Positions 1 through 64,000 of a stretch of 64,000 nt of DNA are shown piece by piece. Below the pieces are notes generated by a model. The model was not told the origin of the DNA, did not search any database, and saw only the letters and a list, made by a program, of their open reading frames with translations. Source of the stretch: Camelus dromedarius (lineage: Eukaryota); assembly GCF_036321535.1 (NCBI RefSeq), contig NC_087436.1:32862001-32926000 (forward strand), read 5' to 3'. The position numbers and the translations under genes were made by a program. How positions within the stretch are numbered: the stretch's first letter is position 1; each line of letters starts with the position of its first letter.

Positions 1-470
1 ACCATTGCTGGTGTGCGTTGTGGGGGAGGGGCACAACCCAGACAGGCCATAGCAGCCTCTTTAGCCCAGAGGCCTCTGCTTGGCACCATTGTTGGCGTGC
101 GTTCTCCCAAGCAGAGCGGCGCAGCCCAGACCCAGCAGTCTTCTTGGCTTGTCCTGGAGGCGCACAAATGCTGGTGCACAGCACCCAGGCAGAGGCTGAA
201 ATCTGAATCAATTCCTAAGGGTCCCACGTCTTCCTGGGTGGGACTGAAATTTGATTTGAGCCCCACGTGGTGGTGGCAGATTTGTACACTGGTGCCTTTG
301 CGAACCTGCGCCTCTGAGACAACTGAATGGAGTTGTGGCATGCACTGGGGGCAGAACTGGCGCTAACAGTGGGCCTGCGTAGTCAGACGTGGTGCTGGAG
401 TCTGGGCTGACCCTGTGGCACACCTTGGATACAGGTGTGTGACTGCACCCTCACTATGGCAGGTCCTATT
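1..470 (-). mobile_element. Probable LINE-1 5'UTR (antisense), continuing left of the window
   Basis: GC/CpG-rich block that ends abruptly ~470 in AT-rich DNA. It has an internal ~84-bp periodic motif (ACCATTGCTGGTGTGCGTT at 1; ACCATTGTTGGCGTGCGTT at 85), as seen in monomer-type L1 5'UTRs. Family and strand are inferred. Confidence 0.5.
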
Positions 471-1254
471 GGTGGTTGTTTCTGGATAATTGAATTATAA
501 ATGATACTTGACTTCATCCTTATGCTTTACTATATTTCTCCAACTGTATACAATGAACATGGAATATTATAAATAGAAAAACTATGTTTTAATTATAAGG
601 AAATCTGAAAGTACCATTTTATTTCCATTCCTCCATCAACAGTACCATATGCCTTAGGCTCCAAGAGCCCTACTAGTGGTGACTGATCATTACTTATCCC
701 AGTCACCACTTCCTTTTTCCCTTTTCATCCTGGTTATTGATTACTAATATAGGCTCAACCTTAGAATGTTTAGAAAAGAGGAGACATTTAAAAGTTTCTT
801 AATATGCTTAAGTACATTTCAAAATAAACATTAAACTTTTTTATTCTGAGTGTAATAAACAAGTATTCTGCATGTCCTATACACCCAAGAATTTGTTGAA
901 TCAATGGCTATACTTGATTCTGGAAAAAGAAATAACAAGGTATTCTCATTATTCCACTAACCTACAGAAAAATATTTAATAGTTCCCAATTACATAAGGT
1001 GCAAATGGTTATCCTGTCATTTGAAGTCTTTCCGAATTTCAGCCATTTGGGAAATGATGTAGTCCAAAATAAATGTATAACTTATTTACAATTAGCAAAC
1101 ATCAGTTGATATTGCCTCCATATATATGGAAAGTGAATACTGATTTCAGAAGTTATTAGTTATACTTATGAAACAGTATGGAATTACAATAATCATTATT
1201 TCTAATTAAATAATTATAAAATTTAGAGGCTATCATGGGATAATCTATTTTTTC

Positions 1255-4200
1255 AACATTTATTTCTGTGATGATTAGCTCTATAAGCATCTTTTTATGT
1301 GCCTGTTGGCCATGTGTATGTCTTCCTGAAAAAAATGTCTATTCAAGCTTCTGCCTATTTTTTAATTTTTTTTATATTAATCTTTGTGAGCTACTTATAT
1401 ATTTTGGTTATTAACTCCTTACTGGTCATATGATTTTCAAATATTTTTCCCCCTCTCAGTAAGTTATCTTTTCATTTTGTTGATGTTTTCCTTTCCTGTG
1501 TAAAAAGCTTTTGTATTTAATTAGATCCTATTTGTTCATTTTGCTTTTGTTTCCTTTGCCTTAGGAGACAGATCTTCAAAAAGATTGCTATTTTTGTCAG
1601 AGTGTTCTGCCTATGTTTTGTGGTTCCCAGTCTTACATTTAAGTCTTTAGTCCATTTTGAGTTTATGTTTTACATGGTGTGAGAAAATGTTCTAATTTTA
1701 TTCTTTTATATATGGCTGTCCAGTTTTCCCAGCACCATTTACTGAAGAGACTGTTATTTACCCATTGCGTACTCTTGCCTACTTTGTCTTAGATTAATTG
1801 ACCATAAATGTGTGGGTTAATTTCTGGGTCTCTGTTCTGTTCTATTGGTTTCTATGTCTGTGTTTATGCCAGTACCATACTTTTGCTATTACTGTAGCTT
1901 TGTAGTTTAGTTTCAAATCAAGGAGCATGGTATCACCAGCTTTGTTATTCTTTCTCAGAGTGTTTTGGCTAACTGGGGTCTTTTATATTTCCATACAAAT
2001 TTTAAAATTATTTGTTCTACCTCTGTAAAAAATGCCATTGGTATTTTGATAGGGGTTGCTTTCAATTTGTAGATTGCTTTGGGTAGTATGGTCATTTTAA
2101 CAATGTTAATTCTTTCAGTTCATGAACATGGTATGTCTTTCCATCTGTTTGTGTCATTTTCAATTTCTTCATCCATGTCTTAAAGTTTTTCAATACAGGT
2201 CTTTTACCTCCTGAGTTAGATTTATTGCTAGGTATTTTTTTTTTTTTGATGTGATGGTAAATGGGATTGTTTTCCTAATTTTTCTTTCTCATAGTTTATT
2301 GTTAGTATATAGAAATATAACAAATTTATGTGTATTAATTTTGTATCCTGAAACTTTACCAATTCATTGATGAGTCATGGTAATTTTTTAGTGCCATCTT
2401 TAGACTCATGTTACCTGCAGACAGTGACAGTTTTACTTCTTCATTTCCAATTTGGATTCCCTTTATTTATTTTTCTGGTTTGATTTTCGTGGCTAGGACT
2501 TCAAATACTGTTTTGACTAAATGTGGTGAGAGTGAGCTTCCTTGTCTTGTTTTTGATGTTAGAGAAAAGTACTTTCAGCTTTTCACCATTGAGTATAATA
2601 TTGGCTGTGGGCTTATCATAAATGACCTTTATTATGTTGAGGTATGTTTCATCGGTGCTCACTTTATGGAGAATTTTTAATCATAAATGGATATTGAATT
2701 TTGTTGAAAAGTTTTTATCTGTTGAGATGATTATATGTTTTTTATTCTTCAGTTTGTTAATGTGGCTTATCAGTTTTATTTGTAGATATTGAACCATCTT
2801 TGCATCCCTGGGATAAATCCCACCTGATCGTGGTGTATGATCATTTTAATGTATTGTTGAATTTGGTTTGCTAATATTTTGTGGAGAATTTTGCGTCTAT
2901 GTTCATTGGTGGTATTAGCCTGTAAAATTTTTTTAAACCATTATCTTTGTCTGGTTTTGGTGTCAGAGTGATGCTGGCCTCAATAAAATGTGTTTGGAAG
3001 CATTCTTTCTTCTGCAATTTTTTTTGGAAAAGTTTGAGAAGGACAAGTGTTTATCCTTCTTTGAATGTTAAGTAGAATTCACCTGTGAAGCCACCTGGTC
3101 TTGGACTTTAGCTTTTTGAGGGATGTACTTTTGTTTTTATTATTATTACTGATTTGATTTCATTCCGTTAACTGGTCTTCATATTTTCTATTTCATCCTG
3201 GGTCAGTCTTGAGAGATTGTATATATTTAGGAATTTGTCCCATTTCTTCGTTGTCCATTTTATTGCTGTACAATTGTTTGTAGTAATCTCTTGTGATCTT
3301 TTGTATTTCTGTGGTATCAGTTGCAACTTTTCCTTTTTCATTTCTGATATTATTGGTTTGCCCTCCCTCTTTTTCTCTTGATGAATCTGGCTACAGGTTT
3401 ATCAATTTTGTTTATCTTTTCAAAGAACCAGTTCTTAATTTCTTTGATCTTTTCTATTTTTTTTTAGTCTCTATTTCATTTATTTCTGGTCAGATATTTA
3501 TGATTTCTTCTCTTCTACTAACTTTGGGTCTTGTCTGTTCTTTTTTTTTTTTTTCCCTAATACTTTTATGTATAAGGTAAGGTTGTTTGTTTGAGATTTT
3601 TCTTAGTTCCTGAGGTAGGTTTGTATTATTATAACTTAGAACTGCTTTTGCTACATCCTGTGCATTTTGAATCTTTGTGTTTTGTTTTCCTTTGTCCCCA
3701 AGTATTTTTTAAAAAATTTTATTGTCTCCAAGTTTTTAAAAATTTCTTATTGGATTTCTTAATTGTTCCAGTGATTTTTTAGTAGCATATTGTTTAGTCT
3801 ATATGTGTTTGTGTATTTTGCAGATTCTTTTCTGGTAGTTGATTTCTAGTCTTATACTGTTGTGGTCAGGAAAGTTGGTTGATATGATTTTAATTTTTAA
3901 AAATTTGTTGAGGTTTATTTTCTGGCCTAGCATGTAATCTGTCCTGGAGAACGTTACATGTGCACTTGAAAAGAATGTGTATTCTGCTGCTTTTGGACAG
4001 AATATTTTACATATATATATCCCTTAAATCTAGTTGGTCTAATATGTCATTTAAGTCCACTGTTTTCTTTTTGATTTTCTATTTGGATGACCTATCCATT
4101 GATGTAAGTAGGGTGTTAAAGTCTCTACTATTATTTCTCTCTTTAGGTCTGTAATATTTGCTACGTAAGTTAATATTTGATAAATTGGTGCTCCTATGTT

Positions 4201-4719
4201 GGGTGCATACATATTTATAATTGTTATATCTTCTTTATGGATGGATCTCTTGATCATTTTATACTGTATACCTTTGTCTCTTGCTATAGTTTTTATTTTA
4301 AAATCTGTTTGTCTAAGTATTGTTACCCCAACTTTTTCAAAATTTACATTTGCATAGAATACATTTTTCCATTGCTTAATTTTGTCTTGAATGTATTCTT
4401 TAAATCTGAAGTGTATCTGTTTTAGGCACCACATATAAGGGTCTTGTTTTTGCATCCTTCAGCCACTATATGTATTTGATTGGAGCATCTTGCCCATTTA
4501 CACTTAAATATTGATTGGTATGTACTTATTGCCATTTTGTTAATTGTTTTGGCATTGTTTTGTAGTTATTTTTTCTTCTTTTGACCTTTTGTGATTTGAT
4601 GACTCTCTTGAGTGAAATGTTTGGATTACTTTTTTCTTTTTTTTTTTTTTTTTTTTTTGTTTGTGTCTGTCATAGGTTTTTGGTTTATGGTTACCATGAA
4701 GGTTTTATATAGCAGTCCA

Positions 4720-4759
<40 letters not shown>

Positions 4760-4830
4760 CCTATAATCATTTTAAGTTGCTGAACTCTTAATTTCAAATG
4801 CATTTTGAAAACTCTGCATTTGTACTCTTC
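1255..4830 (-). mobile_element. LINE-1 fragment covering most of ORF2 (EN+RT) and the inter-ORF spacer, decayed
   Basis: ORF 4051-4455(-) QKQDPYMWCLKQIHFR...EDITIINMYAPNIGAP matches the L1 APE endonuclease N-terminus. At 2407-2430(-) LSLSAGNM is the degenerate RT LSLFADDM motif. T-rich antisense L1 text throughout, with many stops and frameshifts. Confidence 0.95.
4720..4762. repeat. Compound (TCTG)n(TCTA)n microsatellite
   Basis: Directly visible tetranucleotide repeats; poly-T run nearby at ~4629-4658. Confidence 0.9.
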
Positions 4831-5024
4831 TTATTTCAGGGAGATTGGTATCAAATCTCCTTTGCTATTTTGTTGTTTCTGTTAAGTATATGCTAATATA
4901 CTACCGCTGTAGGATAATTCTAAGGGGTTGGATATTTTTTCCAGTCAGTTCTTCTATGAAGAGAGTAATTTTCATAGAATAAATTGTCGTATAGGGTAGT
5001 ATTTCTACCCTATAGGCGTACATC

Positions 5025-5122
5025 ACAACTTTGAATCAGGATCTCTGAAGGTAAGGCTCAAGTTGTGCATTTTAAATTATCTCTCTGGGTAATTCTAATA
5101 ATCAGTCATGTTTGGAAGCCCT
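5025..5122. mobile_element. MER5A/B-like hAT-Charlie fragment
   Basis: GAATCAGGATCTCTG...TGCATTTTAAA...GGTAATTCTAAT...TTTGGAAGCC resembles the MER5 consensus. Confidence 0.55.
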
Positions 5123-7879
5123 AGGTGTGGTATATGGCAAAAGAAAGTTATTGAAAGATTCCTATGGCCACAAACGCTAAACCTGGGCCATTTCTGGAGC
5201 CTATTATGGGTTTTAATCCTGACCCTGTTATACCTGTAGTTCATGTCTGTCTAGATTAATTTTGAAAAGTCTGTTCTGACCTTAGGGTGGTCAATTCTCC
5301 TATGGCTTATTTTGGCAACAATCTTTAAGAGTGTCATGTCTGTGTGTGTGTGCGTGCGCATGTCTGCATGTGTGTTTGTAAAGGTGCAGATCCATGCTTC
5401 ACAGGCGTCCAGGTTTCCTGACATTGCCTTAGCTGCCATCACAACAAATCATAGTTAAGCTACAATGTTGTTGGATGGCCTGGTTGCCACATATGCCAAA
5501 GCTACTTCTTCCCTGGATGGCTTGATCCCTAAAATAAAGTAGTTTAACTGTATACCAGGATGTGGCAGAATAGACAAAACTGGGTCTCTGTGTTAAATTT
5601 ATGTAAAATGCATAAACAACTTTGTATCTCATGGATATGGTGTATAATAAAGAATGACTGAAAAGCAAGAAAACAGTGGTACTGTAAAGTGCTTTAAGAT
5701 AGGATTAAAAAAATCTAAATATGGAAATAAAAGCTTTAAGAAAAGCAGTAAGTAAAACTGGTATCATTAGGTTTAGAATTGTAAATTGATGAAAATAATC
5801 ATAAAATTTTTAAATTGGATTTTTGTGCATTATGTAGTAATGAACTACATTATTGAAATTAAATAAGCTTATCTCTTTAAAAACAGCAATGATGATTGGC
5901 ACAAACCTTAAATTTAAGATTTAAATTGGTCATTGTTTCATGGAATGTTAGACTGAGAGCCACATTTTGGGGATATGATTAATAAGAGTTTAGGAAATTT
6001 GCTAGTAGCTGTCATGAAGCCAGAAATATGTCCCTTAATTTTTTTTCTAAAGTCCTGAGTAGTGCTAAATGTGGTTTATTCACCCCTTTTAGGCTGAATC
6101 TTATAAGAAAGTTTATTTTAGGAAAATAATGAAACATTTTTATTTATGAAGTATAAGTGATTGTAGCTGAACTAATTGGCCAAAGCTTTGAAAAATGTGT
6201 ATATAGAGAGCTTGTTATTAACTTATTAAAATTTCATTTTTATTTTTTTGCTGCTTGCTAAAAAGAAGCTGCTTCTTTAAAAGAACAAAATAACTTACTC
6301 ATCAGAATTATCTAAAATCATATAAAATAACAAGATCTCTTCAAATTGGAGATGGAGTAACAAAAATGAGATGAGCCAAGAAAAGGGGTAGAAGGAGAAT
6401 TTAGAATCACTCAGAAGTGAGAAGGTAGACAGAAAGATATCTTTACATCTTTTTGTAGTGACAAGAACTACACTGTAGGAGGAAAGACAGGAGTCACAGT
6501 GTAATTGGGAAAAAAGTAAGGAGGAGTGGAGCTTATGAGCAAGAAACAATTAGGCAAGTGGAGAATGGGATGACTAAGGCTGGTTCTCAAGCTGATAACT
6601 GCTGACCTGATTATTTGGTAGCAGAAGTGGAGAAGTCTGTGTAAAAACACATTGATTGCAGTAGAGGGTACTAATTTGTATTAAGTAAAAAATGCCATGT
6701 GAAACTCATAAAAAATCTGATCATAGCCAATAATAATAAGAAAAAGCATTGCAAGTGGTAAGATTCAAGGCTTAATTCTACTTCTCCAGAAAAATTAAGC
6801 CCCATTTTTCTTTGATCACTGGTCATTGCTAATGCTTTGATAAGAAAACCACATGATGAACAGAAATTTACAGTAGGAAAAAATTACTGCTCTCTAAAAT
6901 CAATGTAGAAGTGATATGGGGATTCTTGTTTTTCTTTTGACTGAGGGTAGACATGAGAAGCATGCAAAGGAATTGTAAAAGGATTTTAAAATGGTAACCC
7001 ATAATGGTGATAGTTGAAGTACAATTCAGGGTGTGTGCTGATATCATAATTCCAGCAATTATGGTGAACTGTAATTGTGTAAATATATATGTTTGTGTGT
7101 ATTTCTTATTCATTTAATGGACTGGAAATTAAGAGAATGCATCTAGAAGATGTTGGAGAGAGGATCATATTTTTTACATTGCTGATACCTAACTCATGTG
7201 ATTTTATAATCTTGAATAAGTTAAGTCCTGAAAATTCTTGATAAATGATCTTCTACTTATAGTATTTGAACCTAGAATTTCAAATGGACAGCATCCAGTC
7301 AGTGTTAGGTAATCTGAGTTCTATCCTGAGTTCCAAATCCCCATATGAGTAGCATTAAATTTCCTTTGGTGAAAGCATGTGAACATTTCCTTGATATTTC
7401 TCAGTTTCTGCATGGTTTTTCCTTCAGGGTGTTTGCCCTTTGCCCTCAGTCACGCATCCTAAGTCTCCCTTTCTTACTTTGAATTGTGGAGTTAATCAAA
7501 TTTCGTAATATTTCCTCTTGTGATTCACTGTGAAATTATTCCAAAAAGGAAGAAATTTTCCTTTAGAAATTTGGAAAAATATTTTGAGGTTAGGTAAATA
7601 TAGAGGCAGTGAAATATATTCCGTTCTTTGCTTATGACCGTCTGTAATTTTATATTGGAAAGCTTTTGCCTTGTGAATGTAATTCATTCAGTATCAGTGA
7701 TTAGTAGCTATGTGTGGCTGGCTGATTGCTGCTGATAGGGTTAAACTTCATTTCATGGGAGCTGAATACACTCCTGCATTCAACTAGCCATCTTCCAGTA
7801 TTCATATGTTTGTAGTGAGAGGCCATGAGAAAAAGTGCAGAGACCTCAAGTTGAACTATAACTTCAGCTATAAAAATAA

Positions 7880-8040
7880 CAGTGTAATGCAGTGGAAAGA
7901 AGATGAGTAAATGCAATCTGGAGACTTGTGTTTGATTCCATTTTTGTCTTTAACTACCTTTGGCCAAGGCAAGTGAATCATTTAAACTTTATAATTTTTT
8001 TTCTCATGTGTGCAATGAAGTGGATGAATTCAGATAACCT
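7880..8040 (+). mobile_element. MIR SINE fragment
   Basis: GGAGACTTGTGTTTGATTCC...GGCAAGTGAATCATTTAAAC...TTTCTCATGTGTGCAATG MIR core-like text. Confidence 0.55.
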
Positions 8041-8232
8041 GTACTTTTTTTTTGTTCTAATATTCTATCATTTGATATTAAATACTAAATTATTATTAAT
8101 TTGGCCTTCTGCCACTTTGTCAGTTAATTAAAAACCAAAATTCTTATGCAAATAAATTAATAGCCCAGGGTATTAGCTGATTGGTACTCAAGAAGTCAGC
8201 TATGGACTTTTTTAAGATTCTGTTTTGAGACT

Positions 8233-8775
8233 TATGTGGTCAGGATTCTCAAGAGAAATAGGACATTATCTCTAATCTCCGTATCTCTCTATATAACTAT
8301 TAATATCTTTCTGTCTATCTACCTAGCCAGCCAATTCATATATGTATGTGTATACTAAGTATACAAACTTTTTATAAATAAATAAAGTAAGATGTTGGCT
8401 CACATAATTATGGAGGCTGAGTAGTCCAGACCCAGGAGAGCCTGTTCCAGTCAAGCCTGAAGGCCTGGGAACCAAGAGGGCTGAAGGTGAAAGTTGTAGT
8501 CAGAATCTGAGTTGGAAGGTAGGAAAAGACCAATGTTCCAGCTCAAAGACAGAATTTTTCTTCCTCAGACTTCTGTTTTATTCAGGCCTTCAGTGGATTG
8601 AATGAGGCCACCCACACTGGGAAGGGCAGTCTGCTTTCCTTACTCTTCACTCTACAGATTCAAATGTTAATCTCAGCCAGAAACATCCTCATAGACACAC
8701 CCAGAAATATTGTTTAACCAAATATCTGGGCATGATGTAGTCCACTCAAGTTGACATGTAAAATTAACCATCACA
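8233..8775 (-). mobile_element. MLT2 (ERVL) solo LTR
   Basis: Ends ...AAGTTGACATGTAAAATTAACCATCACA, the reverse complement of the MLT2 start TGTGATGGTTAATTTTATGTGTCAAC. Flanked by AGACT/GGACT (4/5 TSD). Confidence 0.9.
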
Positions 8776-9894
8776 GGACTGGAAAGTTCGACTGTAAGGA
8801 AAAATTGGAAAACCTTTTTTTTTTTTTTTTTTAAATTATCTACTTCATAACTGGTGTTTTTTCCTACTGTTAGAAATCATAATACTGCAAAATATACTGT
8901 AATAAACATTGGGATACTCCCAGAAAACAGAAACAGTATGGCTCAGGAGGAAAGCAGCAGATGATAACATGAATATTTATGGAAGTAAGATGATTAAATA
9001 AAAATTAGAGACTGATATGGATGAGTTATAAATTTTTTGCTAAAAATATATGTCAAATAGAAAAAAACTGACAATTAAAATAACTCTTCTTAAGCAGAGG
9101 CTTTTGGAAAATTATACGCTTGAGAGGTGGAGCCAGAAAGACTTGAGGGGTGAAACTCTGGTCTCTTTAATCAGGCTTGTTCAGACAGCTGCCATCTTTG
9201 ACTGGTATCTTCTTGGATTTAGAGCAAGATATGCATGTTCATCTATTTCACAGCTTGATATTGTGGAGAGAGTCCTGAGAAAGAAGTTAAAATATATTCT
9301 GATCCAAGGCTTTGTGTTTTTACTCAAAAATTACTTTAATTTCTTTGTACCTCAAGTCCTCATCTATAAAATGTTAATAAATTAATAACTGCCCACCTAA
9401 CATGCTATACAAGCATAAGGTATTGGTGGTCTTTATTTTCTTTATTATAGACATTTTTCTCATTGGTTTACCTTAAATTTTTTAAAGCAAGAACAAGAAT
9501 TAGTGATGTTTATTTGCTCTTAACTGTGTTTATACTATTGTGGCATGGTAATTTAATTAGAAACATAATGGAATTTACCATAAATAAATTTAATTCTGTT
9601 CATTTAAAGTTGAATCGGAAGAAGGAAAATATGGCTATTTTCATATATTTTCCTTTGGAAATATCTAATTATGAGAAAAGTGGCTATTTTTGACCTACAT
9701 TCAGGATTAACTATCACCTGAAGAATCTCTTTATAACTTTTACAAACCTAAACCTTAAGGCCCAAAGTTCTTTTAGTTCTCTTTTAGCTAGGAATGATAT
9801 GTTAGTGAGAAATTTAAGACTAAGAAGAGAGCGTGAGAAGAAGGAATGAGTGAACATAGTAAAAGTACAGTGAAAGAATTAATATAGAAATTAG

Positions 9895-10240
9895 GCTGCT
9901 GTTTCATCTTTCCCCCTGTTTGAAGTTGGGTTTGGTCATGTGAATTCCTTTGTCAGATAAAATTCGGTGGAATGACCACGTGCCAGTTAAAAGCAAGCCT
10001 AGGCTTCAGAATGCCCCATGTGTTTCTCTCTCTCTCTCTTTTTTTTAGCACCTCTGCCATCCCACAAACAGGACATGCCTATGTTAGCCCTGTGTTCACT
10101 ATGGAGTAGGGTAGATTCTCCCCAAGAAGTGCAGGTTTAATCTGCAGATCTTCAGCTGAGCTCAGATATAGGAGAATAAATAATCTTTAAAGCCACTGAG
10201 TTTTAAGGTACTTCTTATTGCAATAATAGCTCACTGATAT
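9895..10240 (+). mobile_element. MLT1 (ERVL-MaLR) LTR, old
   Basis: TTGGGTTTGGTCATGTGAATTCCTTTG near the start; AATAAA...TTTAAAGCCACTGAGTTTTAAGG...CTGATATA MaLR-type 3' end. Confidence 0.7.
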
Positions 10241-10379
10241 AAGGGTGCAGTTTTCTTTAGAACAAGAAGTATGTCTTACTCATATTTAGGCTCTCAGGTG
10301 CCCAGGTGTTCAAGTAGCATATTTTGTGAAAATTTTAGTAAATATAGAAAAATATAAGAACAATATAATACCATCTAGA

Positions 10380-13290
10380 ATTAAGAAATATTGTTTTTTC
10401 TTTAACATTTATTGTTTTTATTTTTTCTTAAGTTTTTATTATTAAAATAATGCTCTTTTGCTTTTTCCCCCCAGAGTCAACTACTATCATGAATTTAGAA
10501 TATATCCTTATGGCTGGCTCGTGCATCATAAATAATACAACTGTACTTTGTGCATATTAGAAATATTTGTCTGGATGTGAATATGCTTCACATATTACTC
10601 CACAATTTGCTTTCTTATTCAGTATTGTTTTGTGGTCTATTTATGTGGACATATTTAGATTTAATTTATTCATCTTATTGGTTATATAGTATTCATTGGT
10701 GTATCTAATTTGTCCATTCCCCTACTGATGAGTGTATAGGATGTTTCTAGAATTTTGTAAAAACAAACCAGGATGTGGTGAACATAACTACTTGTCTGGA
10801 AAAGACTGTTGTCTGGGACATATGTGTTAGAGTTTTTCTAGATTATGTATCTGATTAGAATTACTGAGCCATTGTAAATGCTACTAGAAATTCCAAGACT
10901 GCTCTCCAATGTCATTTTACACTCCTAATCTGAATAAATGGGACACTTTATGGCCCTACATCCTTGCCAAGTATTGACAGACTTTTAAATTTTTGCTATT
11001 ATAATGGGTATGAAATAATATGGTATGTTCTGTTTTATTTCACATCATTTCTCATTATTAGTAAGGTCAAGCAACTTTGCGGACAAATATTTGCCAGATA
11101 TATTTGGGTTTGTCTCTTAATTTTCTTATTTTCCCTTTGGGATGATTTCCGTTCTTTTTGCTTTCTTAGAATTCTTTATGTGTATTATTCCACATTTATA
11201 AATTATTTTTATCATGTAAATAAATTCTAGCCTTAAATTTATGAAGTTATTTGTATATGTTTTCTTTGAAAGATTTTTTCTCGTGGATTTCTTTGTTATG
11301 TTGCACTTTCAAATTGATTATAGTATATCAAGGTTTTATATTTTGTCAGATAATCTTATTGAATTGTCAACAATAATGTTGATGTTACTTACTTATTTCA
11401 ATACCATCTTGATAAATTCCCTTGGGGTTTCTGTGTAAATAAACATGTGATCAGTACGTAATGACTGTTTCAAATCTTCCATCCTGATATATTTTAAAAA
11501 TCAACTTTATTGAGGTATCATTTAAATTATAAAGTAATCAAATTTATTAAAGTTTTGATGAGTTTTAACGTACATATACTATATGTAATCACCATTATAA
11601 TCATGATATAAGACATTTACATAACCCCCCCCCCCCCAAATCTTTTATCTCCCTTTGTGGTTAATTGCCTCCTACTGTGCTTGGCTCCTGGCAACTGCTG
11701 GCCTATTTTTAACACTATAGTTTTAAATTTTGTATAAATGAACGTATCGTATGTGATCTTTTTTGTGTCTGACGTTATTTCACTTAGCATAGTGTTTTGA
11801 GATTCCCGTGTTATTGAGTGTATCAGGTAGATGTTTCTTTTATTGCTGATTTATGTTTCATCATATGAGCATACTACAATTTATTTATTCAAAGAAGATT
11901 GACATTTGAATTGTTCCACTTGGTGATTGCTATGAATAAGTCACCTATGGTTATTCAAATTCAAGTCTTTATGTGGACATGTATTTTCCTTTCTCTTGGG
12001 TAAATACTCTAGAGTAGAATTGTTGGGTCAAATGGTAAGTGTGTGTTTAGCTTCATAAGATACTGCCAAACCATTTTCCAAAATAGTTTTATATTTTGCA
12101 TCTCTACCAGCAGTTTGAGTTCCAGGTGGTTCCAATCCTTGCCAAAATTTGGTTTTGTTAGTTTGAATTTTATCCATTCTAATGGGTGTGCTGTGGTTTA
12201 TCTCGTTGTGGTTTTATTTGCATTTCCCTAATGACTAATGATGTTGAGTGTCTTTTCGTGCTTTATTTGCCATGTATATATTTCTTTTGGTACATTGCCT
12301 GTTTAAATCTATAGCCCATTTGAAATTGTGTTGTTTATATTCATATTATTGAGTTATAAGATGTTTTTATAGTTTATATTTTGTAATCTTTTGTCAAATA
12401 TATGCTTTGCTGATATTTTCTCCCAGCCTGTGGCTTGCTTCTTCATTTCCTTAACAGTGTCTTAATAGTGTCTATGAAAGAGCAACACATTTAATTTTGG
12501 TATAGTCCAGCTTTTCATTCTTACATAATTTGTGCTTTTTGTGTTCTATGTAAGAAATCGATCCCAAAGTCACCAAGATTTTCTCTATGTTGTCTTCTGG
12601 TAATTTTATACTTTTGGTTACACTTAGGCTGTATCCTATTTCAAGTTAATTTTTGTAAATGGTGTGTGCTATTGATTGAAGTACATTTTTTTGAATATAG
12701 ATACTTGTGCCAGTACCATTGAAAAGGCTCATTTCTCCTTTGAATTGCCTTGGTGCTTGTCAAAAATAAATTGACCATAGAAATGTAGGTCTGTTTTGGG
12801 ACTCCCTATTCTGTTTCATTGATATGAGATAAGTGTGTATTTTTAAACTGTCAAAAGTATAAGGAAAAAATTAGAGACCTTTAAGTCTTCACTTTTATAG
12901 TTTAAAAAATGTTTCTCTTTAATCTTTCTGGAAATCTTAATTGTCTCTAATGTAATGTGAGACTGTAAACTTTATTTCTTCTAAATGCACATGCAATTGC
13001 CACTTGTTACTAACTTCTTTTACCTCTGATTTCAAATATCACCTTAACCAAACATTTATGTCTCTATCTAGCACATATGAACACACATTAAGTATGTGTA
13101 TTTCTGTTTCTAGGCTGTGATTTTGTTCTGTTGCTCTAGTTTTCTATTTCAGTAGCAATATTATGTTTCCATGTACATTATATTTCTGTTTTATGGTACA
13201 GCAAATTTTAAAATACTTCTCTTTTTCAAAAATTTCTTCATGATCACGTCACATTCACTCTTCCAACTTATCTTGATACATCTGGAAAAA
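10380..13290 (-). mobile_element. Nested old LINE-1 (L1M-type) 3' fragments; a younger copy at ~11490-12830 interrupts an older one
   Basis: Antisense L1 3'UTR/ORF2-end text (e.g. TTTATTGAGGTAT..., GGTTTTATTTGCATTTCCCTAATGACTAATGATGTTGAG) occurs in two differently decayed layers. Confidence 0.8.
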
Positions 13291-14519
13291 TATATGGCTC
13301 CATGATTTTGTTCCTCAGTGGAGAACTGCTAATACTTCCCTTATTCAGAAAAGGTATGATTGAATTTTTTCAGCTTAGCATATTGAGGGAGGGCAACTCC
13401 ACAGGCTATAAAGTAATTAGGCAGAACAGGTTGAGGGCACGCTTTCACAGTATAAACAAATCTGCCTACAGATGTGGTTCTGAAATAATGCATTTAATAA
13501 TAGTACACTGTAATTAATAGGCTGTCCTATGGCCCCTAGGCTCCAAGGAACTGTAATTCAAAGTATGTTTTCTAAAGCAAAGGACAGAAGGGTTTAATAA
13601 AGACCAGAATTGGCCTTGCAAAGCAAGTCAGCTGTGCCATGTTGGGAGGTAGGTCAGGGGAAGCTAGATCAATGGAAAACTAAGCTAGCTATTTATGTTA
13701 GTTCCAGCTTTTAAAACAAAAGGCTCCCAAACTTTCCTAGGACACACTTTTCTAGCTACCCTTTGGCCTGTGTCTGGTACCTGTATCTTTAATGATTGTT
13801 CTTTTTGTTCTATTCTGGATTTTTAAAAAAATAAACAAATATGAAAAGCTAAAAATAAAAATAAATACTAGAGCTGTAGAACAGCTTGATTTTCTACATC
13901 TCCTACCACGTGATTCAGAAATATTGTGTAAAGGGTGTGAACCTAGAATATGTTTGGTATCTAATCAGAATTTCCTGATCATCTTTTGAATATAGGAGCT
14001 TCAGTGTCAGTAGCTGCTAGTTAGTTTCCATTAATCCTTTTTCATCATTCTCCAGTGACAGGTCTTAAAACTAATAGGAATTCTGACTGGTGCCCTGGGT
14101 CTAGAATTTTATGCCTTCTAATCAGACCTTCAGTATCATCTACAGTAATCTTTTTGTACATGTTTTCCTTTAAATACTGTGCTACCCCGAATAACAGTGG
14201 TTTTTCTGGCTTGAGATTCCAGGGTGTTAAATATGGATGTACATCTTACATCAGGATGGACGTCCACTGTCATAAACTAATGAATACCGTGGTACATCTG
14301 CTGATGTTGTTCAGTTTTAGAGAAGGAGACAGCTGTGCTGCACTAGCTCTGTTAGGCTGTAATGCTGTTGGGGCCTATGGCGGTACCAATAGGACATTGT
14401 GTAGGGATGAGAATGGGTGGGGCTCACAATGTCATGGATTCAGAGGTAGTGACAGCATAATTCACAAACTCCAAATAAATGTGTCTAGGAGGAGATTTTT
14501 TTTTCCTGATTAATGTATC

Positions 14520-14885
14520 ATTAACACTTTTTTTTTCACTTTACAACATTATGTGTATAAACATAGCTTAAATAGACATACCATAATATACTAAATAAAT
14601 GCATACCATTTTCCTTTTTAACTTTTTCTAATATTCTGCTCTTTTAAACAATCTGATGAGTGTATTCAAACATATTACTAAATTGCTTATCAAAAGTGTG
14701 TTACAATTTTTAATTTCACTAGCAAACAATATATGAGACTATCAGCTTTAGTATATAACTCATCAGCATCAGGTTTTAACTGAGTATTTTAACTTAATGA
14801 AAATTATTTATTTTATTTTACATTTTTATTACTAGGAATTTGAAGCACATTTATATGTTCTTGTCACTTGTATTTATTTTGTTCA
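14520..14885 (-). mobile_element. Old L1 (L1ME-like) fragment
   Basis: Decayed antisense L1 3' text (AAATTGCTTATCAAAAGTGTGTTACAATTT...CACTAGCA). Confidence 0.55.
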
Positions 14886-15224
14886 GGATATTATGAAAAA
14901 GTACTATTTAATCTGTGCTTATAAGTATGGTTGAGAGTTTACAAGACAAAGAAGGGAAAAAGGATATTCCTGGCAGAGAATTCAGCACTTGGAAAGTCAA
15001 TAGAAATGTAAAACAAGTGTCAGTGAATACAGTATCTTAGATACTGTTCTGGTCTTTGTGTTTTCTTATTGATTTGTAGGAATTCTTTATATGATAAACA
15101 TATTAATCCTTTATACCTTGGCTCCTGCACAATTTTCCCAGTCTATTTTTTCTTCTTTTTATGTTTCTCAAAAGATTTATGTGCAAAACACAAAACTTTG
15201 TGAAGTAGAAGCTATTTTATTTAT

Positions 15225-16170
15225 TCATTTATTTTACAATACTTTTGGTCATGTGCTATTTCTGGACAACATTCTTGTCTGTGAGGATGTAGTCTTACAC
15301 AAAACAAACAACTCTTGACTGTTAGAGTTTACATTTCAGGAGAGAAGGAGAACAGAAACCAAAAGTAAGTGTATAATATGTCCCACATGATGATAGCTGT
15401 TATAAAGGAAAATTAATCAGGTTATTTGGCTGGAATACATTGAGTGAGAGCAGAATAGAAGCTGCTGAGGTCAAAGAGGAGCAGGAGGCCAAACTAAATG
15501 AATTAGAGACCTCCAGACAAGAGTTGCTTATGAACTGAGTGGAAGCCATTGGAGGGTTCTGAGCAGAGGAGTCCTGTGGCCCATCCTGCATGATAAAAGG
15601 ATTCCTCTGGCCACTATATGAAGAAAAGTCTTCAGGGGAGTCAAGGGTAGAAGTAGCTAAATTAATAGGAGTCTGTTTTAAGAGTGTAGGAGAAGAGATT
15701 CTACCTTGGTCTAGGGTAGTAACTGTGGAGATAATAAGAAGTGGTCAAGTTTTGCATATATTTCAAAGGCAGAGCTGAAAGGATTTGTTTGGATGTGGTG
15801 TGTAGGAGAAAGAGGAATGTCAGGAATAATTCCACCATTTGTGGGGAGGTGCTAATTAATTCAGAATTTAGACTTGTCATTTATTGGGATGAGGAAAACA
15901 TCCATACAAGCATATTTGTGGTATTGGGAAGGGAAAGTAAAAGTTTGGTTTTGGGCATGCACATTATATTTTGGATATAAATATCTAAATTTTAGATTAT
16001 TCCTGGATATGTATTGTGTCTTTATCTCTATTTAGATCTAGGAGATACTAAGTAGGAAATGGAATGAGTCTGGAGTTCAGGGAAGTCTGGAAAGGAGATT
16101 GTACACAAATAGACAGCATTTAAAGGCATGGAACTAGATGGGATCACCAAAAGAATCAGAATTCCAAGGA
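15225..16170 (-). mobile_element. LINE-2 fragment
   Basis: Purine-rich antisense L2 text: GGAAGCCATTGGAGGGTTCTGAGCAGAGGAGT, GAGTCTGGAGTTCAGGGAAGTCTGG, GCATTTAAAGGCATGGAACTAGATGGGATCACC. Confidence 0.8.
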
Positions 16171-17744
16171 CTCTGTGTGTGTTTAGCTATATTAACTAAA
16201 CAATTGGACAAAACCATATACTATGTAATGAAATGAAACAGAATGGTCCACATTGGCTCCTTATCAAAAACTGATTAACGTTCCTGCTATTATATGTATT
16301 CAAGGTAAACTAAACACTATCTTGTAAAATTTAGCTATGTGAAATGGTTTTAGAATTACAGAATTTTAGATTGAGAATGACTTTGGAGATATTGCTTTAT
16401 AGTTAAGGAAATTAAAATTCAGGCAGTTCTTTTTTCTCAATTTTACAATGTGGAACACTTTGCACAGTAGTATGATTTCACCTTTATGCTTTTAATCCCT
16501 CTTGGGGATTTTAGCATTTGAGGTTATATGTGATTTGGATGTAACAGAGATAACAATAGTTTGAAAGCAAAATATGATGCTCAAATATTTGCGCTCCATG
16601 TTGCATGGGAGCCAATCTCTAAGAGTTAGTCATCGTGAAATAAGGTCCAGAAGTAATTTCCATTGCCCAGTCCTTCAGCCAGGTTCCTAACCAGTCTTCT
16701 CATTTTGTTGTCCTTTATTACCTCCCACATATGTCGCAACCAAGTTAGTTTTCTATTTTGAAAAATAACTGCCTACTTATGATAGAAAAGTGTGTTTTGT
16801 TCACTGTATTAGAAACTAAGATATATAATGGATATCAGTGTTTAGTTATAGTTCACATTGGGTAAAAGCTGCAGCATTACTTCATAAAAATCTATACACA
16901 GGATAGAATGGATCTTTAGACAACAAAATATGCTGGAGAATACTGTCTGAAATTGATGTTAGTTTCAAACTCTTCAACCAGGTCACTGGAGAAAATTAAA
17001 ATATTTTGTCAGTTTATTCTGCTCTTTTGTACGAGGGAGAAAACATATTTCTCTCCTCATGTTTCCCTATAAGGACTTGCATTCTCTTCCAAGGGAGAGA
17101 GTAGTATTGGTGTAAACCTTGCAGCTTTCAGTCTGTTCATTCATTTGTCTGGAGAGAGCCCAGTGTCCATGGTTCCTCCATTGGCTGTGGTTATGGTATT
17201 TATAAGATGCAGGCATTGTGTGTCTTTCCAGGAGGCAAACAAATGGTTCCAAGCCATGATTTGGAGATCATGATTGGAGAATTAAGCATATTTAGGTGAG
17301 TGATCTTTTATCCTTTTCATACTCCATGTCTGTCTCACAAATTGGGTGGAATCCCTAGGGCAAGAGTTGTGATTAATTATACCCACGAACTTCTAACATC
17401 TCACGTTATTCATTACTGTGCTAAATATTATACTTTTCTTGGAAATTTTTATTAACATGAGATTATTATTTAGTGGCTGGGCCAGAAGACCACCAGGCAT
17501 GTCATCCCTCTTGCGAGTCGTAGAGGCATGGACAAAACAATATGCACCAGCCAGAGTTTGCAGACTCTTAAGGTTGGTTTTTATTTGACAGACATTGAGC
17601 AGAAGAGTATTAGGGTGGATTGCAGAGCAAATCATGGCCAAAAGAAACATCTTAATGAAAGTAGTAGATTTACTGAGTATATTCTTTATACTAATGTTGA
17701 TTTCTTATAACTTCTGATGAAATATCAAAAATCCTAATGTTAGA

Positions 17745-18199
17745 AAGTTAGAAAGAGAAAGAAAAATACCATATGATACCACTTATATGTGGAATCAAAA
17801 AAAAAAAAAAAAGACAAACTTATTTACAAAACAGAAACAGACTCACAGACATAGAAAACAAATGTATGGTTACCAGGGGAGGAATGGAGTGGAAAGGGAT
17901 AAATTGAGAGTTCAAGATTTGCAGATACTAACTAATATATATATATATGCTTATCATATATATATATATATATATATATATGTGTATGTATGTATGTATA
18001 TATGTGTATATATATATGATAAACAAGCTTATACTGTATAGCACAGGGAACTATATTCAATATCTTGTGGTAACTTATGGTGAAAATAATATGAAAATGA
18101 GTATATGTATGTCCCTATATGACTGAAGTATCGTATTGTACACTAGAAATTGACACAACATTGTAAACTGACTATACTTCAATAATAATAAAAAAAAAG
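17745..18199 (+). mobile_element. 5'-truncated, relatively young LINE-1 3'UTR with A-rich tail and internal (TA)n/(TATG)n microsatellite
   Basis: GAAAAATACCATATGATACCACTTATATGTGGAATC...CTGTATAGCACAGGGAACTATATTCAATATCTTG...TTGTAAACTGACTATACTTCAATAATAATAAAAAAAAA, a typical laurasiatherian L1 3' end. Confidence 0.9.
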
Positions 18200-20659
18200 A
18201 ATAAATTTTGGAGAGAAAGTCGTAGGGACAGGAGAGCAGAGAGGACAAAATGTTTAGTAACATTCATGGCTACATCTGCAAGACAATTTAAAATAAATAA
18301 ATTAAAACAAATAAATAGAATAATTTCCTACTATTCTTACATGGATGCATAATTTCAAACCACATCTACTTGAAAAAAACATTACTCAAGTTGGGGTTGA
18401 TAGAGATTGATACTGCCAAGAATATGCTTTATAGCTCTAGTGGTTTTTGAGTTATGAGTACACAAAACAAGGGTTTTAAATGTTTCCTTGAGTTAGAGAA
18501 TAATCTTTACCCTTTTTGCATTCTTATTACTTGAAAATGTCAATTACAGGGCTTAAACTATACTATTTTGTGGTACCATGTGGACATGAGCAGTCTGCAT
18601 AGGAAAGAGTAAGTCGTTATTTTACTTTATGGTTCCCTAACTCACAGTATCAAGGACACTCCTATCTAACATGTATGCTTTGAGTTTGGAAACTTGAAAG
18701 AGGTTTTTGAGTTTATTATCTCCATGTCTTTGATTGTTGAATTCAATGGGCTGTCCCGTGGAGGTGCTGAGTGGGCAGTCCTACTCAAGGGGCAGATTCC
18801 CCTCCATCTGGCAAAGCTCTTAGAATTTAATATATTGTTATGTCTGTAATAGAGCTCTGTTCTCATTTTGTGGGAACAACCACTTTGGAGCTCTTGGTCC
18901 AAAATGGCTACTCTGTAATACTCTGTAATACACGATGATACATTGTGCATGGTGTAGCATAGCAAACGATTATTAAAAGTCTTAGTATGCTGAGAAGAGC
19001 TTAAGCATATGCAGGCAACATTTCGTCTGAAAACACAGAAATCTTTAATTTGTGTGAGCTAGTATTTTTTTTTCCCCTGAAAGAAATCAGTGTGCAGAAA
19101 AGGATTTGCCTTATATGGGGAATCAAAACCATGCAAAACTATCTAAATTTAACATTAAATATTACTATCTTAGAAGAATTTTCTTATGATTGGTGTTATT
19201 GGCTAGTAGATAACATAATGGATAGTTTAAATGACATATTAAGAGGTGTGTGGCGTTCAAAAAGGGGAAAACAAAAAAGATCAGGGTAAAGAAAGCTTAT
19301 GGCCCACAAATGAATAAGAAATGAAAAGCTAAACAGGGTCATTTATGGTTTGGATAATAGTAGGAAAAATGAGACATGAATCCAGATTTTAATAATAATA
19401 TAATAATGATCAGATATGCTTTAAGGGTGGTTTTTATTTCTTTGACATCAATCAGCTATTTCTTTGAGTTTGACAAATGGAAACTGAGTTTTGGGCATTT
19501 ATTTTAAAATAAATATTTGCTTTTGTTATTTTTAAGTTTCATATGAGCTTTGATATGATTTAGTGCAAATAAGTTGTGTGAGCAAATGATGTGAAATCTC
19601 TGCATTCCTTGAAAGAAAACTACATTAAAAAGATAGGGTTATAGAAGCTGTGATTTGAATACTTATTTAGTTATAATTGAAAGATTATTGGACTCCTATT
19701 GATGCATAGTCTTACTTTAGTGCTTTTTTTGGAGGAAAGTTTGAAAAACCAATTTGAGTTATGTGAGTGTGGAAAGATTACACTTTTCTCATTCTTAAAG
19801 CAGTCAAACATATATGTATTTCTTTTTCTCTTTTGTATACCATACCAAAACGAAGAACTCAGTTTTAGGATTTAGAGCTTTCTGGGAGCTTGGCCCTCAT
19901 CAGGGGAGGATTTGAGGGGTAACTTACAAGGGTAGTGATATTATAAGAGAATAAATATTTGTCTCTTTAAAAATAAAACATATAACAATTTCGTATGCCT
20001 AGACTTACATAACTTTTAGCAACTATGTAGTTTCAAAAATACATAGCTTTGATATTTATTTCTGGTTTTGTGCTATATTTTCTCACAGAAGAGGATCATA
20101 CTATATACTCTTTTTGGGGGATTGTTTTTGCCCTCATTTTATTTTTTGTCAAGAAACTATTAACTTTACAAATTAGCTGGAGCAAATGCTATCACTGATC
20201 TGGCAAAGTGACATGTATTATCACTGCAAAGTGATGGAACAATGAAGTTAAGGGTTTTCTTAAGTAGAACACGCTCTGACAAAATCTGTATAACTTAAAC
20301 AATAATTAAAATATAGTTTTCAAACTTAACCTAAAATGTCAGGCATTCTTTGGAACCACCTTTAAAATATACTCACTAGCAGAGTAGATTTTATCATAAT
20401 AATGATTAATTATCACCTCATCAATTAATTATTTAACTTATTTTTGTTCCACAACTACATGCTAAGTATTGACCAACTTAGTAGTGCGTTAGGGGCTAAG
20501 TATATAGTAGTAAACAAAACATTTTCCCTGTCCTCACCAGAGTTAGAAGAGTTTCAGATAAAAACATTCTTTCCATCTTTATTCTCCCAAATTTTCATAT
20601 CTACTGTTCAAAGTTCATTGTGTGACATAGTGGTTTGGATGGCAACAGGGAATAGCTAC

Positions 20660-20775
20660 AAAGAGAAATAATGTTGAAATCAGCAGATCTGGGTTTGAGG
20701 ACTAGCTATATCATTTACTATCTTTCTGATATGAGCAAATTACATAATCTCTCTGAGTTTCCATCTTGTTATCTC
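20660..20775 (+). mobile_element. MIR fragment
   Basis: CAGATCTGGGTTTGAGG...GAGCAAATTACATAATCTCTCTGAGTTTCC. Confidence 0.6.
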
Positions 20776-21854
20776 AGTGCCCAATAGCAGCCCCAGAATT
20801 TATAAATAAGAAGAGACCAGGGATCAAAATTTGTTTGGAAGAAGGAACTGCAGAGCTTATCTTGAGACTGCACTGACAGAGCAAACATACTTGTTTTTAC
20901 TTAGGTTATATGTTTGTTTAGGACAAAGTCTTGGAGATTATGGGAGTGCCTAATCTCCAAAATCAGTTCTAAGCACAGCCACTGTTAGGACCTAGCCTGG
21001 GATGCAGAACTCTGGTTAATTCACAAATAGTGGTGTGTTCAGGATCACATGAGATTTGCATGGGAAAGGGCTTGCATATATGCATTCTGTTATTAATTTT
21101 CTTTGGAAATCATAGTCTAGAAGGGCAACTCAGTTGAGAGCTTGAGGGCAGGTTCTCTTCCTAAACCTAAACACTAATTTTTTTAAGAATTAGATGTGTG
21201 GAACCCAGAGGCTCAGTTTCTTCTCAAATGGGTGGTTGTTCTGTGACTCCCAGAGACAGGCTCTGAGCAGAGCTTTTCTGATTCCTGCTAACTTCTCTTA
21301 GAGGGGGAGAGATTTGTGAGGAATTTCACAAAAGGCAATTCATTAATTAATCAAGTCACTCAGGAAGTCATTTTTACAGATATGCTCTCTCATTTTTTGT
21401 TAAATCCTCATTCTGTATCACTCTACTACGTCTCCTCTGCATCTGTAGGAGAGGTTTAATTAGTCATTACATGGTATAGCAGATTGCGAATGTATAAGCT
21501 ATGACTCAGATGTGCAGAAGTACAGCTATTTTTCTGTAGCTGAGCCCAGAGCACTCGTTATGATGAAGGCAGAAGATGCTTAATCTTGGCCCCTTCCTCT
21601 TAGGTATCATAGAATGTGGAGCAATTTAGAACAAACATCACATGTCAGGTTGGATCACTAAGCTCTTCAAGGGCAGCCTTAGGTCTGTATCTTCAGCACC
21701 TAGGAGATTATCTGATAAAAGGAAGATTTTTCAATAAATGTTTATTAATAACATAGAAGTATTCTTCAAATTTAAGTTTTGAGATAGTCAGTGTGGCACA
21801 CTAATTCACTAGTGGAAGAATTAGCTGGAGACATGGGGCAGGTTCTTTGGCCTG

Positions 21855-22029
21855 AATTTTAAATGTTAGTGTCCCTCAGGACTGGGTTTCTAGGCGCTCT
21901 TCCATTCTCTTTCTAATACTTTTTTTCTAAGTGATCTTTTCCATACTTCTGCTTCCCATTACCTTTCATATGTCACCAATGCCAAAATGAGTGTCTCTAG
22001 GCCAAATCTTCCTTTTGACTTGTAGAATC
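21855..22029 (+). mobile_element. LINE-2, left part (interrupted by the ERV1 provirus)
   Basis: GTGTCCCTCAGGACTGGG...TCTCTAGGCCAAATCTTCCTTTTGACTTGTAGAATC continues co-linearly after 27518 as ATACATTTACTGCCT...ATCTCAAATT...AAAACTGAG. Confidence 0.75.
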
Positions 22030-22363
22030 TAATAAGTTAAATATCAGAAACCTCAGTTAAGTAGATTCAGGAGTCCAGAAGGGGGAGCTCTCATAGCCTG
22101 TGACTTAAGAGGAAACCAATAGGAAGAGGAAATACTCCTTTTCTGACAAAGATTCAGCCAATGAAAAGCCATGAACTCTTTGTTTCCTACAGCCCTCCCA
22201 ACTTTTCCCCCTCTATAAAAGCATTCTCCTCCCCTCGCTGGATGGGAACTTTCACATGGCTTGCCATGGTTGCAGACCCTGAATTGTGCTATACTCTGCT
22301 GCTCCTGAATACATCCATGTTTGCTGGAGAAATACATGGTAGTCTATTTGTTTCAGGCCAACA
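22030..22363 (+). repeat. 5' LTR of the ERV1 provirus
   Basis: Two blocks align to the 3' LTR at 56/65 and 40/47 identity (counted by eye). CCAAT at 22116 and 22158, TATAAAA at 22214-22220, ends ..CCAACA. Confidence 0.9.
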
Positions 22364-22366
22364 TTT

Positions 22367-22384
22367 TGGTGGTGTATTCTGGGA
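22367..22384 (+). promoter_or_regulatory. Degenerate primer-binding site
   Basis: TGGTGGTGTATTCTGGGA lies 3 nt after the LTR; ~12/18 match to the tRNA-Ile-type PBS TGGTGGCCCGTACGGGGA as I recall it, so tRNA identity is uncertain. Confidence 0.55.
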
Positions 22385-22935
22385 CTAGAGAATATGCCCC
22401 AAAGGCTCAGGGTCTGTGAGCATACAGGTGCAGTACCCACAACGGAAGCTATTGCTGCTTACTGCTTTTCTTTCTGATGTTGGAGTTTGAAGGTATGTCT
22501 TTTTCCTGGATCTGAGCTCATGCTCTCTTTGTATTTGAAAATTTCCAGGTTGAACTTGTGATCTATTTTAAGGTTTTGTCTTTCTTGTTAAGGCCTTATT
22601 CTCTATGCAAGTACTTGTTTGGCATTTAGGTCTGATTTTTAATTGGACTGTTTCAACTGAAGCTAATTAAAAATCCCTTTGATCCATTCCTTTGGAAGCG
22701 GGGGCTGCTTCACTCAAACTGCTGGTTTTTCAGCCTTTGGCCTATATCTTTCGAGTAAGCTATTCTCTGGAAACTGGCTGAAAAAGGCTTTGGCCTGACT
22801 TTTCCGGAACTAAGCTATTTCCTTGGAGTTGACTAGTATTTAGACTTGCAAGCTGTTTTAATTGAGTTCTTTGAACTGTAAAGTGTTTAAGCTTTTTGAA
22901 AATTGTCGTTTTACTTGGAGAAAAAACTGTGAGAA

Positions 22936-24800
22936 ATAGAATCTCAGTTATCTAAATATTTTGAGGGCCATCCCTGTAGGGACTCCAGCCAATTTTATGC
23001 TTCAATCCTTTAAACTGCAATCCTTCCTCAAGCACATTTATAACTAACTGACTACTAAGGCCAATGTGGGGAACTTTCAAAATACCCAAAATTAATTTTC
23101 TAAAAATTGAATTGAATCACAATAGCTCATCAGTTTTTGGAACTGAGTGGTATGCCTATTTCAGTTGGTATCTTAAGGCTTCCAAATGTTATCAGAAGCC
23201 TAAAATTACTTTTCAGCAAAATAAGATCTTAAGACTAATGGAGGTAAACACACAAATAAAGATAAAGTTGATCCTGAAGCCTCAAACTTTTTTCTTAGCG
23301 TCTTAGTTTCAGACTCCACCTTTCGCTTCATCCTTCTCCTTTACTTTCTGCCACCTATGCCTCTTACATACAGGCATACCTCAGAGATGTGATAGGTTCA
23401 GTTCCAGACTGCCACAGTAATCAAATATTGCAGTAAAACAAGTCACACAAATTTTTTGGTTTCCCAGTGCATTTAAATGTAATGCTTACACTATACTGTT
23501 GTCTGTTAAATGTACAGTGGCATTATGTAAAAAAACAAAAAATAAAACCCCCCAAAAACCCTTATAACATATCATACATACCTTAATTTAATTATACCTT
23601 ATTGCTAAAAACTGCTAACCATTATCTGAGTCTTAATTGAGTCATAATCTTTACAATAATGATATCAAAGTTCACTGATCACAGACACTATAACAAATAC
23701 AATAATAATGAAAACATTTGAATTATTGTGAGATTTACCAAAACGTGATGCAGAGACATGAAGTGAGCAAATTCTGTTGGAAAAGTGCTGATAGACTTGC
23801 TTGAGGCAGGGTTGCCACAGACCTTCAATTTGTAAAAAACACATTATCTATAAAATGCAATAAAGTGAAGTGCAAAAAAATGAGAGTGTACCTGTACCCT
23901 CAATTCCTCCTTGCTAATCTTCTTGCCTAACTAATGTTTTCTCTGAAACTCTACCCACTCCCTTTTCCTCTGAATTTATCAGAACCTATTCCTTTAAAAT
24001 TAAGCCTTCTGAGATCCAGAGTCTAAATCCTTAATTTCCTTTACTCCCTGGACTAAGGCTGAACTACAAGCCATTGTCAAGTTTTTCCCAAAGTACCTGG
24101 AGATTCTCACAGATTTGTGAAGAATTTAATATAATCATTCAGACTTCTCAGCTTGGTTTCTCTGACTTTTATCAACTGGTTCATATGCTTGTTGGTGAAG
24201 GCCAGGTCCAGCATTGGATGACAACTGGGGAATGGGAAAATCCTGAAAGATCTTTAGAATTACAACCAAGAGAACAGCCTGCTAACTTATTACATGATCA
24301 AGCTTGGGTAGTTGCTAGGTGACTTCATCTAGCAACTCCTAAGGCCTTTCCAAAGTCTGTTGATTGAAACAAAAAATTCTGATTAATCTGTTTATAACTC
24401 TTACAATTGACTTCAGATTATTTTTAAAGAAAATTCTGGTCTTCTTTAATGTGTTGATTTTACCTGGGTAGTTTATAACTCTGGGGTTATTAATGGGCTG
24501 AACTGGGATCTGTCCCTTCTAGAAAGAAGGATTATGATGAAATGGGAAACTGTGCCTAGTCCAGATTTAGTTAATCTTGCAAACCAGCTCTAGATGAGTC
24601 CCCTGGAAGAAAGACTGCCAAAATTCTTAATCTTCAATCCCAGCAAATGAAGACTCCTAGATGAAATAAAAATGTGCCTAGTTTCAGTTATTAGTGAAAA
24701 GAGCCAGAACATTGGAAAAGAGATGTAACATGTTTAAGCTCTTTAGGTGCCTTCAGCCTCCTAACCAGCCTTTCTGATATCCTCTCATTTGTTAATCACA
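22936..24800 (+). pseudogene. gag: ERV gag pseudogene (MA, CA, Zn-knuckle), split by a Tigger insertion
   Basis: WGTFKIPKINFLKIEL...EWYAYFSWYLKASK (MA-like); EEFNIIIQTSQLGFSDFYQLVHMLVGEGQVQHWM (CA-like); degenerate CCHC ..KEPEHWKRD at ~24690-24725. Confidence 0.85.
23371..23894 (-). mobile_element. Tigger1-derived non-autonomous DNA transposon (Tigger1a-like MITE)
   Basis: Termini CAGGCATACCTC... and ...GTGTACCTG, TA duplication at 23369-70 / 23895-96, and both Tigger1 ends joined with the internal transposase deleted. Confidence 0.92.
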
Positions 24801-26810
24801 CAGTTATGAGGAGCTACCGGGGCTATTCCTGATCCTCCCTCTGAATCAGCTTGGAGAAGCATTGCTCCAGATTGGGGATGCCAGTCTTACCTGACACCAG
24901 AGCCACACTCTCTGTGCTCAATCCCACTAGTTATGCAAGTAACCTACCATGTGAATTAAGTGATCTTTTGACATTTCTTATTTGTTCCACCTCTTATGGT
25001 ACTAGCTGATTTTGCAAACTCTGGTCATTTGTGTCTGTTGTATCAGCGGCCACCTTCCTTATGCTAAAAATCTCCAACTGATACCGGCAAAATTCACCGT
25101 ATACCTTACATCATGATTCAAAGAGATACCTCCAAACCACGTCTCAGAATTAATCAATACCCTATAAACACAGAACACCTCCTGACTCCTCATGATGGGC
25201 TACAAGAAGTTCCTGTGGGCAACACTGATTTCTCATGGTTCTTATTTAAAATACGACACTGGCAAGTAATGTACTGGGTATGCTATTACTGTTCCTTTTC
25301 ATCTTTTTGAGGCAGCATCTTTACCTGTGGGTACTTAAGCCCAACAGGCTTGTACTTTAGCCAGTATTTATATGGATAGTAGATATGCTTTTGGAATGGC
25401 TCATGATTTTGTCTTGTTATGGAAGCAAAATGGTTTCCTTTATTTCCAGAAGAAATAAAAATAGAAGTGGAATTATTCGATGCAGTACTTTTAATGGCCT
25501 CATTAGCTACTATAAATGTGATTCTGGAAGCTAAGAGAAATTATCTGGCTGATATTCCGACAAGGAATCCTGCCCTTAGGGACTACCAGCAGCCAAACCT
25601 TTGTCATGGTCCAAAGAGAGATTCTCCAAATTATAAAATAAGAAACTGGCTAGAGGAGCCCAAGAGTTATCCATAGAAATGGGAAGCACAAGATTGGAAA
25701 TTCAACAATTGTTGTTTTGAAAAAAGAGAAAGCTTTGGTTTAGCCCAAATAACCCAGTCCTCCTAGAGAGTCTAAAATTGATACTCCTTATTACTGTATA
25801 TGCATTAAACCATTGATCTACTGACAAAATGACAGCATCTATGAATCAGTAGTGGTAGGGAAACATTAAAAAGGCTGGAAGAAGTGTCAGCTTCACTTGC
25901 CCTTCTTGTCCAAGGTACAACCCAGGGAAGCCTATTCATACTGTTTCTAGATGTTTAAAACTACCTAATAGACCACTGGAGCTCAGGCAAATGGATTTCA
26001 CACAACTTCCTCCATTTAATGAATGCAAATGTTTTAGTCACTGTATGTATATTTTCACGCTGGACTGAAGCCTTCTCTTGCAGACAGGATACTGCCTCTT
26101 CTGTGGCTGAAGTCTTTTTTTGGAAAAGATTATTCCTACCTGGGATAATTTCAGAATTCATACTGGTCAAGAAACCCATTTTACTGGCCAGGTACTTTAA
26201 CAAGTGCATCACATTTGGACAGTTGTACAATGCTTTCAGTGCTCTTACCACCCTCAGTTCTCTGGGTTAGTCTAACACACTAACAGCTTTATTGAGACTC
26301 ATTTGACAAAATTTGCAGAGGCCCTCCAAATACCATGGCCAAAAGCATTGCCATTAGTCCTTCTAAATCTCAGATCCACCCCTTCTGGAGCTTATAAACT
26401 CTTCTCCTTTGAGTTGGTCATAGGACACCTAATGTACTTGGGTCCTGCTCCTTTTAACTGACAACTGATATTAGGAGAAACACTACAATATTGCAAAGGC
26501 CTAATTACTCCTATTAAAAATAACCATGTTTTGGTAGAGCAGTCTTTTCACAGTACAGTCTCTGGGGATGAAGTACTTAAGCTTCCTTGAAACTTGGAGA
26601 TTTTGTACATTGGGAAAGACACCTCTAGAAGAACCCTCTTCAGCATTGCTGGAGAGGCCTCTATCAGGTACTGCTAACAAACTCTTGTGTGGCCAGACCT
26701 TAAGGAATAGACTTTCATATTCCTGTGACACATGTAAAGAAAGCAGTGAACCCTGACTGGACCTGTATTATCATCTGAGGACCTGAAAGGGAGGATTTCC
26801 TGGAGTTGAA
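24800..26810 (+). pseudogene. pol: ERV pro-pol pseudogene lacking the RT core
   Basis: Protease DTRATLSVLNP at 24893; RT N-terminus RINQYPI ~25150-25168 joined directly to the RNase H lead-in; DSRYAFGMAHDF ~25375; integrase CPSC 25898, QMDFTQLPP 25988, WTEAFSCRQ, WRGLYQVLL ~26650. Confidence 0.88.
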
Positions 26811-27167
26811 GCAGATGACATTTGATGAGATAGCTTTCCCAAGATATCTGGACCAAGTCTATTGGAAGTTTGTCACCAAACCTTTGATGATGTCATAAAG
26901 CTTTACATGATTTTAAGTATTTATGATCTTGATAGCATACGGACTTAGATTTTTTAAAAAAAAGGGCCTGAGAGTTCTCCCTCCTACTTGTTACTCAAAT
27001 GTGAACTCAGTAGATTTCCAATCTGTGCACTTACCTTCCAAAATGAGATACTATACCCAGCAAAGTTTCTTCCTGGCATTGAGGGACAAAAAGCCATTGA
27101 AGCCAGAAAACCTGACCTCTTGATGAGTGATGCTTTTAGAGAAAGAGCTTGATCAAAAGGAGGAGAG

Positions 27168-27514
27168 CACAACCCCCCCCCCCAAACAAACAAACAAAAA
27201 CCAAAAAATGGAAACCACAATTGAAATGAGACCAGAAAGAGAGGAGTTCTCATACCCTATGACCAAGCAGGGCTCAACAGAAAGAAAGACTCCTTTTCTG
27301 ACAAGGACTCAACCAATGAAGAACCATGAGCTCTTTGTTTACTATAACCCTCCTGGCTTCCTTTTATTCTCTACAAGCATGTGCTTCTCTTGCTGTGTGG
27401 GAACTTTCATGTGACTCATGATTGTAGATTCTGAATTGCATTTCTTTGCTGATCCCAAATATACTTAATGTTTGCTGGAGAAATATCTAGTAGTCTATTA
27501 GTTTTATGTCAACA
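27168..27514 (+). repeat. 3' LTR of the ERV1 provirus
   Basis: Follows the PPT, is homologous to the 5' LTR and ends ..GTCAACA. Its U3 start is replaced or obscured by C/A-rich low-complexity sequence. Confidence 0.85.
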
Positions 27515-27518
27515 AATC

Positions 27519-28010
27519 ATACATTTACTGCCTAAAGTTCTTTTCCCTAAATGAGACAGTAATCTCAAATTCCCTATGTTTAAAACTGAGTTCATGATAT
27601 TAACATCTGAATCTGCTTCTTCATTATTTCCCAGGTTAGTAAAAGCACAGCACCTCAGTTCATTTGCACATCTATTCATTCATCAAATATCTATTGTGTA
27701 CCTTCATTGTGTCAGACACTGATGGACATTGGAAATGCAAGGATGAATAGGAAGATCATAGTTGCTACCCTCACTGATTTTTCAGATCTTTTCCTTATCG
27801 TTTGCCCCTCACATCTAATCTGTTACCAAGTCCTTCCGTTCTACTAAAAACATATTTTGACTCAACCCGTCTTTCTCCATCTTTATCACCCAACTCCAAG
27901 TTACCATTATCTGTCAACTGAACTTCCATAGCATCACCATAAAGGGATTTTTGTTACACCATTCTTAACCCCTCTTCTGTTTATTTTCCCCACTGCAATT
28001 GTGGTAAAGC
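27519..28010 (+). mobile_element. LINE-2, right part; contains an antisense L2 3'-end fragment at ~27670-27785
   Basis: L2-like CCCCTCACATCTAATCTGTTACCAAGTCC.... The insert ATTCATTCATCAAATATCTATTGTGTACC...GTCAGACACTG is an antisense L2 tail. Confidence 0.7.
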
Positions 28011-28019
28011 TGTATTCTT

Positions 28020-28510
28020 AATTTTGTTTTTAAAATTCAAGTATAATTGATTTACCACATTATATTAGTTTCAGGTATACTGCATAATGATTCAATATTT
28101 TTATAGATTATACTCTATTTACAGTTAACAAAATATTGGCTATATTCCATGTGCTGTACATTACATCCTTGTATCTTATTTATTTTATACCTAACAGTTT
28201 GTATCTCAATTATTTTCCTGTATCTTGCCCCTCCACTCCCTCCTCACTGGTAATCTCTAGTTTGTTCTGAGAGTCTGTTTATGTTTTGTTATATTCATTC
28301 ATTTTATTTTTTAGATTCTACGTATAAATAAAAACATACAGTATTTTCATTCTGTCTGACTTACTTTACTAAGCATAATTCCATCCAGATCCATCCATGT
28401 TGTGGCAAATCTTTTTATGGCTGAGTAATACTACATTGCATACATATACCACATTTTCTTTATCCACTTATCTATTGATGGACGCTTAGGTTGCTTCCAT
28501 TTCTTGAGCA
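28020..28510 (-). mobile_element. LINE-1 3'UTR fragment (L1MA/L1MB-like)
   Basis: AAGTATAATTGATTTAC...TTAGTTTCAGGTATAC...CCATCCATGTTGTGGCAAAT...GATGGACGCTTAGGTTGCTTCCAT. Confidence 0.88.
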
Positions 28511-29049
28511 TGTGCTCAGGGAGTCCTAACAAGGTGATCAGAGCCCCAGGCAAAAAATGTGGTCAAAAATGGCAAATAAGACATCCAGAAGTTTACACAT
28601 GCCCCAGTGCAAGTCAAAAAAGGAGGCATTCTGATGGACTGAAAGAGTCCTGGGCACAGAGTCAAGTTTGAAGGGCACAGAAGGTGATAGACATCACAAT
28701 GGGAGGTCACAGCAGAGATTACAGAATTATCAGATTCTAGCACTAGTCCTAAGGAAATAGGTAATTTTGTTATATCAGGAGGAAACAAGGGATCAGAAGC
28801 CAATACCCAAAGACCAGGCAGAATGAGGCTGTATAGTTGAGGCCAACACAGGTATAGAATATGAGAATCCTTTTCTTTACTGCTGGAATGCTGTGTAGTA
28901 TATTATTTGTACCCAGATACCATCTCAGGGAAGAGAAGAGGGGAGAGAAATTGCAACAGGGAAGCATAGCCTTGAACTTTGAGCTGACTGAGTTTACATC
29001 CTGAATTAACTAGCACATCAAACCAAAAGTTTAGAGCCTGCCTTTTATA

Positions 29050-29245
29050 ATATGATGATTAAGATATTGGTTCTAAGCCAGCTTGACTGGGCTCAAGTCC
29101 CAGATCTGCCCCTTACTAGTGATGTAACTTTGCATAAGACTATTTATTTCTCTGTTTCTCAGTTTTCTCACTTGTTGTGAGGATTAAATATATTCATGTT
29201 ACAAAATGCCAGAATGCCACATAGTAAGTGTCTTAGTAAGCACTT
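29050..29245 (+). mobile_element. MIR SINE
   Basis: CTGGGCTCAAGTCCCAGATCTGCCCCTTACTAG...TCAGTTTTCTCA...TTGTGAGGATTAAAT. Confidence 0.75.
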
Positions 29246-31096
29246 AGTGTCAGGTTGCCTTAAAGACATACAGGAAGATTGTTTGTAGGGAAAAGTCGGT
29301 ATAGATTTTCTGAACCATGGTTTGATTATTTCTGTAAACTTTGGCTAGGCTAGTTCCCGTTCTGCCACAGGCTAAGCACTCTTTCCAGAGGCCACTGCTC
29401 TTCCTGTGAAAAATGAATGTGACACAGGTAACTGAATGCAACTGGCTAAATTTCTAGTTAATCTTCGCTTACTGATTTATGCCTCTGTGACACAACAAAC
29501 TCTAGACACTGAATTAGAAATCCAAGAACCATAGAATTTCCTCTTAAATTTTTCCATTAACTCCCCTTAGAAGATAAATATTAATCATGTGTTTGATGAT
29601 ATACTTTTATTCCTCTCATGACCATAATATTCAGTGCTGTTGTTTCTTGTCCTAAACTTATTGTCTTCAGGCTTGATTAAAAGACATAGAGGGAGATTGT
29701 CCTGTTTCAAACGAACATTGTGGAGAGGCCACTAGTTTGTCAGGCATTGTGCTAAACTCTAATGTGTGCTCTGGGTATCTTAAAATGAAAAGGAAATGGT
29801 CCTTGCCTAAGAAGCTCACCTGCTAAAATACAGTTCAGTGCAGCATTGTTAAGTTTTATAATATGTTGCCCTGATAACTACCATTGGGTGAAATGTGTGT
29901 GTGTGACTTGGTGAAAGTGGATCGCTCTTTCTCTCTCTTTTATCTTAATATATGTAGTCATCTATGAATGTTTTCTCCATTTACCCCTATTTTTTTGTTT
30001 TAGAATCACATTTTCCAAAGGTTCCCGAAAGCTTGTAAAATTGTCTAATGTTCCTAAATTTTTCTAAGATTTGATTGATAGAAATGCCCATAAAGAAGCT
30101 CCATTCTTATCCACTAAGTTAGAGATCCTACTCTCATCTCTTTTCTGTTTCATTTCCCACCATTTATCCCAAATCCTGAGAACCTGCAAAGTGCTGATGG
30201 CCAAGATTTTGAAGAAATCTTGGAATAGTCTTTAACATAACAGAAACTTAAGGCTCTATGATATCCGTTAATAAAATGCCCTGCATATTTTCTTTTTCCT
30301 TAATTGACTCCTGCTTCATTTAAGGAGGTGGATTAGGAACATAACTTCCAAAACCTTCACTATGTGGAGTTGAACATGTGGCTAGTCCTGATGTTGTCTC
30401 TGGGAGACCTGGGGCCAATTCTTTGAGATCTGAGGTCTCAAAGATTTCATTTCATTTGTACCCTTGCTTGAGCACCCCTCTGCTGTTGCTGAGGGCTTGT
30501 GATGATCTGTGAAGTAGATTCATATTGACTAGTGTCCAGGAGGACCTTCTGCTGTCGCTGCCATTAGGCTTTATCCAAGTTCTTGCAGGGCCATAGCTAC
30601 ATTGGATCATACTGTTCTGTTTTTTTTTGTTTTTTTTTTTTTTTTCAGACTCTTATAAAACTTCTGCTGATTACAAAGAAGGCAACCTACAACCTCTGTC
30701 TGCTATCTCAGGTTGGTCGTTCTGAATCACCAGAGGGTGATTCTCACCTACCTACCTTCCAAATAGCTGGTCAGATATTCATTGAGACCTTTTTTTTTCT
30801 GGTAGAAGCATCTACTTCCATGACTGAGCAAAAATAAGCTACTTCATTCAGTTTTTCAGCATTCTGAATCAATCTTTTTTTTTTTTTTTAAATAATGGTT
30901 AAACAAGCAAAAAGTGTTTTTTTCCTCTCAATTTTTTTTTTCTCATGGCACTTACATAGAGGTTTTTAGGGTAATTACCACAAGGAAAAATGATTCAAAA
31001 ATTAATTTTGGTGACTATGAGGGCCCAAATGAGAAAAGAAAAAAAAAACTACTGCATTTTTCTTTTGGCAGGGAGCAGAGAGTTCTATTAGATAGT

Positions 31097-31233
31097 GTTT
31101 TTTCATTTGTTTTAGAGCGAGGTAAGTAGGTTTATTTATTTTATTATTTTTTAAATGGAGGTACTTGGGATTGAACCCAGGACCTTGTGCATGCTAAGCA
31201 TGTATTCTACCACTTGAGCTATACTCAACCCCC
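31097..31233 (-). mobile_element. tRNA-derived SINE, camelid (Vic-1-like)
   Basis: On -: A box TAGCTCAAGTGG (31210-31221) and B box GGTTCAATCC (31168-31177), followed by AAATAAATAAACCTACTTACCTC and an A-rich tail. This matches the camelid SINE layout as I recall it. Confidence 0.85.
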
Positions 31234-34200
31234 ACTTATGGGGACAGGGTCAAACTAAATTTAAATGTAAGATGGCTAGAGTTTTGCCCATCAATTTAAC
31301 TGGGAATGTAGGAGCTGTGGAGTAAATTTAGATTTCTCTGTTCACAGCTTTGTATTTCAGTTACGTATTGTATAATGTAACACTGTACATCTGTAAAATG
31401 AAAGAGACTAGAAGATCTCTGAAGATTCAGGTTTAAGATGCTATCATTCCATGATTCTTTAACCTTTGAAGGAATTAGAGAAATAAAACTGTGATGCAGA
31501 TTGCATTTTTATCACTAGACGTGTTGACTGTCAGACCCTGAAGCAATTTTTATATCTGATACCTTCCTTTTGGCCCTGAGTGTATTGCTATCTAATTGGC
31601 CTTGGACTCATGGGTTATACTCTATTGACAAAATTGTATATCATTGGAGACTTTACAGCTCATCCTGACAGCACACTGCAGTGCCTCATAGATCTTAAAG
31701 TAAAGAAGTTTCTCTTATGGCCAAGGTTAAGTGCCTTTGAATGTATTGCCATTACCTATATTTTTCAGAAGTTCCAAAGCCCTTTTGAAAAAGCATAAAA
31801 AAATCCTTTTTTCTTTTGTTATTCTTGTACATGCTGTATTAAGATACACAATTCACTTCAAAGCATTAAAATATATTGTTGAGCTTCTGAATCTTAACAT
31901 TTTATACTAATTTACTAAGTGACTAGAAGTTATGTTTACCTTCTGTTTTGCTTTTCAAAAATCTACCTTTATTCTTTGAACTCCTATGTACCTGACTAAA
32001 TGTGGAGTCAACTGTCAGTTCTGAAACAAGGCAGCTTTTAGGAATGGATAGATTAATAAAGATGACGATAAGAACTCATTGGCACTTACGATTGAAGGCC
32101 TGTGGGGTTCTTCTCTTGGCTCATATGAGTCTGTTTTACTCTGGTAAGAATTGTAAATAATGATTTTACCTGTAAATTTAAGGAAAATGTACTTTTGATG
32201 GGCTTGTTATGTGACACCTTGAAAAGCTGTAAACATGCACTGAGCTATGACAGCCAGCTTTCACTATGAAATAACTAGTTCCACAGCATTGCCCATTACT
32301 TCTTTCCCTTTTCTTGCTGGACTATAGGGTTGCTCCTCATAGCATTTTCTCCTTATTTTTCTGGTATAATGAGTAACATATGGCACATATCAGCTTCCCT
32401 GAGGTTTCAGTGTTTCAGTGCAGCTGAAGTGACTTGCCAGATTTTCTTATTTTTCTATCGTTCTTATAGTGATTTTTGCATTCTCCTTCCTGTTTCACAA
32501 GTAGAAAAAAAAAAAGATGCACCAATGGTTACCAACATTAGTGCTCATTGATCAGGTTGTGGGTTCATAACCCCTTAGGTGAGCAGTTTTTACTTCCCTC
32601 TTTCCTGATTCAGTGCAGGCAAGGGAATTTGAGCAAGAGCCAGGACATGTGGCAGCCCTTAAGTTTCTTCCAAATTTTATGAGCTCAGAATCTAATGTGG
32701 AGTCCACCCTTCTATCGCTGGTCTTGACATCATAGAATTTACACTACCACTCTGCCCTTGAAACTTGGAAATTGCCTATTATCCAGGTCACTGGAGGAGT
32801 TTGCTGATTGGTTCTGAAGCTGCTATTTGGTAACAGTTCAAAGTGTAATACAGAGACCTCGTCTCCCAAATTCTGTCTTGTGTACTCTCTTCTATACAAC
32901 AGGGTGTAATTTTGCTTGTGGTGTGTGTAAGCGCCTCTTCCCAGCATGCCCTCATCTAAACATGCCTTTCCTGTGCCAGATACTATTATGCTTTATCAAT
33001 GTAATATTTTCAAGCCTTTAGTTATGTAGCTGTGCCAGGTATGCCTAATTTTTCTGTTCATCTAAAAAATAGCGTATGTTATTATAAATAGAATGTGCAT
33101 TTGGAGATGGAAATACACTGTTCATTAGGTATACCAGTACAAACCATTGGCCTCTGGCCATTCTTCTCTAATGGTGTAATTTCCATACCCCAAGGGATAT
33201 GGTTATGTATCCTCTCTTTATTTTGAAGGCTGTAATTGTAAACACATGTCTTTGACTGGATACCTTATATCAATAGCTTTCATCCGCTCTGCCAGAAGAC
33301 GTGAACAGTGCAATGCAACATCAAAGGAAACTCAATGAAACATTGTTCTATTATTTGAGATATATTTGGGCTGGGCTTATACTAGCTTATGGCTAGATTT
33401 GAAAATCAAACCTTGGGCTAAGGCTGAGAAGTTTAAGGGGAGTAACCTTAGTACCAAACAGATGAGATAAAAATGATGGAGTAAAAAGAGTTCATTGTAG
33501 TCATCTGCATGGCAAAACCACCAAATCTAACATACATAAACCAGAGTCTATTATCAGTCACATGCATTTACTTTATTTCCTTTATAATTTTCCAGATCTG
33601 TCTGAACTAATTTGTGAATTTTCAGTGGAAAAGTTCCTCTAATTTCTCTCTTTACTTTCATTTAGAAGGCATCCTTTGTGAATCTATGGCCTGGTTATAT
33701 TCAGTAAAAGCTAGTTACAAGTAAACAAACACCAAATTCTCTAGTGATCACTTGGCTTGGAGCACAAGTTTTAAAAGTTGATTGATGATTGGTCACTCTT
33801 AGATATTTTTAGTCTTTCTTCATGTACAAATGTTCTGCTAAATAAAACCCTATTTTTTTCTCAAGAGAAAAAAAACCTATTAACAGTGAGTAGTAAAAAC
33901 TGAAGTAAAAGTTTTATGTTTATGTAGAAGTCATTGATTCTGTACTCTTTTTTTGGTATTAAATATCTTCTATTAATGAGGCTGTGCCAAAACAGTTCAA
34001 AATTTTGAGAATTTTTTCTCCGAGTTTTATAGGTCTCTTCATAAAAAAAAAAAAACCCCAAAGATTGTCTATTTGTGGAGTTGTACTTATTTTTCTGGAA
34101 CGTTTTTGTAGAATTCCAGCAGATCTGCTATACCCTTCGGGAGTTCTATCTCTACTATTAGTGCTCCATGTTCTAGGGAGGTGCTGTGGGAACCTTTCTA

Positions 34201-36369
34201 AAAGTAATATAGAACTTAGAGTTTAAGGGCATAAGGACAATCGTGGAGAAAGGTGGATGTGATGCCTTCATGATTGGTACCAGAACAGCAGATGTCATGA
34301 GCCTTTGTTCAGAGGACACATTTGTGCCTCCTGGTCATACTACGTTATGCAAAAGAGGCTGAGTCCTTATTCCCTACTTTCCATCCTATTACTAGTATAT
34401 TTTATTCAAGAAAGATCTCTTTTAATCAAGAGAAAGTCTTTTTTTTTTTTTTTTAACATGGAAAATGACTTTAGAATGATGGTCATTCACCAACTAAAAT
34501 ACTATATTTTCCTAAGTGTTTAATAATGTGTTTTTTACTAATATAAAGTTAGGCTGAGTGACAAAAAGCTTCTGTAAGGATTTAATCACATTGTGGCTAA
34601 AAAAGAGGATCACACATAATTTAGTTATAATAGGGAATCAATATTTTAAAAATCTAGTTGTTTCTTAAAGAAATTTATGAGGATTCACAGTATGATGACA
34701 TCTGTGGTTTTAATACATCCAGTGAAACTTCAAGTCCTTGCAGCAATGTTTCCTTACATTTTTCATGTTATGGCACCCACATAAAATGACAGATCTCTGT
34801 GCCACATTAGAGCAAAGTGCTGTGATCAAAGACTGGGGTGGATTGTTGCCTACTTGCCCTAACAATTGAAAGACTGATGTGTGTGTCCTTAGATTGTACA
34901 TTTCTTTCTATCCTTTCTTATTTTGTTTCCTTATTGTAATTTATTTCAGATCAGTAGGAAAAAGAAGATGTTTTTAATTTGTAGATTTCCCATTGATTTA
35001 AGGGGATATCACTTTAGGCAAATTATTCTCAATTTCAAACCTCATGTTCCAATTAATAGATGTTCTGTTGGTTTAAAAGGTAGGGCTTATTTCTTTAAAA
35101 TCAAATCTAACCATGCTCTGGTTAGCCCACAATGCCTAGCAGAATACCGTCAGCCTGATTAGTAGTCACACCATAGAAACTGATGTTGAAAATAGCACAT
35201 ATAAACCAAAAATTGGAAAAGAAAATAATGTGCTGAAAGTTTGCAATGAATTTCTGCTTCATTTGCTCCAGTTTTAATAGATTCTGTATATTTTGCTATT
35301 TTGAAAAATAAAGTTTATTTTCAGTTAAGTTTCAAAGCTTGGTGACCTTGAACCTTGAATTTTATTATATTAATTTCAGTGTGTTGGTTCTTACAGATAT
35401 TTGAACTATCCCCTTTTCATTTCTCATTTTTCTTTTTTGAAATTTCTTTACTTTCTTTACTCCTTCACTCCCTCCTGACCTCTAGTTCTTTCTCCCTTTC
35501 ATTTTTCTGTCTTTTCCACAAAAAATAGTTTCTGAATTTTTAAGTCAGTCCCTAAAGACAAGAGCAAAAGCCTAGCATTTGAGATGTGTGTGCAGGAGAA
35601 TTTTTAGAAATATGGCAGTTTTTATGTTTCTTTTCATTTTTTTCTTTTTATTTCAGAAAGTTAAAAGTATTGAATTCATTAAGGATGACTTTCATTTGGT
35701 TAACTTCTGTTGTAATAAAAAAATTCATAAAGATGGAAAACCATTCAGAAAGGGAGTTTTATTTAGATTATGAATCAGGTTAACGTTTTCAGTGTATGTT
35801 TTAATTGGAAAGGGTAACCCTTGAACACAGTTTGTATTCATTTGGTTTCTGTTCTTCAAACATTTTACATTTAGCAGCCTCTAGAAGTTATTATTCATTT
35901 ATTTGATTTATAAAATGCACTCATCATCACCCTGGCCCCTGTGTGTATTTACAACAGTGATGCATGAATTTAATGAATACAATGTTGCTTGATTCTCCCC
36001 CAGCAAGTAGATTCCTCACCTCCCTCCTGTAGCCACCATGAAACAGGAGAGTAGCCAATTGGAACAGATGGACCATGCAAATGGGTTTTAAAGGAGAAAT
36101 TTAAATTGTTGTTGTACCTAGAGAGGAAAGGAGTCTATACGAAGTATCTTTCTCTTGCTATTCAGGTGGATGGAACCTTCAACAAGCATGTGCTACTTTA
36201 CCTACACAAGTAAGGTTATCCCTCCTCATCCCGAAAAAGAGCCAGGACAGCAAAAATAAATTTTAGAATATTTCATTTACATATTAGGCAGCCAAGAAAC
36301 ACTGCAGTGCAAGTGACATGAACCAACACAGCCAATATCTTTCAAATGTTGCTTTAAAAACATTTTTTT

Positions 36370-36605
36370 TTTTTCAGATTTCAAGTTATAGGGAGTGAGG
36401 GCTAATAGAATAATTAAATGCACACAACTGGATTCATCTTGCTTTGATTTAAATCCCGATCTTTCTGAAGTTTTTTTCATCTGTAAAAGGATAAAATAGT
36501 ACCTAATTTACTGGATTGTTGTGTAGATTTAATGATATGGTACATACAAAGTGTCTCTAACAGGAATGGCACATAGGAGGAGCTCAATAAATGTTAGTAG
36601 TAGTT
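36370..36605 (+). mobile_element. MIR SINE
   Basis: TTTTCATCTGTAAAAGGATAAAATAGTACC...GGCACATAGGAGGAGCTCAATAAATGTTAG. Confidence 0.75.
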
Positions 36606-39419
36606 TTTCGTGGAAATTATAATTAGAGAGTTACCTGCCTTGGAGGAGGCCTAAGTGACGAGTTTTCCTACTCTATAACACACATTAAAATATAAGTAAT
36701 ATGCTTCCATCATTGAAATATTTTCCCTGACTGATGAATATTGATGAAAAGTTTCTGGACAAACTCATGGTATTACCAACATAAGATGAACTGATTGCCA
36801 TGAAAATTTTAACCGTGTTGACAGTGGTGTTGATAAAACCTGAAAATAAGATCTCTGGACCACACAGTATGGGGGAGTAATGCTGATTATCCTCATAAGC
36901 TATTTGCATCTCTCCATCTACCCAATAAGAGATGAAATACATTTTATATATAAGCAAAAGTATTCCATTAATCGTTCACAGTAGGGATGAGTTTCATAAA
37001 TTGACAGTTTGGGGGCCACGGGGAATAGAGTAGCACGTGAGAAACCTTAGAGGGTATTTACTCTGTCTTGTGAAACATTTATTTATTCTGAGACAGAAGC
37101 TACTGGGTGAGCACGTAGGATATATAGTCTCTTTTATTCCCAATATTTTCCCTTTTATTCCTTTTTGTGTTTGTAGGGATACACATGTGATAGAGAAAGG
37201 CCCTCTCCACTCTAGAAAAATTCATAGACACTGAGCAAGTCCTCAGACCCAGTCTGTAGTTTGTGGTTTAAATGGTAGTGTCTGTGGGAAGATTGGCTTG
37301 AGGGGTGGAGGGAGGGGAGGAGAACAGGGTTCACCACAGCATTTATGCCCTTGTTACTTATCTTTTGATTTGATTAGAACCCAGGTGTAAGATTCTATTT
37401 CAGCATTACATGTGAAGAAATGAAAAATTAATTGAATAATTGTGTCTTTATTTAACTCCAAAATATTTATTTAAAAAGAGAGAATAATTAATGTTTGGTT
37501 ATTCACTGTATAAACAGTTATAAATAATTATATGAGTACTAAATAAATTTCCCCTTTTTCTCACATATTTTTATTTATTTAGCATTTACTTCCTTTTTTT
37601 CCTTGTTTGCATTTCAAATGTAAAGTATACTCATAACAGCAACATCTCTCATTCAAATTCTATGTTTTTTTAAAATTGGTATATAAAGGTAACTTGTCCC
37701 TACTTTCCCCATACAAAGTTGAGATTAATTGATTAGACAGATTCTGTCAGACATTTTCTTTATGAAGGCAGACCCTTGCTTCCCTTAGATGGACAGCTTT
37801 GGGATTTGGGACTGGCTTCGTGTGAAGGTTGGTTCCTTAGATCCACCTGGGAAATTGGATTCTTCTATGAGGTGTAGGTCATTTCATGGCAATTCTATAA
37901 TGGGATTTGGGAACCAAAGTGTCTTCTAGTAATAAAAGGCTCCTTGGCCCAGGTCATAGTCTTTGAAGATTTTTTTTTATTAAGGCGTGGCTCATGAGCA
38001 GCCAGAATTCATATATTCCATAGCCCTTAGGCAACTACTACCTCCTAATGAAAACCACGTGTCCTTATCTGTTGCTGTATTATATAGTGAACCTCAATTC
38101 CTGAGTGTGGTGGATAGGTTTTTGTTTTCAGTGTCATCATTTGGGAAAATAAGACTAAAATTCATTGGTGATTATTATTTTCTTCTGCTCGATAATCTTC
38201 AGAATATGGTTGGTCCAATCTTTTGATTTCTATTATCCCCATCTGCATGGACTGTAGGGCTCACTACTTATGTAAAGAACACTGTGTAATTGAGCCTACA
38301 GAAAACACACCAGTGGGGAGGATTTTCATTAAGATGGAAATGTCTGTAATATGTAGCCATGGGAATATGCATAACTTCTCTTAAGGGGCGTCTCTGGTGC
38401 CTGCCTGGTGCTAATTTTCAGAAGGAAAAGCTTTGAATTGCATGTGAAAGAAATTGTGGAATATTTCCCTTCTGAAATTTAAAGTTTTGTGACACTCCCA
38501 AATCCAATAGAAGACAAGAGAAAAGATTGTATGAATTCATGAAACCAAGTATGTTTGACTTTATTCCATGTTTAACAACATGAATATGAAGTAAAAGAAA
38601 ACATCTTCCTGCCACCAAAAATGCACTTATTTAACAAGCACTAGTTGGGAGAGGATGTGACTCTTCTAAAGGATTCTAGTCCAGACACTTATTGTAATAT
38701 GGGATAATAACATGTCTTCTAGATTCTAATTCTTTGGGGTGCAGTTGAGTTGTGGTTTTTACTTTAAATGTTCAGTGGAATGCTGAGATGAATCCTATCC
38801 TGTTTCTGTCAGCAAGAGGTTTCCCACCATGTGTACTGGAACTAGGCCTATTATCTCTGTTAATTCTTTTGCCTTTACAGCAGCACAATACTAATTCTGA
38901 CAGGTTGGTCAGTGTCATATTTGTTCCCAGCTAATTTCATTTTTAGATTCTGAGGCAGTAGAGGAATGAGGAATGGTGTGATGATATAGCTGCCTTTCAT
39001 TTAATTTTTATTGTTGTTCAGATATTTACACCTATTAGCATGAGTGTAACCAGATATTTTATTCTCTTCTGTTCTTTGTGATTTGTAGGAGAATACATAC
39101 TTATGGAAATTATGATATAATCTTTATTTTTTTAGTTGTGGAAACAATTTTTGAAGTGAAGTTTACATGGAAGCTTAACCTATAACAAAAGATGAAAGTG
39201 AAGATAGATGGGGGTCCAGTGTCTCTACTTGATCTCCTTCTTGCATGAGTCCTAAGAAAAAATTTTCCCTTAGTATTTGGCAATATTTTAAAGTGTTAGA
39301 GGGAAATGAAATTGCTGAGATCAATGTTAATCTTTTCTACAGCCATTGATGTAGTCAGTCATTCAACAATTATGTGTAGAAAGTCCACTGTCTGCGAGAT
39401 TGTGTTATCATGCTGCCAC

Positions 39420-39920
39420 TGCTACTAACCGTAATAACTAGCATTCAGTGATAGTTTATTGCATGTATCAGGGGTGGATAATCTCAATTCTCTTAATTCT
39501 ATTAAGTAGACACTATGAGCATGTCAGTTTTACAGTTGAAATAACTGAGGCTCAGAGGAGTTAAGAACCATGTTCAAGGTCAGACAACTGGTAAATAGGA
39601 GAGCAAGAGATTTTTAGACTGGTAGTTTGATTCTCATCCCAGACTCTTAGACATCATGCTCCCTCCCTATAATAATATCAAACACTAATTTAAGGCCTAC
39701 TGTGTCCAGGCTAAACACTTGTACATGTATTCTCTTTTTATACTTTCAAAATTTCTATGTGTGGACATTACTATTATTATTATCCCTTATTTTATGCTAA
39801 GGGAAATGAAAACAAAAACAAAACAAAAAACCCCCAAAAAACTCCCTAAGATCCCAAACCAGGTGGTGGCAGAGTTGATAGGAACCCAGAAAGCATATGC
39901 ATGCTCTTAAATACCATTCT
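39420..39920 (-). mobile_element. Two adjacent MIR copies
   Basis: CAGTTTTACAGTTGAAATAACTGAGGCTCAGAGGAGTTAAG...AAGGTCAGACAACTGGTAAAT; second copy ATTATTATCCCTTATTTTATGCTAAGGGAAATGA. Confidence 0.75.
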
Positions 39921-40439
39921 CAAATAAACCAGTTCATGTTCTCAGGAAGCTTATGGTAAGTAGAATTTAGACAGAGATATGCAGATTTAAAAATTCAGTA
40001 TAAAAAGAGGATTGCCTCAGTGGAGATGTAGGTAAAAAGTTTGAAAAATACTAATTTTAGCCTAGTGCCCTAATGGCTCCCTTCCTATCTCTAACCTGCA
40101 GAAAGCTTTTACAAATTCCTTTTAATTAGCTCTGGGATTTTTCCATTCTCTGCTTCCCACCCTTCACTTAAAACCTTCGTTAGCTTTTGCCTTGTTTCCT
40201 CTGATTTCCCTCCTCTTGGCAAATTTTCCTTTCCCTTTCTCAGAAATACGCACATTTTAACAATCAGCCTGCTCTTAGGTGCCTGCTGTATTTCCTCCTG
40301 TTCCACTCTGGCCTCTCTCCCAATTGCATGGTCTGCAACCTGCCCCTGTACCACAGTCCTTTCCTTGGATGGAGCACTCCACTCTGGACCAGCAATTAGA
40401 GTAGGCTCTTGGAGTGGCCTTTTGCTATTCAAACTGATT

Positions 40440-40566
40440 GATACAGCAACTTATAAATCCATGGGAACTTGTAAGAAATGCAGAACCTTTGATTCCACCT
40501 TAGACCTACTGAATCAGTCTGAATCTTAATATGATCCCAAGTGATCTGTATCCTTGAGAAGCCCTG
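40440..40566. mobile_element. MER5A-like hAT-Charlie MITE
   Basis: CTTGTAAGAAATGCAGAA...AGACCTACTGAATCAG...CCCAAGTGATCTG...TTGAGAAGCCCTG. Confidence 0.75.
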
Positions 40567-40708
40567 GTCTAGGAGTTGAGATCTTACTGGAGCGTGGAAG
40601 GAGTTCAAGTTCACTTGGCAAGACAGGGAAGCTCTCACAGTGGAAGTAGTATTTTGATGATATTAGAGGAGTGAGTAGGGGTTTTCCAGGGAGGGGAAGG
40701 AGAATATC

Positions 40709-41194
40709 TGTATTAGGGTTCTGCAGGGAGACAGAATCAAGGAGATCTATATGAACAGATTTATTATAAGGTATTGGCTCACATGAATTTAGAGCCTGAG
40801 AAATCCCACGATATGCCACCTGCAAAATGGAGACCCTGGAAAGCCATTTGTGTAGTTTGAAGGCCTAAGGGTCAGAGAGCTGACAGTATAGGTTCCAGGC
40901 TGACCCTGAAGCCTGAGAACCAGGAGTGCCAAGGGCAATAGAAGATCAGTGTCCCAGCTCAAGTAGATGCGCAGACTTAATTCAGCCTTCCGCCTTTTTG
41001 TTCTCTTCAGGCCCTCAGTGGACTGAGTGATGCTCACACATATTGGGGAGGGCCGTCTGCTTTACTCAGTCTACAACCTCAGATGCTAACCTCTTCTGGA
41101 AACACCCTCACAGACACATCCAGAAATAATGTTTAACCAGCTGTCTGGTCATATTGTGCCCCGGGCAGGGTGACACATAAAATTAACTATCACA
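40709..41194 (-). mobile_element. MLT2 (ERVL) solo LTR
   Basis: TGTATTAGGGTTCTGCAGGGAGACAGAATC...TGACACATAAAATTAACTATCACA; homologous to the 8233-8775 copy. Confidence 0.92.
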
Positions 41195-41284
41195 GTATTC
41201 CATGCTGGGAAAACATCATGTGCAGTGTCATAACTGAGGAAGTACTAGTTCAGTTTTTCTAGAGCATAACGTGAGAGAGCTGGA

Positions 41285-41515
41285 TATGGTCGTTTTAAAA
41301 CATGATTGTAACTTCTTTGACACTCCTCCCATCAAATGTACCATCAAGTGTACCTTGAATCTGGGTGGACTTGTGGCTGCTTTGTCTAGTAGAGTGTTGT
41401 AGACACGATGCTGACTTCCAGGACTAGGTTATAAAAGACCACGCAACTTTTACATGCTTATGAAACTCTGAGCCACCATGTAAGGTATTTGAATAACCTG
41501 AGGCTGTCATGCTAG
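41285..41515 (+). mobile_element. MLT1 (MaLR) LTR 5' fragment
   Basis: TTCTTTGACACTCCTCCCATCAA...CCTTGAATCTGGGTGGACTTGTGGCTGCTTTG...AGCCACCATGTAAG. Confidence 0.75.
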
Positions 41516-44454
41516 TATGTGTTAGGATTCATTCAGGGGTTTAGTAGGGAAACATGATATTCTCAAGACCATTGGCAAGGTAACCTAGTTAAAAAGCTAC
41601 TGCAATTTGTTTGAAGAAAAATAAGGTTTCAGATTAGGAAAGTGTTATTCAGAATGTAGAGAATACATCTGAAAACCACTTAGGAAGTTAAGTTTGCAGA
41701 ACTTGATTGATTAGATATAAGAATCAGGTAAAACATCTCATTTGGAGTTTGGATTATTGGAATTGCCATTTATAAAAATAGGAACGTAGAAAGAGAAGGA
41801 GATGCTTTGTGGAAAGAAAACAAGTGTATGCCTCTGGACATACCAGTTAGAGACATATAAATCACAGTTGAGTTTGGGTTGATACCAATTAATGTATATG
41901 CCATAATTTCACATGTATTCTTTCACTCTTGCCAATTCTGAATAATTGGTGGTAGCTGTCTGGAAGGATGACTTGAGGATTCTGAGAGTGGTCTTGGCTT
42001 GATGGGAGGAAAAGGCATCATCAATGATGTTTACCTAGAGCAAAGCCAAGGAGAATGATTATTTGCCTGGGTATATTTGCCTACTTTGATAGCAGTCGTG
42101 AAAGTGTCAAGATTTTATGATATTGAAATGTAATGAGAATCAAATTGAGGTGCCATGGGGAACAACAACATTTATCTATTTTGAAGCCTTCCTATTCTTT
42201 GTTTAGTATGATGAAGTCTGAAAAAATATCCGTCTAACTCATCATTATTTATGGCATAATGCTCTTTGGGGACTGACTCACTATGATCCTGGATAACTAT
42301 AAGAGCTGACAATGGTGAGGGAGTGTTGTAGGCTTCCAGCTAAGTAAAAGCAATGGGAAGAAGTAGAATAATGGAATTAAAGAATTGGAAAGAAGTTTGG
42401 AGTTTGGTCATTCCAGTCCTCTCATTTTACTGAGAAGGAGATTGAAGCTTGAGAAGATGTGCCTTGCCTAAGATCACTTAGATTTATAAGCTCTGTAGTT
42501 CCTTTGAAATGTCTGTAATAAATTTTTCTTCTTATGACAGAGCCAGTACTGGAAGGTAGCCTAACTGTACTGTGATGACATTGGCTTATGATGAACTGGA
42601 TCAGTTGCACAGCAGAAAGAAATTACTATGTAACTACCCAGGGTGAATCAAGGATTCCTTCCACTTGAGGATATCTATTCCCACCCATGACTATCAGAAG
42701 CTGTTCTCCTGCTAGCTGAAGAGCCCAGAAGATACCTTCACATTTTCAGTGAAGGATAATAGATGGTTGGGAGAGTTTCCAGAATGGCAGTGTCTGTAAC
42801 ATCTGTAGCCTCAGAACTTAGGAAGAGCAAGTACAAAATGTTTTTTTGCAAATGTTTTTCATGAATTTAAGACCTAACCTGTTTAACAGATTGTCTTGCT
42901 TAAAAAACATGACTGGTTTTAGCTGACAAGTTGGATTTTATGTCTGATTGATCCCAGCTGCCAGTTGTCAAAGCCAGAGGATGTTCCAAATTGGCAGTCC
43001 CCAAAGACCTTTTGAGTTGATTGGTTTAAAGTGGGGAAAGGCAGATTTAAGGGTGGAGAGAATAGTTTAATAAGGCTAATATGATTTTGAAAATATTTGA
43101 AATACAAATATCCATTAGGACTTACAAAACATTAAAATAGTCTTAAGCTATATTCTGCTTTGTGGGTTGTTCTAATGCTTCCTAAGGTTGTAGGTGCCCT
43201 CTTTCATCATTTATTTACTTCTTATTGGATTTTCTAATAGTAAAACCCTACTCATATTTAAGTAGTGAAAAGGGTATAAATATATCTTGACTGTGTCAAA
43301 GTTTGAATTATGTACTTTCTTAAGAAAGAAGTTATATTTGAGTTAATGAAAGTATTCTTACTTTGACAAAACCACCATGCATCTGTATCTTAAGAAAGGC
43401 ACGATGAGACCTGTTACTTGGATAGATTCTTGAGTGGTGAATGAAACTGTTGTTTAAAATTTAATTTTTAAATTTTGTTGTGAGATCTAAGTCCCTATTT
43501 GAGCATGTTACTGTTTTTAAGAATGCTAATAAGGCTAATGATACCACCATTTACTTTAACTCTTTATGCCTTATCTCCCATGATTTGTTCCTGTCTCATT
43601 GAATTACAAAGGTAAAGTGAGCTAACCCATGCAAAATGCTTAGAATAGTGCTCGTCACATGACTGAGGCTTGCTAAGTGCTATTATAATTACAAATCACA
43701 GCATTATAGAGGAAATGTTATAAATATATTTGGTCAAGTACATAATAGAACTCTGAGTTAATAGCTAAAGTGCAATTTAGTTAAAAAAAATCAGTAATTA
43801 CTCTTCAGAAGTTCACATGCTTAGTTCTTTTAACAGTAGTTAGAAAAGATCATCCATGATTGGTCTAACTATATGATGAAATAACAAATATTTAGTTCAC
43901 GCATGTTGGCATTTCCACTTTTGACTGTGTTTTGTAGTCAAAGTGGCCTTGGTACTGGGTTTTATCCAGACACTGAGTTTCTAGAGGTGAAACCCTGCTT
44001 AAAGAAAAAACATTAATTAGGTATCTAGTTATTTGGATTGGTGATATCTTCTTATCTTCCTCCCTGTTGCTTAAAGGGAGATGGCTGTCTCTCTTAATTG
44101 TCTTTATGGCCCCATTGGAAGAGAAGTCAAATAAACAGTTTTAATATTGAATTAAATAAACAGCGAAGGTCACTGTCAGTGCTTAACTAAACTAGTTATT
44201 TAAGGGAAAGCATGAAATGGAAGCTTAGAGTTCTGTCACTTACCCAAAAGAAAAATTCCCATTGAAAGGAAAATATTACCAAATCTACTGAACAATAAAT
44301 ACTTTAAGAAACTAAAGTCAAATTCTGAGAGTATGACTATGTACATTTTATTATTTAAATACAGTGTCTGGACTCAGTTTAAGCTTACTCTAGCAGAAAG
44401 CCATAATATTATATTGAAGTAGTCAAGGTTAGTATTTTAAATACCAGACTTCCT

Positions 44455-44530
44455 AGTCTCTCCTCTCCTCTCCTTTCCTCCCCTCTCCTCTCTCTACCTG
44501 CTCTCTCTCTCTCCTCCACCTTCTCTCTCT
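44455..44530. repeat. Polypyrimidine (CT/CCTCT) tract
   Basis: Directly visible ~75-bp pyrimidine-rich run. Confidence 0.8.
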
Positions 44531-44689
44531 CATGTATATATAAACACACATAATACATACATATTGGAAAAGGGTATTGACAGGAAAAGGAAAATTCAAC
44601 CAAGTAATTATTGTCTGTTGTACCAAGGACTTTGGCACAATTATTTCTGGTAGGCATCATCAGGAAGACCAGGTGACTCTACCACCCCT

Positions 44690-45060
44690 ATACATTAGCA
44701 TGCATTTTGTAGAACTTTACAGAAATTTTTGTAATTTCTATCTCTAATTTATTATTTTTATATCTAAGCAGTATTTCATTGGATGGATCATCATCATTTA
44801 TCTGCTCACCTTCTGATGGGCATTTGGATTGCTTCCACTTTTGTCCATTACAAAAAAAGCTGTTGTGAATGTTATCTTAAAATTTCACTTCTTTTGGATA
44901 GATAATTAGGAATGGAATTCCTGGATCATATGGTGTGAGAATGTTCACATTTTTAAGCACTTTTTTCCTAAGTGGTTGCACAGTTTTACATTTCTACCAG
45001 TAGTGCATGACAGTTTCTGTTCCCCCAACATTTCCCATCGCTCATCAAGACTTGGTATAG
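44690..45060 (-). mobile_element. Old LINE-1 3' fragment
   Basis: GATGGGCATTTGGATTGCTTCCAC...GGAATTCCTGGATCATATGG...AAGTGGTTGCACAGTTTTACATT. Confidence 0.8.
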
Positions 45061-45760
45061 TGATAAAATGAAAGGATAAGTGGAAGGCAGACAGAGACTC
45101 AGATACCCAGTTAAAGAATTTAACTTTCATCAAAGACCTGTTTAAAGTTTTAGAATATGTTGTGGGGGCAAGATGTATAAGGTGATTTAGGAAGGTAGGT
45201 CTCTTATGGTGTGTGCAAGAGAGTTATGGTAGGGAAAGGCTGACGGTTGGGCATCCAGCTTAGGTGCTTGAAATAGTTCAGGCATGAGAAGATAAATGAA
45301 CCAGTGAGATGGGGGTGAAAATGGAAAGGAAGAAGGAAAAGAAGTTTGAAGGAAGAATTAATGAAAGAAGTTTTATTTTATTTTTATTTCTTATAGGAAT
45401 GGAAAGAGAAGTTCACTTGCACTTTTCTAGCTTGAGAGACGAGAAGAGTGATGTCATTGATAGTAATAGAAAAGTCGGAGCTGTATTTTGGGGAAAGAGA
45501 ATGAGAAAGAGAATGAGTGAGATTTAGACATGTTGAATTTGAAGTGCGTGCAACTCTATCCCAGGCATATTTTATTTATATGTAGATGTATATACTTCCA
45601 CATGAGTTTCAGGTGGCCATATAAACATGTAGAAGAGGAACTCTGGAAATAAGTTAGAGACAAAAGCTTCCAGTTAGGTGGAGACAAGGAAGGAAAGAAG
45701 GATGTAGAACTGGGGCTGGGGGAATTTAAGGAGGGCTGCAAAGGAGCAGCATGGAAGCAT
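45060..45760 (-). mobile_element. Old LINE-2 fragment
   Basis: Purine-rich antisense L2 text including TTTAGACATGTTGAATTTGAAGTGC. Confidence 0.6.
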
Positions 45761-47099
45761 ATATTTGGGAAGCTTTCCCCACAGAAGTGTTAGTTCAGGT
45801 TGGGAGGTATGGATGACCACTCCAGAGGTCATTCATGGTTTTTCAAAAGGCCATTTCAGGCATGTCTTTATTGAGAATCCTGTTATGTTTGCAATTTTTA
45901 TCATTTTCCAAGGTGGTAGGCATGAACTATGCCAATCTCTGTCCAATTTTTTTTTTCTTGCTTGGTTTTCCTCAAATCCCACCATTGCTGGGAATGATCT
46001 TGTCTATATTTCTCTGTTGGTGTTGCCTAGGGTTATACAGCCAGGAATTTGATCCTACTGTTGTATCTTTAAAAGATGATTCCAGGATTAAAATCCATAG
46101 TGTTGCATGCAATGTTAATGAGCCTTAGGGAAAGGTAAGTTAAAATTTAGCTTTAGGGAAATTATGCTTTGGGCATTTCTTACTGCATTTAGAAATCATA
46201 TTTAAAATGAATCATGCCAAATAGAAGAAAAAAGTCTCTTAGAATTTGTGAACTAGAATAATGCTTTATGGACTCCTGGCAAATTGTGTATGACAGTGAG
46301 GGAGTTAAAATATCGCACCTACCTTGTTGCCGTAGAGCAAGTTCCTGTGGGAAAGACTTGAATGATCATGATGATGTATGTCTTGATGAGGACTTCCCAC
46401 TCCAGTCCCACCCACACCTAGCCACACATGCTGAGACTGCCTACTTCATCATGAAATGCTAATATAGTGATACTTCTTAACAGTTTATAAGAGAGAAAGT
46501 GTTTAAGTGTTATTTTTTAAAAAGAAAACACACTGTAATGATGTCTCAGGGGACGTAATGAGCTATGCTGAATTCCTGCCAGCGCTTCCAGTCTAAAGTG
46601 GTTGATTTAAATATAGTGCCTGCTGTGAATTGAGACAAAAATAAAAATTTTTTTGTTGATTTTTCCTCCATTTTCTTTTAGATAGAGTAACATTGTTTAT
46701 GTCAATATTAGCATTTCTTGAACGCCAGTATTTCTTACCTTGTGTTAGAATAAGATTTAGCACAACTGTCATATGTTTCCTGATCCCAGTTTGTACATAC
46801 GCCTTTTAATGGCCTTAATAACCTTTTGCTATGAGTCAAGGTATTGTTACGATTTATATATTAATCTATTTAGATTCATTACATATTAACATTTTGCACT
46901 CACTAACTAGATTTTTGGTCTATAGGATTAGAACATTGCAGGTGGCCTTGCTTGGGTACATATAGCACAAAGCAACATTATTAGGGTAACAGTTTTCAGC
47001 AGGTTTATTTAGCTAAGTTTGTAGTAGTATAGTTTCACTTAAATTCTGTCATCATCCCAAAAGTTTATAATTGAACTCAATCATGAAGAGTGCCAAAAG

Positions 47100-47320
47100 C
47101 AGTGGATCATGATGGTTAGAAGCGTGGGTCTGGAATCAGACCCTCCCACTGGATGGTGCTTCCTCAGTGGATGCTTTTCTTAACTTTGGCAGTTTCTTAA
47201 CCGTGCTTTAGTTTCCTCAAATGTAAAATCACAATAAAATAGTAAATGTTTGAATGGGTTGTTGGGAGTAACAGTGCCTGGTACAGAGGAAGTAGTAAGT
47301 GGATGTTAGCAGATAACAAC
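47100..47320 (+). mobile_element. MIR SINE
   Basis: GGTTAGAAGCGTGGGTCTGGAATCAGAC...TTTAGTTTCCTCAAATGTAAAAT...CAGTGCCTGGTACAGAG. Confidence 0.75.
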
Positions 47321-47458
47321 AACAAAAACAAATAAACGAGAATCTTAATCATCCAGCTCTGAGGCTTAATCACAGATTTTCTCTCTGCATGTAGGTAGGG
47401 TACTCATTCATTCAGGGCCACATCCTGGTTAAGTTCTTAAACTTCCGTGAAAGACTGC

Positions 47459-48062
47459 TGTATCAGTGCCCTATTGCTGCATTACAAATCACCCCAAACT
47501 TTTGTGGTTTAAAACAACATAAATGATTTTTTAAATCTCAGATGGCTTCTGTGCTCAGGAATTCAGAAGTCACTGAGCTTGGCAGTTTTGGCCTGGGTCT
47601 CTCATGCTATTATGGTAAGATTGTGCCTAGAGCCAAGGATCTCTTGAATCCTTCACTCATATGTCAGGTTGTGAGGAATGAGGACTCCAACAGCTTGGGA
47701 CTGGACTAGTGAGGTCTCCTCAGACATCTCTCTGTCTATGTATTCTCTTCATGTGACTTCCAGTATGCTAGCATCAGGTTGGCCAGACTTCTTAAATGTT
47801 GCCTCTGAACTCCCAAGTTACATATCCTAGAAGAGAGAGAGAGAGAGGGGTAGAGACTGTCTCATCTTTTATGACCAAGCCTAGGAAGTCAGTGTTCCTT
47901 TCAACACAGCCCATTGCTCGAAGCAGTTTGAAGGTCCACCATGTTCAAAGTGAGGGAGCATAGAACCTGCTTCTTCATGGAGAAGTGTAAACATCACACT
48001 CTAAGAGAGAATGTGGAGTAGTAGGCATATGTATATATTCTTGGAAAATAAAACATGCCACA
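47459..48062 (-). mobile_element. MLT1 (MaLR) solo LTR
   Basis: TGTATCAGTGCCCTATTGCTGCATTACAAATCACCCCAAAC...AAACATGCCACA; flanks ACTGC/GCTGC (4/5 TSD). Confidence 0.88.
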
Positions 48063-48623
48063 GCTGCCATGCCCACTGGTACTTAGATGGTTGTCTAATG
48101 TGGGTAACTGGCTTTTAAGAACCTGGTTAAATAATATGGCATCAAACTCTCTGCTGCTCTGTGCTCATCAAAACCTCAGTTGTGAGAAATAATATTCAGG
48201 GAGGATTTAAAAAATTATCATGCCTTTTGTCCCTGGATTAAACTACGTTGTCAGAGAACTCTTTGAGTCCTTATAGAAACGCTTTACCTGACTTTCCCTT
48301 TGACCTTAAACCACAGGCATGCTTTAGAGGAGGCTATAAAAACTGGCCGTATTCAAATTACTGATGCACTGAATATAGAGATCTAATATTCTCTACCCCC
48401 TCTTCTGCTGATGTTTCTCTTCTCAATTTTTATGCACCTATTTCCTTAAATTAGAAATCTGTCTGCCTTCCTTGACTTCACCTTTTACTTCATAGCCAAC
48501 TCATCACCAAGTTTTCTTGTGTATACTACTTCAAATCTGTATCTTTCTTTCCACATATATCTGAAAATGATCTTGCACTAAAGAAGATCAAAGCCTAGAT
48601 TTGGTTTTAGTCTCTCATTTGTT

Positions 48624-48690
48624 GTTAAAACTTGTGAGAAAAACAAAGCACAAAGTAGCATATTTTAAGAAGCATTTTCTCATTGGGTTT
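48624..48690 (+). repeat. 67-bp direct repeat, copy 1 (partner 49879-49945)
   Basis: 66/67 identical to 49879-49945. Confidence 0.95.
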
Positions 48691-48879
48691 CTCCCAACAA
48701 ATTTCTTAGAGTATTGAACCACAAGCATAGTACTCATTGGCCTGATGATTACATTTCGTGTTGAACTAACTGATCGTTATCTATCTTATCCCTGGAGGTT
48801 TTATTTTTGTGTCACTTTTACGTATAAAACTTTGTTGATTATGACTATAATTTTTGGACTGTGGTACATAAGGTTGATA

Positions 48880-49200
48880 TAATCATATTTCTTAGCTCAT
48901 TGTACAGGGTCATCATTGACCCACGCAGGATTTATTTTCTAACAGTTTGTATCTTTAGCTTCATTCTCCACTCTTGCCTCCCGCACTACCATAGATAGCT
49001 CTGTGAATGCATTCACCGTGTATCCTTTTATTTTGATATATACACTTACTAAATCTTATTATTGCTTTGTGCACATGTATTTTACATTTACATAAGTGAT
49101 ATTCTAGATATCTTATTCTGTTTCTTATATTAAAAATTTCACTTAGGAGTATTTGTTCAAGATATATCTAGGTTATTGTGAGTAAATCTAGTCCATTACT
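48880..49200 (-). mobile_element. Old L1 (L1ME-like) 3' fragment
   Basis: TTTTACATTTACATAAGTGATATTC...ATCTAGTCCATTACTT-type text. Confidence 0.5.
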
Positions 49201-49878
49201 TCAAACTATCTTCAAAGTAGTTAAAAGTTTCTTTTCACTTAACTTTAACTATTCTGCTTTTTTCTTCCGCACAGTTAGGACAGAAGTGTCGGTCTGCTAT
49301 TCCTGAAATGTAATTTAAACTTACAGTTTAATTATAAACGTAAAGTTTATAATAGCTTAAAAAAGTATCGATTTCCTTCTTTTTTTCAATTATGCTGCTT
49401 TTGTGCTCATCTTTATATGTCAAACCTGTCATTGAAGGATAGCTAGCTTTATTCCTAAGAAACCTTGTCCTGTTTAAGACCCTTCATTTAACCCTTTCTT
49501 GCCAAGCAAATATTTAAAAAGAATCAAAAACAGTGGCACACTGAACTCAGGGCTCTGACTATTGATATCTGAAACTGATTTTAGGACAGTATTTAACAAA
49601 TACTTTACAAATTTGTGTCTGGCAGTTTAATTGAATATTTTCCTAATCATGGAATTAAAGCATCAGCAACTAAGTGTTTATTCATTCTGACTATTTACCA
49701 CCCGCTTGACAGCCTACTTGGGTAAAGGGAGGTAATTTCCCTCTTTGGCTTGTCTTGGCATATGTTTGCTGGCTTTCACTAGCAGCACTATGGAGCAATC
49801 TGAAATAAATTAGTATCAGTGGAATGGAAATCTTAGTGATTTAAGTATCACTGTATACTTAAACATGCTATGTTTGGG

Positions 49879-49945
49879 GTTAAAACTTGTGAGAAAAACA
49901 AAGCACAAAGTAGCATATTTTAAGAAGCATTTTCTCCTTGGGTTT
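49879..49945 (+). repeat. 67-bp direct repeat, copy 2, flanked by an 18-bp inverted repeat
   Basis: Copy of 48624-48690; IR arms 49852-49869 and 49947-49964 (17/18). Confidence 0.95.
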
Positions 49946-52900
49946 AAGTATGTTTAAGTATACACATGTCTAGTATAGACAGCATGTCTGAAGCTCTACA
50001 TTATTCTCCTGGCTGCATCTTCTTGTTCCCTGTCTTTCCAGGTTTCTGCCAATAAAGTCCTAAGTAGTTGACTTTTTACATGAGATCTTGAAATCAAAAA
50101 AGACTTTAAACTTTTGGACAGAAGGATTGTTTTGTTAACCTAATGAAAGTTTAGGTCTTGGTGGGTCCACATTGAAACAGATTAGAGCCTTGGGTAGAAA
50201 ATGGAATTTACTTACTGTTCATCTTAGTCTTAAGTGGAAGAATGTTACTTGCATAAGTTTGTATCTACAGACAAATAAGGCAGGTATTACTTAAAGATTT
50301 TGTGGATAGCATATGGGCAAAATCTAATGGAAACAGTTTCTTTTTGGTCTTGTACTTGGCAAGTACACTAAAAATAGGAAAGGCAGAGAAATGAACACAG
50401 GTTTAGTCTTGTTGACAAGAATCAATTGTTTGATTGTGCATGACAGGTTCTCTTTGCCTAGTGCCCTTTTTTCCTTCTTCTCCTTCTCTTGCCATTTTCT
50501 GTGCCCTCCCTTTTCCCCCTAGCCCTTCTGCTTGGCACAGAACTCTGGATAACCATCAGGGAGGGATAGGTCAAGTTAGAATTGCTGATGGTGAACATAT
50601 TTGTTAGGCAAACATAAGAAGTCATAAACACTGCCTTGCTGGCAAATAGAGAGCTGACGGAAAGGAGACAGATCCTGTGTTTTCACTAGTGCTCTTCTTA
50701 CTCAGAGAGCATAACGCCATTGACAAGTTAGGAAATGCACCTCCCCTCATCCTCTCTTGCCAGGAAAAACACAACCTTTGGAGAATAGGGGCATAAGAAA
50801 CTGCTGGCGTAAGGCCTTTCTGCGCCTGCTGGCACTTGAAGTCTCCATTGCTGTGGTTAGTTTTGCTGCTCATTCTTGGTCTTCGTGCGCGTGACTGGCC
50901 TGATTTATCTTTCATTACTCCAGGGCTGCACAGCTCATGAGGATTTGAGCACAAAAAACTTTCTCCTGAGATTACTGAAAGGTCTTTCCCTCTTGAACTG
51001 AAGCAGAAATAACTTGTGATGCTTTTTGAATTTCAATGATACTTCTACTGTATAGCAGCAGCCGTGTTTTACCAAAACAACAGCAAAAACAACCGCCCTA
51101 ACAGTGATAAAAGCAACTTAGTACCGGAGGTGTAAGTTTAGGTTGCTTTCAGTTTAATTTATATTGTGTCACTTTCATTTTTAATAGATTTTATGATATC
51201 CCTATGAACCATGCAGCCAGTTAGAAATGGGATCTTTCTTAGATCAAGATGAAAAGTTTTCCCCCCCTAGGAAAAGCTATGCAAAGCTAGTAAAAACATT
51301 CAAATTCTTAAATAATCGAATCACCCATTAATCAGAATTTTTTAACCCTGTAATTTTATAAGAAATAGGCAGAAGGACAATAAGTGCCTGTCAATGATGA
51401 CTTTATACTAAAGTCTTGTAACAATAACCTAGTGTCAGTACAGCTCTGTCTCAGTTTCTTAACCTCTGACTTCATAGTTATAGCACCAGAGTTACTGATT
51501 CCCAAAAATATGACCTTAGGGACCATAAGTATCTGAATCATCAAATAGAGATTGAATTATATTCTCCATGCTGTATTTAATAAATCAGGAAAATAGACTA
51601 ATGCCTTTATAAACTTTTTTGATCCTAAGGGTTAAAATAGGAAGGATTTTTCTATTCAATTCTGACTTGACCAGAAAATTCAATGACTTAGAACATCTCC
51701 TTTCCTGAGAATTCCAATCAGTTGCGGTTTTGGAGTATTTACATGGAGTTCACGTTGCATGAGCCTCGTGGGATCATGTTGAACAGGCTCATATTCTCAT
51801 ACATCAGGGAACCTCAGTCTAAAGATGCTAGCTTCGTTCTCCAAAGGTGAGTGAGATTTAACTTCTGCCTTTGGAATCAGACCCATATGTGTATTAACAT
51901 CATCAGGATCCAGTCTCTCTTCCCCCACCACCCAGAACGAGGGAAATACCAAATCTACCCCAAGTTTAGGCTCTTTGGCCTCCTTTTTCTAGGACTCTAG
52001 ATTTTTCTCCCACTAGATTAACTACTTTCTATAGAGATACTAAACCCCTAAGGAAGGCTGTACTTGAAGCCCATTACAGGATAATGTTCCAAGAAAATCG
52101 TTCTTTTGAAGTTTGATTTGAGGCTTATGCTCCTCGTTAATACAGGCAGCGGGAAGGCGGAAGACCTGTCTCTGAAAAGGGCTTGTTATGAGCTGGGGAA
52201 GCAGCTTGAATCCTCAGCATGGAATACAGAGTTAAAAGCAGAGCCAGGCGAGATGTGAGATCAAGCCTGGAATTATGTATCTGTTAGTAATTTCAGACCC
52301 ACGTGGCTAGAGAGCAACAGCATACTTGTGCTCTTGCAGTTTTTTGAAAGACTGATCAGTGTGAGTTCAAGCAGGATTTTAACTTTTGATTTTTATACTA
52401 ATTCTAAGATTTTTCTTTTTTCTAAATTTAGCCATGCAAATATTCCTGTGAAATGCTTGAGTCAGGACACAGCTAGCTATTCTCACATATCATCAGAGTC
52501 TCTCCTCAGCATGAAGAAATAGCAGAGTAGGAAAGAATTCCTTTGGGGATGGAGCATACTTTGTAGTTTTTTTTTTTTTTTTTAAGTGAAAATTATCCAG
52601 GCAGAACTTGGTTGTCACTAAAGATGTTTGTTTTGGTTGGCAATCGGCATGTTTAGTCTGAGAGGCAGGGACTTTGGGCTCAGAGGTAAGGCCTGAAGGT
52701 GCATTGTCTCTAAACGGAGAGGGAGCAGAGAAACTGCTAGAACAAGGCAGTGATGGCTTCCGGTCTGTTTCCTAGTCAGTCTGATTTTTACTTCCTCAGA
52801 TGGAATTTGTTACGAGTGTGAAATGTGTACATGTTGTCCGTATATGCACTTGTATCTAGGCCTAGGGTTACAAGCAGTACTTGGGGTCGAGGTGACAGGA

Positions 52901-53059
52901 GGGAATTACATAGCGGTTCTTCTTTTGGAAGCTATGAGAGAGTTTTCTGAAGGGGAAAGCAGAGTGGATTTGAACCACTCTAGAGAACCACTCCAGCTTT
53001 TTCCTCCTCATTTTCTCTTATCTTGTTTCTTCCGTTCTTCACTCTATTTAATTTATGAA

Positions 53060-53260
53060 ATTCAGCGTAGCAGTTAAGAGCATGTATTCCCATTAGACAG
53101 ATCCAGATTCCAATCTCTTAAAGCCTCAGTTTCTTCATCACTAAAATAGGATAAAAGTAGTATCCACAGCAGTGGTTTTGGTCAGGATTAAATGACATAA
53201 TCCCTGTTAAGCACTTAGTGTATAGTGCCTGGTAGATGGGAAGTACTTAGAAATCATGTC
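53060..53260 (+). mobile_element. MIR SINE
   Basis: AGCCTCAGTTTCTTCATCACTAAAATAGG...AGGATTAAATGAC...AGTGCCTGGTAGATGGGAAGTACTTAG. Confidence 0.75.
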
Positions 53261-55353
53261 ACTTACTTATTTCTTAGATTTTTCTATGATCAAATATACC
53301 TATTTAGCAATAGATTTCATAATTAACTAAAATTATTAGTATTAGTATTAAGTGTAGTTTCCCCTAGAAGTGATTTCTACATTGGGAGCAAGGGTAAGAT
53401 GGGTAAAATTTTACGTGACAATTCTTTTGACTGAAGTTTTCTTTGGGAGATATGTGTATTTTCTCTCGCTCTCTCTTTTTGGTAATAAATCTCCCTTACT
53501 AAAAGGAAGAAGGGAGACAGGAATGAATTTACTGTTTTGGGAGATGAGAGAGGTCAGGGAAGGGGAGAGGGTCCCTGGAAGGAGGGCATGCATATAGGAC
53601 CAGAGCCTGGGTGGGTTTGGGCACTCAGGAACATGCTGGGAGGAACCAGTCATGATGTTCAGAGTGAGCTTATTTGAAGTTTGACTGAAGAATTGGTGTT
53701 AAATTGTTAAGAAGGAGAAGATTGTTCAGAAGCCCAGCAGGGCGGGATCTGACCTGCTATCTTCAATGAGTAGACAGAGTGTGTCATCAGAGGGTGGCTC
53801 AGATTAAGATGATTTTAGATCTTAGCACTGAAAAATCACCAAAATGATTTATGCTTCCTATACTCATTATTTAAAAATTAAAGCAATAGTAAATCATAGA
53901 ACACAAAACGTACATTATTGCTGAAAATGAAATTATTTTTTTCTGAATTTTTTTTTTCCTGGACAAGTTTAATGAAGATGAACATTATTTTTGTGTGCCC
54001 CTTCCTTGCTGGTATCCTGAGCCTGCATGCAGTCTGTCTTTTGGATAGTAGTACAATGCTACTCTCAGTCCTGAAGCCAGAGTTGGGTTATCAGAGACAG
54101 TCAGGCCCATACCACCTAGATGCATGGATACTGATCACTCAGAGATTGCTCTCTTAGTTTGCACTCCCCAAATTGTCATTTCTAGGATCACCTCCCACAT
54201 AAATTACTTGCATTCAAACTCTTTCAGGGTCAGCTTCTGGAAGAATCCAACCTTAGACAATTTATACCATAAGTGGGGTACTAGGAAGCGGACCCTGGGG
54301 TTAGCTCACTCACTTGCCAGTTGAGGGAAAGGCTTCATTGCTGAGGGTGAGGGTGCTGTCATGAACTCTTGATGATCTGTAGTATCACAGTTATTAACAC
54401 TGTCACCTGTGGTAGATGGAGATGAGGTGTAGGTGTAGAGAGGATGCACTGCCCATGCAATTACTCTGTACTTGGAATATATAGAGCGTTATTTTTCAGA
54501 CCTGTGTAGTTGGATGGCTATTGTTAATGGTCATAGAAGTCCTGAAGGAAGAATGCAGCAGGCTCAATTCAACTGAATATTGTCTTCAGAAATGCAAAAG
54601 CTCGTTCTCTGTGATAGCTTTTAAAGAGCCCCACATCTCCAACAGCCAGAGAACAGACTGTGGTAAGAAGCAGGCCCAAGATTTGATTATAAGAATAGGG
54701 AAGTAACGGAGGAAGCTGAATTCATAGCCCTGGCAAAGGCTTGAGAAAGGGACCCTGACAGAGAAGAGAGAGAACCCTGAGATCTGAAATTAGCACGTTT
54801 AGATGACTGGGCTTGAGAAACCGACACCTTAGATTTTCCTCATGCCTCTGGGGCAGATGAACGTTCTCTCTCTCAATCTTTCTCACATTATAAGAGAATA
54901 ATAGGCTCTCACTGGCTAGAAATGACTAACAGAGGATGAAAGGTAGATATTTTTCAAGATGGTGATTGTCCTTCACAAGCAGTGCCCACTGCTCTTCCCA
55001 CGGCCACTCACTGAGTAAATCAATAATAGGAGTCAAGTCTCAGCATGACTTGAGGAGGGAAGAGTTACTCTGCTGTGGGATGAAAGGGATCATTCACCCA
55101 AAACTGCTGAATCTCACCAGTAGGCACCTGCAGGAACTAGGAGAACATACACAGGGCGTGAATCTTGAAGGTGCTAGAGCGAGAACAACAGAATGTAGTG
55201 CTGAGTAGAGGAGGGCTTACTGATACCAGGGAACTCTTCCATAACTCAGGATTTTATGTCCCGGCATAGACACCTGGAACTGGTTTTCATTCTCTTGTGG
55301 AATGGCTCCATGAAGCTTGTAAACAATGATGACTTATAGTAAGCAAGTTAGGA

Positions 55354-55447
55354 ATGTCAGATGTCTTGACAGAGTATTAAGGATGGGACAAGAGGCCCAG
55401 AGAGATGGGCATGTTGCAATAGATGTAGCTCGCAAGGCTAGAGACCC
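55354..55447 (+). repeat. 94-bp direct repeat, copy 1 (in ERV-L gag region; partner 56330-56423)
   Basis: 92/94 identical to 56330-56423. Confidence 0.95.
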
Positions 55448-56063
55448 ATCAGCTAACTGTTCTCTGTGAGGGTTCGTGATTGTTTCATTCACTGAAGTGA
55501 AAAGGAATGTGTTAGTAGCGGCAGGATGGGATACCAGCATCATCAGACCCTCAGTGGAGCTGTCTTCTGTAGACCAGCATTGATGATAAGAGATGCTGCT
55601 ATGGAACTCAGCTAAGTTAGTGAGGATGGCAGAGGCCAGGTGTTGGCACTTAACTGTTAGAAACAAGGTGGACATTAATGCCATGATGAGCCAGCCTCAA
55701 GACTAGGATGGCAACTAGGGGACCTTAACCCTCAGGTATCTGTGGAAATGGCTAACATGCTATACTGTTCCTGGGAGTGTGATACATGGACAGCCATCAA
55801 GGGCATTGCTTGACTTGTATAATAAAACAAACAGACAAACTGTAAGGTTAGCATAGGAATACTGTTAACTACTATAATGGGGAAAATAGTCCCTCAGTTT
55901 TGACCCAGTTTTCAGACCCAGAACCTTTTGGTTGAAGGGGATGCTATGTCCCTTCAAAGAAATATCCTGCAATGTCACAGTAAGAATATAATTAGTTGTG
56001 CCCATATTTTTCCTCAAAGGAATATGACCATTTGCCAAAATAATTGTATACCAGCGAAATGGG

Positions 56064-56815
56064 AGGGCAGAATTAGAGAGAACACAGTTTACAAGATCAC
56101 CCTTACTTTTGGCACCCATTGCCAGTTCTAGGGTTCCCCAAGCCACCTTGGGTTTCAGTAATTTTCTAGATAAGCTCGTAGAGCTCAGTGAAAGCTGTTA
56201 TACTCACAGTTATGGTTTTATTATAGGGAAATAATTGCAGAGTTTTAATATATAGTTAGGTTTATTATAGGGAAAGGACATATTGGAATCAACTAAGGGA
56301 AGAAATGGATAGGGTAGAGTCCAGGAGGGATGTCAGATGTCTTGACAGAGTATTAAGGATGGGACAAGAGGCCCAGAGAGATGGGCATGCTCCAATAGAT
56401 GTAGCTCGCAAGGCTAGAGACCCGTAGAGGTTCCAGGTGTCCTGTCTCCAGATGTTCTGTCTCCATGTCTACAGTCATGGACAGTGTTAACTCCTCCTGG
56501 CAAAGTTGTGGAACAATGTGTTTGGAATATTGTTAACCAGAGAAACTCACCTGAGCCTTGATATGCAGAGTCTGTTTGGGGAATTCCACGGTTAACTGCC
56601 CACATGGCTGACTTCAGTGGCTAGCGCTTCTGGAGGCTGAGCTGATACCAAATGACTCAAAGCCCCCACTGTAGACCACATTTGTCAGGCTGGTATGTCT
56701 AAGGCCCTCAGCAAATAAAGACATGACATTCCAAAGGCTTAGAGATTAGTTCTCAGAAGGCAAAGACAAATGCCAGAAATCTCTTTGGGCAAGATTTTTA
56801 GTACTTTACTGCACA
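56064..56815 (-). mobile_element. MER21-like LTR inserted in the ERV-L gag/pro junction
   Basis: Right end CTCTTTGGGCAAG...TTTACTGCACA is the reverse complement of the MER21 start TGTGTAGTAAAG. Internal AAAGCTGTTATACTCACAGTTATGGTTTTATTATAGGG. ERV-L text resumes co-linearly at 56816. Confidence 0.82.
56330..56423 (+). repeat. 94-bp direct repeat, copy 2 (inside the MER21-like LTR)
   Basis: 92/94 identical to 55354-55447. Confidence 0.95.
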
Positions 56816-57699
56816 GGAATTGTCCACATCTTTTAAGGACTCTTGGATATAGGGCTGGGTTGATACTAATTCCTGAGGACCAAAAATACTCTTGTGGCCC
56901 TTGTTAGAATGAGGACGTAAGAAGGACAGGTGACTAATAGCTTCCTGGCCTAAGTTCATCTGACAGTGGATCAAATAGGTCCAAAGACCAATCTGTGATT
57001 ATTATCAAGATAGATCTACTTATCAGCTGGTAAATCCTTCACATTGGTTCTCTGACCTGGATTTGGAGACCCCAAAGTGACAAATACTCTGAGTGATATG
57101 GTAAGACACATGTGTGTTAAATAGTGGAAGATTAACACTGCAGATATTCAGGGGCTTTCAACATCAGTAAAATTCTTACACATTTTGGTCTTGGGCATAC
57201 TAGGATGTATCTTTGAGCAGTACACCAGGTCATCAGCTTTTTGAGGAGAGAGAAATGGTGTAAGATAAGGATATACATTGACTCCTGGGCAGTGGCCAGT
57301 GGCTTGGCTCATTGCTAAGAGGCCTAGATGGAGCTTGATGGAAGACTAAATACAAGAAAGTATGAGGTATGGACATTCAAACGGAGCTATGGGAGTGGGT
57401 ACAAAATGTGTGGATCTTTGTGTTTTTCATCAGTCTTATCCTTAAGCATCTATCTTAGCATAGGTCAGCCAGACTCTCCTCAGTCAAACTAGTACTTTTT
57501 GCACAATGGACTTGTTACTGAAGTAGTCATAAGGACCAATAATGAGAGATATGCGTGAGGTCCAATAGCATTACACTCCCTCTCACCAAGATTATTCTAG
57601 CTACTGTAGCTGTTGAATGCCTGACCTCTCAGCAGTGTGAATGTTGAACTTTCAATCTTTGCAATATGTACTTCTGTCTCTGTAACTTTAGCCTCTGCT

Positions 57700-57963
57700 G
57701 AATTAGAATTCTGGTACCTGGCTAGGTATGTTTCAACTAAGGGACACAGTAATGATTCCATAAACCTAAAGCTACAGCTGTTGACTGGGAATTTTGGGCT
57801 TGTTATGCTGGTGGATCATCAGTCAAAGAAAAGAGATACTGTACTGGCAGGGGTAATGACTGATTATCACGAGGAGATAGAATTGCTGCTGCATAATCGG
57901 AGAAGAGAGAAGTTTGCCTGGAACTTAGGAGGTTCACTGTGGTACCTCTTGGTGCTTCCATAA
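57700..57963 (+). pseudogene. ERV-L dUTPase remnant (post-integrase position)
   Basis: NLKLQLLTGNFGLVMLVDHQSKKRDTVLAGVMTDYHEEIELLLHN...AWNLGGSLWYLLVLP resembles ERV-L dUTPase (..KLRLPPGHFGLL....KKGVTVLAGVIDPDY..EI.LLLHN..). Confidence 0.82.
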
Positions 57964-58823
57964 CTAGTGATGCTACTGCACAGTCATGGCCTGACTAGGG
58001 CATGGTAACTGGAAACTCACGTCCCTTAGGAATGAAGATCTGGGTAACCTCACTGAGAGGAGAAAATACATGAACAAAAGTTCTAACCAACCTAAGAAAA
58101 TATAGAAGAGTTGTACATTATTTTTATTTTTAGAAATTGTGGCTTGCCGCACTTGAAGAGTTGGGGACAGGAGAGTGGGAAATAAACGAGTGACATGAAT
58201 AGATCTCAGTGGTGCAAGGAGTGGACTATGGCAGATACTTTGTGTCCTGCCTGTATTTTCTCACTGTTTTCATATATTCTGATGGTTTCCTGATGCAAGC
58301 ACTTCCAGCTATCTGCCTGAATCTTTCTTTGGTTAGGAGTGTGATTGGGTCATGCCAGTGGGGTTGGGACTAGAAGTGCTGGGGACTTAACACCCATAAG
58401 ACAGCACTTAACTTATGTCAGATAAGAGTTGGTGTATAAATATCCCACTTCTTTGCCTCTCAGATGGAACAGCTCTGAAGTGGAAAACTGCAGAGGTCCC
58501 CAGCACAACTGAGCTCTAGCTGCTCATTGTTATTAACCTGCTCATCAACACATTCTGTAATAGCGTCTTTGTCTTACTTCAACACAGTCCTGTTGTTTGC
58601 TGGGATCATCTACCGAATAAATTACTTACACTCAAATCCTTATTTACAATACACTTCTATTAATAGTCACTGTAAGAAAACGTGCCTTCATTTTGTGAGT
58701 GATTATTATTTATTATTAAAGGATTGGTGACAGCCATGTATCCCTGTGTCCTGGGTAATGCTGGGTGTCCTATAATAAATGATATAACCATATTTTATGC
58801 ACTTACCAAAATTTTACCTAACT

Positions 58824-59104
58824 CAGGGGTTGTAAACTCAAATGCACCCAGGGAATATAGTCAAGTAAAGAAGAGGAAGTGTGAGTCAAGGGGAAGTAGT
58901 GGGAACTCTGATGAGCTGGAGAGCACATGTCACTTGTTGGCAATCCTTCTCATTTTGTTTTCCTAGGGAAATGATTTTTATGTAATAGTTTTTATGTAAA
59001 ATGTTGTGAATTTCAAGTGTTGGTAACTAATTCCAAATTATAAAAATCTCTGTACTGGTCTTCTGTGGAACTTAGCACAGGAAATTAGCCATTTGCAATC
59101 TCTG
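58824..59104 (+). mobile_element. MER102-like hAT-Charlie MITE
   Basis: TIR-like ends CAGGGGTTGTAAACTCAAATGC... and ...ATTTGCAATCTCTG. Confidence 0.75.
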
Positions 59105-59813
59105 ATTTGACCTAGTCTTCAGAGTTTGGGCAGATTCTCTGACACTATTTTGGTTAGATCCAGCTTTTCCTGTAGTTTTATTTTGAAATTATAAATTAAT
59201 TTATAAATTATAACTTAATTTAACGTAGAAAAGACAATTCATCTTCTTATTTTGTTTAATTCAGGTTGTCAAAGCAAGGGAGCCAAACTGGAAGAAACGA
59301 TCTGTAAGGAAGTCACCTAAGGGCTCACTGTGCATTTTTAGTTTATGTGTTGTATATCCAAGAGAACAGATTGAATCACTGCTACTGATAACCTTGGAAT
59401 ATGGTTTAATAAGGAGTTGATTTAAACCCTGGCTACCAATATGAACTATTGTAGTACTATATAAAATGCAATAATTAGGTATTAAAAACATAGAGTTATT
59501 AATGACTGACTGCCTAAATCCAAAAGGGCAAATCAGAGCAGGTTCTTCCTTATGTTTTTCCAAGTTTAATTGTCAGGTAGGGGTACTGGGGCTTAACAGA
59601 TTCTTCTCCCCTTCCATGAATGAAGGCATATACCAAAAAATGCTGATTTATATTCTTATAACATTTTTCATAAATGGAAGAATTTTGGATCATGTTTATG
59701 GGAATGTCAAGTAAATCTAAGTTTCAAAATCAAAATTGTTGCAGTCACTGGGTAATGCTGCATGTCTCTTCCAGCACGAACTCACACTCTTTTGCCTATT
59801 CCTTGCTGTATAA

Positions 59814-60115
59814 AGTGCTGTTCAATAGAAAAATAATGTGAGCCACTTACATAAACATTTTCTAATAGTCACATTAAAAATACTAAAAATACATAGATGA
59901 AATTAATTTTAATAATGTTTTATTTAACCCGATATGTCAAAAATATTACTTCAACACAGTAAACAGAAACATTGATTATATCCTTTATATTCTTTTTTCA
60001 TACTAAGCCTTTGAAATGTGGTATTTTACATTTAAAACATATCTCAATTTGGACTAGCCTCATTTCAAGTGTTTGATAATCACAGGTTTCCAGGAAATAC
60101 CATATTGATTATCCC
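59814..60115 (+). mobile_element. MER33-like hAT-Charlie MITE
   Basis: AGTGCTGTTCAATAGAAAAATAATGTGAGCCAC...CTCAATTTGGACTAGCCTCATTTCAAGTG. Confidence 0.85.
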
Positions 60116-63100
60116 ACATTTAGTTCTCTATAGAGTCAATCACATTTACCCCAGAGATGATGAAAATTATTTCATTTTCATACCCAGGACATGGCCACTT
60201 CTTGGTGTTTTATGTCAAATGATAATAATTTGCTCCATTCAGTAAAAGTATATCTTAAAATATTGTGAAATCCTCAAATTAACAAATATTTTAATTTTAA
60301 GACTATAAGCAAGTGGATCGATAGGGGATGAGGTGCTCTAAATTTTGCCAAGAGTGGAAGAATTGTGACATCTTTAGAAGAAGGCAAAATAATATCTTCA
60401 TAGGTTTTATTATGAGTAGGTCTCCTTGACTTAGTTTTCCATAAAGCCTTAGGTACCTATCATATAAATTCTCCAACTGTAGTTTTTAGGAGCATAACCA
60501 CCATGGTTTGAGAGGGAGGACTCAACTGGTATATAGTGGGTGCTCAATAAAATGTTACCGAAAGGAACAGAATGAACTTAAAGTTAATCATCCTGGGTGT
60601 TAGCGCTCAATAATTGTTATAGTTAAGCCTTGGGGATTAAAATAAACTCTGTTTTCTAATGATACTGATCTCTTTGGTGATTAAGTTAAAGTGGGTATAA
60701 AACAAATACAATGTAGATTTTATTGCATAAAGACTTGCCACCATTAATCTTGGAAGGAATAGTTAAAATCTCTTGGGAAAGTTAAGTAGTTTTGATAACC
60801 TCTAGTTGTTACCTTCTAACTCAAGGATTGGTATACAGTTTGTATTTCAGTATTACCTCTATTTTATTTTGTTATTATTTCTCTGGAGCTCTTTGCAAGC
60901 AAAGGAAAGCTTTTTTCTTTAGTCCTAGTGTTTAGATTTTAAATTGATGATTGTTGAATGAATGAACAAATAATCATTTTTCTCTTTATTTCTTTTAATC
61001 TTTAGGTCTTTTTCTTTTCTTCCAGTATTGTCTGGGATGACAACAGAGATTGCATCTGAATCTGATTCATGCTGATCTCACTAATGTCAGTTCATTACTA
61101 TTGACTTTTAGCAATACAGTAAGTTTCTAGATCCAAGCCTTTCATGTTCATATAAACATCCTTTCTTTCAGTTTTTTTTTCCCTCAGTTGAACTCTTGCT
61201 CTCTTTATTTAGTACTCTAGATTCCTCTCAAATCTCTTTTATTTTCCTTAATTAAAACATCATGATGAAGCATAATCATCTAATGTATGTGTATATGAAA
61301 CTTCAGACTGGTCCACAGATAAGATTTCAGTTTCATCTCACTTACTTTGAATTCCTCATGTTTAAAATTAAAATTAAAACCCAATATAGCTCATATATAA
61401 CAAAGAAGAAAAATAATCCAAGTTAATAGTCTCAAAATATCCACATCAAATTCAGAGTGGCTAAAGCCTATTAAGTTCAAAGATCTGACTGGCTTAAATT
61501 TTTTTTCTCCTCTTTCTCATACTGTATTACTTAGTGCATTTTGTGTGAAGAAAGTAAATGACACATGGAGTCTACCTCAAATGCAGAACTGAAGGATTTA
61601 TTTTTATTACCCACAGGGCAAGTGTAGTGTGCCTGGGCAGATGTCTAGTACTTTGTTGCTACTTCAGTTACTGTGGGAGATGACCACCACCTTTGAAATA
61701 ATTTTCAGGAAGTTTTCAGATTTGATAATCACAAAACCTGACATTTAGGAAATAGTGTTATAGTCTGAGGGAGTGGAAAGAGCAGAGATAAAGTTAAACA
61801 AGATGTAGATTGTTGCAGCCTCAGTGTCTGGTAGTGTGACCAACTCTCAGTTATCCACGATATTGAGAGCTGGAGCTACATAGATCATTGACATCGCTCA
61901 TAACTCTAAAGCCTCAGTTTAATGAAGAGTTTCTTTATTCTCTTCCACAAGAACTACTAACAAGGAGTGGGATAGACTAGTTTGTGTTTCGGCAGATTTT
62001 CTTTCTCCTGCCCAGCTTTGGGTGGAGTTGCTAATGAATAGCATGTTGTCTAGAAGGCCAGGAGCCAGAGGGAAAATGAGACATCAGTGGCGAGCAGAAT
62101 CCACAATTGGATAATTAACCTCAGAATAATATAGAGAAAACTGTGTGTACATTAGGAAGAGAGAAGCAAATAAACTCCTTTGTGACCCTCGATTTTTAAA
62201 AAAATATCTACTCTCTTGTCAGAATTCTTTCATTTAGAAACATGTTTTCTGTGAGTTTCAATGGGTTGAAAACTAGAAATAGATCTTATGTAGTATCATA
62301 GTTCATTTGAATAGCAGCCTACTTGTTAGAGTTAGCTGCACTTGGGTTTCACACCTTCCTATATTAACAGCCCACATCATGGCTGGTTTGGTTTGGTTTT
62401 GCTACCCCACCATCACCCCAATGGGAGTAAGTGATGCTGTTTACTGTGAAGGGATTCCCTATTGAAAAACAACTGGCACCAGAAAGCCTTTCCTGTGCTT
62501 GTGTAAAGGCAGTTAAACATTGTTTTTGCCTCAGCACAGGGTGAAATTCCAAAATACCACAGTGAGAGAAAGCCATGTTTTGTATTTAAGATAAGGGCAG
62601 TACTGCATAATCTATGTACACTCAAATGAACACTCTCCCCATTTGAACAGCTGCTCCATAATAAATGTAAATGTGCCATTCCTGCAGAATGTATCCATGC
62701 CCAAGCATACCAGTAACATCCCCTTGGAACCTTCTGACATCCACTTCCTTTCTCTTTCTCTTAAACTGGATGAAGAACTCTAGAAACATTCCTGAAGCAG
62801 TATGCAGTTATCTCAGGTCTTTGGCTTACAGCCTGATAGAAGCTAGACCATATCTAAATGAGCTCAGAATTCAACAAGTAAGAGACACAGACATTTATGA
62901 CATGGAAGAGAAAAATCTGAACATTGAAACTAATTCATAGTCATTAAGTGCAAAATCAGTATGTTAGAGACTTGAGTGGAAGGATTATAAAAAGTTTAAA
63001 TAAAGAGCTGATATTTTAGGCTTGTAAGTAAAAACACACACACATTAAAAAAAAAAGCCCATATACCCCATTGCTGATTTTCTTATTAAAAAATAAACCA

Positions 63101-63429
63101 TGATGAAGATCCTCTGATTATGAAAGATGTTTTATTTCTGTGAAATTTTAATAGAATGTAAACTACCTTCAGTAGAAATGCCTGAATATTCCCTATGTTT
63201 CTATTCCATTGACTGTTCCTTGAAAACATAATAACTTCATGAATAATTGGAATAATGGAGAATATATTTATAAATGACCAAACTGAATATGGAAGTAATA
63301 CTTTTCCAAGGCCTCCCCCCCAAAAGGATCATATATAATAACAAAACTTTGAAAAATGGCTTGTTTCACATTATAGATGGTTCTTGACAAAAGCAGAAGT
63401 AGATGATTTTTGAATGGTCACACTGTACT

Positions 63430-63960
63430 TCTTTGACTACTCTATTATCTATTGCATTATAGACAGTGTAGAAATTTATTTGAAGTGAATGAATTATATA
63501 GGATGGAAAATATGAAGTAGGAGTGAAAACTATAGAGTGTTCCTTCAGTAATTTTTTTGTGAAGTTTTTTGAGGATGAAATAACCAGAGATCTTTTTAAG
63601 TTGGGAAGAACTTGCCTTTTTTTTTTTTTTTTTTTAAATTTAGGAAAGTAGCTGGCACTAAAGGATAGATTGAGGATAGTGGAAGTGGAAGAGATGGTGT
63701 TAAGGAGGACAAAGAGAATGTGGTAGGAAATGAAATTCAAGGTGAAGGAAGGAGAGAAGTAAGGATGAACAAATGACGCAGTAAAGACAGTTAAAGCTTA
63801 GAAGAAGGGAATTTGCATTGGAGGAACTTGATGAGATAGAAAACATCACCTGAGAAAGTGAGCAAGGCCAGACGTGGGGTAAGGGAATTAGGATGGTAGT
63901 GAAAGTTTAGAACTTCCACTTATTATAGAAATGGGAAAGTGACCTAGCCAGAGGAAAATA
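63430..63960 (-). mobile_element. Old LINE-2 fragment
   Basis: Purine-rich decayed antisense L2-like text (TGAAGTGAATGA...GAAGTAGGAG). Confidence 0.5.
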
Positions 63961-64000
63961 CAAAAATTTAATAATGTCAACTCAGGGCTTCTACAGCTTG

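Follow-up and report, generated by a model that had tools for sequence, protein, structure and literature searches.

Results

The window, i.e., the whole 64-kb stretch of DNA analyzed here, is AT-rich (GC 31–45%) and CpG-depleted, with CpG observed/expected ratios of 0.06–0.26 throughout. No CpG island was found in the window, Rfam gave 0 matches across the 64 kb, and Pfam gave 0 families for the 8 ORFs tested out of the 42 ORFs of at least 90 aa in the window. Judged by sequence, the window reads as non-coding mammalian DNA, and neither the Rfam search of the window, the Pfam search of 8 of the 42 ORFs nor the CpG-island scan gave any sign of function at the locus described below. In addition, a long pyrimidine tract ending in AG lies on the plus strand at 35615–35660 and is splice-acceptor-like, with no exon identified. 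A stop-free frame of 135 aa lies on the minus strand at 4051–4458; it had no Pfam match at E 0.01, and we take it to resemble a decayed LINE-1 endonuclease region.

The locus under study centers on a 67-nt segment (49879–49945; all features below are given on the plus strand) that lies in direct orientation to a nearly identical segment at 48624–48690, 1,255 bp upstream as measured from start to start. The initial annotation had reported such a 67-bp near-identical copy 1.25 kb away, and direct alignment confirmed it: 66 of the 67 bases are identical, the sole mismatch being A at 48682 and C at 49937. A repeat search lengthened the match to 70/73, from 48618 and 49873, so that the donor match may reach back to 48618, at the cost of two more mismatches. 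At up to 20 mismatches the 67-mer had 2 matches in the window, and the pair is one of only 2 non-simple duplicate pairs seeded by exact 20-mers in the 64 kb. We infer that 48624–48690 is the donor rather than the copy, because its surroundings are without the patchwork found at 49879–49945. The last three bases of the copy (49943–49945) are shared with the start of the next piece, giving a 3-nt microhomology. Only one A5/T5 run is present in 49840–49990; it is internal, at 49894, and was brought along from the donor, and no terminal poly(A) was found on the copy.

The patchwork abuts the copy on both sides. An inverted repeat of 18 nt (49852–49869 and 49947–49964; 17/18 identical, 15 unbroken) brackets it, three perfect hairpins with 6-bp stems lie at 49835–49852, 49861–49875 and 49967–49981, and a tandem of 10 nt occurs twice at 49942–49961; all these elements had been listed in the initial annotation and were found at those places. 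A fourth hairpin, with a 9-bp stem and a 6-nt loop (49840–49863), had been missed. The 9-mer at 49840–49848 has two further direct copies, at 49943 and 49953, an inverted one at 49855, and one more copy in the remainder of the 64 kb.

Read along the plus strand, these elements resolve into an ordered series of pieces. The putative original left flank (49835–49848, a boundary from breakpoint scoring that is tied best and not unique) contains two sources: 49835–49840 for a 6-nt snap-back, and 49840–49848 for the 9-mer copies. The insert begins with 4 nt snapped back on 49835–49840, belonging to a 6/6 reverse complement at 49847–49852 that forms hairpin 1. Next comes the left arm of the inverted repeat (49852–49869), holding the inverted 9-mer (49855–49863, hairpin 4) and an inverted 49981–49987. 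The segment at 49870–49878 consists of a 6-nt snap-back, i.e., the arm of hairpin 2, which is the reverse complement of 49861–49866, and then three G, after which the 67-nt copy starts. Beyond the copy, the left-flank 9-mer occurs twice in direct orientation within 49943–49964 (49943–49951 and 49953–49961, 9/9 each), a stretch that includes the right arm. Thereafter come 3 nt matching 49979–49981 and the right-side filler (49965–49978), made of a direct 7-nt copy of 49983–49989, a 6-nt recopy of 49957–49962 and a final snap-back into the right flank (hairpin 3, 49967–49981). The putative original right flank is 49979–49993, again from a breakpoint scoring that is tied best and not unique.

These pieces and their sources are direct observations: 127 of the 130 bases at 49849–49978 have a source either in the donor or in flank pieces of 3–15 nt, with the piece listing omitting 4 positions of this interval, one of which (49952) sits in the right arm. 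The three G in 49870–49878 are the only bases with no local source, and they may be misincorporations inside a 73-nt donor copy. Most pieces are 6–9 nt long, one is 15 nt and one is 67 nt; on the right-hand side of the 67-mer direct flank copies prevail, and on its left-hand side inverted ones. The fillers beside the copy are about 30 and 33 nt long, and their AT contents (63% and 73%) are not clearly above those of the flanks (70% and 60%). When folded as DNA, the minus strand of 49830–49995 gave −18.6 kcal/mol (z −2.4), with 4 of 200 shuffles as good; a functional structure was set aside, as such a fold is expected from the repeats, and we propose that the inverted repeat and hairpins are repair by-products rather than a functional structure.

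An 18-nt inverted repeat that brackets a copied segment, together with a 9-nt direct repeat near both ends, is also what a cargo-capturing mini-transposon with 18-bp terminal inverted repeats might leave, and the 67-mer by itself could derive from a dispersed repeat or a retrocopy. A 9-nt target-site duplication is a trait of Mutator-type families. The 9-nt direct repeat was ruled out as such a duplication, since the arm overlaps it. The bases abutting the arms (49849–49851 and 49965–49967) form no direct repeat and hence no target-site duplication, and the right arm overlaps the left-flank 9-mer while the left arm contains its inverse, suggesting that the arm was built from local flank. At up to 3 mismatches the 18-nt arm had 2 matches in the window, and no further copy of either the arm or the 67-mer was present in the 64 kb. 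As for a dispersed repeat or retrocopy, terminal poly(A) is absent and the window has no Rfam match. We therefore regard this alternative as highly improbable, in line with the lesser likelihood that the initial annotation had given to a mini-element, which the anatomy of the arms bears out.

We compared the density of the patchwork with the rest of the window; note that the site was selected post hoc, so that the following controls overstate significance somewhat. Four non-simple hairpins occurred in only 1 of 6385 sliding 151-nt windows (mean 0.30), which is the locus itself. Windows with three hairpins numbered 17, of which 10 were at the locus and 7 at a microsatellite near 4761–4881. Exact inverted repeats of at least 12 nt within 200 nt were found at the locus only, apart from an AT microsatellite. 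Self-coverage, as measured on the two 44-nt blocks adjoining the 67-nt copy, was 0.97 for 6-mers (median 0.51; matched by 1 of 3176 control positions) and 0.76 for 7-mers (against 0.20; matched by 4 of 3176), and was less extreme for 8-mers (0.44, reached by 28 of 3176). Parsing the locus as copies saved 46 bits (median 18), a value equalled at 2 of 374 random sites, both of which adjoin homopolymer or microsatellite runs. Self-copying is thus much denser in the flanks of the copy than in the remainder of the window.

These controls bear on a simpler explanation, namely plain SDSA capture of the 67-mer, with the hairpins and short repeats pre-existing or arising from separate events. SDSA is the mechanism put forward for repair-mediated duplications (RDs) in PMC2671141, and the breakpoints at our locus are not unique, which leaves some room for it. 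However, the copy sits between the arms of a perfect 15-nt inverted repeat and is flanked immediately on both sides by patchwork, which seldom reaches such density in the rest of the window, so that we consider plain SDSA very unlikely.

The putative breakpoints were obtained by scoring 2916 breakpoint pairs. With each segment priced at 10 or 11 bits, the pair 49848|49979 shared the top score with 4 and 3 others, respectively; at 8 and 9 bits it fell 6 and 2 bits behind the best pair. At every cost it outscored 49848|49962 by 12–18 bits and 49848|49977 by 5–6 bits. Forward and reverse orders of synthesis tied at costs 10 and 11. An extra base match at 49851 to the presumed empty junction was rejected as independent evidence since it is explained by hairpin 1. 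In addition, metagenome contigs scanned with a 22-nt right-flank pattern for stray host DNA from a relative gave 0 matches.

We also asked whether public sequencing runs contain the insertion. For 49500–50400, 24 public-run rows were listed, and 20 of them held 0.98–1.00 of 89 sampled 31-mers; this list ranks the best holders and hence is no measure of fixation. The 20 holder rows come from 8 studies and carry two organism labels. One row from a third organism held 0.00 of the words, which is evidence neither way, and 3 raw-read rows were unindexed. The expected share of the 871 31-mers is 0.85 without the whole insert, 0.88 without 49849–49961 and 0.92 without the 67-mer alone, and one SNP lowers the share by 0.036. 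A point in favor of an assembly artefact is that 14 of these 20 rows may have supplied the DNA of the window. However, the 6 rows unflagged as source (3 studies) also held 0.98–1.00 of the 89 words, 2 of them at 1.00, against about 0.85–0.92 expected without the insert, indicating that the junctions exist in independent data. The insertion is thus probably no assembly error, and we give an artefact a negligible chance.

A second duplicate pair lies 6 kb from the locus. It is a proximal direct duplicate as well (56330–56423 and 55354–55447; 92/94 identical, 976 bp apart), and both segments presumably sit in old LTR-type repeats. The 56330 copy is probably the acceptor, because a 6-nt direct repeat occurs near both of its ends (56314–56319 and 56424–56429) and a 15-nt tandem trails it (56432–56465). 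The presence of this second duplicate in the window suggests that such duplicates are common here.

With the rate of 2.2e-9 cited in PMC2671141, the single mismatch in 67 would correspond to an age of 3.4 Myr (95% range 0.09–19), provided that it did not arise as a copying error. The insertion had been called recent in the initial annotation; with a one-mismatch age of 0.09–19 Myr, the term holds only loosely. This age, like the breakpoints, is an estimate, and the germline fixation given in the initial annotation is putative.

Discussion

A complex templated insertion formed by snap-back and template switching, as had been claimed in the initial annotation, is the best reading of the pieces and their sources, and we are highly confident that the locus belongs to the class of templated insertion scars. 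As for the mechanism, we favor, with moderate confidence, the repair of a germline break by microhomology-primed synthesis (SD-MMEJ/Pol theta-type end joining) plus one longer round for the 67 nt. Specifically, a germline double-strand break near 49848/49979 would have been repaired by repeated short microhomology-primed rounds, one longer round having copied 67 nt from 1.25 kb upstream. Reading the minus strand, the 3′ strand of the right end would first use the opposite end as a template in trans for short tracts, giving the direct copies at 49943–49978. The same strand would then anneal by 3 nt to the 3′ edge of the donor and copy the 67 nt, the template being either a long resected left-end overhang or reached by brief invasion. 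Subsequently, the new strand would release and fold back on itself, giving the 15–18-nt inverted arm, and finally it would be joined to the left end, itself lengthened by 4 nt through snap-back. The net outcome would be an insertion of about 130 bp with little or no deletion, i.e., a neutral repair-mediated duplication. This order of steps is the most economical one, and the order, breakpoints, priming end and enzyme are all putative.

Direct pieces to one side of the long copy and inverted ones to the other are the pattern that iterative microhomology-primed synthesis, in trans and with snap-back, is reported to leave (PMC5728401, PMC7165422, PMC4912351, PMC5068794), and these two classes of piece are described both for Pol theta templated insertions (PMC7165422) and for SD-MMEJ (PMC5728401). 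With priming from the right end, a direct copy from upstream would need only the left plus strand to be single-stranded for ~1.3 kb, which falls within the roughly 2 kb reported for meiotic break resection (PMC7615360). On the other hand, Pol theta tracts are reported to be seldom longer than 10 nt, with distal templates in <0.1% of repairs (PMC7165422), and large remote insertions are ascribed to another mechanism such as strand invasion (PMC4912351). These points count against an account by a single enzyme.

The main rival to Pol theta-type end joining is replication-based template switching (MMBIR/FoSTeS), in which, at a fork that had stalled or broken, one growing strand would switch template several times, locally and once 1.25 kb back, and then return. 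It yields the same anatomy, and sequence alone cannot separate it from end joining. Complex germline events of this kind with up to five templates have been reported in normal people, 26–33 each in two persons (PMC8421209), and minimal or no deletion and pieces spanning the putative junction would suit an intact sister template. However, at least six switches, tracts of 4–15 nt and snap-backs at both ends are more typical of abortive end-joining rounds, and no larger rearrangement lies nearby, the 64 kb containing just 2 duplicate pairs. We consequently consider replication-based switching unlikely, and favor end joining.

A broader proposal can be made for RDs as a class, albeit one that we hold to be speculative and unlikely: their filler may be decodable Pol theta synthesis, their distant donor may be copied by annealing to the resected opposite overhang and not by SDSA, and their 1.2-kb distance may reflect the length of germline (meiotic) resection. 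If this resected-overhang proposal were true, donors would be mostly in direct orientation, a priming overlap would be expected at the break-proximal edge, and the present scar would illustrate it cleanly: the priming side carries direct flank copies, the 3′ edge of the donor overlaps by 3 nt, and the snap-backs lie on the opposite side. Pol theta, template switching and variants <2 kb have already been tied to resection at human hotspots (PMC7615360). In a keyword literature search, 'repair-mediated duplication' together with 'polymerase theta' was not found, nor did a search of titles and abstract openings find camel templated insertions or kilobase-distal Pol theta templates.

The scar is another member of a catalogued class with hundreds of members per mammalian genome, a class that the initial annotation did not name, and it has little significance alone. 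It is a tidy teaching case, in that nearly every inserted base is sourced and the filler is unusually legible, and, scored as present or absent, the insertion would mark the lineage without homoplasy. The scar would gain greater weight only if it formed part of a genome-wide test of the mechanism behind such duplications.

Among known classes, RDs (Pace, Sen, Batzer and Feschotte 2009) are the closest. As reported in PMC2671141, the human genome yielded 824 proximal RDs and the cow genome 202, the count being confined to transposon DNA, and RDs were largely equated with the 'doublets' of Thomas et al. Their mean length is given as 162 bp and their mean distance as 1.2 kb, with a peak near 1,200 bp that is possibly artefactual; filler of 1–68 nt and microhomology of 2–9 nt are described, and poly(A) was absent in 39/39 proximal RDs examined. 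The definition in PMC2671141 calls for a length of at least 50 bp (67 nt with 66 identical at the scar), a distance of >50 bp and <5 kb on the same chromosome (1,255 bp), filler and/or 2–9-nt microhomology at the junction with no poly(A/T) (a 3-nt overlap and ~30- and 33-nt fillers), and a single other copy (one within 64 kb for the 67-mer). However, the copy at the scar is shorter than the RD mean, and its filler is almost wholly decodable as flank copies, a decoding absent from the consulted part of PMC2671141. Furthermore, the RDs of that study were found in annotated transposons with an empty site, whereas the scar is known from its own sequence.

In its filler, the scar is like Pol theta TINS (PMC7165422) and SD-MMEJ products (PMC5728401; PMC4912351), with short direct and inverted copies from within 30 nt, 1–3-nt overlaps and snap-back hairpins; given the putative breakpoints, its flank copies agree with the pieces of at least 5 nt from within about 30 nt that define these products. 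However, its 67-nt tract from 1.25 kb far exceeds what is usual for them in both length and distance. Pol theta products are further characterized by AT enrichment of the inserts relative to the flanks (63% and 73% against 70% and 60% at the scar) and by genetic dependence on POLQ. The scar also resembles germline MMBIR-type insertions (PMC8421209) in having multiple templates, forward and reverse, short junction homologies and no larger rearrangement, but it has more and shorter pieces than those events with their up to five templates, which were proposed for replication forks and not for two-ended breaks. Class 2 templated-sequence insertion polymorphisms (PMC5110952) share the break-patch insertion, microhomology, filler and absence of poly(A), whereas their donors are distant, with an RNA route proposed, and the donor of the scar is adjacent. 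MITEs and Pack-type transposons differ in that their terminal inverted repeats are enclosed by a target-site duplication, a structure that the scar does not have. Altogether, the scar fits best with the repair-mediated duplications, and its filler is typical of iterative microhomology-primed synthesis of the Pol theta type.
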